Source of the DNA: an uncultured Alphaproteobacteria bacterium
Lineage (GTDB): Bacteria > Pseudomonadota > Alphaproteobacteria > Rhizobiales > Beijerinckiaceae
Assembly (NCBI GenBank): GCA_963709185.1
Contig: CAVPVQ010000029.1
Span: 1,122-65,121, forward strand
Direction: 5' to 3'
DNA length: 64,000 bases
Shown: positions 1 through 64,000 of the stretch, piece by piece
Position numbering within the stretch: position 1 is the stretch's first letter
Layout: every line of letters begins with the position of its first letter
The notes under the pieces: generated by a model
What the model saw: only the letters and a program-made list of their open reading frames with translations
Told to the model about the DNA's origin: nothing
Databases searched by the model: none
Program-made: the position numbers and the translations under genes

Positions 1-374
1 CTCTCTTGCGGTCGACCTGCTCGAAACCCGCCGGTACGACCTGTTATTTGGTCCAATAGTTGCTGCTGAATTGCGAAAGGCATTGCCCCTCCCCGTCGCG
101 ATTTCTTGAGCAGGTCAAAGACCGAACAGACGTGACGAATTGTTTGCTCGTTCAGCGTCATCTCCGGCCAATCCGCCCGCACAACGGACCGCTGATCCCG
201 CAGCGCCCGAAATCAACCGCTTCGCGGCGCGAAAGGCAAGGCGGCGCAGCCTCCGGCGCGCCATTATCTCGCCCCGCGTCGCTTTTCCCGCGTTCGGCGA
301 ACGACTAAGACTAGGAGGCGATCGGGCCCGCGCCGGCCCGCCCGCCCGGCCAAATCGAAACTGGAGGGAGCGCC

Positions 375-1013
375 ATGAAAGCTCGCACACAACCTGGACG
401 CACATCGCAATATGCGCGGAAAACGCCGGCTCGCGGGCGTTGTCTGGCGACGCTCCGGCCCGACGGCGCTGAGGCTTCGGGCCAATCATCGCTTGTGCGG
501 TTTCTGGCGGCGGCGGCGGCCGTATCGATGCTGCTCGTTTCGACGGCGCCCGTCCACGCGCAGGCGGGCGGGTGCGAACTCATCCCCGACGACCGCAATC
601 CGCCGGAAAAGATCTTGCGATGCGGCGCGGCGCTGGAGGTCCGCTCCGCGCATCAGACCGACTATCACGCCGTCGATCAGGCCGGGAACGCGCCGCCGAA
701 CGCGATACAACTCGACTCCGGCGCCCTGATGATCGAGTTCCACCCGAGCAAGGGACACAGACACTTCCAGATTCTGACGCCCAACGCGATCGCCGCCGTG
801 CGCGGGACGAAATGGGTCGTCGAAGTCTCGTCCGCGCGCACGTCGACTTTCGTCATCGCCGGAAGGGTCGCCGTTTCGCGCCCGCACGGCGAGCAGACGG
901 TGCTTCTGAGGCCCGGCGAGGGAGCGGACGTCGCTCCGGACGGCGCGCCGATCGTCGTCAAGCGCTGGGCCGCGCCGCGCGTGCAGGCGCTTCTCGCGCG
1001 CTTCGGGCAATAG
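375..1013 (+). CDS. FecR-domain periplasmic protein
   Basis: GGAGGG RBS before ATG 375; signal-like stretch (FLAAAAAVSMLL..AHA); FecR-type motif FQILTPNAIAAVRGTKWVV..STFVIAGRVAV. The start could be GTG 495. Confidence 0.8.
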   Translation: MKARTQPGRTSQYARKTPARGRCLATLRPDGAEASGQSSLVRFLAAAAAVSMLLVSTAPVHAQAGGCELIPDDRNPPEKILRCGAALEVRSAHQTDYHAVDQAGNAPPNAIQLDSGALMIEFHPSKGHRHFQILTPNAIAAVRGTKWVVEVSSARTSTFVIAGRVAVSRPHGEQTVLLRPGEGADVAPDGAPIVVKRWAAPRVQALLARFGQ

Positions 1014-2875
1014 TGCGGCTCAGCGCTCCTTCGCTCGCCAGCCTCATCACCGCCGCCTTTGTCGCGGCGGGCGTTCTGTGGGGCGGATTCCTCGGCGCCG
1101 CGCAGATCTCGGGGGTCGGCTCGTTCCTCGACGGCCTCGAATATCTCACCCTCGACTGGCGTTATGCGCTGGCGGGCCCGAGACCCGCTCCGCGCGGCGT
1201 GGTCGTCGCCGCCATCGACGACGAAATGGTCCATGACGCCGGCGCCTATCCGCTGCCTCGTGGCGTGCTGGCCCGCATCATCCGCGGCCTCGCGGCGCTC
1301 GATCCCCAGGCGATCGCGATCGACATCGCGTTTCTCGACGCCGGTCAGGCCGAGGAGGACAAGCAGCTTGCCGAGGCGCTCCAGTCGACCAGGTCGGTCA
1401 TCGCCGCCATCGGCGTCTTCGACGGCGAGCGCGCGCGGGACCAGCCATGCGGGGCGAACTTGCTGCCCGGCATTCCTCGGCCAACGCGCGTGCTGTGGCC
1501 CACCGCCCCGCTCCGCGATTCCGCGCGATCGGCCCTCGTCAATGTGACGACCGACGCCGGCGGGATCCCGCGGTTCATCCCGATGATCTATTGCTCGGAC
1601 GATGTGGTCGTCCCGTCGTTCGCCCTGGCCGCGGCGTCCATCGCCTTGAGCGCGGAGCCGGTGCTCGGGATCGACGCGCTGAAGCTCGCGGGGAGAGCCA
1701 TCAGCATGGACATCGGCTATCACTTGCCGATCCGCTACTACGGTCCACGCGGCGCGATCCGGCGGTTCAGCGCCGCGCGGATCATCCACGGCGACCTCAA
1801 TCCCGACGACGTGCGCGGCCAGATCGTCATCCTGGGCGCCACGGCGCTGGGCGTCGGCGACACATTCGCCACGCCGTTCGACCGCATCGTGCCGGGGGCC
1901 GAGATTTTCGGCACGGCGATCACCAATCTTCTGGCCGGCGACGGCCTGATCCGGACGGCGCTGGTTCGAGAAATCGACGCGGGCGCGGCGGTCCTGTTGC
2001 CGTCCGTCACGGTCCTGCTGATGGCGATGCGCCGACCGTTCGCCGGATTGGGGCTTGCCGGTCTGCTCTTCGCGCTGTTTCTCGCGCTGGCGTTCGCCGC
2101 CTTTCTCCAGGGCTACTGGTTCAGCGTCGCAATTCCGCTCGCCGCGTCCATACCGGTCGTGCTCGCCTATGGCGCGACGCGGCTGGGGCTGGACCGCTAC
2201 GCCGCCGGCCGCCTGAAAACCGACCGGGCGACCCTGGCGCAGTTCCAGTCTCCGCTGTTGGTCGAGCACATCCTCAACAATCCCAGGTTTCTTGAAAGCC
2301 CGGTGCATCAGGGCGTGGCGGTGGTGTTTCTCGACCTTTCGGGCTTCACCGGCGCAGCCGAGATCCTCGGGCCGCTGTGGACGCGCGATCTGCTCGCAGC
2401 GTTTCAGGCGCTGATCGAAGGCGTCGCGCTCGCCCACGGCGGATTCGTCGTCAGCTTCATGGGCGACGGCGCGATGATCGTCTTCGGTCTGCCGGAGCCG
2501 CGGCCGGACGATGCGTCGCGCGCGCTTGTCGCGATCGGCCGCCTGCGCGAAGCCGTCGCCGCATGGCTGGACGGGCTGCCGTCGGTCGCCCGCGACCGGC
2601 TTCGCGCGCGTATCGGCGGACATTTCGGTCCGGCGGTGGTCTCGCTGCTCGGATCCGCGCACCATCGGCATGTCGCGGCGACCGGCGACACGGTCAATGT
2701 CGCGAGCCGGCTGCTCGAGGTGGCGAAGGAGCGGCGATGCGGCGTCGTGGTCAGCGAGGAGCTTTGCGCCGCGGCCGTTCCGCCGCAATCTTTTCCCGAC
2801 GACGCCGATGTCGTCGCCCTGGAGGTCGGCATTCGCGGGCGCGCGCAACCCTTGCGGATTCGCGCCTGGCGCTGA
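1013..2875 (+). CDS. CHASE2-domain membrane adenylate/guanylate cyclase (class III)
   Basis: GTG start overlaps the fecR TAG; N-terminal TM; CHASE2 (VVVAAIDD, IAIDIAF, PGAEIFGTAITNLL); 3 TMs; cyclase motifs VFLDLSGFT, FMGDGAM, GDTVNVASRL. The track ORF from 572 over-extends the 5' end. Confidence 0.9.
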   Translation: MRLSAPSLASLITAAFVAAGVLWGGFLGAAQISGVGSFLDGLEYLTLDWRYALAGPRPAPRGVVVAAIDDEMVHDAGAYPLPRGVLARIIRGLAALDPQAIAIDIAFLDAGQAEEDKQLAEALQSTRSVIAAIGVFDGERARDQPCGANLLPGIPRPTRVLWPTAPLRDSARSALVNVTTDAGGIPRFIPMIYCSDDVVVPSFALAAASIALSAEPVLGIDALKLAGRAISMDIGYHLPIRYYGPRGAIRRFSAARIIHGDLNPDDVRGQIVILGATALGVGDTFATPFDRIVPGAEIFGTAITNLLAGDGLIRTALVREIDAGAAVLLPSVTVLLMAMRRPFAGLGLAGLLFALFLALAFAAFLQGYWFSVAIPLAASIPVVLAYGATRLGLDRYAAGRLKTDRATLAQFQSPLLVEHILNNPRFLESPVHQGVAVVFLDLSGFTGAAEILGPLWTRDLLAAFQALIEGVALAHGGFVVSFMGDGAMIVFGLPEPRPDDASRALVAIGRLREAVAAWLDGLPSVARDRLRARIGGHFGPAVVSLLGSAHHRHVAATGDTVNVASRLLEVAKERRCGVVVSEELCAAAVPPQSFPDDADVVALEVGIRGRAQPLRIRAWR

Positions 2876-2911
2876 ACGGGTCGGGCGTGTCGCGGTAAAT
2901 CCAAACCGGCG

Positions 2912-2927
2912 TGTTCCCTGAGGAACA
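2912..2927 (+). promoter_or_regulatory. Clr/CRP-type palindromic box TGTTCC-CTGA-GGAACA
   Basis: Perfect 6-4-6 palindrome matching the rhizobial Clr consensus as I recall it (HGTYHC-N4-GRWACA); a second copy at 7620-7635 lies the same distance (94 nt) from its ATG. Confidence 0.7.
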
Positions 2928-3020
2928 GCGCGCCCGGTCGATTTCAACGATCGTGCTGCTGCGAGACGGTCGACCGCGACGAATGTTCGTCCGGACCGCT
3001 CGAAGACAGGAGTAACGATC

Positions 3021-3302
3021 ATGAAAAATCTTGCTGGCTATTCTATCGCCGCCTTCGCCGGCGCCACGATGCTCGCGATGTCCATGAGCCCGGCGTCCGC
3101 CTTCACTCTGTCCGGGCCTTCCCTGGAGCAGCCCGTCGCTTCCGCGCAGATCGACAAGGTCTGGTGGCGGGGCGGCGGCTGGCGGGGCGGATGGGGCTAT
3201 CGCGCATGGGGCTGGCGCCGTCCGGTCTGGGGTTGGACCGGTTACGCGTACTATCCGGGCTATTGCTGGCGCGGCTACTACGGCTACCTCCATTGCAACT
3301 GA
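3021..3302 (+). CDS. Small secreted Gly/Trp/Tyr/Arg-rich protein, 93 aa
   Basis: AGGAG RBS; Sec signal ending ASA; C-terminal WWRGGGWRGGWGY...YCWRGYYGYLHCN low-complexity tail with two Cys. Confidence 0.85.
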   Translation: MKNLAGYSIAAFAGATMLAMSMSPASAFTLSGPSLEQPVASAQIDKVWWRGGGWRGGWGYRAWGWRRPVWGWTGYAYYPGYCWRGYYGYLHCN

Positions 3303-3333
3303 AATCGCGACACGGCGCCGACGTCAGGCGCGA

Positions 3334-3365
3334 GACGGCCGTCGACCTCCAATCCGACGGCCGTC
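3334..3365. terminator. 11-bp perfect hairpin GACGGCCGTCG-N10-CGACGGCCGTC
   Basis: Inverted repeat about 30 nt after the stop of 3021-3302; no U-tract, so it may be an mRNA-stabilising stem instead. Confidence 0.35.
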
Positions 3366-3483
3366 AAACGCCCGCGGCGGGGCCGGGATTCGCAGGCGCG
3401 ACGCGGCGTTGCCGACAACGCCGAGTCGCGGCATAGTGACGTCCGAACCGAAGCTCATGGCTGTCCCGGACAGGCAGGCGCGA

Positions 3484-3978
3484 ATGAGGCTGGTCACCGC
3501 CATCGCCATTCTGGCTCTCGCAGCGGGCGCGTCAGCCTCACTGCCGGCAAGCGCGTTCGCGCAGGATCAACCTGCCACGCCCGACACGGCCTATGTCCCG
3601 AACGTGAGCGATGTGATGGGGCAAACGCAGCTCCGCCATTTCAAGCTCGGCTATGCCGGCGCTCTCGGAAACTGGGCGCTCGCCAACTACGAACTTGGAC
3701 TTGTCGCCGACAGTTTCCACACGACGTCCACACTGTTGGCCGCGCCCAGCGATGCGCGCCTCGCGCAACTGTTGACGCAGGACTCGGCGCCGCCGCTCTC
3801 CGATATCGGCAAGGCGATCGCCGCCGGAAGCAAAGAGGATTTCGGCCGCGCTTTCGAGCGGCTGACCGACGCCTGCAACGCCTGCCACAGCGCCGCGCGG
3901 GTCGGCTTCATCAAAATCAAGTTCCCAACCACCTCGCGCAATTTCCTGTTCAGCAACCAGATCTTTCCCCCGGAATAG
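3484..3978 (+). CDS. Periplasmic monoheme c-type cytochrome, class II-like (C-terminal CXXCH), paralog 1
   Basis: Signal peptide; helical body; CNACH near the C-terminus. Start could also be 3457 or 3409. Confidence 0.75.
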   Translation: MRLVTAIAILALAAGASASLPASAFAQDQPATPDTAYVPNVSDVMGQTQLRHFKLGYAGALGNWALANYELGLVADSFHTTSTLLAAPSDARLAQLLTQDSAPPLSDIGKAIAAGSKEDFGRAFERLTDACNACHSAARVGFIKIKFPTTSRNFLFSNQIFPPE

Positions 3979-4016
3979 CGGCGACGCGTCACGCGCCGCC
4001 ATTCATCGTTGACGCC

Positions 4017-5856
4017 GTGCACGAGACCTCCGCCGATCAGCCCGCCGAAGCGCCCGCCGCGACGCCGCGGCCGATGCTGATCTATGACGGCGATTGCGCA
4101 TTCTGCGGCTACTGGGCGCGCTACTGGCGCAAGCTCACCGGCGAGCGCGTCGAATATCGGCCCTACCAGGACGCCGCCGCGCGGTTTCCCGAGATTTCAG
4201 AGGCCGAATTCCGGCGCGCCGCGCAGTTCATTGCGCCCGACGGACATCGCGCCAGCGGCGCCGAGGCCAGTTTCCTGACCTTGAGCCACGCGCGCGGCAG
4301 GGGATGCTGGCTCGTCCTCTACCGCCATCTGCCCGGCTTCGCCGCGGTCTCGGAGCGGGCTTACGCATTCATCGCCGCGCATCGCTCGGCCTTCTTCCGC
4401 GTCAGCCTGATGCTGTGGGGCGCCGAGCACGCGCCGCCGCGCTACGATCTCGTGTCGTTCTTGTTCCTGCGGCTGTTCGGGCTGATCTACCTCTCGGCGT
4501 TCCTCTCCTTCGCGGTGCAGGCGCAGGGGCTGATCGGCAGCGACGGCGTCCTGCCGCTGACCGATTTCGTCGACGCGCTCGCCGACCGTCTCGGCTCCCA
4601 GCGTTTCTTCCTCGCGCCGATGGTGTTCTGGCTCAACGACAGCGATGGGGCGATTCAGGCGGTTTGCTGGGCCGGCGCCGGGCTATCGCTGCTGCTGGTC
4701 GCCAATCTCGCGCCGCGCCTCAGCCTGCTTCTGCTCTATGCGCTCTATCTCTCGCTGTTCTACGCCGGCCAGACCTTCATGAGCTTCCAGTGGGACACGT
4801 TCCTGCTGGAGACCGGATTTGTCGCGCTGCTGCTGAGCTTCGCCACCGCGCAGGGCGTCTGGCTGCTGCGCTGGTTGCTGTTCCGTTTCATGTTCATGTC
4901 GGGCGTCGTCAAGCTGCTGAGCGGCGACGCCAATTGGTGGGGTCTGTCGGCGCTGTCGAAGCATTTTCTGACCCAGCCGCTGCCGACCCCGCTGGCCTGG
5001 CACGCCGCGCAACTGCCGTCGGACCTGCTGAAATTCGCCACCGGCGCCATGTTCGTCGTCGAGCTGATCCTGCCGTTCCTGATTTTCTTCCCGCGCCGGA
5101 TGCGGTTCCTCTCGGCGTTCGGCATCCTCACGCTGCAGAGCGGCATTCTCCTCACCGGCAATTACAACTGGTTCAATCTGCAGACCATGTTGCTGTGCCT
5201 GCCGCTGTTCGACGACGCGGCGGCGCGCAATATCCTGCCGGGTCCGCTGGTCCGGCTGTCTCCAGCGGGGCGCGGCGAACCACGCGCCGCGACGAGTGGG
5301 CGCGTTCGCGGTCAACGCCCTGGCGCTGCTGCTCGTGTTCTGCAGCCTGACGCTGATGGACCTGCGTTTCGGCGGCGATCCGCCGGCGACGGCGCAGGCG
5401 GTCGACGGCGCGATCGAGCCGCTGCATATCGTCAGCGCCTATGGTCTGTTCGCGGTGATGACCACGCAGCGCGACGAAATCGTCATCGAGGGTTCGAACG
5501 ACGGCGTCGAGTGGCGCGAATACGAATTCCGCTACAAGCCCGGCGATGTCGCGCGCCGCCCGCTCTGGAACATCCCGCATCAGCCGCGGCTCGACTGGCA
5601 GATGTGGTTCGCCGCGCTCGAAGACCCGAGGGATCTGCCGTGGTTTTCACAATTCGTGATCCGGCTGCTGCAGAACGAACCCGCCGTGACGGCGCTGCTG
5701 GAAAAGAACCCTTTTCCGGATCACCCGCCAACCTACGTGCGCGCGCAGTTCTACGAATACACCTACGCCAGCCGTGAGGAAAAGGCGGAAGGCCGGTGGT
5801 GGGACCGCCGGTTGCTGGGCCTGTATTTTCCCGCTGCGCGGCTGAGGGGCAAGTGA
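4017..5856 (+). CDS. DCC1-like thiol-disulfide oxidoreductase (DUF393) fused to a lipase maturation factor (LMF1) family membrane protein; frameshift near 5259
   Basis: IYDGDCAFC (DxxCxxC) N-domain; LMF motifs FQWDTFLLETGF, WLLFRFMFMSGVVKL, TQPLPTPLAW, LTGNYNWFN; C-terminal part (YGLFAVMTT..REYEFRYKPG..PHQPRLDWQMWFAAL) continues in the 5296-5856 frame. Confidence 0.85.
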
Positions 5857-6071
5857 TCGCGTCGTCGGCAAGCGGTCGCCAGGAAACAGCATTTCTCGGA
5901 CCGGCCCGATCGAACAGCGAAGGCCTGCCTTTCGGGGCGCGCCTCACACTTCATGCTCGGGCGAGGCTCACCCGGATCATGGCGCCGGCTCCTTCAGGGA
6001 GCGAATACAAGGGGCCGGCGATACCGGAGCGCCGCGTCGCCGCGGCGCTCCACAGTCGATGGATTCGGCTC

Positions 6072-7526
6072 TCAGTATTTCCCAAGAAGAGCCTTGATCA
6101 TGTTCGAGAGGGGATTGACGCCGGCCGTCTGGGCGGCCCCGCCCGTCAGTCCACCGCCGGCGCTGCCGCCAAGACCAGTGCCAAAACCTGTTTCAGTCGC
6201 GGTGACCGGGTTGACCACGGATGCATTGATGCCGATTTTCCCTGCCCCCGAGAGTCCTCCCGCGCCGAGTATCGCCATGCCGAGATAGCCCCAATCCGTT
6301 GCGATGCCCTGCACGGCGTTGATGTCTCCCGCCGTCAACGGCGGGGCGCCCTGGGTCGGCAGGCCGACGTTGAAAATCGCCGGCACCGAACCGTTGAGCT
6401 GGCTGCCAACCGAACTGGGGTTGGGGTTGTTGGAGCCGAACGGATTGGCGATGATGAAGCTGTTGGTGGCGTTGGCCTGGCTCGTTCCGATGTTGATGGC
6501 GCCGGATCCATTCGCGCCATTGGTCGGAAGCTTGATCACGATCGGCGGCGCCGTCCCGAGCCCGCCGTTGTTGCCCGCGTCGCTCGTGGCGGCGGCGGCC
6601 GTCCATTGCGATTGATTGATCAACGACGCCACTGAGTTGACCGCGCCCAGAGCGCCGCCCGCGCTGAGTCCGCTCTGCGGCGCCGGCTTCGCGTTGGCCG
6701 CCGCTCCCGCGAGCGCTCCCGCCGAGGATTGCGCCGCCGCTATGTTGGCGGCAATCGCGTTGCCGGCGGCTGTGAACGCGTTCTGGGCGTTGGAGACGAA
6801 CATCGACGGCGCGCCGCCGGATGCGCCGCCAATGGCGGCGCCGACCTTGCTCCCCGCCTCGCCCCATCCGAACATTTGCAAGTTGGTGAGGCCGTTGCTC
6901 TGGCTGATGGCGGTCTGGAGATCGGTGACGCTGCTGGTCGAGGACGGAGCGGTCAGGTCGGTGAGGCTCGCCAGCGAGTCCGGAGCGCTGCTCGCGCCGG
7001 TGTAGGGACCGTAGTCGGGCGTCGTCGTGCCCGGCTTGGGAACCGGGATCGGTCCGGTGGCGATGGTCGCCTTGACGTTCGGCGCGGCGAAGGTCGACCC
7101 GCCGGCCGCAAGGCCCGCGGCGGTAGTCACCGGCGTCGTAGAGATATGCAACGGGGTGATCGTGGTGTTGGCCGAAAGGCCTGCCGCCGTGGTCACCGGC
7201 GTCGTGGAAATATGCAGCGGGGTGATGGTGGTGTTGGCCTGCAGGCCGGCCGCGGTGGTCACCGGCGTGGTGGAAATGTGGAACGGGGTGATCGTGGTGT
7301 TGGCCTGCAGGCCCGCCGCCGTGGTCACCGGCGTGGTGGAAATGTGGAACGGGGTGATCGTGGTGTTGGCTTGCAGGCCCGCCGCCGTGGTCACTGGCTT
7401 CGAGGACACCGGCTGGCCGAGATAGTTCAGCGGCGTCGTGTTGAGCATCTGCGCCGCGTGGGCGCCGGCGAGGCCAGCGAGGCTAAAGACGAGGGCGATC
7501 GCCGTGGTCTTGGTGAAGCGGTTCAT
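6072..7526 (-). CDS. Secreted Thr/Ala/Gly/Ser/Asn-rich protein with 22-aa tandem repeats
   Basis: AGGAG RBS before ATG 7526; signal peptide MNRFTKTTAIALVFSLAGLAGAHA; about 484 aa, no Cys, no recognisable domain. Confidence 0.85.
   Translation of the reverse strand: MNRFTKTTAIALVFSLAGLAGAHAAQMLNTTPLNYLGQPVSSKPVTTAAGLQANTTITPFHISTTPVTTAAGLQANTTITPFHISTTPVTTAAGLQANTTITPLHISTTPVTTAAGLSANTTITPLHISTTPVTTAAGLAAGGSTFAAPNVKATIATGPIPVPKPGTTTPDYGPYTGASSAPDSLASLTDLTAPSSTSSVTDLQTAISQSNGLTNLQMFGWGEAGSKVGAAIGGASGGAPSMFVSNAQNAFTAAGNAIAANIAAAQSSAGALAGAAANAKPAPQSGLSAGGALGAVNSVASLINQSQWTAAAATSDAGNNGGLGTAPPIVIKLPTNGANGSGAINIGTSQANATNSFIIANPFGSNNPNPSSVGSQLNGSVPAIFNVGLPTQGAPPLTAGDINAVQGIATDWGYLGMAILGAGGLSGAGKIGINASVVNPVTATETGFGTGLGGSAGGGLTGGAAQTAGVNPLSNMIKALLGKY
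7110..7397 (-). repeat. 66-bp (22-aa) tandem repeat, 4 full copies plus a partial: PVTTAAGLQANTTITP(F/L)HISTT
   Basis: accggcgtgg recurs at 7261 and 7327 (period 66); the copies differ mostly at synonymous positions. Confidence 0.95.
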
Positions 7527-7619
7527 GGTCGTTGCTCCTGTTAGCGAGAGGCCCGGACGATCATTCGTCCCCGTCAACTTTCTCGTGGAAGCATCATCGC
7601 CGTCCGCCCCGTCCGGCGC

Positions 7620-7635
7620 TGTTCCCGGGGTGACA
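7620..7635 (-). promoter_or_regulatory. Second Clr/CRP-type box TGTCAC-CCCG-GGAACA in the divergent promoter
   Basis: Matches HGTYHC-N4-GRWACA; 94 nt from ATG 7526 and 67 nt from divergent ATG 7702. Confidence 0.7.
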
Positions 7636-7701
7636 GCCCGGCGCGCCGACTTCGCCTACCGTCATGGGCATCGAACGGCTCAACCCGACGGAGTGAACGC
7701 C

Positions 7702-8589
7702 ATGCCGCGCCAAGCCAGCCTCATCGCCAGCGTCTCGACAGTCCTCGCCGCGACCCTCCTCGCCTCCCTCGCCCACGCCAGCGAGGCCGCTCAGCCCCTC
7801 GACCATTCGCTGGCGCTGCCGGGACAACTGGTGCGCGTCGCCGACGCCAACGCGGCGACCTGCGTCAAAGCCCCCGCCCCGGTCGATCTGAAGGCGCTCG
7901 GCGACGCGATCAAGGCGCAGATCGTCCATCGGGCGCGGCTGGAGGCCGAGCTGCAGGGGCGCGGCGACATCGAACTCCCGGCGCCGCTGCAAGGCCAGCA
8001 GGGCGTCGAGCCAATCGCCGGCGCGCTGCGCGACGAACAGGCGGTGTTCGCCGCCCGCAAGGACGCCCTGAGCGCCCAGGTCGCCTCGCTGACCCAGGAC
8101 AAGGGGTTCTCGCAGCGCGAGATCGAGCTGACCACCGCCAAGGAGGCGGCGCTCGCCCGCCAGGAGGCGCTCGCCCAGAAGGACCTCGACAAGATCGGCG
8201 GCCTGCTCAGCGAGGGGCTGGTTTCCGGACCGCAGAAGCTCGCGCTGGAGCAGAACATCCTGCAGGCCGAGGCCAGCCGGCTCGACGTCAAGCTGGCGAC
8301 GCTGCGCGCGCAGCAGGAGATCAGCAAGATCGACCGCAACATCGTCGATATTCGCAACCAGTGGCGCAACGATTCGCTGGCCGAGTTCAACAAGACCCAG
8401 GCGGCGCTAATCGACCTCGCGCAGCAGGCGCGCGCCGCCGAGGCCGCCGCCGCCACGCCCGCGGCCGCGCCGGCCGAATGCGGCGAGGCGAAGGACGCGC
8501 TCTACATCATCCTGCGCGGCCCCGGCGGCGCCATGCAGGCCTTCCCCGTCGCCGCCGGCGGGCCGGCGATCGCGCGCAACGGACAATGA
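7702..8589 (+). CDS. Periplasmic long coiled-coil protein resembling the ExoF/HlyD-AprE alpha-hairpin, without a Poly_export domain
   Basis: GGAG RBS; signal peptide; RARLEAEL..EQAVFAARKDALSAQVASL..GLVS..LEQNILQAEASRLDVKL heptads; short C-terminal YIILRG remnant. Confidence 0.65.
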   Translation: MPRQASLIASVSTVLAATLLASLAHASEAAQPLDHSLALPGQLVRVADANAATCVKAPAPVDLKALGDAIKAQIVHRARLEAELQGRGDIELPAPLQGQQGVEPIAGALRDEQAVFAARKDALSAQVASLTQDKGFSQREIELTTAKEAALARQEALAQKDLDKIGGLLSEGLVSGPQKLALEQNILQAEASRLDVKLATLRAQQEISKIDRNIVDIRNQWRNDSLAEFNKTQAALIDLAQQARAAEAAAATPAAAPAECGEAKDALYIILRGPGGAMQAFPVAAGGPAIARNGQ

Positions 8590-8726
8590 CCGAACCGGCG
8601 CACGCCAAGCCGACTTCGTCTCCGACGGTGACCCAAGCCCGCCGCGGCGGTTCAGCATTGCCGGGAGCGCCGGGCCGGGGCAGTATAATCGCCCCGCCCC
8701 TGTCGATCCCCGGGAAGCCGGTTCAC

Positions 8727-9212
8727 ATGCGACACGCCAAGGCCATCGCCGCGCTGCTCTGCTCGGCCCTCGCCGTCGCCGTGCTGTCGGCGCACACGCA
8801 AGCTCAGGAACAGTCCGCGCAATCCAGTTCGGCCTATGCGCCCAAGGTCGCCGACATCATGGGCCAGACGCAACTGCGACACTTCAAGCTGTGGTTCGCC
8901 GGCAGCGCGGGCAATTGGGCGCTCGCGAGCTACGAGCTGGGGCAGATCAGGGGCGGTTTCGACGCGGCGGCGAGGCTCTACCACACACCTGGCGGCGCGC
9001 CGTCCGCGCGAGGGTTGAAGGACGACAGCGGGCCTCCCGTGGCCGATGTCGCCAAGGCTGTCGCGGCCGGAAACAAAGAAGATTTCATCAAGGCCTTCGA
9101 GCGGCTGACGATGGCCTGCAACGCCTGCCATCAGGCCGCCCATGTCGGATTCATCAGGATCAGGGTGCCGACCTCGTCGCCGTTCACCGACCAGTCTTTT
9201 CCGCCGGAGTGA
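8727..9212 (+). CDS. Periplasmic monoheme c-type cytochrome, paralog 2
   Basis: Signal peptide from ATG 8727; perfect TATAAT at 8684-8689; CNACH; shares MGQTQLRHFKL, GNWALAxYELG, KEDF, AFERLT, VGFI and FPPE with 3484-3978. Confidence 0.75.
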   Translation: MRHAKAIAALLCSALAVAVLSAHTQAQEQSAQSSSAYAPKVADIMGQTQLRHFKLWFAGSAGNWALASYELGQIRGGFDAAARLYHTPGGAPSARGLKDDSGPPVADVAKAVAAGNKEDFIKAFERLTMACNACHQAAHVGFIRIRVPTSSPFTDQSFPPE

Positions 9213-9355
9213 CGGCAAGATCGCGGACGCCCTGCGTCGCCGACGCGGCACGCGCCATTCCTTCCTTGACACGGGCCGGCCGGGGCGCCGAGTATCCATC
9301 AACGCCGTCGCGCCCGGTCTGGCCAGCGAACCGGCGCGGGAGGAGCGGCATAGCG

Positions 9356-10900
9356 ATGGGCGTTTCCGCGGTCGCCAACGCCTGCGCCGACCTTGTCGAT
9401 CGCAATGTCGCCGAGGGGCGCGGCGACAAGCCGGCGTTCCTTGAAGCGGGGCGCGCCCTCACCTACGGCGCGCTGCAGGCGCAGACCTGCCGTTTCGCGC
9501 GCCTGCTCGCGCGCCTCGGCCTGCGGCGCGAGGACCGCATCGCCATGGCGATGCTCGACACGATCGAATTTCCGGTGGTTTTTCTTGGCGCAATCCGCGC
9601 CGGAATCGTGCCGATCCCGCTCAACACGTTGCTGACCACCGAACAATATTCCTACATGCTCGCCGACTCGCGCGCCAAGGCGCTGGTCGTGTCGGCCGCG
9701 CTGTGGCCGGCGCTGGAGCCCGCCCTCGCCCACGCGCCGGACCTCGTCCATGTGATCCTCGCCGACGGCGAAGCGCCCGCCCAAACGATTGCGCTCGACC
9801 GGGCGCTCGAAGGCGAGTCCGCCGACTTGACGCTCGCGCCGACCCATCCCGACGAGCCCTGCTTCTGGCTCTATTCCTCGGGTTCGACCGGCGCGCCCAA
9901 GGGCGTGCGCCACGTCCATTCGAGCATGAGCGATACGGCGCGGACCTTCGGGCGGCAGGTGCTGCAAATTCGCGAAGACGACCTCGTCTTCTCGGCCGCC
10001 AAGCTGTTTTTCGCCTACGGGCTCGGCAACGCGTTGTCATTTCCGCTGCACGTCGGCGCGACCGCCTATCTCCTCGCGGCGCGGCCGACGCCCGGCGCCG
10101 TGTTCGACACGCTCGAAAAATCCGACGCGACGATCTTCTGCGGCGTGCCCACCCTGCTCGCCGCCATGCTCAACGATCGCGGTCTCGCCGGGCGACGCGC
10201 CGGGCCGCGCCTGCGCCTCTGCACATCGGCGGGCGAAGCGTTGCCGGCGCATATCGGCCTGGCCTGGCGCGCCCGCTTCGGCGTCGACATCCTCGATGGC
10301 GTCGGGTCGACCGAAATGCTGCATATCTTCCTCGCCAACGCGCCTGGCGACATCGTCTATGGCGCGTCGGGCCGGGCGGTGCCGGGGTATGAATTGCGCC
10401 TGCTCGATGAGAAGATGCAGCCGACGGCGGACGGCGAAATCGGCGAACTCTATGTGCGCGGCCCCTCGGCCGGCGACGGCTACTGGAACCAGCGCGAAAA
10501 GAGCCGCGCGACGTTTCAGGGCGAGTGGACGCGCACCGGCGACAAATACACGCGCGACGCGACCGGCCTCTACACCTATTGCGGACGCGCCGACGACATG
10601 TTCAAGGTCGGCGGCGTCTGGGTCTCGCCATTCGAAGTGGAGACCGCGCTCGCCGGCCATCCCGCCGTTCTCGAGGCGGCGGTCGTTCCCGCCGAGGACG
10701 GGGACGGCCTGTTGAAACCCAAGGCCTTCATCGTTCTCAAGGACGGCGCTTCGCGCGAGGGTCTCGTCGAGGCGTTGCAGGCGCATGTCAGGGCGAGCGT
10801 CGGCGCATGGAAATATCCGCGCTGGATCGAAATCGTCGACGCTCTGCCCAAGACGGCGACCGGCAAGATCCAGCGCTTCAAATTGCGCGAGCGGGCCTGA
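9356..10900 (+). CDS. Benzoate-CoA ligase family protein
   Basis: GGAGGAG RBS; FWLYSSGSTGAPKG, DGVGSTEMLHIF, GRADDMFKVGG, LPKTATGKIQRF; next to boxC/boxB. Confidence 0.9.
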   Translation: MGVSAVANACADLVDRNVAEGRGDKPAFLEAGRALTYGALQAQTCRFARLLARLGLRREDRIAMAMLDTIEFPVVFLGAIRAGIVPIPLNTLLTTEQYSYMLADSRAKALVVSAALWPALEPALAHAPDLVHVILADGEAPAQTIALDRALEGESADLTLAPTHPDEPCFWLYSSGSTGAPKGVRHVHSSMSDTARTFGRQVLQIREDDLVFSAAKLFFAYGLGNALSFPLHVGATAYLLAARPTPGAVFDTLEKSDATIFCGVPTLLAAMLNDRGLAGRRAGPRLRLCTSAGEALPAHIGLAWRARFGVDILDGVGSTEMLHIFLANAPGDIVYGASGRAVPGYELRLLDEKMQPTADGEIGELYVRGPSAGDGYWNQREKSRATFQGEWTRTGDKYTRDATGLYTYCGRADDMFKVGGVWVSPFEVETALAGHPAVLEAAVVPAEDGDGLLKPKAFIVLKDGASREGLVEALQAHVRASVGAWKYPRWIEIVDALPKTATGKIQRFKLRERA

Positions 10901-11686
10901 GTGGCGGGCCTGCCCGGCGCCGGCTTGATCGATCTCGGCGCCGCCCGGCTGGAATATCGACTGTGGGGGCCGCCGCCCGACGCGGCGCCGACATTGGCGT
11001 TGCTGCATGAGGGGCTTGGCTGCGCCGGCGGGTGGGGCGAATTTCCGGAGCGCCTCGCGGCGGCGACGGGCTGCGCAATCTTCGCCTATTCGCGCGCCGG
11101 CTACGGCGGCTCGAGTTCGATTGCGTTGCCGCGGCCGCTTGACTATATGCAGCGCGAAGCGGTGGAGACCTTGCCGCGCGTTCTCGACGCGATCGGCTTT
11201 GCGCGCGGCGCGCTGATCGGCCATTCCGACGGCGCCTCGATCGCCGCTGTCTGCGCCGGATCGGTCGGCGACCATAGAGTGCGCGCAGTTTCGCTGATCG
11301 CGCCACATTTCATCGTCGAGGACATCACGATCGCGGCGATCGAGCGCGCGCGGGCCGCCTATCAGGCAGGCGATCTGCGCGCCAGGCTGGCGCGTTGGCA
11401 CGCCGACGTCGACGTCGCGTTCCGCGGCTGGAATGACGCGTGGCTCGACCCGAAATTCCGCGCCTTCGACATCACCGGGCATCTTCCCGCGGTGGCAATT
11501 CCCGTGCAGATCATCCAGGGCGGCGCGGACCCTTACGGCGGCGAACGGCAAATCGACGCCGCGGTCGCGGCCTTGCGCGCGCCGCCCGATCTCGTGCGCC
11601 TGCCGGGGATCGGCCACGCGCCGCACCGGGAGGCGCTGGCGGAGACGGTCGAGGCGATTCGACGCTTCGCCATGCCGCTGCTCTGA
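10901..11686 (+). CDS. Alpha/beta hydrolase (box-cluster associated)
   Basis: LLHEGLG oxyanion motif; GHSDG nucleophile elbow; GHAPH; GTG abuts the ligase stop. Confidence 0.85.
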   Translation: MAGLPGAGLIDLGAARLEYRLWGPPPDAAPTLALLHEGLGCAGGWGEFPERLAAATGCAIFAYSRAGYGGSSSIALPRPLDYMQREAVETLPRVLDAIGFARGALIGHSDGASIAAVCAGSVGDHRVRAVSLIAPHFIVEDITIAAIERARAAYQAGDLRARLARWHADVDVAFRGWNDAWLDPKFRAFDITGHLPAVAIPVQIIQGGADPYGGERQIDAAVAALRAPPDLVRLPGIGHAPHREALAETVEAIRRFAMPLL

Positions 11687-11792
11687 TCGCGCGCGCGCCT
11701 TCCTGGCGCGCCCAGCATAGTCGCGCTGGCCCGCGCTTTGCTCTAGGATCGCTGCGCGCGATGGCGCGCGACATGCGGAGGGTAGCGGTGCG

Positions 11793-13482
11793 ATGGCGCA
11801 GGAGGTGCGAAAGCTCGCCAACGGCGCGACCCGCGTGGATTTTGCGACCGACCCTTCGCGCTATCGGCACTGGAAACTGACGATCGACGGCGCGATCGCC
11901 ACGTTGAGCCTGGACGTCGACGAGTCCGGCGGCCTGTTCGAGGGCTATGCGCTGAAGCTCAACTCGTATGATCTTGGCGTCGATATCGAACTCGCCGACG
12001 CCGTGCAGCGATTGCGCTTTGAACACCCGGCGGTCAAGGTGGCGGTCCTGCGCTCGGCCAAGCCGCGCGTGTTCTGCGCGGGCGCCAACATCCGCATGCT
12101 GGCCGGCGCGGAACACCCGCACAAGGTCAATTTCTGCAAGTTCACCAACGAGACGCGCAATGCGATGGAGGACGCCGCCGCCTGCTCGGATCTGCGCTTC
12201 CTCTGCGTGGTGAACGGCAGCGCGGCGGGCGGCGGCTACGAACTGGCGCTGGCGAGCGATCATATAATGCTGGTCGACGACGGATCCTCCGCCGTCTCGC
12301 TGCCTGAACTGCCGTTGCTGGCGGTGCTGCCCGGTACCGGCGGACTCACCCGCCTCGTCGACAAGCGCAAGGTGCGGCGCGACCACGCCGACGTGCTGTG
12401 CACGCTCGAGGAAGGCGTCAAGGGCCAGCGCGCGCTCGACTGGCGGCTCGTCGACGAACTCGCGCCGGCCTCGCAGCTCAGCGAGCGCGTCGCCGCGCGC
12501 GCCAACGCGCTGGCGGCGGGCTCGCGCCGCGCCGGGCCGCCGCGCGGCGTCGCGCTTCCCCCGCTCGTTCGGCGTTTCGCCGACGACGGGGTGCGCTATC
12601 CCAACGTCTCGGTCGACGTCGACCGCGCCGCCCGTGTCGCGACGATCACGCTGCGCGCGCCCGAAGCGCCGCCGCCCGGCGGCGTCGACGAGATGATCGC
12701 CCAAGGCGCGGCGTTCTGGCCGCTGCGGCTGGCGCGCGAACTCGACGACGCGATCCTGCACTTGCGCAACAACGAATATGACATCGGCGTGCTGGTCTTC
12801 AAATCGGCGGGCGATCCGGCGCTGGTCGCGCTGCACGACGCGTTTCTCGAAACCCATCGCGACCACTGGCTGGTCCATGAGACGCGCCACTACTGGAAGC
12901 GGGTCCTCAAGCGCATCGACGTGACGTCGCGCAGCCTGGTGGCGGTCGTCGAGCCCGGATCGTGTTTTGCCGGCTTCCTCGCCGAGATCGTATTCGCCGC
13001 CGATCGCGCCTACATGCTGATCGGCCAGATCGACGGCGACGACCGTCCGCCGGCGGCCCTCACGCTCACCGCCGGCAATTTCGGCCCCTATCCCATGGCC
13101 AACGGCCTCACGCGGCTCGCCACGCGCTTTCTCGGCGAGCCGCGATCGCTCGATGACGCGGCGGCGCGGCTCGGGCAGGCGATCGACGCGCGCCAGGCCG
13201 AGGCGCTCGGTCTCGTCACCTTCGCGCTCGACGACATCGACTGGAGCGACGAATTGCGGCTGTTCATGGAGGAGCGCGCGAGCTTTTCGCCGGACGCCCT
13301 GACCGGCATGGAGGCGAACCTGCGCTTTGCCGGACCGGAGACCATGGAGAGCAAGATTTTCGCCCGCCTCACCGCCTGGCAGAACTGGATCTTCCAGCGG
13401 CCCAACGCGGCGGGCGAGGACGGCGCGTTGCGTCGCTACGGAACCGGGCGCAAGCCCAGCCTTCGACCTGCGGCGCGTTTGA
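11793..13482 (+). CDS. boxC: 2,3-epoxybenzoyl-CoA dihydrolase BoxC; +1 base near 13461
   Basis: YRHWKL, LKLNSYDLGVDIELADA, tandem crotonase folds, ETMESKIFARLTAWQNWIFQRPNA. Removing one C at 13460-13461 gives the typical ...KPSFDLRRV* end (TGA 13480-13482); the raw ORF runs to 13514. Confidence 0.9.
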
Positions 13483-13510
13483 GCGGGCGGGAGCGCCCGA
13501 GGAGATTGCG

Positions 13511-14962
13511 ATGAGCGATGTCGTGAATGTCGACTATTCGACGCGGATTCCCAACAACGTCGGGCTCACCGAAGATCGCCAGGTGCTGCGCGCCCTGGAG
13601 GGCTGGCATCCCGGCTACCTCAGTTGGTGGAAGGACATGGGCCCCGAGGGCTTCCAGGAATCCCTCGTCTATCTCCGCACCGCGATTTCCGTCGATGCGA
13701 AAGGCTGGGCCAAGTTCGACTACGTGCGCATGCCGGACTATCGCTGGGGCGTGCTGCTCGCCCCAAAGGAGGAGGGCCGCAAGGTCAATTTCGGCGAGCA
13801 TCTGGGCGAACCGGCGTGGCAGGAGGCGCCCGGCGAATACCGCGCGATGTTGCGCCGGCTGATCGTCATCCAGGGCGATACAGAGCCGGCCTCGGTCGAG
13901 CAGCAGCGCCATCTCGGCAAGACCGCGCCCTCGCTCTACGACATGCGCAACCTGTTCCAGGTGAATGTCGAGGAAGGCCGCCACCTCTGGGCGATGGTCT
14001 ATCTGCTGCACAAGTATTTCGGCCGCGACGGGCGCGAGGAGGCCGACCAGCTGCTGCAACGTCGCTCCGGCGACAAGGACAAGCCGCGCATGCTCGGCGC
14101 GTTCAACGAGGCGACGCCGGACTGGCTGTCGTTCTTCATGTTCACCTTCTTCACCGACCGCGATGGCAAGATGCAACTGGAGAGCCTCGCGCAGTCGGGC
14201 TTCGATCCGCTGTCGCGCACCTGCCGGTTCATGCTGACCGAGGAAGCCCATCATATGTTCGTCGGCGAGTCCGGCGTCGGGCGGGTGATCGAGCGGACGG
14301 CGCAGGCGATGCGCGCCGCTGGCATCGAGGACCCCGAGGAAATCGCGGGGGTGCGCGGGCTCGGCGTCATCGATCTGCCGACGCTGCAGAAAAAGCTCAA
14401 CCTGCACTATTCGCTGTCGCTCGACCTGTTCGGCTCGGAAGTGTCGACCAATTCGGCGAATTTCTTCAATTCCGGGCTCAAGGGGCGGTTCAGGGAATCC
14501 AAAATCGCCGACGATCACCGCCTGACCGACGCGACCTATCCGGTGCTCAAGCTGGTCGACGGGGCGATCACGCTGGTCGACGAACCCGCGCTCACCGCGC
14601 TCAACATGCGCCTGCGCGACGATTATACGCAGGATTGCGCCAAGGGCGTCGAGCGGTGGAACCGCATCCTCGAAAAAAACGACGTCGCCTTCCGCCTGCG
14701 CCTGCCGCATGTCGCGTTCAACCGGGCGATCGGCCAGTTCAGCCGCGCCCATGCCGACCCCGACGGCCAGATCCTCAGCGAGGCGCAATGGGCGCAGACC
14801 CGAGGCGCGCATCTCCCCTCGACCGAGGACGGCGACTTCATCGCCTCGCTGATGGCCGCTGAGACCGAGCCGGGCAAGTTCGCATCCTGGATCGCCCCGC
14901 CCAAGGCCGGCATCGACAACAAGCCGGGCGACTTCGAATATGTGAAGATCGAGAACAGTTGA
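13511..14962 (+). CDS. boxB: Benzoyl-CoA 2,3-epoxidase di-iron subunit BoxB
   Basis: IPNNV, YLRTAISV, QGDTEPASVEQQ, NVEEGRHLWAM, MLTEEAHHMFVG iron-ligand motifs; GGAG RBS. Confidence 0.95.
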   Translation: MSDVVNVDYSTRIPNNVGLTEDRQVLRALEGWHPGYLSWWKDMGPEGFQESLVYLRTAISVDAKGWAKFDYVRMPDYRWGVLLAPKEEGRKVNFGEHLGEPAWQEAPGEYRAMLRRLIVIQGDTEPASVEQQRHLGKTAPSLYDMRNLFQVNVEEGRHLWAMVYLLHKYFGRDGREEADQLLQRRSGDKDKPRMLGAFNEATPDWLSFFMFTFFTDRDGKMQLESLAQSGFDPLSRTCRFMLTEEAHHMFVGESGVGRVIERTAQAMRAAGIEDPEEIAGVRGLGVIDLPTLQKKLNLHYSLSLDLFGSEVSTNSANFFNSGLKGRFRESKIADDHRLTDATYPVLKLVDGAITLVDEPALTALNMRLRDDYTQDCAKGVERWNRILEKNDVAFRLRLPHVAFNRAIGQFSRAHADPDGQILSEAQWAQTRGAHLPSTEDGDFIASLMAAETEPGKFASWIAPPKAGIDNKPGDFEYVKIENS

Positions 14963-14992
14963 CCCCCGGGCATAGCCGCGCGAAACCGGGGG

Positions 14993-15008
14993 CTAACCGA
15001 TATTTAAC
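14993..15008 (+). promoter_or_regulatory. CtrA-like box CTAA-N7-TTAAC upstream of gtrA
   Basis: One mismatch to TTAA-N7-TTAAC in a short AT-rich patch of a GC-rich intergenic region. Confidence 0.45.
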
Positions 15009-15059
15009 CGGCCGGGGCGCAGCGTCGCCCGCCGGCGCGGCGGGCAAAAGGCGGATTCG

Positions 15060-15500
15060 ATGAGCTTTGGACGGCTGCGGACGCTGGAGACGCGCGACGC
15101 TCTGGCGCGGCAAATTCCCGCCTTCCTGATCATCGGGGCGCTCGGGTTCTGCCTCGACGCCGCCATCACCGTCACCCTCGTGCGGCGCTTCGGCGTCCCG
15201 CCGCTGCTCGCCCGGCCGCCCGCCTTCGTGGTGGTGACGCTCATCAACTTCGCGCTCAACCGCGCCTTCACCTTCCGCTCCGCGGAGACGGCGTGGCTCG
15301 GCGCGCTGGCGCGCTACATCCTCGTCTGCCTCGCCGGCCTGACGGTCAACTATGCGGTCTATGCGGCGCTGCTGGCGCTGGCCCCGTCGTTCGGCGTCGC
15401 GGTCTCGCCGGCGATGCTGACCCTGTTCGTCGCCTGCGGGACCGGCGCGGCGACCCTGCTGACCTTCGCCGGCTTCCGCTCGTTCGCCTTCAGGGCCTAG
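15060..15500 (+). CDS. GtrA-family membrane protein
   Basis: 146 aa, 4 TMs, FLIIGALGFCLD..NFALNRAFTF pattern. Confidence 0.85.
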   Translation: MSFGRLRTLETRDALARQIPAFLIIGALGFCLDAAITVTLVRRFGVPPLLARPPAFVVVTLINFALNRAFTFRSAETAWLGALARYILVCLAGLTVNYAVYAALLALAPSFGVAVSPAMLTLFVACGTGAATLLTFAGFRSFAFRA

Positions 15501-15626
15501 CGGGCGCCCGACGACGCAGTCGTCGGTTCGCGAAGCAATCAGGCGATTCCTGCCCAAAATTGCCCCCTCGCGCCGGGCGGCGTCTCGTCTATGATGCGCG
15601 GGCGCCCTCGAGCCGAGAGCCCCGCC

Positions 15627-17264
15627 ATGACCGCCTCGCCCTACGACCGGGACCTGGACCGCGGCCCCGCCAATTTCCAGCCGCTGACCCCTCTCACTTT
15701 CCTGGAGCGCTCGGCGGCGGTGTTCCCCAACCATCTGGCGATCGTGCACGGCCCGTTGCGGCGCAACTATCGCGAGTTCCATGCGCGCTCGCGGCGGCTC
15801 GCCAGCGCGTTGACGCGGCGGGGTCTCGGGCGCGGCGACACCGTCGCGGCGCTGCTCGCCAATACGCCGGCGATGCTCGAGTGCCATTACGGCGCGCCGA
15901 TGTCCGGCGCGGTGCTGAACACCCTGAACACCCGCCTCGACGCCGCGGCGCTCGCCTTCATGCTCGATCATGGCCAGGCGCGGGCGCTGATCGTCGATCG
16001 CGAATATGCCGCGCTGGCTCGGCAGGCGCTCGCCCTCGCCAAGGTTCGCCCGCTCTTGGTCGACTATGACGACGCCGAATATTCCGGGCCCGGCGAGCCG
16101 CTCGGCGGGCTGGACTACGAAGCGCTGCTCGCCGAAGGCGACGAGAATTACGAACGGACCGCCCCGCGAGACGAGTGGGACGCCATCGCGCTGAACTACA
16201 CCTCGGGCACCACCGGCGATCCCAAGGGCGTGGTCTATCACCACCGCGGCGCCAACCTGCTGGCGGTCGGCAATGTGGTCACCGCCGACATGGGCCGCCA
16301 TCCCGTCTATCTCTGGACGCTGCCGATGTTTCACTGCAACGGCTGGTGCTTCCCGTGGTCGATCAGCGTGAAGGCGGGCGTGCATGTCTGCCTGCGCCAG
16401 GTGCGCGCCAGACAGATGTACGAACTGATCGCCGAGCATCGCGTCACCCATTTGTGCGGGGCGCCGATCGTCATGTCGACGCTGCTCAATGCGCCGGCGC
16501 ATGAAAAGATCGCGCTGCCGCATGTCGTGCGCTTCTTCACCGCCGCCGCGCCGCCGCCCGCCGCCGTGCTCGCGGCGATGCGCGAGGCGGGCTTCGAGGT
16601 CACGCATCTCTATGGGCTGACCGAAACCTACGGACCCGCTGTCGTCAACGACTGGCAGGATCACTGGAACGATCTCGACGGCGCGGGCCAGGCCGAGCTG
16701 AAGGCGCGCCAGGGCGTGCGCTATCACGCGCTGGAGGCGCTCGACGTGATCGACCCCGACACGATGCAGAGCGTGCCGGCGGACGGGCGCACGCTCGGCG
16801 AGGTGATGTTCCGCGGCAATGTGGTGATGAAGGGCTATCTGAAGAACAAGGCGTCGACCGACAGGGCGTTCGCCGGCGGCTGGTTCCACTCGGGCGATCT
16901 CGGCGTCAAACATCCCGACGGCTATATCCAGCTCAAGGACCGCTCGAAGGACATCATCATCTCCGGCGGCGAGAACATCTCGTCGATCGAGGTCGAGGAC
17001 GCGCTGTTCCAGCACCCCGCGGTGCAGCTCGCGGCGGTGGTCGCGCGGCCCGACGAAAAGTGGGGCGAGACCCCCTGCGCGTTCGTCGAATTGAAGCCCG
17101 ACATGAGCGCAACCGCCGAGGAACTTATCGAATGGTGCAAAGCGCGGCTGGCCAGATATAAATGCCCGCGTCACATTTTGTTCATGGAAATCCCCAAAAC
17201 ATCCACTGGCAAAGTGCAGAAATTCGTGCTGCGCGAGCGGGCGCGGACCGTCGACCAGGTTTAA
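15627..17264 (+). CDS. Acyl-CoA synthetase (AMP-binding, AlkK/DmdB-like)
   Basis: PLTPLTFLERSA, YTSGTTGDPKG, YGLTE, WFHSGD, DRSKDIIISGGENISS, PKTSTGK. Confidence 0.9.
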   Translation: MTASPYDRDLDRGPANFQPLTPLTFLERSAAVFPNHLAIVHGPLRRNYREFHARSRRLASALTRRGLGRGDTVAALLANTPAMLECHYGAPMSGAVLNTLNTRLDAAALAFMLDHGQARALIVDREYAALARQALALAKVRPLLVDYDDAEYSGPGEPLGGLDYEALLAEGDENYERTAPRDEWDAIALNYTSGTTGDPKGVVYHHRGANLLAVGNVVTADMGRHPVYLWTLPMFHCNGWCFPWSISVKAGVHVCLRQVRARQMYELIAEHRVTHLCGAPIVMSTLLNAPAHEKIALPHVVRFFTAAAPPPAAVLAAMREAGFEVTHLYGLTETYGPAVVNDWQDHWNDLDGAGQAELKARQGVRYHALEALDVIDPDTMQSVPADGRTLGEVMFRGNVVMKGYLKNKASTDRAFAGGWFHSGDLGVKHPDGYIQLKDRSKDIIISGGENISSIEVEDALFQHPAVQLAAVVARPDEKWGETPCAFVELKPDMSATAEELIEWCKARLARYKCPRHILFMEIPKTSTGKVQKFVLRERARTVDQV

Positions 17265-17267
17265 GGG

Positions 17268-18173
17268 ATGACCAGCAAGCGCGATCCATGGCCCGAACAC
17301 TGCCGCCGGCGGCTGGTCGCCGCGATTCTGAGCGCCGCCGATCTGTTCCCGCATTCGGGCGAAGACGAGGCCTCGCGCATCCATGACGCGCGCAAGGCGC
17401 TGAAACAGGCGCGCGCCGCGGCGAGGCTGTTCGCCGTGGCGGTAGGGCCGCCCGCCTATGAGGCGATCAGCGCGCTGGAGGCGGCGCGCCGCGAGACCGG
17501 GCGAGCGCGCGACCTCGACGTGATGCCCGCCGCGCTGGCGAGCCTCGGCGCGGCGGTCGACGCCGACACGATGGCCCGCCTCAACCGCGCCATCGCCTTT
17601 GAGCGCGAGGTGGCGCGCCACGCCCATCGCGGGATCGACGTCGGCGCCCAGGTGACGCAATTGCGCGAGCTCGCGCGCTCGATCGAGGACTGGGACATCG
17701 CGTCGGCGACCGTTCCCGCGCAATTGCTCAAGGCCTTGCGCAACGGATACCGAACGGCGCGGCGGCACGGACGACGGGCGCTGGATAGCGGCGACGCGCA
17801 CGAACTGCATCTGCTGCGCGCGCAGATCGTCGATCTCGGCGATCATTTCATCGCGCTGGAGCCGGCATGGCCCGATCTGTTCGCCACGATGGGCGAGGAA
17901 TTCCAGCGGATGCGCCGCCATCTTGGCGAACATCACGACCTGACGGTGCTCGCCGAATTCGCGGTCGGCCGCCCCGACCTGCCGCTCAACCAGATGACGG
18001 ATCTGGCGCTGCAGGTGGAGCGGCGCCAGAAGAAGCTGGCGCGCCGCGCCCGCAAGGAGTTCGAGCGCCTGTTCGCCGAACGCCCCAGCGCCCTCGAGCA
18101 CCGCCTCGCCGCCTACCTGCAATATCCGAAGACGCGGATGGCGGGAGAACGCGAGAGCGTCGAGGTGGGGTGA
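17268..18173 (+). CDS. CHAD-domain protein
   Basis: IHDARKALKQARA, ARDLDV, LHLLR, LGEHHDLTVL motifs. Confidence 0.8.
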   Translation: MTSKRDPWPEHCRRRLVAAILSAADLFPHSGEDEASRIHDARKALKQARAAARLFAVAVGPPAYEAISALEAARRETGRARDLDVMPAALASLGAAVDADTMARLNRAIAFEREVARHAHRGIDVGAQVTQLRELARSIEDWDIASATVPAQLLKALRNGYRTARRHGRRALDSGDAHELHLLRAQIVDLGDHFIALEPAWPDLFATMGEEFQRMRRHLGEHHDLTVLAEFAVGRPDLPLNQMTDLALQVERRQKKLARRARKEFERLFAERPSALEHRLAAYLQYPKTRMAGERESVEVG

Positions 18174-18238
18174 GAGGTCCGCCTCGTCGCCGCCCCTTCC
18201 ATGCTACAACGCCCGCCACACCAACCACGGAGCCCGCG

Positions 18239-19258
18239 ATGGCGAAGATGCGTGCGATGATCGTCCCGAAAGCCGGCGCCCCGTTCGAAATGGTGGAGCG
18301 CGATTCCCCCGCGCCCGGCCCGCATGAGGTGCGCATCAAGGTGCAGGCGTGCGGCGTCTGCCACAGCGATTCGGTCACCGTCAATGGCCTGATGCCGGGG
18401 ATCGCCTATCCGCGCATTCCGGGCCACGAAGTGATCGGAATCATCGAGGCGGTCGGCCCCGACGTGGCGGGCTGGAGCGTCGGCGAGCGGGTCGGCGTCG
18501 GCTGGTTCGGCGGCGCCTGCGGCTATTGCGGCAATTGCCGGCGTGGCGACGCCTTCGCCTGCGAGAATATCCACGGCGCCACCGGCGTCACGCGCGACGG
18601 CGGCTACGCCACCCATATGCTGGCCCTGACTTCCGCGCTGGCGCGCGTGCCGGAGGCGCTGGATTCGGTCGAGTCGGCGCCGCTGCTGTGCGCCGGCATC
18701 ACCACCTTCAACGCGCTGCGCAATTGCGGCGCCGGCCCCGGCGACCTCGTGGCGATCCACGGCGTCGGCGGGCTCGGCCATCTCGGCATGCAGTTCGCGG
18801 CGCGGCAGGGGTTTCGCACCGTGGCCGTCAACCGCGGCCGCGACAAGGAGCAACTGGCCCGCTCGCTCGGCGCGCACGCCTATATCGACAGCGCCGCCGA
18901 GGACCCCGCCAAGGCGCTGCAGGCGATGGGCGGCGCCAAGGCGATCATCGCCACCGTCACCGACGCCGGCGCGATGCAGGCGATCGCCGGCGGCCTCGGC
19001 CCCAACGGCGTGCTGATGGTGATCGGCGCGGTCGGCGCGCTCACCGTCAATTCGCTTGATCTGCTGGCCAAGCGCGCCGCGGTGAAGGGCTGGTATTCCG
19101 GCACCTCGGCCGATTCCGAGGACACGCTGCTGTTCAGCGAGCTCAACAAGATCGCCTCGATGAACGAGGTGTTCCCGCTCGAACAGGCTCAAGCGGCCTA
19201 CGACCGGATGATGAGCGGCAAGGCGCGCTTTCGCGTGGTGCTGAAGATCGAGGGGTAG
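18239..19258 (+). CDS. Zn-dependent alcohol dehydrogenase (MDR)
   Basis: CHSD, GHE, CGYCGNC..C structural Zn, GVGGLG Rossmann, GKARFRVVL end. Confidence 0.92.
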   Translation: MAKMRAMIVPKAGAPFEMVERDSPAPGPHEVRIKVQACGVCHSDSVTVNGLMPGIAYPRIPGHEVIGIIEAVGPDVAGWSVGERVGVGWFGGACGYCGNCRRGDAFACENIHGATGVTRDGGYATHMLALTSALARVPEALDSVESAPLLCAGITTFNALRNCGAGPGDLVAIHGVGGLGHLGMQFAARQGFRTVAVNRGRDKEQLARSLGAHAYIDSAAEDPAKALQAMGGAKAIIATVTDAGAMQAIAGGLGPNGVLMVIGAVGALTVNSLDLLAKRAAVKGWYSGTSADSEDTLLFSELNKIASMNEVFPLEQAQAAYDRMMSGKARFRVVLKIEG

Positions 19259-19630
19259 CGGCGCGGCGGCTGCGATGCGTGAGGGACGTTTCTCGCGAAA
19301 TCTCGAAACATCCAGCGAGCAACGCGCTCCACTTCGAAGCGGCCGGCCAGGACGAGGGCTGTCACGTGCAGCTTGCAGATGCGGTGGCCGATGATTTAGC
19401 CGGTCGAAGGTGGTCCATCGTTTCGCATGGCGGAGCGTTTTTCATCCTCGAAGGTTTGTCAACGATCGCCCTCCGGGCGACCGCCGCAGGCGGCGCGCTA
19501 TGCGCGTCGTTGACTAACCTTCGAGGATGAAAACAATGGCCTTCAGGCGAACGATGGCTCAATCGCGAAGCTTGCGGGCAATCGACGCGCGATTCAACGC
19601 TGTTGCATCACGCTCCGACGGAGAAGTCTC

Positions 19631-19927
19631 GTGACCTCGGACTTGCCAATGCCTCACCCCGGAATCGTTCTGCGCGAGGAATTCATCGAGCCGATGGGTC
19701 TGTCAGTCTATGCGCTCGCCAAGGCGATCCATGTCACGCGAAGCCGGATCAATGAAATCTGCCACGGACGGCAAGGCATCAGCGCCAATATCGCGTTGCG
19801 ACTTGGCCGCTTCTTCGAGGTTGACCCGCAATGGTTCATGAACATGCAGGCCAAATATGATCTGCACGTCCAGGCGGCGCTGCTCGCCCGCGATCTCGCC
19901 TCGATTACGCCGCGCAGAGCGGCCTGA
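19631..19927 (+). CDS. higA: HigA-family antitoxin (HTH)
   Basis: HPGIVLREEF..LAKAI..RINEI..ALRLGRFF..WFMNMQ. Confidence 0.85.
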   Translation: MTSDLPMPHPGIVLREEFIEPMGLSVYALAKAIHVTRSRINEICHGRQGISANIALRLGRFFEVDPQWFMNMQAKYDLHVQAALLARDLASITPRRAA

Positions 19928-19952
19928 CGGCATCGGCCGGGATCAACCCATC

Positions 19953-21086
19953 TCAGTCGATGCGGGCGACCACCGCCAGGCGTTTCACCTGGCCGCTCTC
20001 GAACGCCCGCAGGAACGCCTGGTAGTCCTTGAACGACACGCAGCCGTTGGAATCGCCGTTGGGGCCGAGCATGTAGGTGTGGGCGAGGAAGCCGGCGCGG
20101 CCGAAAATGTCGCCGCCGCCGACCGGATCAAGGCGCAATGCCTGCACCCCGTGGAACAGTTCGTCCCGCGCCTTCAGCTCATAGAGATGGGGCGGCGTCG
20201 CCCCGCGATTTCGCTCGTTGACATGCGCCGGATCGTCCAGCCGGTCGCCGAGGCCCGAATGCGCCTCGAGGCGCGTCCCGTCGGGCAGATAGACGGTGTG
20301 CGCGGCGAGGTCGTAGACCGCGGTCCATCGATCGTAGCGGCCCGACGGGCCGGACACGTCGGCTTGCGCGCGCAGGGGGTTGCTGGTTCGCCGCGCGACG
20401 TCGCCCTCGGCGGAAGCATAGGCGAGCGCCGGGCCCGAGGGCTTGCCGAGGCCGAACAGTTTCTCGAAGACGTTGCGGTCGTCGGGCGGCGCGGCGGGGC
20501 CGCCCCTTCCGGCGCGCGCGACGCGGCGCAGGCTGATCGACGGCGCAGCCGGAGAGGCGACCACGGGCGGTGTGGCGACGGGTGGCGTCGCTGCGACGGG
20601 CAAGGCGGCGATGAGCGGGCGAGGCGGCGGCAGCGGCGCGGCTTCGTCGGCCGCGGAGGCGATCTCCTTGCGCGCCGGCGGAACCGCCCGCACGCCCGGG
20701 CCGGCGGCGGGAGGCTCGGCGGCCAAGAAGCGCTTCTCACCCGCGGCGAAACCGGGGTCGAGCAGGGCGCCATAGGAATCGGCCGGCTTCGGCGCTGCGG
20801 CAACGGCTACCGGGCGGGGCGTGGGGGCCGGATTGCGCGCCGCCCAGGACCCGCGGGCGAGCAAGGCGCCATAGGGGTTGGCCGCGATCCGCGATGGAGT
20901 TGCCGCGGGACGCGGCGCGGCCGCTATGACGCTGTGGGGCGCGGCGGCCGGGAGCCGGTGAACGATCCACGCGCCGGCCAGCGCCGCCAGCGCCAGGGTG
21001 AGGCCCCCGCGCACCAGAAAAGATGGGAAAACACGCGGGAACTCTGGGGAGTCGAACTCGCCCGACGCTACGAAAGTGTCTGCCAT
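19953..21086 (-). CDS. DUF2778 (Tlde1/L,D-transpeptidase-like) protein with N-terminal TM and Pro/Ala linker
   Basis: TAVYDLAAHTVYLPDGTRLEAHSGLG..RGATPP..LAHTYMLGPNGDSNGCVSF. Confidence 0.85.
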   Translation of the reverse strand: MADTFVASGEFDSPEFPRVFPSFLVRGGLTLALAALAGAWIVHRLPAAAPHSVIAAAPRPAATPSRIAANPYGALLARGSWAARNPAPTPRPVAVAAAPKPADSYGALLDPGFAAGEKRFLAAEPPAAGPGVRAVPPARKEIASAADEAAPLPPPRPLIAALPVAATPPVATPPVVASPAAPSISLRRVARAGRGGPAAPPDDRNVFEKLFGLGKPSGPALAYASAEGDVARRTSNPLRAQADVSGPSGRYDRWTAVYDLAAHTVYLPDGTRLEAHSGLGDRLDDPAHVNERNRGATPPHLYELKARDELFHGVQALRLDPVGGGDIFGRAGFLAHTYMLGPNGDSNGCVSFKDYQAFLRAFESGQVKRLAVVARID

Positions 21087-21455
21087 TCGCCCTGCTTTTA
21101 TCTCGCCTTTGATCTGATTTTGCAGTGCGCCGCTTTAGATTTCATTAACGCCGTAAACGACTTGGACCGTTCAGGCAACCGAAAAATCCCTGCCGCCGGA
21201 GCCGCGCCAGCCAGCGACCGCCCGCTTCGCGACCGCGCGGAGGGTCTGTTTTGGCCCGGATGCAGGGCGCGACCTTCAGCGAGCGACGCATCGATGGAGG
21301 GGCGAGGCAAGCGCGAACGCCAAGGGCGATTGGCTCGCGCCGCCGCCCGCCCCTCATCGCGAACGGCGGCTCCCGATCGCGAAGCATCTGACCGATGACC
21401 GCTTCGATGTATAAGAGCCGGTGATTCCATCCCCAGCTCGCGCAGAGGCGCCGCC

Positions 21456-21914
21456 ATGAAAGCCTTCCCCATCCGCCCATCGGTTGCTGCGCTCGGCGCG
21501 ATTCTGTTCAGCGCCAGCGCGCCTGGCGCCGCGTTCGGCGCCGGGGGCGAGGGGCAGGCGTTCAACCTGCATCCCGGCCAGGAGATGACCTTCGCCGTGA
21601 AAATCGCCGACGGCGCCGTCACGCTGGGGCCGCCGCGCGCGTCCAGGCTCGGCGCCGCGCAACCCGCAAAAGGCGAGATGACGGTCGGGCTCTCAAAACG
21701 CGACGAGACGCTCCACGAGCAGGTGATCGTCACCGAAAAGACCCCCGTCCCGATCGACTTCCTCGCCACCGCGATGGTCGGTGAGACCAAGATCGACGAA
21801 GCCGTGCTGTGCGGGCGCCTCGACGCGCCGTCCTCCGCCCATATCGGCGCCATCTCCTGGCGCGTCAGCCTGCACGCCTTCGAGGCGCGGAAGGAAGGGG
21901 CGACCTGCGAGTGA
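21456..21914 (+). CDS. Hypothetical secreted beta-rich protein
   Basis: GAGG RBS, signal peptide, host-like codon usage, two Cys. Confidence 0.6.
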   Translation: MKAFPIRPSVAALGAILFSASAPGAAFGAGGEGQAFNLHPGQEMTFAVKIADGAVTLGPPRASRLGAAQPAKGEMTVGLSKRDETLHEQVIVTEKTPVPIDFLATAMVGETKIDEAVLCGRLDAPSSAHIGAISWRVSLHAFEARKEGATCE

Positions 21915-21958
21915 AAGCGGGCGCGGCGAATCGTCATGGCGAGGGCGCGGCGCAGCCT

Positions 21959-22014
21959 GCGGACGAATGCTGCGCATTCGCCTTGAGCGGACGAATGCTG
22001 CGCATTCGCCTTGA
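21959..22014. repeat. Exact 28-bp tandem duplication GCGGACGAATGCTGCGCATTCGCCTTGA
   Basis: Two adjacent identical copies, each with a CGAATGC-tgc-GCATTCG hairpin; preceded at 21932 by the same CGTCATGGCGAGGG start as the REP-like units. Confidence 0.9.
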
Positions 22015-22354
22015 CTTGACGGCGGCCCGGCGGCGCGGCCGGGACCACGAGATCGCGCATTGCGCATCACGCCCCGTGACCCCGGCATTCCGTCCACTGC
22101 GCGGGCGTTTTCAAAGGCTTGCGATGCGAATTTGTCCCTCGCCGGGCGCTTCGACGTCGCGCGCCGGCGGCTTTTCGCGCGGGGTTTCGGCGGGGGATCG
22201 AGTGGCCTTGGGCTCGGTCAATGGCGGCTCGGGAATGGCGGGCGGCGGGTTCGCGCACTTGTCTGAAACCATAGCACATATTCTGCTTTACAGAAAGCAC
22301 TTGTCGCAGAAACGCCGGCGTGCGGGGCGGCAGGGGACGACCGTCGAACGACGA

Positions 22355-22798
22355 ACCGTCATGGCGAGGGAGCGAAGCGACGAAGCCATCCAGACGAAGG
22401 CCGATCCACCCCCCAGTCTGGATCGCTTCGTCGCTGACGCTCCCTCGCGATGACGGCGGCGCGCAAGGGCGAAGGACGGCTCCATGCCATCGCCGTGCTC
22501 GCGGTCAAGTCGACCGCTGCGCGGGCGCGCGCGGCTCGCTGGCTCCCCCGAGCGATGGCCCTTTCGCCGGCGCAAACAGGGAAGCGCTGACCGTCATGGC
22601 GAGGGAGCGAAGCGACGAAGCCATCCAGACGAAGGCCGATCCACCCCCCAGTCTGGATCGCTTCGTCGCTGACGCTCCCTCGCGATGACGGCGGCGCGCA
22701 AGGGCGAAGGACGGCTCCATGCCATCGCCGTGCTCGCGGTCAAGTCAACCGCTGCGCGGGCGCGCGCGGCTCGATGGCTCCCCCGAGCGATGGCCCTT
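22355..22798. repeat. Two near-identical 209-bp units (period 235) each containing a ~100-bp REP-like palindrome
   Basis: Copies 22355-22563 and 22590-22798; hairpin CCGTCATGGCGAGGGAGCGAAGCGACGAAGCCATCCAGAC...GTCTGGATCGCTTCGTCGCTGACGCTCCCTCGCGATGACGG at 22356-22456 and 22591-22691. Confidence 0.92.
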
Positions 22799-22807
22799 GG
22801 CCATCAC

Positions 22808-22859
22808 GTTCTTTTGCTGAGCGAAAGCGGCGGTCGGCCGCCTCGCTCAGCAAAAGAAC
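22808..22859. repeat. Perfect 17-bp inverted repeat GTTCTTTTGCTGAGCGA...TCGCTCAGCAAAAGAAC
   Basis: Arms 22808-22824 and 22843-22859 with an inner GCGGC/GCCGC stem. Confidence 0.85.
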
Positions 22860-22879
22860 ACGGATGTGAAAACGTCGCG

Positions 22880-22954
22880 CCGCCGAGCCGCGGTCACCCG
22901 CAGGGCCGTAACGAAGTGAAGGAGCGGCGCAGCCGCTTGACAGCGGCTCGGTGG
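22880..22954. repeat. Nested palindromic extragenic element
   Basis: CCGCCGAGCCGC / GCGGCTCGGTGG outer arms with an inner AGCGGC-gca-GCCGCT stem. Confidence 0.6.
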
Positions 22955-23021
22955 GGCGGCGCCAGCAACGAGGCTACGACGTTGCCACGCCAGGCGCCAA
23001 ACAGTCCTCCCTGCCTCAATC

Positions 23022-23225
23022 CTACCTACTGCGTTTGAGTAGTTCGTCAAGAGAATCGACGCCCTCCTTCTTGAGAACGGTGCCCAGTTGAGTGTCGGGT
23101 CGATAGCCCTTAGCGAAACTTGGTCCGTACTCCTCTCGGAGAGTGCGGACCAGAGTGTTGCTATTTTTGCGCCGAATTTCTCCACCGTGATCCCGATGCC
23201 GATGATCTAGTCCCGGCTGCTTCAT
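23022..23225 (-). CDS. Small conserved-type hypothetical protein, 67 aa (MKQPGLDHRHRD..)
   Basis: GLDxRHRDxxGEIxRKxxNTLVxTLR motif that I recognise from rhizobial small proteins; own purine-rich RBS; in frame with the upstream DUF2442 ORF. Confidence 0.7.
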   Translation of the reverse strand: MKQPGLDHRHRDHGGEIRRKNSNTLVRTLREEYGPSFAKGYRPDTQLGTVLKKEGVDSLDELLKRSR

Positions 23226-23582
23226 ATCCCGTCCCCCGCTTTCCACCGCAGATGACTGATGTCGACCGACGCCTCCAATTCTGGGAATGCGATCACCCTC
23301 TGCCTCACGCCCCGATGCCGTGATGATCTTGAAGCGGACCGCTGATCTCGCATCCGTCGTTTGATCACAGCGCTCCGCCAGCAGGCCGGCGATCGAAATG
23401 TCCTCGTCGATCTCAGCCCAATGCAGACCGAAGCGGCCGATCTCGAAATTCTCGCGCTGACTCTTTGTCGCGTTGAACAGACGTGGATACCACGCGAACG
23501 GCACGCCGATCGTCCGCCCGTCGGACAGTTCGACCCACATCGAGTGCTCGTCGAACTTGACGCCTGTGGCCGAAATGGTCAT
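23022..23582 (-). CDS. DUF2442 putative antitoxin; reads through without a stop into the small protein
   Basis: MTISATGVKFDEHSMWVELSDGRTIGVPFAWYPRL..GLHWAEIDEDISIAGLL domain occupies about 23350-23582. Confidence 0.75.
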   Translation of the reverse strand: MTISATGVKFDEHSMWVELSDGRTIGVPFAWYPRLFNATKSQRENFEIGRFGLHWAEIDEDISIAGLLAERCDQTTDARSAVRFKIITASGREAEGDRIPRIGGVGRHQSSAVESGGRDMKQPGLDHRHRDHGGEIRRKNSNTLVRTLREEYGPSFAKGYRPDTQLGTVLKKEGVDSLDELLKRSR

Positions 23583-23808
23583 TCCACGCTCTTTCAATTT
23601 GAGCACGCTCCCGACGCACCAACCTCAGAAGTGCGTTCAGCTCAGGAGCATTGAACCCGAAACTGTCGGCGACAGCAACTTCGGGCTCCAGCCAGAATTT
23701 CGCTTCATCGCCACCTTTGCGCGCATGGACATGTATCGGCTCTTTCGGATCGCCTTCGTCCGAGAAGAAGAAAAATCTGTAGCCGTCACGACGAAATACT
23801 GTCGGCAT
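23413..23808 (-). CDS. DUF4160 putative toxin of the DUF4160/DUF2442 pair
   Basis: MPTVFRRDGYRFFFFS.E..EPIHVH..AKFWLEP..WNDHFG; overlaps the DUF2442 start and has about a 50-aa extension. Confidence 0.8.
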   Translation of the reverse strand: MPTVFRRDGYRFFFFSDEGDPKEPIHVHARKGGDEAKFWLEPEVAVADSFGFNAPELNALLRLVRRERAQIERAWNDHFGHRRQVRRALDVGRTVRRADDRRAVRVVSTSVQRDKESAREFRDRPLRSALG

Positions 23809-23839
23809 GACCGCTCACCTCAGAAACCTCAAAATCGAA

Positions 23840-26800
23840 TTACGAACACCCCGTCGTCCCCCCACAAGTCTCGCACTTCAAACACGTCCCGTTGCGCACC
23901 ATCGTGAAGTTCCCGCACTCGGGGCAGGCTTCGCCGACGTAGCCTTTCATGCGCGCCTCGGTCCGCTTCTCGGCGGCGCTGGCGTTGGGCGCGGAGAACT
24001 CGAGGCGAAGATCGCTTCTGCCGACCTCGACCGCCTCCTGCGCGAACTCCGCCAGATCGCCCTTCAGCGCGGTCGCCCCCTGCGTCGCATAGCCATAGGC
24101 CCCCGCCCCGCCCTGCCCGTGCGCGAGCGAGCCTTCGCCGCCGGCGCCGCCCTGCACCAGCATCAATTTGTCGGTCTTCGAGCGCACCAGGCCCTTCGAG
24201 ACCACCGAGCTGCGCAAAGCCTCGGCGCCGGCCGGCGACTTGCCCTGGTCGACGCCGCCGCCGAGCGCGTCATGGGTCAGGTCCTCGGGCGCGACATGGG
24301 CGAGGTCGTTGCGGCCGAGATAGGAGATCGCCAGTTCGCGGAACACGTAGTCGACGATCGACGTCGCGCTCTTGATCGCGTCATTGCCCTGCACCAGGCC
24401 GGCCGGCTCGAAGCGCGTGAAGGTGAAGGCGTCGACATATTCCTCGAGCGGCACGCCGTATTGCAGGCCGAGCGAAATGGCGATCGCGAAATTGTTCATC
24501 AGCGAGCGGAAGGCGGCGCCTTCCTTGTGCATGTCGATGAAGATTTCGCCGATCCGCCCGTCCTGGTATTCGCCGGTGCGCAGATAGACCTTGTGGCCGC
24601 CGACCACCGCCTTCTGCGTATAGCCCTTGCGGCGGTCGGGCAGCCGCTCGCGCTCGCGCTGGCGCTCGACCCGTTCGATCACCCGCTCGACGATCCGCTC
24701 GGCGACCATCGCGGCGCGGGCCGGCGTGTTGGCGGCGACGATCGCCTCGACCGCGTCGATCTCGTCGTCCTCGGCGCTTTCGAGCAACTGCGAATTCAAC
24801 GGCTGCGAAAGCTTCGAGCCGTCGCGATAGAGCGCGTTGGCCTTCAGGCCGAGTCGCCAGGACAGCATATAGGCGTCCTTGCAATCCTCGACGCTGGCGT
24901 CGTTGGGCATGTTGATGGTCTTGGAGATCGCCCCCGAAATGAACGGCTGCGCCGCCGCCATCATGCGGATATGGCTGTCGACCGAGAGATAGCGCTTGCC
25001 GGTGCGCCCGCACGGATTGGCGCAATCGAACACCGCGTAATGCGCGACCTTGAGATGCGGCGCGCCTTCCAGCGTCATCGCGCCGCAGACATGCACGTTG
25101 GCCGCCTCGATCTCCTGTTTGGTGAAGCCGATCTGGGCGAGCAGGTCGAAGCCCGGCTCCTCGATTCGCTCGGCCGGGATTTTCAGCGTCCCGGTGAGGA
25201 AGTCGGCGCCGAGCGTCCATTTGTTGAAGATGAAGCGGATGTCGAACGCGCCGGCCAGCGCCGCGTCGACCTTGGCGAGCGCCGTCGAATCGAAGCCCCT
25301 GGCGCGCAGGCTGGCATGGTTGATGCCCGGCGACTGGCCGAGCGAGGCGTGGCCGACCGCGTAAGCTTCGATCTCGCCGATCTCGGCTTCGCGATAGCCG
25401 AGCGCGCGCAGGGCTTCCGGCACGGCGCGGTTGATGATCTTGAAATAGCCGCCGCCCGCCAGCTTCTTGAACTTCACCAGCGCGAAATCCGGCTCGATGC
25501 CGGTGGTGTCGCAATCCATCACCAGGCCGATCGTGCCGGTCGGGGCGACCACCGACACCTGCGCGTTGCGGAAGCCGTGCTGCGCGCCGCCGTTCAGCGC
25601 CTCGCGCCAGACGCGGCGCGCCGCCTCGGACAGGCCGGCCCATGCGGCGCCCGCCTTGTCCAGCGAGGCGTGGTCGAGCGGGGTCGGCGCCACCGCCAGC
25701 TTCTCGTAGCCGTCGGCCTCGCCGTCGGCGGCGCGCGCGTGGTTGCGGATGACCCGCAGCATCGCGGCGGCGTTGGCGGGATGGCCGGGGAACGCGCCGA
25801 GGCTGGCGGCCATTTCGGCCGAGGCGGCGTAGGCGCCCCGGTCATGATCGCGCTCAAGGCGCCGCAGATCGCCCGGCCCTCGTCGCTGTCATAGGCGATG
25901 CCGCAGGACATCAGGAGGCCGCCGATATTGGCGAAGCCGAGGCCGAGCGTGCGGTAGTCATAGGAATTGCGCGCGATCTCCTTGGAGGGAAACTGCGCCA
26001 TCGTCACCGAGATTTCGAGCACGATCGTCCACAGCCGCACCGCGTGCTCGTAAGAATCGACGTCGAACACGCGGGTCTCGGGGTCGCGGAACTGCAGCAG
26101 GTTCAGCGAAGCCAGATTGCACGCGGTGTCGTCGAGGAACATGTATTCCGAGCACGGATTGCTCGCGCGGATCGGCCCGGAGGCCGGGCAGGTGTGCCAG
26201 TCGTTGATCGTGGTGTGGTACTGCAGGCCGGGATCGGCCGAGGCCCAGGCGGCGTAGCCGATCTTCTCCCACAAGTCGCGCGCCTTCAGCGTCTTGTGGA
26301 CCTTGCCGTCGAGCCGGCGCGTCAGGCTCCAGTCGCCGTCGTTCTCCACCGCCTGCAGGAAGCCGTCGGTGACGCGCACCGAATTGTTGGAGTTCTGGCC
26401 GGACACCGTGAGATAGGCTTCCGAATCCCAGTCGGTGTCGTAGGTGTCGAAGTCGAATTCCGTTTTGCCCTGCCGCGCGAACTGGATGATCCGGTTGATC
26501 ATGCCGTCCGGCACGTCGTTGCGGCGCGCCAGCTTGGCCTCGCGCTTCAGCGCCGGGTTCTTCTCGATGTTGAAGCAATCGTCGCCCGAGCCCTGGCAAT
26601 TGACGCAGGCCTTGAGGATCGCCTTGAGGTGGCGCTTGACGACTTTCGAGCCGGCGACCAGCGCCGCGACCTTCTGCTCCTCCTTGACCTTCCAGTCGAT
26701 GTAGGCCTCGATATCGGGGTGGTCGACGTCGACCACCACCATCTTGGCGGCTCTTCGCGTCGTGCCGCCCGACTTGATCGCCCCCGCCGCGCGATCGCCG

Positions 26801-27580
26801 ATCTTCAGGAACGACATCAGGCCGCTGGAGCGCCCGCCGCCCGACAGCTTCTCGTTCTCGCCGCGCAAGGCCGAGAAATTGGAGCCGGTGCCCGATCCGT
26901 ATTTGAACAGCCGCGCCTCGCGCACCCACAGGTCCATGATGCCGCCGTCGTTGACGAGGTCGTCGGCGACCGACTGGATGAAGCAGGCGTGCGGCTGCGG
27001 ATGCTCGTAGGCCGTCCGCGATTTGGTCAGCTTGCCGGTCTCGAAGTCGACGTAATAATGGCCCTGGCTGGGCCCATCGACGCCATAGGCCCAGTGCAGG
27101 CCGGTGTTGAACCATTGCGGCGAATTGGGCGCGGCCATCTGCCGCGCCAGCATGAAGCGCATTTCGTCGAAGAACGCGCGCGCGTCTTCCTCGCGCGCTG
27201 AAATATCCGCCCTTCCAGCCCCAATAGGTCCAGGCCCCGGCGAGCCGGTCGAACACCTGCCTGGCTGATGTCTCCGGGCCGGCGCGTTCGGCCTTGGGCA
27301 GCGATTCGAGCGCCGCCTCGTCGGGAACCGAGCGCCACAGGAACGACGGCACGGCGTTCTCCTCGACGCGCTTCAGGCGCGCCGGGATTCCCGCCTTGCG
27401 GAAATATTTCTGGGCGAGCACGTCGGCCGCCACCTGGCTCCAGCCGGCGGGAACCTCGATATTGTCGAGCGCGAACACCACCGAGCCGTCGGGATTGCGG
27501 ATCTCGCTCTTCGTCGTATGAAATTCGATCAAGGCGTAAGGGGAAACGTCAGCCTTGGTGTATCGCCGCTCGATCCGCAT
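23840..27580 (-). CDS. nrdJ: Adenosylcobalamin-dependent class II ribonucleotide reductase; two 1-nt frameshifts (about 27195 and 25838)
   Basis: MRIERRYT start; [54 protein letters not shown]-terminal [13 protein letters not shown]. The three reading frames join into one canonical protein. Confidence 0.93.
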
Positions 27581-27819
27581 TTTCTCGTTCCCATTTTGGC
27601 GGACGCACGTCCGCTCCGACCGCGACGCGGCCCCCCGGTTTTGAATCGTCCACTGTCTGAAACGCCCAAGCCGTTGAAGGCGTTGGAGACCTGACGCGCG
27701 GCTCTCCGCCAACCCCCGCGGATCGCCCCGCAACCACCAGACACCACAGCCCGCCAGCGCCAGGAACACTACGCTTTTATGACGAAAACGTCAACAGTTT
27801 GTGCCAAACATTCCGGCGG

Positions 27820-27835
27820 ACACAACATATTGTGG
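27820..27835. promoter_or_regulatory. NrdR box ACACAACATATTGTGG
   Basis: Near-palindrome matching the acaCwAyATrTwGtg consensus, about 240 nt upstream of nrdJ. Confidence 0.75.
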
Positions 27836-28065
27836 ATCAAAAATGTATAACGTTAGGTAAACGGCCGGACCTCTTGACAGCATCGACCGAGTCGGGCGGC
27901 CGACGCAAGACACAATTTCGCCGCCATCGCGCCGCCGGTTGTTTGCCGCGCCGCACGGCCCATTGCGCGCTGGACAGGCCTCACGCGCCTCGTCATAGTC
28001 CGCCGCGAAAACGCGGAGTCGATCCGCCCCGTTCGCCTCCCCCGCGACCGGTCCGGAGTCAACGT

Positions 28066-28476
28066 ATGAAACTCTTTCTGTTGCGGTTCTTCACGTGGTG
28101 GAACGGCGCGACGCTCAACACGCTGTTCTACACAAGCCGGCGCGGCGAACTCGTCGGCCATGACGAATTCGGCAACCAATATTACCAGACGCGCGGCGCC
28201 GCGATCGATCCGGCCCTCGGATTCGTGCGGCGCTGGGTGATCTACAACGGCGTGGCGGAAGCCTCGATGACGCCGCCGGGCTGGAACGGCTGGCTGCATC
28301 ACACCGTCGACACGCCGCCGACCAAAGAGGATTATCGCCCCCGCGAATGGGAGCGCCCGCACGTCGGCAACCTCACCGGCACCCCCTTCGCCTACCGCCC
28401 CGCCGGCTCGACGATGAGCTCCGGCCGCCGCCAGCCGGCCGAGGGCGATTATGAGGCGTGGTCGCCGGAGGGCTGA
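28066..28476 (+). CDS. NADH:ubiquinone oxidoreductase NDUFA12 (17.2 kDa) family protein
   Basis: FTWWNG..G.DEFGNQYY..RRWVIYNG.AEAS..PPGWNGWLH..W.P; GGAG RBS. Confidence 0.9.
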   Translation: MKLFLLRFFTWWNGATLNTLFYTSRRGELVGHDEFGNQYYQTRGAAIDPALGFVRRWVIYNGVAEASMTPPGWNGWLHHTVDTPPTKEDYRPREWERPHVGNLTGTPFAYRPAGSTMSSGRRQPAEGDYEAWSPEG

Positions 28477-28584
28477 GGGAGCCGCCGCGCTCGCCGGGCG
28501 GCGCCTTCATTTGGCCCCGCTTTGTCGCAAGACAAGCGCATGTTATGGGCGCGGGGTCTGGTGGCGGCGGGTCCGAATCGAACG

Positions 28585-29253
28585 ATGAACGCGAAAACGC
28601 GCGGCCGCGCCGCTTCAACCGCCCTCGGCGCCCTGCTCGTCGCGGCCCCGTTCGCCGCCGGCCCCGCCTCGGCCGACCGGATCAGCCACCCCACCGCCAT
28701 TTTCGCCGGTCTCGACAAGATCACCGGCCGCATCATCGCGTTCGAAGCGGGGATCGACGAAACGGTGCAATTCGGTTCGCTGCTGGTCACGCCGCGCATC
28801 TGCTACACAAGGCCGCCGACCGAGGCGCCGCGGACCGACGGCTTCGTGGAAGTCGATGAGATCACCGAAAAGAAGACTTACAATCGCATCTTCACCGGCT
28901 GGATGTTCGCCGCCAGCCCCGGCCTGCACGGCGTCGAGCATCCGGTCTACGACATCTGGCTGACCGACTGCAAAGGCGGAACCCAGATCCTGCCCTCGCC
29001 GCCCGAGCAAGTGGAGGCCCCCGACATCGGACCGCCCGACGTCGCCCCGGCGGTCGCGCCGACCGATCCCAAACTCGCAGCCCCGCCCAAGAAGCGCAAA
29101 CCGCCGAAGCCGGCCGAGGCCAGCGCGCCGGGCCCGCTCGACCTCGACGCCGGGCCCTCGGCGGCGACGCCGCCCTCGCAGCGCGGAGGAATCATCCGGC
29201 GGTTCTTCCCGACCGATTCGCCGCCGGTTCCCCCCGGCAACGTCGGCCAATAG
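28585..29253 (+). CDS. DUF2155-domain secreted protein
   Basis: FAGLDKITGRI..FGSL.VTPRICY..IFTGWMFAASPGL..EHPVYDIWLTDC; Pro-rich tail. Confidence 0.9.
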   Translation: MNAKTRGRAASTALGALLVAAPFAAGPASADRISHPTAIFAGLDKITGRIIAFEAGIDETVQFGSLLVTPRICYTRPPTEAPRTDGFVEVDEITEKKTYNRIFTGWMFAASPGLHGVEHPVYDIWLTDCKGGTQILPSPPEQVEAPDIGPPDVAPAVAPTDPKLAAPPKKRKPPKPAEASAPGPLDLDAGPSAATPPSQRGGIIRRFFPTDSPPVPPGNVGQ

Positions 29254-29279
29254 ACGCCGGGCGAACGCCGCACCCCGGC

Positions 29280-30113
29280 CTAACTCTGGCTCTGGCTTTG
29301 GCCCTGCCGGTGGGCGTGGCCGATCCTCAAGGACATGCTGAGCGTTTCGCTGCCGAAGCCGGCCCGCGCTCCGCGAACCGGCGCGGCGCTCTGATAGTCG
29401 AAGCCGACCGCCACACGCACGTAGCGCTCGTCGGCGCAGACGTCGTTGGCCGCGTCGAACGCCACCCAGCCGAGACCGGGCACGTAGGACTCCGCCCAGG
29501 CGTGGCCGGCGTCCGGCGAATCGGCGTCCGGGCGCACGAAATAGCCGCTGACGTAGCGCGCCGGCATCCCCAGCCAGCGCGAGCAGGCGATGAACACATG
29601 CGCGAAATCCCGGCCGACGCCGTTGCGCAGCGCGAAGGCCTCGGCCGCGGTGGTGGTCGCCGGCGTCGGCGCCGGAGCGAAGGTCATCGCCTCATAAATC
29701 GCCGCCATCAACGGATGCAGGCGATCGAGCGCCTCGCGCTTGCCCGTCGTCGCGGCCTCGGCGAATTCGCGCAACGCGCCATTGGCTTCGGCCAGAGGGG
29801 CGGCGCGCAGGTAGATCTCCGGCGGCAGCGGCTCGATCGAACCGCGCACCACGCCGACCGAGTCGAAGGTCTCGACCTCCCCCTCGGCGGTGACCCCGAT
29901 GCGCTCCAGCGGGCCGGGATGGGAAAACGAATGGACGATGTTGCCGAGCGAATCCTCGCTCTGGCGCAACGCGCAGTCGATGTCGGTGGCGATCCGCCAC
30001 CGCGACACATATTGCGCCTCGAAGCTGCGCGGGGTGAGGCGCAGGACCTGGATGATCGAACGCGCGGCCGGCGCATAGGCGTAGGAGGCTTGTTGCGAAA
30101 TCCTGATCCGCAT
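29280..30113 (-). CDS. Transglutaminase-like protein (N-terminal beta domain plus core); catalytic Cys position reads Gly
   Basis: LRLTPR, GNIVH, ARYVSGY, HAWAE, GWVAFD, YVRVAVGFDY; GVGRDFAH in place of GVCQDFAH. Confidence 0.88.
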   Translation of the reverse strand: MRIRISQQASYAYAPAARSIIQVLRLTPRSFEAQYVSRWRIATDIDCALRQSEDSLGNIVHSFSHPGPLERIGVTAEGEVETFDSVGVVRGSIEPLPPEIYLRAAPLAEANGALREFAEAATTGKREALDRLHPLMAAIYEAMTFAPAPTPATTTAAEAFALRNGVGRDFAHVFIACSRWLGMPARYVSGYFVRPDADSPDAGHAWAESYVPGLGWVAFDAANDVCADERYVRVAVGFDYQSAAPVRGARAGFGSETLSMSLRIGHAHRQGQSQSQS

Positions 30114-30209
30114 CGCGCGCACTCAGCTTTGTTCAGGTCGAACCACAAGGCATTGATTTATATGGATTTCGCGTCGGGCGGGAGGCCCGGCGCGCCGCGG
30201 CCCGCCAAG

Positions 30210-31169
30210 TCAGGTGAACAGGTATTGCTCCGAGATGGTCGCCGCAAGCCGGGCGTTGTCGTCCAGAAAGGCGGTGATGAATTCATGCAGGCCGCTCTGG
30301 AAGATTTCCGACATCGTCGCCCGCTCGAGACGCGACATCATCGCGCGCGCCTGGCGCTGCGAGGCGCCGCTGCGGCCGTCGTCGCGGGCCAGCAAGTCCA
30401 GCGCCCGGTCGATGCTTTCGTAGCATGAGATCAGCGAGCGCGGCATCGCCGACTTGAGGATCAGCAGGTCGGCGATCAGCCACGGCTTGACCCGGTCGCG
30501 ATACACCCAGTGATACGAGGTGGTCGCCGACACCGCGCGCAGGATCGCCACCCATTGAAAATAGTCCAGCGAGCCGCCGACCTCTTCGTCGGACGGCAGC
30601 AGCAGGTGATATTTCACGTCGAGCAGACGCGCCGTGTTGTCGGCGCGCTCGACGAAAATCCCGAGGCGGTTGAACCAGTAGGCGTCGTTGCGCAGCATGG
30701 TGCGGTAGCAGGCGCCGTCGAAATCGAGCGAGGCCTTCTTCACATAGTCGAGGAAGCGGACCAGCGACTCCCGATCGAAATCCTTGGCCCCGCGGCGGCG
30801 CGATTCGAAGCGCTTGAGTTCGAGCCACGCGTCGTTGATCGCGGTCCAGGTTTCCGCGGTCAGGGCGGTGCGCACCGCCCGCCCGGTGGCGCGGGCGTTC
30901 TCCAGGCAATTGCAGATCGAGGACGGGTTCGAGCGGTCGAAGGTGAGGAATTCGACGGCGCCGGGCTCGTCGAGCGCCTCGTGGCTTTCGAGAAAGGCGT
31001 CGAGGGCGCCGACCGACGACAGCGCGCCCTCCCATTCGGCGGTGTCCTCGGGGCCTGATTTCGGCAGGATTTCAAGGCGCAAGGTGGCTTCGATGGTGCG
31101 CGCCGTGAAGTCGGCCCGCTCCATCGAGCGGGCCAGCCAGAACAGATTGTCGGCGGTGCGCGCCAGCAT
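30210..31169 (-). CDS. Alpha-E domain protein (DUF403)
   Basis: MLARTADNLFWLARSMERA..ENARATGR..GIFVERADNTARLLDVKY. Confidence 0.92.
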   Translation of the reverse strand: MLARTADNLFWLARSMERADFTARTIEATLRLEILPKSGPEDTAEWEGALSSVGALDAFLESHEALDEPGAVEFLTFDRSNPSSICNCLENARATGRAVRTALTAETWTAINDAWLELKRFESRRRGAKDFDRESLVRFLDYVKKASLDFDGACYRTMLRNDAYWFNRLGIFVERADNTARLLDVKYHLLLPSDEEVGGSLDYFQWVAILRAVSATTSYHWVYRDRVKPWLIADLLILKSAMPRSLISCYESIDRALDLLARDDGRSGASQRQARAMMSRLERATMSEIFQSGLHEFITAFLDDNARLAATISEQYLFT

Positions 31170-31172
31170 GAT

Positions 31173-32621
31173 TCAGCCGCCTCCGCCGCTTGCCGGTTCG
31201 TCGTCGACGACCCAGGTGTCCTTGGTGCCGCCGCCCTGGCTGGAATTGACCACCAGCGACCCTTCGGTCAGCGCCACGCGGGTCAGGCCGCCCGGCACGA
31301 TCTTGACGCCGTTGGCGCCCGACAGCGCGAAGGGCCGCAGATCGACGTGGCGCGGCGAAACGCCGCTGTCGAACGAAGCGGGGCAGGTCGACAGCGCCAG
31401 CGTCGGCTGGGCGATGAAATTGGCCGGATCGGCCTTCAGCTTGGCGGCGAAAATTTCGCGTTGCGCGGCGCTGGCGTGCGGGCCGACCAGCATGCCGTAG
31501 CCGCCGGAGCCGTTGACCTCCTTGACCACCAGCGCGTCCAGGTTGTCGAGCACATGCGAGAGCGCCGCCGGTTCGCGGCAACGGAAGGTCGGCACATTCG
31601 CCAGCAGCGGCTCCTCGTCGAGATAAAACCGTATGATCTCCGGCACATAGCTATAGAGCGCCTTGTCGTCGGCGACGCCGGTGCCCACTGCATTGGCGAT
31701 AGTCACATTGCCTGCCAAATAGGCGCCGGTGAGACCGGGCACGCCCAGCACCGACGCCGGATTGAACACCAGCGGATCGAGAAAGTCGTCGTCGACGCGC
31801 CGGTAGATGACATCGACCCGCTGCGGACCCCGGGTCGTGCGCATGTAGACGACTTCTTCGGAGACGAACAGGTCGCGTCCCTCGACCAGTTCGACGCCGA
31901 GCTTGTCGGCGAGGAAGGAATGTTCGTAATAGGCGGAATTGAACGGCCCCGGCGTCAGGAGCACGATGACCGCCTCCTCGTAGCCGACGCGCGGCGCCAC
32001 CGAGCGCAGGCAGGACAGCAGCGCGTCGGGATAGTTGTCGACCGGCGCGACGCGGTGCTTGGCGAACAGGTCCGGCATTAACCGCATCGTCACTTCGCGA
32101 TTTTCCAGCATGTAGGACACGCCGGAGGGCGTTCGGGCGTTGTCTTCAAGCACGTAGAATTCGTCGCCGTCGACCCGCACGATGTCGATGCCGGCGATAT
32201 GCACCCAGATGTCGTGGGGCGCCCGTCGGCCGATCATTTCAGGCCGGTAGTAGGGGTTGCGCAAAATGAGTTCGGGAGGAATCAGGCCCTCTTTGAGGAT
32301 CGCGCGGGGACCGTAGACGTCGCGCAGGAACAGATTGAGCGCGTTGACGCGCTGGGTGATGCCCGCCTCCAGGCGCGTCCACTCGGCCCGCGAGATCAGG
32401 CGCGGAATGATGTCGAACGGGATGAGCCGCTCGGCCGCGTCCTTGTCGCCATAGACGCCGAAGGTGATGCCGATGCGGCGAAACATATATTCGGCCTGCG
32501 CCCGACGCGCCGCCAGCACGTCGGCCGGCGTCTCCTCCAGCCACCGCTCGATGCGGCGATAGAGCGGGCGCACCGCGTCCTTTTCGAGGCCCATTTCGTC
32601 GAAGAATCGCGGCGCCGGCAT
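31173..32621 (-). CDS. Circularly permuted type 2 ATP-grasp protein (DUF404/DUF407)
   Basis: GITFGVY, GIDIVR, VLEDNARTPSGVSY, IYRRVDDDFLDP, RHVDLRPF, VVNSSQGGGTKDTWV. Confidence 0.92.
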   Translation of the reverse strand: MPAPRFFDEMGLEKDAVRPLYRRIERWLEETPADVLAARRAQAEYMFRRIGITFGVYGDKDAAERLIPFDIIPRLISRAEWTRLEAGITQRVNALNLFLRDVYGPRAILKEGLIPPELILRNPYYRPEMIGRRAPHDIWVHIAGIDIVRVDGDEFYVLEDNARTPSGVSYMLENREVTMRLMPDLFAKHRVAPVDNYPDALLSCLRSVAPRVGYEEAVIVLLTPGPFNSAYYEHSFLADKLGVELVEGRDLFVSEEVVYMRTTRGPQRVDVIYRRVDDDFLDPLVFNPASVLGVPGLTGAYLAGNVTIANAVGTGVADDKALYSYVPEIIRFYLDEEPLLANVPTFRCREPAALSHVLDNLDALVVKEVNGSGGYGMLVGPHASAAQREIFAAKLKADPANFIAQPTLALSTCPASFDSGVSPRHVDLRPFALSGANGVKIVPGGLTRVALTEGSLVVNSSQGGGTKDTWVVDDEPASGGGG

Positions 32622-32708
32622 TGCGTGTTTCCCAAAGGCGGCCAGGGGCCGGTCGCAGACTAGCAAGAGCCATACCGTCGCCGCCGGGGGCGCTTGCCCG
32701 CCCGTCGA

Positions 32709-33364
32709 TCATCGCGCCAAATGGGCCAGCGCCTCCCTGCCGCACATCGGCCTGGCGATCGGCCAGGCGCCGAAATCGGCCTCCACGCTGAGCGCCCGCC
32801 CAAGCATCTGCAGATAGGCGCTCCGACTGACCTCGATGGCCCCGAGGCTCGCCAGATGCGGGGTGACGAACTGGGTGTCGAGCAGGCGGTAGCCGCCCAG
32901 ACGCAGGCGCGCCACCAGATGGGCGAGCGCGACCTTCGAGGCGTCGCGCGCCCGATGGAACATGCTCTCCCCGAAGAAGGCGGCGCCCAGCGACACGCCG
33001 TAGAGACCCCCGCCAGCGCGCCGTCTTCGAAAACCTCGATCGAATGGGCGCGCCCGGCCTCGAACAACTCGCGATAGAGGCGGCGGATTTCCGCGTTGAT
33101 CCAGGTCTTGTCGCGGTTCGCGCAGGCGACGACGACGTCATCGAAGCGTTCGTCGGCGCGGACCTCGAACCGGTCGGCGCGCAGGGTCCTGGCGAGGCTG
33201 CGCGAGATCACCAGGCCGTCGAGCGGAAACACGCCCCGCTCCTTGGGGTCGACCCAGAACAGGGTCGAGGACTCGCAGCTCTCGGCCATCGGAAACAGGC
33301 CGATCGAATAGGCCCGCAGCAGAATGTCGGCGGTGATCTCGAAGGATTCGGCGGGTCGCGACAT
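32709..33364 (-). CDS. aat: Leucyl/phenylalanyl-tRNA--protein transferase; 1-G deletion near 33007-33011
   Basis: [28 protein letters not shown]; after the shift [39 protein letters not shown]. Confidence 0.9.
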
Positions 33365-33502
33365 CAGCCGATGTTGCGGCGCGCGTCGGGCCGGGTCAAG
33401 CAGGATCAGCCCGACTGTTCACCGCGGCCGACCACCAAACGGCGTCTTCCCCCGATCGGGCCAATCTGCGACCATGCCGCCTTCAACGACAGGGAGGGCG
33501 CG

Positions 33503-34783
33503 ATGAGCGACCAGGAGCCGGGATTTTCGACCTTATCGATTCACGCGGGCGCGCGGCCCGATCCGACGACCGGCGCCCGGGTGACGCCGATCTATCAGAC
33601 GACCGCCTTCGTGTTCGATGACGTCGACCATGCCGCCTCGCTGTTCGCCCTGCAGGCCTTCGGCAACATCTACACCCGCATCACCAACCCGACGACCGCG
33701 GTGCTGGAGGAGCGGGTGGCGGCGCTGGAGGGCGGCCCGGCGGCGCTGGCGGTCGCCTCGGGCCACGCGGCGCAGGCCGTGGTGTTCCACACCTTGCTGC
33801 AGTCAGGCGACGAATTCGTTGCTTCGACAAAGCTTTATGGCGGTTCCATCAACCAGTTCAACCATGCCTTCAAGAACTTCAACTGGCAGGTGAAATGGGC
33901 CAATCCCGACGAGCCGCAGTCCTTCGACGCCGCCATCACCGAACGGACGAAGGCGATTTTCGTCGAGTCGATCGCCAATCCCGGCGGCGTCGTCACCGAC
34001 CTCGCGGCGATCGCGGCGATCGCCAAGCGCGCCAACCTGCCGCTGATCGTCGACAACACTTTGGCCACCCCCTACCTCATCCGCCCGATCGACTACGGCG
34101 CCGACATCGTCATCCATTCCGCGACCAAATATCTCGGCGGCCACGGCAATTCGATGGGCGGGGTGATCGTCGACGGCGGCTCGTTCGAATGGTCGGGCGA
34201 CAAGCGCTATCCGATGCTTTCGGCGCCGCGGCCCGAATATAACGGCATGGTGCTCTCCGAGACCTTCGGCAATTTCGCCTTTGCGATCGCCTGCCGGGTG
34301 CTCGGCCTTCGCGATCTCGGACCGGCGATTTCGCCGTTCAATTCGTTCCTGATCCTGACCGGCATCGAGACGCTGAGCCTGCGCATGCAGCGCCATTGCG
34401 ACAACACGCTGGCGGTTGCGCAGCACCTCGCCCAGCACGACAGGGTCGGATGGGTCTCCTATCCCGGCCTCGCCGGCGACCGCTATCACGAGCTCGCCAG
34501 AAAATACTGCCCGAAGGGGGCCGGCGGCGTCTTCACTTTCGGGGTCAAGGGCGGCTACGACGCAGGCATTTCCCTGGTGCGCAACCTCAAGCTGTTTTCG
34601 CATCTGGCCAATATCGGCGACACCCGCTCGCTGGTCATTCACCCGGCCTCGACGACCCATCGCCAGATCAGCGACGCCCAGAAGGTCGCCGCAGGCGCCG
34701 GCCCCGACGTCGTGCGCCTGTCGATCGGCCTCGAAGACGTCGCCGATCTGATCGCCGATCTCGATGAGGCGCTGGCGGTGTAA
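33503..34783 (+). CDS. metY: O-acetylhomoserine aminocarboxypropyltransferase (OAH/OAS sulfhydrylase)
   Basis: GGAGG RBS; PIYQTTAF, YTRITNPT, HSATKYLGGHG PLP lysine, HLANIGD, HPASTTH. Confidence 0.9.
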   Translation: MSDQEPGFSTLSIHAGARPDPTTGARVTPIYQTTAFVFDDVDHAASLFALQAFGNIYTRITNPTTAVLEERVAALEGGPAALAVASGHAAQAVVFHTLLQSGDEFVASTKLYGGSINQFNHAFKNFNWQVKWANPDEPQSFDAAITERTKAIFVESIANPGGVVTDLAAIAAIAKRANLPLIVDNTLATPYLIRPIDYGADIVIHSATKYLGGHGNSMGGVIVDGGSFEWSGDKRYPMLSAPRPEYNGMVLSETFGNFAFAIACRVLGLRDLGPAISPFNSFLILTGIETLSLRMQRHCDNTLAVAQHLAQHDRVGWVSYPGLAGDRYHELARKYCPKGAGGVFTFGVKGGYDAGISLVRNLKLFSHLANIGDTRSLVIHPASTTHRQISDAQKVAAGAGPDVVRLSIGLEDVADLIADLDEALAV

Positions 34784-34816
34784 CGCGGCAATTCCGGGGC
34801 CTCGCCGCGGATCCGG

Positions 34817-34838
34817 GGCAATTGTGTTTACAATTGCC
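34817..34838. promoter_or_regulatory. Perfect palindrome GGCAATTGT-gttt-ACAATTGCC, probable BrnA autoregulatory operator
   Basis: 9-bp perfect arms 35 nt upstream of the brnT start. Confidence 0.65.
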
Positions 34839-34873
34839 TATACATGCCCTATCTCTGATCGGGATCGGAAAGC

Positions 34874-35173
34874 ATGGAATTTTCCGGCTTTGATTGGGAT
34901 GAAGCCAATCGGCGCAAATGCCAGAAGCACGGGGTTTCGATCGCCGAGATCGAGAGCTTGTTTGGCGGGAGCGTCGTCATCCTTCCCGACGCCGATCACT
35001 CCCAAACGGAACGACGGTTCCGCGCGATCGGCAGAACATCGGTAGGTCGGGTGGTATTTGTCGTCTTCACGGAGCGATGGCACGGCCGGGACATGAATAT
35101 TCGTCCGATCAGCGCCCGCTATATGCATCGCAGAGAGGCGAGCAACTATGAAAAAGCCTATCCCGAGCTTTAA
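34874..35173 (+). CDS. brnT: BrnT-family toxin (DUF497)
   Basis: FDWDEAN.RK..KHGVS..E.RFRAIG..VVFT.R..IRPISAR. Confidence 0.88.
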   Translation: MEFSGFDWDEANRRKCQKHGVSIAEIESLFGGSVVILPDADHSQTERRFRAIGRTSVGRVVFVVFTERWHGRDMNIRPISARYMHRREASNYEKAYPEL

Positions 35174-35402
35174 GACCGACGAGGAAGCCGAGCATTTCGT
35201 CGACACCGCGGACCTAAGCGAATACGATCTGTCGGGCGGCCGGATTATGCGCTTCGAACTGAAGCCCAAGGACAAATCGATCAACCTGCGCTTGCCCGAA
35301 CAGCTTCTCGAGGCGGTCCGCAGCCGCGCCACCCGCGCGGGCATTCCCTACCAGCGCTTCATCCGCATGGCCCTCGAACGCGCCTTGCAAGACCACAAGT
35401 AG
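35148..35402 (+). CDS. brnA: BrnA/CopG-like antitoxin
   Basis: IPSFKTDEEAE.F..DLSEYD..KDKSINLRL..GIPYQRFIR; overlaps the toxin. Confidence 0.85.
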   Translation: MKKPIPSFKTDEEAEHFVDTADLSEYDLSGGRIMRFELKPKDKSINLRLPEQLLEAVRSRATRAGIPYQRFIRMALERALQDHK

Positions 35403-35405
35403 CGC

Positions 35406-35855
35406 TCATTCCGGCCAGAATTCGTCGTCCATCAACTGATCGAACGACCAGGGACAGCCCGCCGGGAAAGTCTCGGCGTCGAGGCCGGTTTCCCGTTGTG
35501 CGCCGATCACAGCGAGCCGATAAGCATCGGCGATCGCAGTCGCCTGCTGGGCTTTCAGACTCGGATTGTCGGCAAGGTGGCTCGCGACCTGGAGTCGTTG
35601 CTCCTGGACGCTAAGTCGCCAACTCCTGCTTCGGAACTCCGGCTGGAATCGCCATTTGAGAAGATGCAGCAGCAGCACCGTGAGGCGACTGACGAGTTCG
35701 CGCTTCTCGGTCCTGCCCATGCTCTCGATTTCCTCGGCGATATGTTCGAGCTCCGCCTGCGCGAGCTTGCCGGCGCGCAAGAGGGCGGCCTGTTCGTTCG
35801 CCCAGGCGTAAAAGTCACGATCATAATTGCTGTCAGGCGCGGCCAGCTTCGTCAT
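35406..35855 (-). CDS. DUF29-family protein
   Basis: YDRDFYAWANEQA.LLR..HIAEEIESMG..LLHLLKW..W..QR..NPSLK..CPWSFDQL. Confidence 0.9.
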   Translation of the reverse strand: MTKLAAPDSNYDRDFYAWANEQAALLRAGKLAQAELEHIAEEIESMGRTEKRELVSRLTVLLLHLLKWRFQPEFRSRSWRLSVQEQRLQVASHLADNPSLKAQQATAIADAYRLAVIGAQRETGLDAETFPAGCPWSFDQLMDDEFWPE

Positions 35856-35913
35856 GGCGACATTCTATTCAATCCGCCGCCTATTGAGAAGGATAGACCC
35901 CGACAGCGCCGAG

Positions 35914-36916
35914 CTACCCCCCGCTTGTCGCGCGCCAATGGGCGACCGCCATGCCGAACAGCAGCATCGCAAGGGCCTGGTGCATCAGTCCCGCCCAGAT
36001 CGGTGCGACGAGCAGCAGCGTGACCACGCCGAGCGCCGCCTGCGCCAGCGCCAGAGCGCCGACCGCCAGCGCGCGGCGCGCCAGCGCGGTTCCGGGCGCG
36101 GCGCGGTTGACCGCGACGGCATGCCACAGCGCCGCCGCAACCACGACATAGGCGAGCAGACGGTGATCGAACTGCACGGTGGTCACGTCTTCGAACAGAT
36201 TGCGCGGCCACGGCGAGAGGGTGAACAGCCCTTCGGGGATCAGCCGCCCGTCCATCAACGGCCAGGTGTTGAAGGTGAGCCCGGCGCGCAGGCCGGCGAC
36301 CAGCGCGCCGAGGCCAAGCTGGCAGAACACCAGCGCCGCCAGAACGCCGCTGGCTGTGGCGAAGCGCCGCGCCGCCGCTTCGCGCGGGCGCTGGCGGAGG
36401 CCGACAGCGGCCCACAGCAGCGCGCCAAAGGTCGCGGCGGCGATCAGCAAATGGGCGGCGAGCCGGTATTGCGACACTTCGACGCGTTCGCTGAGGCCCG
36501 AGGCGACCATCCACCAACCGACGATCGGCTCCAGCGCCAGCAAGCCCGTCGCGACGAGCACCGGACGTCCGATCGGCCCGGCGAGCCGCCCTTTGCGCCA
36601 GAACCACAGCAGTGGCAGGACGAAGGCGGCGCCGATGATCCGCGCGAGCAAGCGGTGCGCCCATTCCCAGTAGAAGATCGCCTTGAACCCATCGAGACTC
36701 ATGTCCGGGTTCAATTCGGCATATTGCGGGATTTGCCGGTAGCGGGCGAACTCCGCCTGCCAGTCGGCCTCGCTCAAGGGGGGAACCACCCCGGTCACCG
36801 GCTGCCATCTGGTGATCGACAGACCCGAACTCGGTCAGCCGCGTCGCGCCGCCGACCAGAACCATCGCGAACACCAGCGCCGCGACGGCGAACAGCCAGA
36901 CGCGGACGCCGCGCAT
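35914..36916 (-). CDS. ctaA: Heme A synthase COX15/CtaA; +1 base near 36829
   Basis: VGGATRLTE[SGLSIT]..PPLSEADW..FKAIFYWEWAHRLLAR..GWWMVASGL..RLAAHL..QFDHRLLAY..HQALA. Confidence 0.9.
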
Positions 36917-37088
36917 GGTCGGGTCGAACCGCGACGCCGGCGCGGCGGCGAGCCGGCGCGATGAGGCTTTGAGCAGCGGACATGCTAAACTCCGGCGACG
37001 GCCGCTTGAAACGCACGCCGCCCGGAGACATAAACGCCCGCGCCGCCTGCGACAAACGCCATTGTGTCGCGGCGCATGGAGAATTCCG

Positions 37089-37304
37089 ATGCCCCGTCGC
37101 GCCCGCAAGCTGATCGGCGGCGCCGCCATGCTGGTGTTCGTGGTGGCCTACGCGCTGGTCGCGATGGCGCTCGCCCAGGCGCGCCCGCTGCAGGAAGCGC
37201 CGGCGATCGTGCAGAGTCTCGGCTATGTCATTCTCGGCCTCGCCTGGACCCTGCCGCTGATGCCGCTCATCAAATGGATGGAGCGGCCGGATCGGCGCGC
37301 GTGA
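37089..37304 (+). CDS. DUF2842 small membrane protein
   Basis: RARKLIGG..YAL..Y.ILGLAWTLPLMPLIKWM. Confidence 0.85.
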   Translation: MPRRARKLIGGAAMLVFVVAYALVAMALAQARPLQEAPAIVQSLGYVILGLAWTLPLMPLIKWMERPDRRA

Positions 37305-37393
37305 GCTCAAAGCAACTCAACGGACGAGTTACGTGAAAAAGACCGGCGCTGCGCAGCAACCGCCCGGCACGAGCCGACAACGAAGGACCGCCA

Positions 37394-38677
37394 ATGACCG
37401 CCGAAGCGCCAGCGCCTCCCCTGCTCCAGCTCGCCACCTTCGACGGCGCGCTGGGGCGACGGGTCATCGACACCCATATCTGGGCGGTCCGGGAGGGATT
37501 GCGCGGCGCCACCGCTTACGACCTGTTCGACGGCTATTGCCAGCGCCTGGTGGTGGACGGCGTCATGCTGTGGCGCGGCCACGTGGCGATGGAGACGCTC
37601 CATCCGCAATGGAGCGGCTACGGCTACACCTGGCGGCGCGACCTCAACGCGATCCAGCCGCAGCAATATGCGCATGACGCCGATGATGCGATCTGGCTGA
37701 GCAGCCCGCTCTACGACCTGATTCGCCGAGCGCATGCGGGAGAGGACAGCCCGCAAATGCGCCGCCGCCTGACGGAAGGCCCGGAGCAGCGCGATTTCGT
37801 CGTCCTCGAGGAATTCTTCGCCGGCGGCGCGACGGACTATTTCGCCAAGCTGTTCGTTTTCGGAGAGGGCGGCGACCGCTCGCACGGATCGGGCGCCGTC
37901 TATTCCTTCGCGACCGACCGACGCGGCGGGTTCACCGAGGACGACACGACGCTGTTGCAGATGACGCTTCCGGCGCTATCGCTGGCGGTCAAGGCGCATG
38001 CGGGCCATGTCATCGCGTCGGGATTGCTGCAGACCTATCTTGGCGAGGACGCCGGTCGGCGCGTTCACGCCGGCGCCGTCGTGCGCGGATCGGTGGACAG
38101 CGTGCACGCGGTGCTGTGGTACGCCGACATCCGCGGCTTCACGCGCGCCAGCGACGCCGCCCCTGGCCTGCTCATCATCGAGATGCTCGACGACGTCTTC
38201 GAGATCATGACCGCGGCGCTTCGCCCCCATGGCGGCCAGGTGCTCAAGTTCATCGGCGACGGGCTGCTGGCGACCTTCGCCTTCGAGCCGGCTGACCGCG
38301 CGCGGACTTGCCAGCGGGCGCTCGACGCCGCCACGCAGGCGATGCGCGAACTCGAAGCACGCAATGTAGCGCGCATGGCGGCTGGCGTTCCGGTCGTGAC
38401 AGTCGATCTCGCCCTCCATCTTGGCGACGTGCTCTACGGCAATGTCGGCGCGGCCGACCGGCTCGACTTCACGGTGATCGGCCCCGCGGTCAACGAGGTC
38501 GCCCGCATCGAGGCGCTATGCGAGCCGCTGGGCCGCGCGGTGCTGGCTTCGGCGGAGTTCGTGGCGGCGGCGCAGGGCGCCGGAGATCGTCTTGAATCGC
38601 TCGGCCGCTACACGCTTCGCGGGGTCAGCGAGGCGAAGGAAATCTTCGCGCTGGACCTGACCGCCGCCGCGCAATAG
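37394..38677 (+). CDS. Soluble class III adenylate/guanylate cyclase with an N-terminal GAF-like region
   Basis: TLHPQW, LQTYLGEDAG.RV, WYADIRGFT, LKFIGDGLLA, GNVG..RLDFTVIGPAVNEVARIE. Confidence 0.88.
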   Translation: MTAEAPAPPLLQLATFDGALGRRVIDTHIWAVREGLRGATAYDLFDGYCQRLVVDGVMLWRGHVAMETLHPQWSGYGYTWRRDLNAIQPQQYAHDADDAIWLSSPLYDLIRRAHAGEDSPQMRRRLTEGPEQRDFVVLEEFFAGGATDYFAKLFVFGEGGDRSHGSGAVYSFATDRRGGFTEDDTTLLQMTLPALSLAVKAHAGHVIASGLLQTYLGEDAGRRVHAGAVVRGSVDSVHAVLWYADIRGFTRASDAAPGLLIIEMLDDVFEIMTAALRPHGGQVLKFIGDGLLATFAFEPADRARTCQRALDAATQAMRELEARNVARMAAGVPVVTVDLALHLGDVLYGNVGAADRLDFTVIGPAVNEVARIEALCEPLGRAVLASAEFVAAAQGAGDRLESLGRYTLRGVSEAKEIFALDLTAAAQ

Positions 38678-38684
38678 GCCCGCG

Positions 38685-39741
38685 TCAGGCGACGTTGAGC
38701 CGCCGCCCGCGGTTCCATAGCGCGAACGGGGCGCCCGACAGCAGCACCTCGCAATAGCCGACATCCTGCCAATTGCCGTTGAGCGAAACGCGCGGCAGCG
38801 CAGTCAGGTGATCGCGGTGCGCGGGAAAGAGCATGCCGGGCCGGGTGGTCACCGCGCTCGCAAAGCCGAGTTCGCGCGCCAGGTCGAATTCGCGCCGCCC
38901 CGCGCTGCCGGGATCGCCGACCGGATAGGCGAAATGGCGGACCGGCCGGCCGAGCTTCTCCTCGATCCGCCGTTTCGACGTGCGCATTTCCTCCCTTGCA
39001 ACGTCAAGCGGCCATTTGGCGAGCATCTTGTGGCTGACCGAATGGGCGCCGATCGTCGCCAGCGGATGGCTGGCGAGCGCGGCGATCTCGGTCCAGTCCA
39101 TGCACAGCGTGTCGACGAACGCCGCGCGGTCGACGCCGTGGCGCTCCGCGAGATTCGCCACGACGCGCAGCAGCCGCGCCTCGGAGCCGCCGCGCAGCGC
39201 CCAGTAGATGCGCTCGAAGGCTTCGCGTCTTCTCGCGCGGCGTTCCGGTCGGCAGGTCGAGCGACAGGCCCTCGTCGTCGATCGCCACGCGGCCGGCGCG
39301 GCGCAGCGCCGCTTCGAGCTCCAGCCACCACATCCCGGCGGTGCGCTCGGCGAATCCGGTCGCGACAAAGACCGTGAACGGCGCCCGATGGCGCTCCAGC
39401 ACCGGCAGCGCGAAACTCACCGTGTCGCGATAGCCGTCGTCGAAGGTCAGCGCCACGAAGGGGGGCGCGCCGCCGTCGGCGAGCCGCGCCGCGGCCTCGT
39501 CCATCGCGACGATGTCGAAGCCGAGCCGCCGCGCCAGAACCAGCACGTCGTCGAGGAATTCCGGGGTGATTTCGAGCAGCCGGTTGGGCGTGAACCCCGG
39601 CGATTCCGGCCGCCAGGGGCGGACATGATGAAGCATCAGCACGGCGCCCCGCCCGCGCGTCGCCGCTCCGGCGAGCCGGTGCAGCCCGGTGAGGCGGAAC
39701 GCGGCAAAGCCGGCGCCGATGATGCTGTCCTTCAAACCCAT
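38685..39741 (-). CDS. Polysaccharide deacetylase (CE4); frameshift near 39225
   Basis: LMLHHV, ALTFDDGYRD, TIGAHSVSH, HFAYPVG, LPRVSLNG. Confidence 0.87.
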
Positions 39742-39920
39742 GCTCGCTCCAGGGTCATCGCCTAACATGCGGGGATTGCCAAGTGTTTAGCGGCGCGCTG
39801 GGTCGGCGGAGGCCGGCTCCCCCCGCCCCGCGATCGGGATTCGGCGACCGCCTCTGCGTCAACGTTGCGTTGACGGTTTTCCGGCATGATCCGGCCCCGC
39901 GCCGAAAAAGGGATAGGTCT

Positions 39921-41171
39921 TTGAGCAACGCGCCTGGCCTCGCGACAATTCCGAGGGGGCCCGCCGCGGCGCGCGACGACTCCGGCGCGATCCGGCAGCG
40001 CCCCTTTGCGCATTGCGAGGTGTTCAGCGATCTCGCGCAGGCGCGGCCGGCCTGGGTCGAAATCGAGAAGCTGGGGCTCGCATCGCCCTATCAGGGCTAT
40101 GCCCTCCTCGACGCCTGGCTGCGCACGAAGGGGCGGGCGCGGGCCGTCGAACCGATGATCGTGGTGGCGCGCGACGAGGCCGGGCGCGCCAACGCCGTGC
40201 TGCCGCTCGGGCGGCTGCGGCGCGGTCCGGTCTGCGCGGCCGAATTTCTCGGCGGCGGCGACGCCAACTTCAAGATGGGTCTGTTTCGCCCCGGACTCGA
40301 GGCAGGCAGCCAGACGATCGTCGACCTGCTGCGGCAGGCGGCGTGCATGACGACGCCGGCGGTCGACGTCTTCTGGCTGGCCGACCAGCCCCATTCCTGG
40401 CGCGGCGCCGTCAATCCGATGGCTGCGCTGCCGCGACAGCCGAGCCCGAGCTTCGGGCACAAATCCGCGCTGGACGAAGACTTCGAGGTCTGGCTCAGGA
40501 ATCACTATTCCGGGGAAGCGCAGCGCAAATGGCGCAAGAAGGCGCGCCGTCTGCACGAAATCGGTCCGATCGTCCATGTCGTGGCCCGCGATGAGGCGAG
40601 CGCCGCCGAAATACTCTCGGCGTTTCTCAGCCAGAAGGCGGCGCGCATGCGGGCGCTCGGGCTGGCCAATGTCTACGGGAGCCCGCATACGGCGAGATTT
40701 TTCGAGGTCGCCGCGATGGCCAATCTGCGGCACGGGACGCCGCCGATCGAATTGCATGCGCTGCGCAGCGGGGAGCGCATCGTCGCGACGTTCGGCGGCC
40801 TGGCGCAGGCCGAACGGTTTTGCGGCATGTTCTTGTCCTATGACGCCGATCCCGAGATCGCCCGCTGCAGCCCCGGCCAGATGATCGTCCTCGAGACGAT
40901 TCGCGACCTGACCGCGCGCGGCTTTTCGACATTCGATCTGGGCGTCGGCGAAGCGCGCTACAAGGATGAAAACTGCGAGACGGACGAACCGTTGTTCGAC
41001 GCGGCGGTCGCCGTCACCGCGATCGGCTCGGCCTTCGCCGCGGCGACGCTGCTGCAACGGCGGATCAAGCGCTGGACCAAGCAGACGCCGTGGGCGCGCA
41101 CGCTCGCCGAAGGCCTGCGCCGGCGCGCCTTTCTCATGCGCGGCGGCAGACGGCGCACGCCGGCGTCTTGA
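39921..41171 (+). CDS. CelD/BcsL-like GNAT acetyltransferase (start uncertain)
   Basis: FLGGGDANFKMG, LHAL..GERIVA, SPGQMIV, FDLGVGEARYK. Confidence 0.8.
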   Translation: MSNAPGLATIPRGPAAARDDSGAIRQRPFAHCEVFSDLAQARPAWVEIEKLGLASPYQGYALLDAWLRTKGRARAVEPMIVVARDEAGRANAVLPLGRLRRGPVCAAEFLGGGDANFKMGLFRPGLEAGSQTIVDLLRQAACMTTPAVDVFWLADQPHSWRGAVNPMAALPRQPSPSFGHKSALDEDFEVWLRNHYSGEAQRKWRKKARRLHEIGPIVHVVARDEASAAEILSAFLSQKAARMRALGLANVYGSPHTARFFEVAAMANLRHGTPPIELHALRSGERIVATFGGLAQAERFCGMFLSYDADPEIARCSPGQMIVLETIRDLTARGFSTFDLGVGEARYKDENCETDEPLFDAAVAVTAIGSAFAAATLLQRRIKRWTKQTPWARTLAEGLRRRAFLMRGGRRRTPAS

Positions 41172-41207
41172 CGCGCCAGTTCCACTCGAGGCGATGCCGC
41201 CTCGGCT

Positions 41208-43340
41208 TCAGGCGGCTCGCTCGACGCGCGAACGAAGGTCGCTGACGACGAAGCCGACGACATCGCCGGCGTCGCCGCCCTTCGCCTCCCGCGCGTGAGC
41301 GAGCGCGCCGGCCAACCGCGACGCCGGCGCGACCAGCACCGCCGTGTCGACGCGGTCGATGGCCGCCAGCGCCGGTTCAGACCGCCAGTCCGAAGCGCGG
41401 ATCACGACGAACGCATAGGCCGCGGCGAGCGCATCGAGTATTTCGTCGAGGCCGTCGCTCGCAACGGCGCCGAGGCCGACGGGGATGAAATCGAGGCTCG
41501 AAGACGGGTCGCGCTGGATGACCTCTTCGAAGGACGCCTCGCCCGCCATCAGTTCGGCGAGGCCCAAAGGCGCGCGATCGCTCTCCTCGTCCCACGCCAG
41601 CGCGTCGGCGAACCCGTCCGGCGTCGCGCCGAGATCGACGAGGATCGTGCGCCCGCGGCTACTCAGCTCCCGCGCGGTCGCCGTCGCGACGGGCAGGCTC
41701 TCGCCCGACGCTTCCGCGGCGATCAGCGCCAGCAGCGCGGCGCCGGGCGCGGCGCGCGACGCCAGATGTTCGGCGAGGACTGACGTCGAGCGAAAATCGC
41801 CTTCCGAAGCGTCGCCGGAAGCGTCGGCCGCGGCCTCGACCGGCGCCGCGCGGTCATCGCCCGGTTCTTCGCGCGGCGCGACTTGCGCATCCTCGCGCCG
41901 CGCCGTGACCGGCTGGGCGACAGCAGGCGTCGCGGCGGAGCCCGCCGCCAGAAGCGCCTGAGAGACGACGATTCCGGTCGACAGCAGCAACCCGGCGAGG
42001 GTGCTGAGCGCCAGGGTCTCGGCCTTCTTGGGAAAGGTCGGGCTGCGCGGCGCGCTGGCCAGCGAAATGACCCGCGCGTCGGCGGGCGACGCATTGTCGG
42101 CGTCGCGCGCGATCGCTTCGCGGTATTTCTGCATGTAGGATTCGAGCTGGTCGCGCGCGGTATGCGCGTCGAGCTCCAGCGCGCGCAACTGCACCCCGTC
42201 GACGTCGCCGGCGGCGACCGTCCTGGACTGGACGGCGAGCGCCTTGTTGAGGCTGTCGACTTGCGCCGCGGCGAGCCGCGCGTCATCCTCCAGCCCGCGC
42301 GCCGCCTTGTCGATGGCGAGGCGTATCTCGCCGTCGAGGCCGGCGAGCTGCGCCGCCAGCTCCTTCATGTGGGGATGGCCGGGCAGCAGCGTGCGCGACT
42401 CCTGCGCGATCTGCGCCTTCAGGGCGACGCGCTGCTCGGCGTAGCGACGCAGCGATTCGTCCTTGGCGAGTTCGGGCACGTCCGACAGCCGGCCGTCGCG
42501 CAGCATCGTACGCAAGAGCTGCGCCTTGGCGAGCGCCGCCGATTGCGTCGAGCGCGCGGTCGCCATCTGCGCGTTGAGGTCCGCCAGTTGCTGGCCTGGC
42601 ACGGTCATGTTGTTGGCGCCGGCGAGCAATCCCGATTGCGCCCGGTAGTTCTCGGCCTTGGCGTCCGCCTCGGCGACCTTGCCGCGCAATTCGTCGATCT
42701 TGCCGGCGAGCCAGGCGCTGGCCGCTTTGGCCTCGTCCTGCTTGGCGGTCTCCTGCGCCTCGAGAAACAACTGCGCGACGACATTGGCGCCGCGCGCCGC
42801 CAGTTCCGGATCCTCGCTGACGAATTCGATCTGCAGGACGCGCGTCTTGGCCACCGGAAAGGCGGTGAGCCGCGACAGGAAAACATCGACGACGCGCGCC
42901 TCGCCCGATCGCGCCGCCGCCGAACCCCCCAGCCCCAGAAGGGACAGGGCGATCGACAACGGATTGGTCGAGGCGGCCTGGTTGAATTCCGGTCGGTTGA
43001 CGAGATCGAGTTTGGCGATCGCCTTGCGCGCCAGATCCGGCGAGGTGATCGTTTCGGCCTCGCTCTGCACCGCTTCCGCGTCGAGCGTCGGGGCCTGCTC
43101 GGCGCCCGCCTTGTCCGGTCTGGTGTAATAGCTTTCCTGGTTTTCCAGCAGAACCTTGGCGACGCCGGTGTAGCGCGGAGGAAGCACGACCACCGCGGCG
43201 AGCGCCAGCGCGAAGGCCGCGCAGGTCGGGACGATGATCCCCCATTTGCGGCGCGCGATCGCGCGAAGGAGCTGCGGCAGGTCGATGGCGCCGTCGCGCG
43301 CCCGGCCCGCGGCGTCCCCTTCCGTCCACTCGCCGTCCAT
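41208..43340 (-). CDS. GumC/Wzc-type polysaccharide co-polymerase with a degenerate kinase-like C-terminal domain
   Basis: TM1 (IIVPTCAAFALA), long coiled coil, ARVIS.A..P..P.FPK, TM2; the C-terminal P-loop-like region lacks a GKS/T. Confidence 0.88.
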   Translation of the reverse strand: MDGEWTEGDAAGRARDGAIDLPQLLRAIARRKWGIIVPTCAAFALALAAVVVLPPRYTGVAKVLLENQESYYTRPDKAGAEQAPTLDAEAVQSEAETITSPDLARKAIAKLDLVNRPEFNQAASTNPLSIALSLLGLGGSAAARSGEARVVDVFLSRLTAFPVAKTRVLQIEFVSEDPELAARGANVVAQLFLEAQETAKQDEAKAASAWLAGKIDELRGKVAEADAKAENYRAQSGLLAGANNMTVPGQQLADLNAQMATARSTQSAALAKAQLLRTMLRDGRLSDVPELAKDESLRRYAEQRVALKAQIAQESRTLLPGHPHMKELAAQLAGLDGEIRLAIDKAARGLEDDARLAAAQVDSLNKALAVQSRTVAAGDVDGVQLRALELDAHTARDQLESYMQKYREAIARDADNASPADARVISLASAPRSPTFPKKAETLALSTLAGLLLSTGIVVSQALLAAGSAATPAVAQPVTARREDAQVAPREEPGDDRAAPVEAAADASGDASEGDFRSTSVLAEHLASRAAPGAALLALIAAEASGESLPVATATARELSSRGRTILVDLGATPDGFADALAWDEESDRAPLGLAELMAGEASFEEVIQRDPSSSLDFIPVGLGAVASDGLDEILDALAAAYAFVVIRASDWRSEPALAAIDRVDTAVLVAPASRLAGALAHAREAKGGDAGDVVGFVVSDLRSRVERAA

Positions 43341-43390
43341 CAATCCGCTCCCGCCGAACGCACGCAACGCCCAAGATAATTTATGCGCGA

Positions 43391-43447
43391 TTAAGGTTGC
43401 TCGCGGGTTAAGAGGCGAGCGCTCCCCGTTCGGCTTTCATTAACCAT
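43391..43447. promoter_or_regulatory. Cluster of CtrA-like half sites (TTAAGGTT, GGTTAA, TTAACCAT) in the divergent wzc/wza promoter
   Basis: Three TTAA-core motifs in 57 bp, including the TTAACCAT 8-mer at 43440-43447. Confidence 0.4.
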
Positions 43448-43497
43448 GGGTCGATAGAACTAGGCGCGAGCTTCGATTTTCTGACGCGGTCCGTCGA

Positions 43498-44060
43498 ATG
43501 CGTATGCGCTCCATCGCCATTGTCCTGCTCGCCGCCGGCCTGGCCGGCGCCTGCGCGAGGACGCAGCATCCCGCCGACCTGGCGATGCGCGCCCAGTTCA
43601 ACGCCCCCTACCTGCTGGCGAGCGGCGACCGCGTGCGCGTCATCGTCTTCGGCCAGGACAATCTGTCGAACTCCTTCTCGGTCGACGGCGCCGGCAATAT
43701 CTCGATGCCGCTGATCGGCCGGGTCGTCGCGCAAGGCCTCACCACCGCCGATCTCGAGCGCGTCGTCGAGCAGCGGCTGCGCAACGGCTTCGTGCGCGAG
43801 CCCAGGGTGTCGATCGAGGTCGAGGCCTACCGGCCGTTCTTCGTGCTCGGCGAAGTGACCACCGCCGGCCAATATCCGTTCATCAACGGCATGACCGTTC
43901 AGGACGCGGTCGCGGTCGCGGGCGGATTCACCCCGCGCGGCGCGCAAGGCGACGTCGACATCACGCGCATGGTCAACGGGCGCCCCAGACATTCGCCGCG
44001 CCGCAGACCTTTCCCGTGCGCCCCGGCGACACGATCGCCGTCCGGGAACGTTTCTTTTAG
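43498..44060 (+). CDS. wza: Polysaccharide export lipoprotein Wza/OPX; 1-C deletion near 43985
   Basis: Lipobox LAGAC; YLLASGDRVRVIVFGQ, DGAGNISMPLIG, RPFFVLGEV. Restoring one C yields ..VRPGDTIAVRERFF* (TAG 44058-44060). Confidence 0.88.
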
Positions 44061-44107
44061 GTTATCCGCCTATTGAGGGACTCTCGCCGTTTTGTGGAGT
44101 CCCCAGG

Positions 44108-45313
44108 ATGAATGCGGAGCGAGGCGCCCCCGCGAGAAAGTGGCGCATTCTGCATGTGTTTCGGGCGCCGCTCGGCGGGTTGTTTCGGCATGTCGTCGAC
44201 CTCGCCAACGAACAGGTCGCGCGCGGCCACGAAGTCGGCCTGTTCTTCGACAGCGCGGCGCGCGGCGAGCACGTCGCTCCCGCCCTCGCGCGGATCGCCG
44301 GGGGCTTGAGTCTCGGCGCCTCCGGCTGCCCGATCCGGCGCAATCCTCATCCCGGCGACGCGGTCGCCATCGCGCGCTTCATGAAAAAGGTCGCCGAGGT
44401 GAGGCCGGACATCGTCCACGGCCACGGCTCGAAGGGCGGCGCCTATGCGCGGCTGCCGGGCCTGCTGCATCCGGCGCACGGCCCGATTCGCGCCTATACG
44501 CCGCACGGCGGCAGCTTCAACTATCAGCCCGACGGCTTGCGGCGCCGCGTCTTCATGGCGGCGGAAAGGCTGCTCACCCGATCGACCGACGTGTTCCTGT
44601 TTGAAAGCGCCTTCATCGCGGGGCTGTTCGACGCGCAGGTCGGCGACCAAAGCCGTCTGCGACGGATTGTCGCCAATGGCCTGAGCCCCGCCGAGTTCGC
44701 TCCTGCCGTCCCCAATCCGGACGCCGCGGAATTTCTCTACGTCGGCGAATTACGCGCCGCCAAGGGCGTCGACACGCTGCTCGAGGCGATCGCCCGCGCC
44801 GGATCGCAACTGGGCGAGATTCCGCGCGCCGTCCTCGTGGGGTCGGGGCCCGACAAGGATGTTTTGATCGCCCTGGCGCACAAGCTCGGCGTCGCCCATC
44901 GCCTGTCCTTCCCCGGCCCGATGCCGGTGCGCGAGGCGTTCAAGCTGGGGCGAAATCTGGTGGTGCCCTCGCGCGCGGAGTCGCTGCCCTATATCGTGCT
45001 CGAGGCGGCGGCGGCGCGCGTGCCGCTGATCGCCTCGAACGTCGGGGGAATCCCGGAAATCTTCGGCCCCTATCGAGACCGCCTCGGCCCCAGCGACGAT
45101 CCCGCCGATCTCTGCGCGCGCATGCTGGCGATGCTGCGCCTTTCGCCGATCGTGCGCGAGCGGCAGGGCGCCGAACTGGCGGTCCATGTCGGCAACCACT
45201 TTTCGATCGAGACGATGGTCGAGTCCGTCCTTGACGGCTATGCCGAGGCGATGGCGCGGCGCGCGTCCCATCGATCCAGGCCGCATTTGTCCAACCTTCC
45301 TTCAAGCGCCTGA
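44108..45313 (+). CDS. GT4-family glycosyltransferase
   Basis: FRAPLGGLFRHV, HGHGSKGG, YVGELRAAKG, PSRAESLPYIVLEA. Confidence 0.9.
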   Translation: MNAERGAPARKWRILHVFRAPLGGLFRHVVDLANEQVARGHEVGLFFDSAARGEHVAPALARIAGGLSLGASGCPIRRNPHPGDAVAIARFMKKVAEVRPDIVHGHGSKGGAYARLPGLLHPAHGPIRAYTPHGGSFNYQPDGLRRRVFMAAERLLTRSTDVFLFESAFIAGLFDAQVGDQSRLRRIVANGLSPAEFAPAVPNPDAAEFLYVGELRAAKGVDTLLEAIARAGSQLGEIPRAVLVGSGPDKDVLIALAHKLGVAHRLSFPGPMPVREAFKLGRNLVVPSRAESLPYIVLEAAAARVPLIASNVGGIPEIFGPYRDRLGPSDDPADLCARMLAMLRLSPIVRERQGAELAVHVGNHFSIETMVESVLDGYAEAMARRASHRSRPHLSNLPSSA

Positions 45314-45320
45314 GGCGACC

Positions 45321-46868
45321 GTGGCGGCAACTTCGGCCCATGACGTCGACTCGCTGAGAGACCTTCAGCGCGATGACGCGTCCGCGCCGGCGAACGACGC
45401 CGACCGCGAACCCGCCAGGAGCGAACTGCTGGAGAGACTGGCGGCCGAGCCGGTCAAGCCGGCGTATTCCCCGGTCGTGCTGGCCGGTCTGGTCAGGGCG
45501 GGCGAACTCCTCCTGCTGGTGCTGATGGCGACGCTGATCCACCGCCTCTACGTCGTCGGCCAGGTCGGTTACGAGCCGGCCTATTTCATCATAACGCCGA
45601 CGATCGCCGCATTGGCCGTCCTCGCCTTCCAATCACTGCATGCCTACAATCTGACCGCCTTCCGGCAGCCCGTCAGCCAGTTGCTGCGCCTGGCGGGCGG
45701 CTGGAGCTTCGCCTTTCTCGTGGTGTTCGCGGCGCTGTTCTTCCTCAAGCTGGAAGGCGTCGTCTCGCGCGTCTGGGTCGCCAGCTGGTTCGTCTTCGGC
45801 TTCGGCGCGCTGGCCATCGAGCGCGCGCTGCTGGCGCGGATGATTTTCCGGATGGCGAGATCCGGCCGGCTGGCGCGGCGCGCGGCGGTGGTGGGCGGGG
45901 GCGAATTCGGCCGCGACCTGCTTCGCCAGTTCGGCGCCGCGCAGGGCTCCGACATCGCCTTGCTCGGCGTCTTCGACGACCGCAGCGACGAGCGCTCGCC
46001 GCAGACCGTCGAGGGCGTCCCCAAGCTGGGCAATGTCGACGATCTCGTCGCGGTCGCCCGCCACACCCGCATCGATCTGGTGATCTTCGCGCTGCCGATC
46101 ACCGCCGAACAGCGCATCCTGCAGATGCTGCGCAAATTGTGGGTGCTGCCGGTCGATATTCGCCTGGCCGCCCACGCCAATCGTTTGCGGTTTCGCCCGC
46201 GCTCCTACTCCTATCTCGGCCGCGTGCCGGTTCTCGATCTCTTCGACAAGCCGATCGCCGACTGGGACGTCGTCATCAAGCTGGCGTTCGACAAGATCGT
46301 CGGCGCCCTCGCGCTCATCGCGCTGTCGCCGGTTCTGCTCGCCACCGCGATCGCGGTGAAGCTTGACTCGCCGGGCCCGGTCCTGTTCCGGCAGCGGCGC
46401 TACGGATTCAACAACGAGCTGATCGAAGTGTTCAAGTTCCGCTCGATGTACGTCGACCAGACCGATGCGACCGCCGCCAGGCTGGTGACGCGCGACGACC
46501 CGCGGGTGACCCGGGTCGGGCGGTTCATCCGCAAGACCTCGATCGACGAACTGCCGCAACTGTTCAACGTCGTGTTCAAGGGCAATCTGTCGCTGGTCGG
46601 GCCGCGCCCGCACGCCGTGCACGCCAAGGCGGCCGATCGGCAGTACGAGGAGGTGGTCGACGGTTATTTCGCGCGCCACCGCGTGCGCCCCGGCATCACC
46701 GGCTGGGCGCAGGTCAACGGCTGGCGCGGCGAAACCGACACGCCGGAGAAAATCCAGCAGCGCGTCGAGCATGATCTCTACTACATCGAGAACTGGTCGA
46801 TCCTGCTCGATCTTTCCATCCTGGCGATCACGCCGTTCGCGCTGTTCAAGACCAAGAACGCCTACTGA
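45321..46868 (+). CDS. wcaJ: Undecaprenyl-phosphate glucose phosphotransferase (priming transferase)
   Basis: 4 TMs, CoA-binding-like domain, KFRSM, DPRVTRVG.FIRKTSIDELPQLFNV, VGPRP, PGITGWAQVNG. Start GTG 45321 is tentative. Confidence 0.9.
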   Translation: MAATSAHDVDSLRDLQRDDASAPANDADREPARSELLERLAAEPVKPAYSPVVLAGLVRAGELLLLVLMATLIHRLYVVGQVGYEPAYFIITPTIAALAVLAFQSLHAYNLTAFRQPVSQLLRLAGGWSFAFLVVFAALFFLKLEGVVSRVWVASWFVFGFGALAIERALLARMIFRMARSGRLARRAAVVGGGEFGRDLLRQFGAAQGSDIALLGVFDDRSDERSPQTVEGVPKLGNVDDLVAVARHTRIDLVIFALPITAEQRILQMLRKLWVLPVDIRLAAHANRLRFRPRSYSYLGRVPVLDLFDKPIADWDVVIKLAFDKIVGALALIALSPVLLATAIAVKLDSPGPVLFRQRRYGFNNELIEVFKFRSMYVDQTDATAARLVTRDDPRVTRVGRFIRKTSIDELPQLFNVVFKGNLSLVGPRPHAVHAKAADRQYEEVVDGYFARHRVRPGITGWAQVNGWRGETDTPEKIQQRVEHDLYYIENWSILLDLSILAITPFALFKTKNAY

Positions 46869-46874
46869 GCCGCC

Positions 46875-48149
46875 ATGACCAACGCCGCCCTCCCCGCGCG
46901 CGCCTCCCCGCCCCGCGCGGCGGCGCTCAGTCTTTCGATCGCCGGCGCGCAGCGCAGCGTGCTGTGGCTGTTCATCGCTTGCGGCGCGTTCGCCAGCATC
47001 GAGCCGTCGCCCTACGAATTGCTGTTCGTCCTCGCGCTTCTGGCGTTCGGCGCGCGCGGCCTGGCGTTCGACCGCGGCATGATCCCGCTGATCCTCGGCC
47101 TCGCATTATTCAACATCGGCGGCCTTCTGGCGCTGCCGCCCTACATCCAGGACCGCGACAGCACGATCTTCGTCGCGATCTCGCTCTACATCTCGGTGAC
47201 CGCGGTGTTCTTCGCCGCGCTGATCGCCGGCAGCCCGCTGGAGCGCATGCGCACGATCCGCTCGGGCTATGTCGCGGCGGGCTGCATCGCCAGCGTCGTT
47301 GCGATCGTCGGCTATTTCGACATCTTCGGATCGAGCGAATATTTCACGCTTTATGGACGCGCGTCCGGCACGTTCAAGGACCCCAATGTGCTCGGCTCGT
47401 TCCTGGTTCCGCCGGTGGTCTGGCTGACCCAGGATATCATGCTGCGGCGCGCCAGGCTGATGCGCAGCGTCCTCGCGTTGCTGGTCATGCTGATGGCGCT
47501 GCTGCTGAGCTTCTCACGCGGCTCGTGGGGGGTATGGGCGGGCTCGACGGCGCTGATGGTCTGGCTGACCTTCGTCACCACCCGGTCGCCGGCGCTGCGC
47601 CAGCGCATCGTCGCGGTGTCGATCGTCGGGCTGATCGGCGTGCTGATCCTGCTGACCATCGCGCTGTCGATTCCGGCGGTTCGCGATGTCTTCGACGTCC
47701 GCGCGTCGCTGAGCCAGGACTACGACCTCGGCCAGACCGGACGCTTCGGCGACCAGTTGCGTTCGCTGCCGATGCTGCTCGACCGGCCCTTCGGCTTCGG
47801 CCCGCTGCAGTTCCGCAATCATTTCCACGGCGAGGATCCGCACAACGTCTATCTCAACGCCTTCGCGTCGTACGGATGGATCGGCGGCCTGTCGTTCGCG
47901 GCCTTCACCGCGGCGATGGTCTATCTCGGCTGGCGCCTGGCGTTTCAGCGCACGCCGTTGCAGACCGAGGCGATCGCGGTGTGGTCGTGCCTGTTCGTCC
48001 AGATCCTGCAGGGCTTCCAGATCGACACCGATCATTGGCGCCATCTGTTCCTGCTGATCGGCGCCCTGTTCGGCCTCGTCGCGGCCTCGCGGCGCTACGC
48101 GACGCCTGTCCCGGCGAGGAACTCGGCGCCCAAGTCCGTGATGGCCTGA
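46875..48149 (+). CDS. O-antigen ligase/Wzy-like polymerase
   Basis: Multiple TMs; RASGTFKDPN, SFSRGSW, PFGFGPLQF, PHNVYLNAF. Confidence 0.85.
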   Translation: MTNAALPARASPPRAAALSLSIAGAQRSVLWLFIACGAFASIEPSPYELLFVLALLAFGARGLAFDRGMIPLILGLALFNIGGLLALPPYIQDRDSTIFVAISLYISVTAVFFAALIAGSPLERMRTIRSGYVAAGCIASVVAIVGYFDIFGSSEYFTLYGRASGTFKDPNVLGSFLVPPVVWLTQDIMLRRARLMRSVLALLVMLMALLLSFSRGSWGVWAGSTALMVWLTFVTTRSPALRQRIVAVSIVGLIGVLILLTIALSIPAVRDVFDVRASLSQDYDLGQTGRFGDQLRSLPMLLDRPFGFGPLQFRNHFHGEDPHNVYLNAFASYGWIGGLSFAAFTAAMVYLGWRLAFQRTPLQTEAIAVWSCLFVQILQGFQIDTDHWRHLFLLIGALFGLVAASRRYATPVPARNSAPKSVMA

Positions 48150-48199
48150 ACGTTCGCGCCTTTTGGCGACCGCGTCCGTCCCGGTCGCCGTTCGCTGAG

Positions 48200-48488
48200 A
48201 TCTCCTCGCCTCGCCGAATGGTTGCTGAAGGCGGGCCGGACGCCGCCGCGCCGACAGAGCCGGTTAGGAGGCGCTGTCGCCGCAACGTCGTCCAACGGAA
48301 CAAGGACGCCGTCGTCGACCGATCTTCCGTCGTCGTTCGCTGCCGCTCTTCAAGGAAATCGGAGCTCGGCAGATCGCCTTCGTCGTCCTCGCTAGCCGCA
48401 GCGACCGAAGAAGGTCGACTCCTCCTCGGGCAGCACCGCGAGCCGCTCGCCCGAGGGCGTCACAATAATCCGAGCGGCTCTTGTTCAT
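48200..48488 (-). pseudogene. Disrupted antitoxin-like gene downstream of relE
   Basis: ATG one base after the relE stop. Removing one base gives MNKAARIIVTPSGERLAVLPEE, a typical N-terminus of rhizobial HigA-like HTH antitoxins; further shifts and a TAG follow. The 3' end is approximate. Confidence 0.55.
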
Positions 48489-48489
48489 T

Positions 48490-48759
48490 TCACGTCTCCG
48501 ACCGATAAATTTCCCTGCGATGGGCAATCGCCAAGACGATGATCTCCGCGGCACGCACGTCAAATATGATGCGCCAGTCCCCGACACGCAAGCGCATCGC
48601 CGAGTCGCCCTTCAGGCGCTTGATTTGATTTCTGAGAGCAACCGGATCGAGCGCAAGTTGATCGAGCGCCTTCTCGACCCTCTGCCGCACCGTCGAATCA
48701 AGGGCGTCGAAATCCCTCGCCGCGTCCGGCGTGAAGACGATGGTGCTGCCCGCGCTCAC
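48490..48759 (-). CDS. RelE/ParE-family toxin
   Basis: IVFTPDAARDF..IKRLKG..RLRVGDWRIIF..IAHRREIY; GTGA overlap with the aminotransferase stop. Confidence 0.88.
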   Translation of the reverse strand: MSAGSTIVFTPDAARDFDALDSTVRQRVEKALDQLALDPVALRNQIKRLKGDSAMRLRVGDWRIIFDVRAAEIIVLAIAHRREIYRSET

Positions 48760-49973
48760 GCCGGCTTGCGCAGGCGCACCACATTGTGCAGCGTCTCGTC
48801 CGCCGTCTCGAAGAACCGCCGCACGCCGCGCGCGGCCTGGCGGATGCGCTGCTCGTTCTCGACCAGCGCGAGGCGCACGTAGTCGTCGCCGTGCTCGCCG
48901 AAACCGACGCCGGGCGCCGCCGCGACCTCCGCCTTCTCGATCAGCAGCTTGCAGAATTCGAGGCTGCCGAGATGGCGGAATTTTTCAGGGACCGGCGTCC
49001 ATGCGAACATCGAGGCGCGCGGCGAATCGATGACCCAGCCGGCCTGCGCGAAGCTCTCGACCATCACATCGCGGCGGCGCTTGTAGATCGCGCGCATCTC
49101 CTTGACGCAATCGTCGGGGCCGTTGAGCGCGGCGGCCGCCGCGACCTGGATCGGCGTATAGGCGCCGTAGTCGAGATAGGACTTCACCCGCGCCAGCGCC
49201 GCCAGCAGCCGTTCGTTGCCGACCGCGAAGCCGATGCGCCAGCCGGCCATCGAGAAGGTCTTCGACATCGAGGTGAACTCGACCGCCACATCGATCGCGC
49301 CGGGCGCTTGCAGCAACGACGGCGGCGGATCGTCGTCGAAAAACACTTCGGCGTAGGCGAGGTCGGACAGCACGAAAATCTCGTGCTTCTTGGCGAAGAT
49401 CACCAGGTCCTTGTAGAAATCCAGCGAAGCGACCATCGCCGTCGGATTGGAGGGGTAGCAAACCACCACGGCGATCGGCTTGGGGATCGAATGGATCAGC
49501 GCGCGCTCCATCGCCACGAAGAAATCGGGCGTCGGGTCGGCGGGCACCGAGCGGATCACCCCGCCGGCCATCAGAAAGCCGAAGGCGTGGATCGGATAGG
49601 ACGGATTGGGAACCAGCACGACGTCGCCCGGCGCGGTGATCGCCTGGGCCATATTGGCGAAGCCCTCTTTCGACCCGAGGGTCGCGACGATCTGGGTCTC
49701 CGGGTTGAGCCGGACGCCAAACCGCCGGGCGTAGTAGCCGGCCTGCGCGCGCCGCAATCCGGGAATTCCCTTGGAGGCGGAATAGCGGTCGGTGCGCGGC
49801 TTGCCGACCGTCTCGATCAGTTTGTCGAGCACGTGCTTGGGCGCCGGCAGATCGGGATTGCCCATGCCGAGGTCGACGATGTCGGCGCCAGCCGCGCGAG
49901 CCTGCGCCTTGAGCCGATTGACCTGCTCGAAGACATAGGGCGGCAAGCGCCGCACGCGGTGAAAATCGCTCAT
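48756..49973 (-). CDS. PLP-dependent class I/II aminotransferase (AlaC-like; often annotated LL-diaminopimelate aminotransferase)
   Basis: RLPPYVF, DLGMGNPD, GSKEG, YPSNPT, SDLAY, SMSKTFSMAGWRIGF. Confidence 0.9.
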   Translation of the reverse strand: MSDFHRVRRLPPYVFEQVNRLKAQARAAGADIVDLGMGNPDLPAPKHVLDKLIETVGKPRTDRYSASKGIPGLRRAQAGYYARRFGVRLNPETQIVATLGSKEGFANMAQAITAPGDVVLVPNPSYPIHAFGFLMAGGVIRSVPADPTPDFFVAMERALIHSIPKPIAVVVCYPSNPTAMVASLDFYKDLVIFAKKHEIFVLSDLAYAEVFFDDDPPPSLLQAPGAIDVAVEFTSMSKTFSMAGWRIGFAVGNERLLAALARVKSYLDYGAYTPIQVAAAAALNGPDDCVKEMRAIYKRRRDVMVESFAQAGWVIDSPRASMFAWTPVPEKFRHLGSLEFCKLLIEKAEVAAAPGVGFGEHGDDYVRLALVENEQRIRQAARGVRRFFETADETLHNVVRLRKPA

Positions 49974-50106
49974 CTCGACCAAAGCCCCTCTGATCCCGCG
50001 CCGATGCAAAGTCCGGCGATCCCTGCTGATATAGCATTTTTGGGGAAAGCGAACGCCCGATTGATGAAGAAAGCGTGAGCGTCGCCCGACCGGGACGGCG
50101 CGTCGT

Positions 50107-50565
50107 TCATTGCGGAACGGCGGGCGGCGGTTTCGATTTTCTCGCTTTTTCCTTCGCCGCCTTGGCCGCCGCGGCGTCCGCCACCGCCTTGACGGCCGGC
50201 GCGAATGTGGAGCGGATCGTGTCGTGGCGCGCGCGCACGGCGTCCATATCGGCGTCGAGCGCCTTCAGTTCGTCGGGCGTCTTGACCTTGTTGTCGTGCA
50301 CAAACGGCTTTCGGCCGGCCGGAACATAGTCCAGCGGGCCGGCCGGCCTGCTCTTGATGACGAAATCCTGGGGTTGGCCGGGATCGGTGGCCAGACCGAG
50401 TTTTTTGGCGATCGTCCTGACGATTCCATCGTCCGGCGCGTCGGCCGAAGGGCTCGCCGGCGCGCTGTCTGTCGCGTTGGCCGGAGCGCTGTCCTGGGCG
50501 CGCGCGCCGGCGCAAAGGCCGGTCAGCGCCACCGCCACAAGGCCGGCCGCCGCGGCTCTTCGCAT
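50107..50565 (-). CDS. Hypothetical secreted protein
   Basis: Signal peptide MRRAAAAGLVAVALTGLCAGARA; DFVIKSRP..LDYVP motif; host codon usage. Confidence 0.65.
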   Translation of the reverse strand: MRRAAAAGLVAVALTGLCAGARAQDSAPANATDSAPASPSADAPDDGIVRTIAKKLGLATDPGQPQDFVIKSRPAGPLDYVPAGRKPFVHDNKVKTPDELKALDADMDAVRARHDTIRSTFAPAVKAVADAAAAKAAKEKARKSKPPPAVPQ

Positions 50566-50753
50566 GCGCTTCAAGCGCCGGCGATGCGTCACCATCGATC
50601 AGGCATCCCGTTTCCTGCCGCGCGTCGCGCCAGCGCGTTTTCGCCAGGCTCGCGCGAATAGATAGCCTGCGCCGCCGATATCGTTCTATTATGTCGGAAA
50701 CAGGACGGCGCCGCATGTTCAGGCGGCGGCCAAAAAGCCTGAGGACGCGAGTT

Positions 50754-52743
50754 ATGGCCATCGACCCGCTCGACCGCCCGCGAGGGCGACGCCAGGCGCG
50801 GCGCCCCTCAGCAGCGGCAAGAGCATCCAAACCCCCGGCGGGTTCGGCGCAGACTTCCACGCCCCCGCCAATCGAGAAGCCCGTCGCCGACGAGCAGCCG
50901 CGAACCAGCAGCAAGGCGGCGGGGAAGGCCGCGGCGTCGGAATCGGCGGCTGCGCCGCGCCCCTCCGCCGCCCCTGCCCGATCTCGACGCGCTGTCGCAC
51001 AATGTCGCGCGGCTGATCGAGGAAGGCGGCAAGGTCGCCGCGGCGTTTCTGGCGCCGCGCGAGTCGGGCGAAACCAGGCCGACCGCGTTCAGCGAGGACA
51101 TCGCCGACGCCATCGCTACGCTGGGCAAGGTGGCGGAACATTATTATTCCGATCCGCAGCGCGCCCTCGAGGCGCAAGCCGGGCTGTCCTCCCAATTCGT
51201 CTCGCTGTGGGCGGCCACACTGCAGCGCCTGAACGGCGAACAGGTCGCCCCGATCGCCGCGCCCGAGCCAAGCGACAAGCGCTTTGCCGATCCGGAGTGG
51301 CGAACCAACCCGTATTTCGACTTTCTCGCCCAGGCCTATGTGATGACCACGCGCTGGGCCGGCGACCTCGTGCGAAAAGCCGACGCGCTCGACCCGCATA
51401 CGCGCGACAAGGCGCAGTTCTATATGCGCCAACTGGCCGGCGCGCTGTCGCCGTCGAATTTCATCGCCACCAACCCGGAACTGATGCGCGCGACGCTTGC
51501 CGAAAACGGCGAAAATCTGGTGCGCGGCCTGCACATGATGGCGCAGGACATCCAAGCGGGCCACGGCAACCTGCGCATTCGCCAGAGCGACGCCAGTAAG
51601 TTCGTGCTCGGCAAGAACATGGCGGCGACGCCCGGCAAGGTGATCTTCCGCAATGAGCTGATCGAACTCCTTCAATATGCGCCGTCGACGCCGACGGTCT
51701 ACAAGCGCCCGGTGCTGATCGTGCCGCCGTGGATCAACAAATACTACGTGCTCGATCTCAATCCGGAAAAATCCTTCGTCCGCTGGGCGGTGGCGCAGGG
51801 CCTCACCATCTTCGTCATCTCGTGGGTCAACCCCGACGAACGGCACGCGCAAAAGGGCTTCGAAGCCTATATGCGCGAGGGGATTTTCGCGGCGCTCGAT
51901 GCGATCGAGCAGGCGACCGGCGAACGCGAGACGACGGCGATCGGCTATTGCGTCGGCGGCACGCTGCTCGCCATCGCGCTCGCCTATATGGCGCGGACCG
52001 GCGACAAGCGCATCGCCAGTGCGACGCTGTTCGCCACGCAGGTCGATTTCGCCGATCCCGGCGACCTCAAGGTCTTCGTCGACGCCGAACGGCTGAAGTC
52101 GATCGAGGACAAGATGGCGGGCAAGGGCTATCTCGATGGCTCGGACATGGCCGGCGCCTTCAACATGCTGCGGCCCAACGACCTGATCTGGTCGTTCTTC
52201 GTCAACAACTACCTCAAAGGCAAGGAGCCGATGCCGTTCGACCTCCTGGTCTGGAACGCCGACTCGACGCGCATGCCCGCCGCCAATCATTCGTTCTACC
52301 TGCGCAACTGCTATCTCGAAAACAATCTGACGGGCGGGCGCATGGCGCTGGCCGGCGAGACGCTCGACCTGTCGCAGGTGAAAATCCCGATCTACGAACT
52401 GGCGACGCGCGAGGACCATATCGCGCCGGCCAAATCGGTGTTCGCCGGCGCGAAGTTCTTCGGCGGTCCGGTGCGCTATGTGCTGGCCGGCTCCGGCCAT
52501 ATCGCCGGCGTCGTCAATCCGCCCGACAAGCCCAAGTATCAATATTGGACCGGCGCGGCGCCCGGCGGCGCCTTCGAGACGTGGCTGCAGGGGGCGACCG
52601 AAAACAAGGGAAGCTGGTGGCCGGACTGGGCGGAATGGCTGACCCGGCAGGCGCCGCGCAAGGTTCCCGCGCGGCAGCCGGGAGGCGGCAAGCTGAAGGC
52701 GCTCGCTGACGCGCCGGGCGACTATGTCAAGGCGAAGGCGTAA
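50754..52743 (+). CDS. phaC: Class I PHA synthase; frameshift near 50972; start uncertain
   Basis: [39 protein letters not shown] lipase box, [29 protein letters not shown]. Confidence 0.92.
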
Positions 52744-52753
52744 AGGACCGGCG

Positions 52754-53692
52754 ATGCGCATCCTTGTGGTCGGGGCCGGCGCGATCGGCGGCTATTTTGG
52801 CGGCCGGCTGCTCGCGGCGGGCCGCGACGTCACGTTTCTGGTGCGGGCGAGGCGGGCGGCGCAACTGGCCGCTGGCGGCCTGTCAATCCGCAGCCCGCGC
52901 GGCGATGTCGACCTGCCGGCCCCGCCAACCGTGCAGGCCGATGCGTTGCGGCAGCCCTTCGACCTCGTGCTGCTGAGCTGCAAGGCCTATGACCTCGAAG
53001 GGGCGATGGACTCCTTCGCGCCGGCGGTCGGGCCGGGAACGGCGATCCTGCCGCTGCTCAACGGCCTGCGGCATATCGAGACGCTCGACCGGCGCTTCGG
53101 CCCCGACCATACGCTCGGCGGCCTGTGCATGATTTCGTCGACGCTCGACGCCGAAGGGCGCGTGCGCCACTTGAACGATCTGCACGGCCTGCTGTTCGGC
53201 GAGCGTGACGGCGCGTCCTCGAAGCGCGCCGCAGCGATCGATTCGGCGCTTTCCAACGCCGGCTTCGATGCGCGGCTGAGTTCGGCGATCGTCCAGGACA
53301 TGTGGGACAAGTGGATGTTCATCGCCTCGGCGGCGGGCATCACCTGCCTGATGCGCGCCGCGATCGGCGACATCGTCGCCGCCGGCGGCGCCGGGCTCGC
53401 AACGAGTCTCGCCGAGGAATGCGCGGCGGTGGCGGCGCGTCACGGCTTCGCGCCGGGCGAGGCGGCGATGCAAAGGATCCGCTCGACGATCGCCGCGCCG
53501 GGCTCGACGATCATGGCCTCGATGCTGCGCGACATCGAGCGCGGCGCGCCGATCGAGGCCGACCAGATCATCTACGATCTCGCGCGACGCGGCCGGGCCG
53601 ACGGGCTCGACCTGCCGCTGCTCGCCATCGTCGAGGCTCACCTCAAGGCCTATGAGGCGCGGCGAGCGCGCGAAAGCGCCGCCCGCTCGTAA
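52754..53692 (+). CDS. panE: 2-dehydropantoate 2-reductase (ketopantoate reductase)
   Basis: VVGAGAIGGYFG, LSCKAYD, LNG, WDKW, SMLRD..IEAD. Confidence 0.88.
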   Translation: MRILVVGAGAIGGYFGGRLLAAGRDVTFLVRARRAAQLAAGGLSIRSPRGDVDLPAPPTVQADALRQPFDLVLLSCKAYDLEGAMDSFAPAVGPGTAILPLLNGLRHIETLDRRFGPDHTLGGLCMISSTLDAEGRVRHLNDLHGLLFGERDGASSKRAAAIDSALSNAGFDARLSSAIVQDMWDKWMFIASAAGITCLMRAAIGDIVAAGGAGLATSLAEECAAVAARHGFAPGEAAMQRIRSTIAAPGSTIMASMLRDIERGAPIEADQIIYDLARRGRADGLDLPLLAIVEAHLKAYEARRARESAARS

Positions 53693-53702
53693 GGGCCGGC
53701 CT

Positions 53703-54032
53703 TCAGTTCACGGGCTCGACCGCCTGTCGCCGCGCCGCGGCGACAATGGCGTCGAGCAGGCCGGGAAAACGCGCCGCCAGATCCTCGAGGCGCACGGAAA
53801 TGCGCCGGTACGGCCCGTCAATGCGCGTCCGCGTGACTCCGGCCTCCCGCAACCGCGCGAGGTGGTAGCTGATGTTGGTCTTCGGCGCATAATCATCGAA
53901 CGCCTGGCAGGGCTGCTCGCCCTGGGCGAGAAGCTGCAGGACGATGTCGCGGCGGATCGGCTCGCTCAGCGCTTCCAGCACAGCCGACAGATCGATGCTG
54001 TCGCGATCGGGGTGATAAAGCTCTCTGGCCAT
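53703..54032 (-). CDS. ArsR/SmtB-family repressor
   Basis: LEALSEPIRRDIV..ISYHLARLREAGV..RFPGLLDAI. Confidence 0.88.
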   Translation of the reverse strand: MARELYHPDRDSIDLSAVLEALSEPIRRDIVLQLLAQGEQPCQAFDDYAPKTNISYHLARLREAGVTRTRIDGPYRRISVRLEDLAARFPGLLDAIVAAARRQAVEPVN

Positions 54033-54059
54033 GGCTCCCTATAGGCCAAACCGCCAAGG

Positions 54060-54125
54060 AGTTCAAGATTTATTGAACTGATTGACGAGGGATGGCGAAT
54101 GAGATAGTTCAAGAGTTGTTGAACT
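54060..54125. promoter_or_regulatory. Two perfect AGTTCAA-N6-TTGAACT operators (54060-54079 and 54106-54125)
   Basis: Identical 7-bp palindromic arms occur twice in the 105-bp divergent ArsR/MFS promoter. Confidence 0.8.
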
Positions 54126-54137
54126 CATGGACCGCCA

Positions 54138-55359
54138 ATGACCTTCCGTCTGCTCCCCCTCGTCCTCGGTGCTTTCGCCATCGGGACTGAAACCTTCATG
54201 ATCACCGGCGTTCTGCCGGTCATTTCGGCCGAACTGCGGATTTCTCCCGCCGCCGCCGGCTCGCTCGTTACGATTTTCGCGCTCGCCTATGCATTCGGTT
54301 CTCCGCTGCTGGCGATCGCCACCGCCGGCGTGGAGCGCCGGCGTCTGTTGCTGACGGCGATGGGCGCCTTCGCGGCGGCCAATTTTCTCGCCGCGCTGGC
54401 TCCGAACTTCCTGTGGCTGCGTGGCGGCGCGCGTTCTGCTCGCGCTGACGGCCGGAACCTTCATGCCGGCGGCGACGGCTTTTGCGACCGCCATGCATGA
54501 ACCCGCGCAGCGCGGCCGCGCGCTGGCGCTGGTCTATGCCGGCATGACGCTCGCCACGGTCGTCGGCGTGCCGGCGGGAACGTTGATCGCCGCCGCCGCC
54601 GACTGGCGCGCGACGTTCGTCGGCGTCGGGCTGCTTTCCCTGCTCGCCTGCACCGGCGTCGCGGCGATCCTGCCGCGCCAGCAGGGGCTCGGCGCGATCG
54701 GCCTGCGGGAACGTCTGGCCGTGGCGCGGCGGCCGGCGGTGCTCAGGATGCTGGCGCTGACGATGCTGGCGCTGCTCGGCCCGTTCGCTGTCAACACCTA
54801 TCTCGGCGTGCTGCTTAAATCGGCGTTCGGCGTCACCGGCAATGGTCTCGCCGGCCTCTTGATGATTTTCGGCATCGTCAGTTTCGGCGGCAGCCAGTTC
54901 GGCGGCTACGGCGCCGATCGCTGGAGCCGCGAACGGTTCATCGCGACGATCCTGATGGTGCTCGTCGTCGCGTTCGCCCTGCTGTCGGTCGGTTCGCGGA
55001 TCGGCGGATTGGCCGGCGAAGCGGCGGCGCTGGCCGGGCTGATCCTGTGGGGCTCGTTTGGCTGGGCGTTCCCGATCGCCCAGCAGGCCCGCCTCGTCAC
55101 GCTCGATCCGGCGGTGGCGCCGATCACCCTCTCGCTCAACACCTCGGCGCTGTATTTCGGCGCCGCGGCGGGATCGGCGCTCGGCGGCCTGGCGATCCGC
55201 CAGTGGTCGATCGGCGCCGTCGGATGGGTCGCCGCGCTGACCGAGATGTCGGCGCTCGCGCTGCTGATCGCGACGGACGGACGCCGGCTGGTCGGCGCAT
55301 CCCGACGAAGCGCCGACGCGCCCTGCCCCGCCGCCAGAGAGGCGCCCGCTCACTCCTGA
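54138..55359 (+). CDS. MFS efflux transporter (DHA1/NepI-like); frameshift near 54420
   Basis: LGAFAIGTETF..G.LP, GVERRRLLL loop motif, RGRALALV..G.TLA.V.GVP.G, SLNTSALYFG. Confidence 0.87.
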
Positions 55360-55377
55360 TCAAGGCGTCCGCGCCGC

Positions 55378-56507
55378 CTATTCCACGTCCTCGACCGCCA
55401 CCGTGCGGCCCGACAGCCGCTGGGCGAGCGAAGCCTCCATGAACGCGTCGAGATCGCCGTCCAGCACGTCGGCGGGCGTTCCCGAGACATGGCCGGTGCG
55501 CAGGTCTTTCACCATCTGGTAGGGCTGCAGCACGTAGGAACGGATCTGGTGGCCCCAGCCGATATCGGTCTTGGACGCTGAAATCGGCGCTGACCGCCGC
55601 CTCGCGCAGCTCCAGTTCGCGTTCGTAGAGCCGCGCGCGCAGCATGTTCCAGGCGGTGGCGCGGTTCTTGTGCTGCGAGCGCTCGGACTGGCAGGCGACC
55701 ACGATGCCGGTCGGCAGATGGGTGATGCGCACCGCCGATTCGGTCTTGTTGACGTGCTGGCCGCCGGCCCCCGAGGCGCGATAGACGTCGATCCGGCAAT
55801 CGCCTTCATTGATGTCGATGATGATGCGGTCGTCGACGACGGGATAGACCCAGACCGAAGCAAAGCTGGTGTGGCGGCGCGCGTTCGAATCGAACGGCGA
55901 AATGCGCACGAGGCGATGCACGCCCAATTCGGTCTTCATCCAGCCATGCGCGTTGTGGCCCTTGATGATCAGCGTCGCCGACTTGATGCCGGCTTCGTCG
56001 CCGGCCGTCTCCTCGGCGATCTCGACCTCGAATTTGCGGCGCTCCGCCCAGCGGATGTACATGCGCAGCAGCATGCGCGCCCAGTCGCAGCTTTCCGTGC
56101 CCCCCGCTCCTGAATGCACCTCGACATAGGTGTCGTTGCCATCCGCCTCGCCCGACAGCAGCGCTTCAAGCTGGCGGCGCTCGCCTTCGGCCTTCAGCGC
56201 CCTGAGGATGGCGAGGCCCTCCTGCTCGGTCGGCGGATCGCCCTCGATCTCGCCGAGTTCGACCAGCGTCGCCGCGTCGTCGAGTTCGCGCTGCAGCCTG
56301 GCGATCCCGCCGAGCCGGTCTTCGAGCATGGTGCGCTCGCGCATCAGCTTTTGCGCCGCTTCCGGATCGTTCCACAGGCCGGAATCCTCGGCCTTGGCGT
56401 TCAGTTCGGCGAGGCGACGCGCGGCGGCCTCGACGTCAAAGATGCCTCCTCAGCAATCCCATGGACTGCTTGATGCTTTCGACAAGGGATTCGGCTTCGG
56501 CGCGCAT
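55378..56507 (-). CDS. prfB: Peptide chain release factor 2 with programmed +1 frameshift; extra apparent error near 55582
   Basis: [22 protein letters not shown] (SPF anticodon mimic), [21 protein letters not shown]. Confidence 0.95.
56435..56450 (-). promoter_or_regulatory. prfB programmed +1 frameshift signal AGGAGG-CAT-CTT-TGA-C
   Basis: Internal Shine-Dalgarno, slippery CTT and in-frame TGA at codon 24; canonical. Confidence 0.95.
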
Positions 56508-56637
56508 GCGGGGCTCGCAGGGTCGGGAGAGGCGTGTGGGAGATCGCAAAGCGAAATCCGCCGCCCGTCCGCTACTCCCTATTGCCGCGCCGTTCAAGAC
56601 GCGTCGTGCAAGGCGCCTGTCGAGCGTGGACGCGAAA

Positions 56638-56752
56638 CCCTTCTCCCGCCGCGCGGGAAAAGATGTCACGAGCAGCGTTACAGATGAGGGCCTCGATCGG
56701 TGAGCGCGGCCCCAACGCCCACACCCTGCCCTCTCCCGCACGCGGGAGAAGG
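56638..56752. repeat. REP-like palindromes (CCCTTCTCCCG..CGGGA..GATGAGGG family)
   Basis: Units 56638-56690 and 56724-56752 with CTCCCGC-n-GCGGGAG hairpins; an inverted relative lies at 57729-57779. Confidence 0.6.
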
Positions 56753-56760
56753 AAATCGCC

Positions 56761-57402
56761 TCACCGGCTTTCCCGGCTCGCGTCGCCGCTGGCGTAGACG
56801 GCGCGGCGGGGGTCGCCGATCGACAGCCACAGGTTCGGGTCTTCCTGCGACTGCCGCTTGACGAAGCGATAGCCGGTGGCGTTCCACGGTCGGATCTCGT
56901 CCGACAGGTTGTCGAGGACGAACTCGCCGTGGTCGGTCTTCACGGTGAGGATCGCATGGCCCTCGTCATGGAGATCGCGCACGATGGTCATCAGCAGCGC
57001 CTGACGCGGGAAGCCCTGGTCGAGCAGCAGCTTGCGCTTGTAGAGCGCGTAAATCTTGCAATCGCCCTTGCCGTCCACCGGATAGTCCCAGTGATCGAGC
57101 ATGGTGCCCCAATGGTCGAAATTGCTGATCGGTTCGATGAACGCGTTCACCGCGCGGTTGATCCGGTCGAGCAGCGCCCAGGTCTCTTCGGTGAGCCTGA
57201 CGTCGACGGCGGGAAGGCGCTGGCCGTTGCACTCCTCGGGCCGGCGGCCGCAGAAGTCCACCCAGCCGTAAGGGATGCTGGTCTCGGCCCCGACGGCGGC
57301 GTAGCTCGCCTGGGGCATGCGGGCTTCGGCGGCGCCTCCGCCCGCGAGGCAAACGGCGAGCATCGCGGCGGCGATGACGCTTCGGATCGAAACGATAGAC
57401 AT
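56761..57402 (-). CDS. Bacterial transglutaminase-like cysteine proteinase (BTLCP/LapG-like)
   Basis: Signal peptide; PYGWVDFC, W.YP..G.GDC, GHAILTV.TDHG..VLDN; Cys-His-Asp triad present. Confidence 0.88.
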   Translation of the reverse strand: MSIVSIRSVIAAAMLAVCLAGGGAAEARMPQASYAAVGAETSIPYGWVDFCGRRPEECNGQRLPAVDVRLTEETWALLDRINRAVNAFIEPISNFDHWGTMLDHWDYPVDGKGDCKIYALYKRKLLLDQGFPRQALLMTIVRDLHDEGHAILTVKTDHGEFVLDNLSDEIRPWNATGYRFVKRQSQEDPNLWLSIGDPRRAVYASGDASRESR

Positions 57403-57622
57403 GACGACGGCCTCTGCTGCTAAGCTGAGGCCACCGTGACGAATTCATTTTGCAGTCGATCTAAATCAATTGCTCAAATTCTACAGAAACGCATTAATTG
57501 TTGTGACTATTCAATAGTATACAGGAGACAAACAGACGCGGTTTACACTCCGTTGCTTTCGCGCGACGGCAATGATTTGTTAGCCATCGGTCGCCCGCCG
57601 AGCCGATGACGCGCGCAATCGG

Positions 57623-57779
57623 CCGTCATCGCGAGGGAGCGAAGCGACGAAGCGATCCAGACTGAGCCGTTGCAGCCAACGCCTGGATGGCTTCGCTGGC
57701 GGCGGAGCGGCGCGCTCCGTGATCGACGCCCTCATCCGACCTCGCTTCGCGAGGCCGCCCGCCTTCGGTGGGAGAAGGG
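57623..57779. repeat. Third partial copy of the 22.4-kb REP palindrome, followed by a CCCTCATCC..GGGAGAAGGG unit
   Basis: CCGTCATCGCGAGGGAGCGAAGCGACGAAGCGATCCAGAC at 57623-57662 matches the arms at 22356 and 22591. Confidence 0.75.
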
Positions 57780-57808
57780 ACGCGCGTTCGCTCGTGAAGG
57801 CGCGCCGC

Positions 57809-58198
57809 TCAAAACCCCAGCTTCACCCCGGCCTGGACATTGTAGCCCTGCCCGTTGGGGACCCACGGCGGCAGATAGGGATTGTCGATATGCTGGTTGT
57901 CGGCGTGCCATTTGAGGTCGAGCGCCGGGCCGCCCTGCGGCTCCTGCGGCGCACGCGCGGCGTTCGGTGCGAGGGCCGGCTTAGGCGGCCTGGCGGCGCC
58001 GACCAGCGCGGCGCCGGGGTCGGAGAATTTGATCGCCGCGAAACCGCCGTCCGGCGCGGCAACCTTCGCTCGCGCTTTCGCCCTGGCGACATGCGCCGGC
58101 GCCTTGACCGCGGCCGGCGCGCCGGCTTCGTCCGCCAGCGCCGGCGCCGCGATCATGACGAGAATAGCTCCGACGAAGCTGATGCGACGAAAGCCCAT
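57809..58198 (-). CDS. Hypothetical secreted protein with an outer-membrane-like C-terminus (..VQAGVKLGF)
   Basis: Signal peptide MGFRRISFVGAILVMIAAPALA; terminal Phe beta-signal-like motif. Confidence 0.6.
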   Translation of the reverse strand: MGFRRISFVGAILVMIAAPALADEAGAPAAVKAPAHVARAKARAKVAAPDGGFAAIKFSDPGAALVGAARPPKPALAPNAARAPQEPQGGPALDLKWHADNQHIDNPYLPPWVPNGQGYNVQAGVKLGF

Positions 58199-58427
58199 TG
58201 CGCTGCGCTTTCCGAAGTCGACGCCTGTTCCACCAATTGTGCCGCCGCGTGACGCGGCGCGCAAGCCCGCTCGGTTCGGCGCGCTTCATCCGCGACGTCG
58301 TCGCCTCGACGGTACGCCGCGCTTGGCCGGCCGGAGCGGGCCAAACGGAATGCGGGATTTTGTGCGGCTTCGCCGCCACCCCGATCCTCCGAAGGCCGCC
58401 TTTATCGATGGCCGCATTGGGGGCGGA

Positions 58428-59187
58428 TCATTCCACCAGCCCGCGAACCTCCGCCGGCGCGTCATCGAGGTTCGCCAGATCGCGAGCTTCAGCGGCCGCC
58501 GCGGTCGCATCTTCGATCTCGCCGCTCGCCAAACGGCTCTGTGCGAGGATAACGAGCGCCGTCGCGAGCCGCGGTTTCAAGGCCTCCGGTTGCGCACGGA
58601 TGGCGCAACGCAGAAGGGAGACGGCCATGACGGCGGCGCGCGTCGCTTCCTCCGTCTTGTCGGGGGTGGCGCTCAACAGTCGCGCGAGATCGCCAAGAGC
58701 GACGGCCAGATCAAGCGGGGCGGACGACGCAGGTTTGTCGCTGACGCGACGCCAGAGAGCCGTGGACTCGCCAAGAATTTGTGCGAAGTGCTTGAGATGG
58801 GGCGGCTGAGGTTCGCGCCTTCCCGATAAGATCCCGGGGAATTCGAGAACGAGGCGCAGTTCCTCCGCCTCTATTTGCTCCCACAGTTCAGTCAGGCGCC
58901 GCCTGAACTCATTCAGTTGCGCCCCAAGGTCGGCAAGACCCGGGTCGCTGGCTGCGTCGGGCGGGATATCGAGTTCGGTCTTCAGCCGGTGAAGGCAATC
59001 AGAAGACTTTCGATGCAAGACGTCGATGCGAACATCCCAAGCGGCGCGCTGATCGCGTGGTAAATCGAGAACTCTCCACTTCGTCTCTCAGCCAAAAAAT
59101 ATCGGATAGTTGGGCGGCCTCGGTCGCCTCATGCAGCGAATCGGCCTCGTCCAGAATCTCCGAGAGTCGAGCGCCAAACTCGGTCAT
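58428..59187 (-). CDS. All-helical hypothetical protein with a TPR-like C-terminus; probably one gene split by a frameshift near 59075
   Basis: ORF 58999-59187 (own ATG) joins the frame LDLPRDQRAAWDVRIDVL.. that continues into 58428-59018; LATALVILA..GEIEDA..AAAEA pattern. Confidence 0.5.
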
Positions 59188-59362
59188 CTGGTCACCGCTC
59201 CGTCCGCGCCGTTTCCGCGCAGGTCATCCAAGCGCGGATGTCGCAGCGAAGGTCCGCCGCGCGGCGCTTTCGTAGGGGAACGCCGGATACGGCGATTGTG
59301 CCGCCGGTCGATGCGCCGCGCAAGAGCGTGGACCTGGGCGCGGCGGCGGCGGGAAGGCGATC

Positions 59363-59875
59363 TCACGGCCGGTAGACGACGAAGCTCTTTTCCAGCAGTT
59401 CGCGATCGCCCTGCCAAAGCTCGAACGACCACGGGCCGGGCGCGAGCTCTTCCTCCGCGTCGAACAGATAGCCGACGAACAAACCTGCATCGCCGGCGCG
59501 CACGGTGATTTCGCTCGCTTCGCGCCTGTGGCGTTCGCCGGTCTTCGCGTTGACCAATCCAGCGGGTGGAAAGTTTCGCACCCAGCGCAATCGCACCAGG
59601 CTGCCGGCCGGCGCGCCCGACAGCGTGAAGCCGAATCCGAACCGCGTATGCAGGATCGCCGGAATCCGGTCGCTGTTTGTCGCCGGCGGTTCGATTCCGG
59701 TGGATACGGTCTTCTCGCCAAGCAGGGCGCTGTCGTCCTTCACGTGGGAGTCATTGTTCGCTCGATAAACGCCGTACCAGGTCAGGCGCGCCTCGGCGCT
59801 CGACCCCTGCTGCGCCAATGCTGCGGGCTGGTCGAGCAAAGCGAGGAAGAGCGCGGCAAATCCCAGCGCGCGCAT
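59363..59875 (-). CDS. DUF3859-domain secreted protein
   Basis: YG.Y..T.RIPA..G/HTRFGF..GY.FD..EELAPGPW.FELWQG..LLEKSF.V. Confidence 0.75.
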   Translation of the reverse strand: MRALGFAALFLALLDQPAALAQQGSSAEARLTWYGVYRANNDSHVKDDSALLGEKTVSTGIEPPATNSDRIPAILHTRFGFGFTLSGAPAGSLVRLRWVRNFPPAGLVNAKTGERHRREASEITVRAGDAGLFVGYLFDAEEELAPGPWSFELWQGDRELLEKSFVVYRP

Positions 59876-60061
59876 GGCGCCTTGCCCGCGTCGATCGCAG
59901 CTTGCGCCGTCCCTCACAGTCGCCATCTCCTTCGTCGCGGGTGCGCTATGCGCAATACGTGATCCCTCCAAACCGCCTTCGAACGGCGCGGTTCGAAAGA
60001 TCGTGCAACACGTATCACCTCCGCGTAGCCTCTGCTTGATCGGATTCGACCGTTGAGCCTG

Positions 60062-61105
60062 ATGTCAATGGTGAACAAAAAGCGCTGCTTCACCGCGGCG
60101 GCGATGATGCTGGTCGCCTGTGGCGGTGTCGAACCCGCCTCGGCCGGCGAGCCGACGCTCGGCTCCGCCGCGGCGTCCACGGGCCGCTATTTCGGCGCCG
60201 CGCTCGATCCCGGATTTTTCGGCGAGAAGCCGTATCGCGATCTCGCGACGACGCAGCTCACCTGCGTCACGCCGGAAAACGCGATGAAATGGGGTTCCGT
60301 CGAGCCCGAGCGCGGAAGTTTCGATTGGAGCGCGGCGGACGCGCTGGTCGCCTTCGCCAAGGCCAACGGGCAGAAGATCCGCGGCCATACGCTGGTCTGG
60401 CATTCGCAACTGCCGCCATGGCTCATCAACGGCGCGTTTGCGCCCGGCGAATTGCGCGATCTGATGGTCGCGCATATCGCGATCGAGGCCGGGCGCTACA
60501 GGAACGCGATCTACGCCTGGGACGTCGTCAACGAGCCTTTCACCGACAGCGGCGCCTGGCGGAAATCGATCTGGTATGAGGCGATGGGGCCGGACTATGT
60601 CGCCATCGCCTTGAAGGCCGCGCACGAAGCGGACCCTGAGGCCAGGCTCTACGTCAACGACTACAACGTGGAGACCGACGGCCCCAAGATGCGCGCGCTC
60701 TCCGATCTCGTCGCCTCGCTGAAGCGCGCCGGCGCGCCGATCGACGGCGTCGGCCTGCAGTCGCATTTCGTCGGCGGCGCCGCGCCGAGGGACATTCAGT
60801 CGGTCATGGAGAAATTCGCAAAGCTCGGGGTCGACGTCGCCGTCACCGAACTCGACCTTCGCCTGCGCCTGCCGCCTGACGAAAAGACGCTGGCGACGCA
60901 GGCCGCCGATTACGCGTCGATCGCGCGCGCCTGCCGGGCGACGCCGCGCTGCGTGGGCATCACCACCTGGGGCCTGGCCGACAACCATTCCTGGGTCCCG
61001 GGATTCTTCTCCGGCTATGGCGCGGCGCTGCCCTTCGACGAGGCGAGCCGCCCCAAACCGGCCGTCGCCGCGATGATCGCGGCGTTCACCGAAGCGGCGC
61101 CGTGA
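60062..61105 (+). CDS. GH10 endo-1,4-beta-xylanase, possible lipoprotein
   Basis: TPENAMKW, RGHTLVWHSQ, WDVVNEP (acid/base Glu), NDYN, DGVGLQSH, VTELD (nucleophile); LVAC lipobox-like motif. Start 60062 or 60068. Confidence 0.92.
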   Translation: MSMVNKKRCFTAAAMMLVACGGVEPASAGEPTLGSAAASTGRYFGAALDPGFFGEKPYRDLATTQLTCVTPENAMKWGSVEPERGSFDWSAADALVAFAKANGQKIRGHTLVWHSQLPPWLINGAFAPGELRDLMVAHIAIEAGRYRNAIYAWDVVNEPFTDSGAWRKSIWYEAMGPDYVAIALKAAHEADPEARLYVNDYNVETDGPKMRALSDLVASLKRAGAPIDGVGLQSHFVGGAAPRDIQSVMEKFAKLGVDVAVTELDLRLRLPPDEKTLATQAADYASIARACRATPRCVGITTWGLADNHSWVPGFFSGYGAALPFDEASRPKPAVAAMIAAFTEAAP

Positions 61106-61900
61106 GCGGCGGCGCTGATGCAACTCAGCCCTCGACCGCGCGCGCTGTGAGGCGGGTGACAACGCGATATCAAACCTCTCGGCGCGACCCGCAGGCGACG
61201 CTATTTCAAATGTCGTGCAATGAGTATCGCTTCCCCGCAACCGCCACCGATCTCACGTTGCTCCAGCTGCCCCCAACGGCGTAAAACCTGAAAAGACCTT
61301 CATCGCCTTGGTGAATGTGCAGCGGCAGGTCACCGTTAGGGGCGCCTGTCCAGTGCAATTTGGGTAAATGGCAGGGTAAGTAAGTCGGTCGCGCATTGGG
61401 GATGCGGGAGGGGTTTCGTACCTTGATCGCAACGGCAGTCGACGAGGGGGCGCACCATGGCCTTCGGAGAGACGTTTTTGTTTGGCTGTATTGATGGTTT
61501 GCTCAGTTGGCTGCCACAAGAGGGAGTCGGGATGATGTGTCCCCCATTTACTTCGCTCTCCAGGATTTGTTTGTTATTCGGTCTCTATATCGGCAACTCT
61601 GCCGTTTCCGCATGAGGTGTTTTGGGTTTAGTACTATTGTTTATTATTAATTAATATCGTTGGACTTTCAATAGGTGGCTCTTGCAGATAAATGTGATTC
61701 ATTTGCGCTTATAATTCATCGACGATTTTTTGTTAATTATTGCTCCGTTATTTGTCTTGGAGGCACATTGGTATCGGACGATAGCCAAGCTTCTTTCCGA
61801 AGAGTTGGCGAGCAGATCGCCTTCATGTCCTTCGGTGACCTTCTTCGTTGAACTTGATTTTTTAGGTCATTGAGTAGTCCTTGCCACCGCCTTGATGTTA

Positions 61901-63133
61901 CAGTTCACCGTCATCGCCATTCATGGCGATCTCTGAATCAATACCATCGGGAAAGGCGATGGAGATGATTCGTGGCCGGGAAGGAGATTGCCGTCAAGAA
62001 ATACGTTGTCAGGCTGAGCGCGGAGGAGCGGGCAGCTTGAGGAGTTGATCCGCAAGGGCAAGCGCGCCGGGCATTTGTTGACGAGGGCCCGGATTCTGTT
62101 GAAGGCCGACGTTTCGGAGGCTGGCGAGGGATGGAGCGACAGCCGGATCGCCGAGGCGCTGGACACCAGCATCGCGACGATCGAGCGGACGCGACGGCAA
62201 CTTGTCGAGGAAGGTTTCGAGGCGGTCCTGACGCGCAAGTACAATCCCAAATCGGCTCGGCCGCGGATATTCGACGGCGCGGCGGAAGCGAAGCTGATCG
62301 CGTTGGCGTGCGGGCCGGCGCCGGCGGGCCTCGCCAAATGGAGCCTGCGTCTTCTGGAGGAGAAGGTCGTCGAACTGCACATCGTCGAGAGCGCCAGCGA
62401 CAACACGATCGGCCGGACGCTCAAAAAAACATTCTCCAGCCGCATCTCAAGCAGCAATGGGTGATCGCGCCCGAGGCCAACGCGGCCTTTGTCGCGGCGA
62501 TGGAAGACGTGCTGGAGGTCTACCAAAGGCCGCACGATCCCAAGCGGCCCTTCGTTTGCCTCGATGAAACGTCGAAGCAATTGATCGTCGAGACGCGCAC
62601 GCCGATCGCCGCCAAGCCGGGAAGACCGGCGCGTCACGACTACGAATACGAACGCAACGGCGTCGCCAATCTGTTCATGATGTTCGCGCCGCTGGAAGGC
62701 TGGCGGCACGTGAAAGTCACCGACCGTCACGCGGCCGTCGATTACGCCCACGCGCTCAAGGACCTGTCCGACACGCATTTTCCCGACGCGGCCAAGATCG
62801 TGCTGGTCCAGGACAATCTCAGCACGCACACGACCGCGTCGCTCTACGAAGCCTTCCCCGCCGCCGAAGCGCGCCGCCTCGTCGAGCGGTTCGAATGGCA
62901 TTACACGCCCAAGCACGGAAGCTGGCTCGACATGGCCGAATCCGAACTCGGCGTGCTCTCGACCCAATGTCTCGATCGCCGAATTCCCGACAAGCCGACC
63001 CTGATCAGCGAAGTCGCCGCCTGGGAGCAAAACCGAAACAAACATCACGCCAAGGCCGACTGGCAATTCACAACCGCCGACGCCCGCGTCAAACTCAAAA
63101 GGCTATACCCTCAGTTCGAATGACTCGCGCCAC
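61901..63133 (+). mobile_element. IS630-family insertion sequence with TA target duplication
   Basis: TA at 61899-61900 and 63134-63135; imperfect ends TA-N9-GTCAT on both sides; transposase inside. Confidence 0.85.
61972..63123 (+). CDS. IS630 transposase (OrfA HTH plus OrfB DDE, programmed -1 shift at A7C 62423-62430); extra shift near 62030
   Basis: KKYVVRLS..ARILLKAD..WSLRLL; DETSKQ, QDNLSTH, WLDMAESE catalytic motifs. Confidence 0.88.
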
Positions 63134-63199
63134 TAGGATGTCGCGTCACGCGTCTCGTGCCTGACAGGATGTGATCCACCCATCCGACAGGAGATTCGG

Positions 63200-63340
63200 A
63201 TGGCCGAGTTGAGCCCCTCGGCGCGGCATGATCAAGGACGTGACCGTCCGCAATCTTATTCGCGGCGATAGTCAACATTGAGCCACGTTGCGCTGCGGCA
63301 GCGTTTTCGAGGCGCTTTTGTAGTCCACAGATTTTTCCTT
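63200..63340 (+). pseudogene. Eroded N-terminus of a tyrosine recombinase (SAM-like domain, IS91-associated type)
   Basis: AGGAG RBS, then fragments across frames MAELSP / RRGMIKDVTVRNL / SHVA / AAFSRRFCSP matching the MxxISPLRRRMIEDMTVRNLSPATQ..HAVAKFSR.F..SP pattern. Confidence 0.6.
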
Positions 63341-63397
63341 GCAAACTACAAGATTGAGGAGTGTGCTACCTCTTCGGCATTCCTGCCGGAGGGCGTG

Positions 63398-64000
63398 ATG
63401 TCTCCTCACTGGATGTTTCTTCGATCGTTTTTGACTATTGCTACTTCGATTTTCTTGATCGTATTCGCCTTCCCGGCTTTCGCCTACTGTCTTCCTGGCC
63501 AGAGATGCATTGAGCAGCCGGGTCGAGTGTTCGTCCCACAAAATCGTCCTCAAGTGTTCCGTCAACCGAATGGACAATTCAGGGCGCCGGGCGTTCCCGG
63601 ATTCAGGCAAGGCCGCATGGCGCAAAGACCGATGGTGCAAGGACGGTTCGGTTGGCACCCGCAGAGAAATCAGAGTCCAATTGCAATTGTCTCAGGAATT
63701 ATCAGCGGCTCTCCAGTCAATACCGAACAATTTATTAAATCGATAGACCTGAGCCAACCTCCAATGACTGTGGATGCTTGCGTGAACTGTATCGGTCCGT
63801 TTGCCGCGATTAGCGTCGCGAGCGACCGAGCTTCGTCCAGCACATTTAACGCTCCTGATGCACAGGCTGCGCAGGCCGGTGTTACCAGGTTGCATGGCCA
63901 GCAGCATCACAAGGGATTGTGGACCCGTCAAGTGGTATTTGGCTCACAATGGATTGTTGCAGCTTACTGCAACAACGGAGCGCTACAATCTGGCTTCACC
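63398..64000 (+). CDS. Secreted hypothetical protein, partial (201 codons, open at the window edge; absent from the ORF track)
   Basis: GGAGGG RBS; MSPHWMFLRSFLTIATSIFLIVFAFPAFA signal, then YCLPGQRC and a Q/R/P/G-rich stretch; no stop through 64000 by manual translation. Confidence 0.7.
   Translation, partial: MSPHWMFLRSFLTIATSIFLIVFAFPAFAYCLPGQRCIEQPGRVFVPQNRPQVFRQPNGQFRAPGVPGFRQGRMAQRPMVQGRFGWHPQRNQSPIAIVSGIISGSPVNTEQFIKSIDLSQPPMTVDACVNCIGPFAAISVASDRASSSTFNAPDAQAAQAGVTRLHGQQHHKGLWTRQVVFGSQWIVAAYCNNGALQSGFT

What the first reader, a model, noticed from the sequence alone, without database searches (positions are those of the whole stretch)
29613..29615. Transglutaminase catalytic Cys replaced by Gly
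The DNA reads GGC GTC GGC CGG GAT TTC GCG CAT (GVGRDFAH), whereas the family has GVCQDFAH; His (HAWAE) and Asp (FD) are retained and the ORF is intact, with a Gln/Ser tail (QGQSQSQS). Two adjacent substitutions are unlike the indel errors seen elsewhere. This suggests a pseudo-enzyme acting as a substrate-binding adaptor in a protease-less version of the system.
Basis: partly seen in the sequence, partly recalled or inferred. Interest (0 to 1): 0.6.

Follow-up and report, generated by a model that had tools for sequence, protein, structure and literature searches.

The report
Catalytically dead transglutaminase-like operon protein
The third gene of a predicted peptide-ligase operon encodes a transglutaminase-like protein that really has lost its catalytic cysteine; the loss is fixed in a clade, recurs many times in this bacterial genus, and the gene is still kept by selection, so it is a natural pseudo-enzyme, not an error or a dying gene.

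Summary
Observation confirmed. Codon GGC at 29613-29615 (minus strand) is residue 170 of a 280-aa Bact_transglu_N + Transglut_core protein. It aligns with the nucleophile Cys of PDB 3ISR and of all close Cys-bearing orthologues. His207 and Asp223 are kept.

It is not strain-private. Gly is fixed in a clade of about 15 sequence clusters from independent metagenomes and two species-level genomes. Within that clade the gene is under purifying selection (dN/dS 0.12-0.23).

In this Roseiarcus-like genus 27 of 28 sampled species lack the Cys (Ala, Gly, Ser, Val). A subclade has also lost His207. Asp223 and about 50 other positions stay conserved. Constraint is relaxed only around the active site.

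The nearest Cys-bearing orthologues (79-81% identical, same flanking genes) have an Anbu protease gene directly downstream. Here Anbu is cleanly deleted. Basal Gly-clade members still carry Anbu, so Cys-to-Gly came before the deletion.

Across 147 operons Cys loss is enriched where Anbu is missing. Counter-examples exist in both directions, and independent contrasts are too few for significance.

Best reading: a pseudo-enzyme kept for a non-catalytic role beside the strongly conserved ATP-grasp and Alpha-E proteins. What that role is remains untested.

Side finding: a Gln-rich C-terminal tail is a hallmark of the whole family.

The parts
29613..29615 (-). Gly170 codon (GGC) at the position of the catalytic Cys (TGC in the nearest orthologues)
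29610..29612 (-). Arg171 codon (CGG), where Cys-bearing relatives have Gln (CAG). 3ISR also has Arg here, so this change alone is not inactivating.
29280..30122 (-). Transglutaminase-like pseudo-enzyme gene (Bact_transglu_N + Transglut_core). The probable start is the ATG at 30113.
29502..29504 (-). His207 codon, retained here but replaced by Phe or Tyr in a large part of the genus
29454..29456 (-). Asp223 codon, invariant in all 177 aligned relatives
29283..29306 (-). Gln/Ser-rich C-terminal tail (QGQSQSQS), a family-wide feature
29254..29279 (.). 26-base junction between the TGase stop and the end of the convergent DUF2155 gene. This is the place where orthologous loci carry Anbu (G368, G381), or a GGDEF-EAL gene plus Anbu (G315, P0017).
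30210..31169 (-). Alpha-E gene (PF04168), 93-95% identical to G368/G381, dN/dS 0.04-0.06
31173..32666 (-). Circularly permuted ATP-grasp gene (PF14403/PF04174), 92% identical to G368/G381, dN/dS 0.04-0.09. The probable start is the ATG at 32621.
28522..29253 (+). DUF2155 gene, convergent. It is the conserved downstream neighbour of the operon in the genus.
32715..33364 (-). aat (Leu/Phe-tRNA protein transferase), the conserved upstream neighbour. Here it is read in two frames (shift near 32996-33008).

Best explanation
The gene encodes a catalytically dead member of the transglutaminase-like (papain-fold) family. This family forms the third gene of the circularly permuted ATP-grasp / Alpha-E / transglutaminase-like (/Anbu) operon.

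Shown: the nucleophile Cys is replaced by Gly. The replacement descends from a Cys-bearing, Anbu-linked ancestor and is fixed in a clade. The protein stays under purifying selection and keeps the fold, Asp223, the DFAH and WAE motifs, the N-terminal beta-sandwich domain and the Gln-rich tail. Across the genus the Cys was lost repeatedly, and constraint was relaxed only on residues around the active site.

Inferred: whatever thiol-dependent step the ancestral protein did has become dispensable in this genus. The literature predicts that step to be removal of the peptide tag made by the ATP-grasp ligase. The protein is kept for a second, non-catalytic job, most likely binding. The bound partner could be the ATP-grasp/Alpha-E proteins or the ligase's substrate or product, as in other dead transglutaminase-like domains (Rad4/XPC, Cyk3, CC2D2A). 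The Anbu deletion in this genome is a later step of the same simplification, not its cause.
For: Site and fold.

Clade-wide Gly: 19 of 177 aligned rows carry Gly at the site. They include a Gly clade of 15 rows (SH-aLRT 83; core of 13 at 95) drawn from JGI, ENA, Logan and NCBI assemblies.

Ancestry: G368 and G381 have the same aat-grasp-AlphaE-TGase-[Anbu]-DUF2155-NDUFA12 locus. Their grasp is 92% identical, Alpha-E 93-95% and TGase 79-81%, with GVCQDFAH.

Selection: TGase dN/dS is 0.12-0.23 inside the Gly clade and 0.12-0.29 in close pairs of the Ala clades. It is 0.04-0.27 in Cys-bearing pairs. The neighbouring genes give 0.02-0.09.

Repeated loss: 6 changes are forced by supported branches and 9 appear on the best tree between Cys and non-Cys. 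Cys-bearers in the genus keep the outgroup's exact GVCQDFAH flanks and the ancestral Anbu, which argues for retention rather than reversion.

Pattern of constraint: 50 positions are at least 90% conserved in both Cys and non-Cys groups. Positions relaxed only in the non-Cys group cluster at 169, 171, 205-207, 226, 243 and 251.

Precedent: inactive transglutaminase-like domains act as peptide-binding modules (PMC3495828).
Against: No binding partner or activity was tested, and no complex prediction was possible.

dN/dS of the Cys-less forms is somewhat higher than in the nearest Cys pair (0.12-0.23 against 0.10). The TGase is the fastest-evolving gene of the operon.

Three to four species of the genus carry a frameshifted copy, so the protein is dispensable, or works in two pieces, in some lineages.

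His207 and Asp223 are still present here, so a residual, different chemistry cannot be excluded.
Confidence: 0.6

Rival explanations
1. Slow decay. After the system lost its protease arm the transglutaminase-like gene became useless and is drifting towards a pseudogene. The apparent purifying selection is a lag, or reflects selection against misfolded products.
For: The TGase evolves 2-5 times faster in dN/dS than ATP-grasp and Alpha-E. A second catalytic residue (His207 to Phe/Tyr) is lost in a large subclade. Frameshifted copies occur in G303, G311, G322 and G306. Anbu is missing from 96 of 101 genomes of the genus.
Against: The ORF is intact in about 30 of 35 species, although divergence runs down to 50% identity and synonymous sites are saturated. 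dN/dS is 0.12-0.29, not near 1. Cys-bearing pairs reach similar values (0.04-0.27). Fifty positions, Asp223 included, are as conserved in Cys-less as in Cys-bearing forms. The shared frameshift sits at the domain boundary with an ATG at the junction and no further stops, so even that copy may be expressed as two pieces.
Confidence: 0.22
2. Still an enzyme. Catalysis continues with another nucleophile or mechanism, for example His207/Asp223-activated water, another Cys (Cys180, Cys229), or a nucleophile supplied by a partner protein.
For: His207 and Asp223 are retained in the Gly clade. Cys180 and Cys229 are 93-99% conserved in Cys-less forms. Ser replacements could keep a nucleophile in some lineages.
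Against: Cys180 and Cys229 are also conserved in Cys-bearing forms (66% and 89%), so they are not compensatory gains. The site takes Gly, Ala, Val, Pro and Met in different lineages. The residues that flank the triad lose constraint together with the Cys, and His207 is then lost in many lineages. That is the pattern of an abandoned active site.
Confidence: 0.1
3. The protein is mainly a substrate or carrier rather than an enzyme. Its conserved Gln-rich C-terminal tail is what the operon's ATP-grasp ligase, or the ancestral thiol active site, works on. This would compare with RimK on S6, TTL enzymes on tubulin tails, or Dop/PafA on the C-terminal Gln of Pup. Cys-less forms have lost only the self-processing step.
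For: Gln makes up 29.6% of the last 10 residues against 2.8% of the rest in 246 family members, and 192 of the 246 have at least two Gln there. The tail is present in Cys and non-Cys forms and in the separate Anbu operon of G352, which ends in a run of seven Gln. It is absent from the five other transglutaminase-core paralogues of this genome.
Against: This is purely an analogy. No modification data exist. The tail is predicted with low confidence (pLDDT 63) and could simply be a disordered linker or degradation signal.
Confidence: 0.07
4. Sequencing or assembly error at one base (TGC read as GGC).
For: The assembly has apparent indel problems nearby (the aat gene is read in two frames).
Against: The same GGC codon and the adjacent CGG or CGA occur in independent assemblies from other samples (L085, L086, L088). 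About 15 distinct protein clusters share the Gly.
Confidence: 0.01

Closest known systems
Transglutaminase-like third gene of the Anbu operon (COG2308 ATP-grasp, COG2307 Alpha-E, COG1305 transglutaminase-like, Anbu), described by Valas & Bourne 2008 (PMC3235984) and Iyer et al. 2009. The structural representative is PDB 3ISR from Cytophaga hutchinsonii.
   Same: Same gene order and the same Pfam domains in all three genes. Same two-domain architecture (Bact_transglu_N + Transglut_core). Whole-length structural match to 3ISR (TM 0.77). His and Asp of the triad and the Gln-rich tail are kept. The orthologous locus in G368 and G381 has Anbu.
   Different: The nucleophile Cys is Gly. Anbu is deleted from the locus and not found in the genome. 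The genus as a whole has mostly lost both.
Catalytically inactive transglutaminase-like domains: Rad4/XPC, Cyk3, CC2D2A/MKS6, CEP76 (PMC3495828) and erythrocyte band 4.2 (Cys to Ala; own knowledge)
   Same: A papain/transglutaminase fold with the catalytic Cys replaced, kept by selection. In the studied cases it is used for binding instead of catalysis. XPC chains appear among the fold matches.
   Different: Those are eukaryotic, ancient and embedded in multidomain proteins. This one is a stand-alone bacterial operon protein. Its inactivation is recent enough that active orthologues with 80% identity exist in the same genus, and it has happened many times in parallel.
Anbu-less three-gene ATP-grasp / Alpha-E / transglutaminase-like operons with an intact Cys (for example the g28 group L012-L019, P0079, P0105)
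   Same: Same three genes, with no protease gene adjacent.
   Different: They keep GVCQDFAH. Lack of Anbu therefore does not by itself make the Cys dispensable.

Membership tests
Transglutaminase-like superfamily (Pfam PF01841 Transglut_core, papain-like fold) | Sequence and fold match to the core domain | tested here: met
   PF01841 scores 71.2 bits (cut-off 23). 3ISR matches with E 8e-12 by sequence and TM 0.77 by structure.
Transglutaminase-like superfamily (Pfam PF01841 Transglut_core, papain-like fold) | Catalytic Cys at the N-terminus of the core helix | tested here: not met
   Gly170 aligns with the Cys of 3ISR and of orthologues. The model's helix starts at residue 170.
Transglutaminase-like superfamily (Pfam PF01841 Transglut_core, papain-like fold) | Catalytic His and Asp on successive strands | tested here: met
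   His207 opens strand 207-214 and Asp223 closes strand 218-223. Asp is invariant in 177 relatives.
ATP-grasp / Alpha-E / transglutaminase-like / Anbu operon | Circularly permuted ATP-grasp and Alpha-E genes directly upstream on the same strand | tested here: met
   PF14403 at 550 bits and PF04168 at 295 bits, with genes 3-90 bases apart.
ATP-grasp / Alpha-E / transglutaminase-like / Anbu operon | Transglutaminase-like protein with the Bact_transglu_N domain as third gene | tested here: met
   PF08379 at 58.5 bits over residues 7-84.
ATP-grasp / Alpha-E / transglutaminase-like / Anbu operon | Anbu (proteasome-beta-like) gene downstream or elsewhere in the genome | tested here: not met
   tblastn with the Anbu proteins of G315 and G352 gives no hit in G000 (91.85% complete). 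PF00227 finds only HslV next to HslU, plus a 65-aa chance fragment. Orthologous loci have Anbu between the TGase and DUF2155.
Pseudo-enzyme (dead member of an enzyme family kept by selection) | Loss of an essential catalytic residue, fixed in a clade | tested here: met
   The Gly clade has 15 rows. 27 of 28 species of the genus lack Cys.
Pseudo-enzyme (dead member of an enzyme family kept by selection) | Purifying selection after the loss | tested here: met
   Pairwise NG86 dN/dS is 0.12-0.23 (Gly clade) and 0.12-0.29 (Ala clades). Only pairwise estimates were made, with no branch model.
Pseudo-enzyme (dead member of an enzyme family kept by selection) | Demonstrated absence of catalysis and a demonstrated non-catalytic function | not testable with these tools
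   Needs enzyme assays and interaction or genetic data.

The most novel reading that the evidence does not exclude
The transglutaminase-like protein of these operons is primarily the substrate or carrier of the system. On this reading its family-wide Gln-rich C-terminal tail is deamidated or trimmed by its own thiol site and/or extended by the ATP-grasp ligase, in the manner of Pup (Dop/PafA) or RimK. The many natural Cys-less lineages would then be variants that skip the self-processing step. That would give the long-uncharacterised Anbu operon a concrete, testable substrate.
Probability: 0.08. Interest if true: 0.8.

Novelty: new variant of a known kind. Interest (0 to 1): 0.45.

Why it matters
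The function of the ATP-grasp / Alpha-E / transglutaminase-like / Anbu operon is still unknown after more than 15 years. The published model treats the transglutaminase-like protein as a thiol peptidase that reverses a peptide tag.

Natural lineages have thrown away the nucleophile, and often the His and the Anbu protease as well. They nevertheless keep the protein and keep the ligase pair under strong constraint. So the conserved core of the system does not need that chemistry, and the protein has a second role.

The genus offers matched pairs for experiments. Orthologous operons about 80% identical exist with Cys plus Anbu, with Gly plus a displaced Anbu, and with Gly and no Anbu. The Gln-rich tail gives a candidate site of modification.

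The general phenomenon, a dead enzyme kept as a binder, is well known. This is therefore an informative variant rather than a new principle.

Tried and rejected
1. Sequencing error. Rejected because the Gly codon recurs in independent assemblies.

2. A weak PF00227 hit in G000 contig C21 as a relic of Anbu. Rejected: it is a 65-aa frame, and tblastn with real Anbu proteins finds nothing.

3. A compensating new Cys. The conserved Cys180 and Cys229 are also conserved in Cys-bearing forms.

4. A strict Cys-loss/Anbu-loss rule. Rejected by L101 (Gly with adjacent Anbu), L115 (Pro with Anbu), the Ser forms with Anbu, and 24 Cys-bearing operons without Anbu. independent_pairs gave 8 pairs: about 2.8 as predicted, 0.4 against, 4.8 uninformative, median p 0.5.

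5. The 41% Cys-less share among 50%-identity cluster representatives (33 of 80) as an estimate of prevalence. Rejected as biased, because fast-evolving Cys-less lineages make more clusters. In one-genome-per-species samples outside the genus it is 9 of 108.

6. YN00 dN/dS failed (math error) for most distant pairs, so NG86 values were used. Pairs with dS above about 0.8 are saturated and were not interpreted.

8. Iyer et al. 2009 (PMC3268129) is not held. I could not check whether Cys-less forms are mentioned there. Literature searches for pseudo-enzyme or Gln-rich-tail descriptions of this family found nothing.

9. NCBIfam has no model for any of the three proteins.

Full report
**The site**

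The finding lies in a minus-strand ORF, window 29280..30122 (280 aa from a GTG; the public protein clusters start at the ATG three codons later). Residues 168-175 read GVGRDFAH, and the Gly170 codon GGC occupies exactly 29613-29615.

Pfam finds Bact_transglu_N (7-84) and Transglut_core (119-224; 71 bits against a cut-off of 23). The only solved relative by sequence is 3ISR, a putative cysteine protease from Cytophaga hutchinsonii. Its GVCRDFAH aligns with GVGRDFAH, its HACFEAY with HAWAESY and its FDA with FDA.

An AlphaFold2 model built on 130 relatives is confident (pLDDT 94.6, pTM 0.92). It begins a helix at residue 170, places His207 at the start and Asp223 at the end of successive strands, and matches 3ISR over the whole length (TM 0.77).

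Against the nearest Cys-bearing orthologues the DNA changes are TGC to GGC and CAG to CGG. 3ISR itself has Arg after the Cys, so the second change is not by itself inactivating.

**The context**

The two genes upstream on the same strand are a circularly permuted ATP-grasp (31173..32666; PF14403, 550 bits) and an Alpha-E protein (30210..31169; PF04168, 295 bits). Upstream of those lies aat, the Leu/Phe-tRNA protein transferase. Downstream, convergent, lie DUF2155 and NDUFA12.

This is the operon in which Anbu usually forms the fourth gene (PMC3235984, PMC5666114, PMC6376114). The genome (5.99 Mb, 33 contigs, 91.85% complete) has no Anbu:
- PF00227 finds HslV beside HslU and a 65-aa chance fragment.
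- tblastn with two real Anbu proteins finds nothing.

Five other transglutaminase-core paralogues in the genome all keep the Cys; four also keep the His and one has Ser there. One of them is the third gene of a second Alpha-E system on contig C25.

**Not strain-private**

Among the 120 best public protein clusters, all hits at 84% identity or more have Gly at the site (GVGRDFAH or GAGRDFAH). Hits at 78-83% mostly have GVCQDFAH. Most hits at 55-68% have Ala or Ser. Several are labelled Roseiarcus sp. by NCBI (taxonomy).

In species-representative genomes of the same genus, 28 loci gave Ala 22, Gly 2, Ser 1, Val 1 and Cys 1. The single Cys form has His207 replaced by Tyr. His207 is Phe or Tyr in seven loci, and Asp223 is always kept.

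In a 177-row alignment Asp223 is invariant. The Cys site reads C 54, A 89, G 19, S 13, P 1, V 1. The His site reads H 119, F 30, Y 19 and others 9.

**Phylogeny**

A FastTree of the 177 rows was built with the trait columns removed. It gives a strongly supported genus-level clade of 145 rows (support 100). In it Cys survives in only 23 rows, 20 of them in the 39-row subclade that holds the query (support 98). Between Cys and non-Cys the best tree needs 9 changes, and 6 are forced by well-supported branches.

An IQ-TREE of 57 rows makes the Gly forms one clade of 15 (SH-aLRT 83; a core of 13 at 95). This clade sits next to the Cys-bearing group.

The Cys-bearers inside the genus carry exactly the outgroup's GVCQDFAH, with codons TGC and CAG. 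As shown below, they also keep the ancestral fourth gene. They therefore retain the ancestral state rather than having reverted. The Cys was lost many times independently.

**The Anbu link**

G368 and G381, of the same genus, hold the orthologous locus. Their ATP-grasp is 92% identical, Alpha-E 93-95% and the transglutaminase-like protein 79-81%, with Cys. It is followed directly by Anbu and then DUF2155 and NDUFA12.

The DNA downstream of Anbu in G315 matches window 29249..27294 at 85%. In G000, therefore, Anbu is missing from the 26 bases between the stop codon and DUF2155.

Within the Gly clade the two arrangements are:
- The early-branching forms (G315 and the contig of P0017) read TGase(Gly), a convergent MHYT-GGDEF-EAL gene, Anbu, DUF2155.
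- The nested 7-row subclade with the query (P0006, P0010, P0011) has no Anbu.

So Cys-to-Gly preceded the Anbu deletion. At most it coincided with the insertion that uncoupled Anbu from the operon.

Other lineages of the genus:
- Ser forms (P0041, P0037) have an adjacent Anbu.
- Deep Ala and Gly lineages (P0047, P0073, P0044) have none.
- A Cys form (P0079) and the Cys-bearing sister group (P0105) have none.
- Only 5 of 101 genomes of the genus have any Anbu.

**Beyond the genus**

I examined 108 operons from one-genome-per-species samples of the order and phylum. All have Alpha-E upstream. Of these, 99 have Cys (78 with an adjacent Anbu, 21 without) and 9 do not:

| Locus | Residue at the Cys site | Adjacent Anbu | Group |
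|---|---|---|---|
| L038 | Ser | yes | genus g20 |
| L101 | Gly | yes | same family as the window |
| L115 | Pro | yes | same family as the window |
| L116 | Ala | no | same family as the window |
| L122 | Ser | no | genus g145 |
| L125 | Pro | no | genus g145 |
| L144 | Met | no | genus g145 |
| L157 | Gly | no | genus g145 |
| L148 | Ser | no | genus g169 |

Pooled with the genus data (147 rows), the counts are:

| State at residue 170 | Without adjacent Anbu | With adjacent Anbu |
|---|---|---|
| Non-Cys | 38 | 5 |
| Cys | 24 | 80 |

Only about 8 phylogenetically independent contrasts exist. On average 2.8 go as predicted, 0.4 go against and 4.8 do not differ (median p 0.5). The association is suggestive, not established, and it is not a rule.

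**Selection**

Pairwise NG86 dN/dS values:

| Comparison | dN/dS |
|---|---|
| TGase, inside the Gly clade (dS 0.2-0.5) | 0.12-0.23 |
| TGase, nearest Cys pair (G368/G381) | 0.096 |
| TGase, close pairs of the Ala clades | 0.12-0.29 |
| TGase, close Cys-bearing pairs elsewhere in the order | 0.04-0.27 |
| Alpha-E and ATP-grasp, same close within-genus pairs (mostly) | 0.02-0.09 |

Cys-less proteins are thus clearly constrained. They are perhaps up to twofold more relaxed than Cys-bearing ones. In all lineages this gene is the fastest-evolving of the operon.

Fifty positions are at least 90% conserved in both the Cys and the non-Cys groups. They include D172, H175, W209, E211, W219, F222, D223, R236, D242 and 23 positions of the N-terminal domain. 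Positions conserved only in the Cys group cluster around the triad: 169, 171, 205-207, 226, 243 and 251. That is the signature of an abandoned active site in a protein that is otherwise maintained.

**Signs of dispensability**

G303, G311 and G322 share one frameshift at about residue 133. It does not lie in a homopolymer. It falls at the boundary between the two halves, has an ATG at the junction, and neither half contains a stop. G306 has another frameshift. G313 is frameshifted in all three genes and is probably a poor assembly.

**Interpretation**

The published model for these operons has the transglutaminase-like protein as a peptidase that reverses a tag made by the ATP-grasp ligase. 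Inactive transglutaminase-like domains elsewhere (Rad4, Cyk3, CC2D2A) are taken to bind peptides (PMC3495828).

The data here fit a pseudo-enzyme that keeps a non-catalytic role beside a strongly conserved ligase pair. I put this at about 0.6. The rivals are slow decay (0.22), residual catalysis by another mechanism (0.10), a mainly substrate or carrier role through the tail (0.07) and error (0.01). Steps shown and steps inferred are separated in the Best explanation section.

**Side observation**

In 246 family members Gln makes up 29.6% of the last ten residues against 2.8% elsewhere. Of these, 192 have at least two Gln there. The separate, complete Anbu operon of G352 has a protein ending in seven Gln. 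The genome's other transglutaminase-core paralogues have no such tail.

**Limits**

No reads, no branch-model test of selection, no complex prediction and no experiment were available. Iyer et al. 2009 could not be read, so I cannot exclude that Cys-less forms were already noted there. The papers I could search do not mention them.

Noticed in passing
window 29283-29306 (-), and family-wide: The Gln-rich C-terminal tail (QxQxQ, QQ, poly-Q) is a hallmark of this operon's transglutaminase-like family. Gln is 29.6% of the last 10 residues against 2.8% elsewhere in 246 proteins. The tail is present with or without the Cys and is absent from the other transglutaminase-core paralogues of the genome.
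   Followed up: partly
window 32715-33364 (-), shift near 32996-33008: The aat gene (Leu/Phe-tRNA protein transferase) directly upstream of the operon is read in two frames here, but is intact in G368 and G381. It is either a real frameshift or an assembly indel.
   Followed up: partly
L092 (G303), L093 (G311), L094 (G322), about 2940 in L094: Three species of the genus share one frameshift in the transglutaminase-like gene at about residue 133. It is not in a homopolymer and has an ATG exactly at the junction, and both halves are open. The gene may be split into an N-domain protein and a core-domain protein.
   Followed up: partly
L085 298-2427 (G315:C501), and the contig of P0017: A 709-aa MHYT-GGDEF-EAL signalling gene is inserted, convergently, between the Gly-bearing transglutaminase-like gene and Anbu in the early-branching members of the Gly clade.
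   Followed up: partly
L122, L125, L144, L157 (genus g145, family f66): A second, unrelated genus has the Cys site as Ser, Pro, Met or Gly in four species, all without an adjacent Anbu. This is a parallel case to the window's genus.
   Followed up: no
L076 2285-6518 (G352:C14): One genome of the genus carries a separate, complete four-gene Anbu operon. Its transglutaminase-like protein is 37% identical to the window's, has the Cys, and ends in a poly-Gln tail. It was probably acquired independently.
   Followed up: partly
G000:C25:73-83 kb (L005, L006, L010): There is a second Alpha-E system in the same genome. It has an 847-aa open frame holding ATP-grasp and Alpha-E homology (apparently fused), a 1130-aa transglutaminase-core protein and a Cys-bearing transglutaminase-like protein (331-aa open frame; 289 aa read to the stop).
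   Followed up: no
L177 1944-2396 (contig of P0047), and the contig of P0010: There are variants of the operon in metagenome relatives. In one, a GFA-domain gene is inserted between ATP-grasp and Alpha-E. In another, the ATP-grasp gene is called as two ORFs (305 + 177 aa).
   Followed up: no
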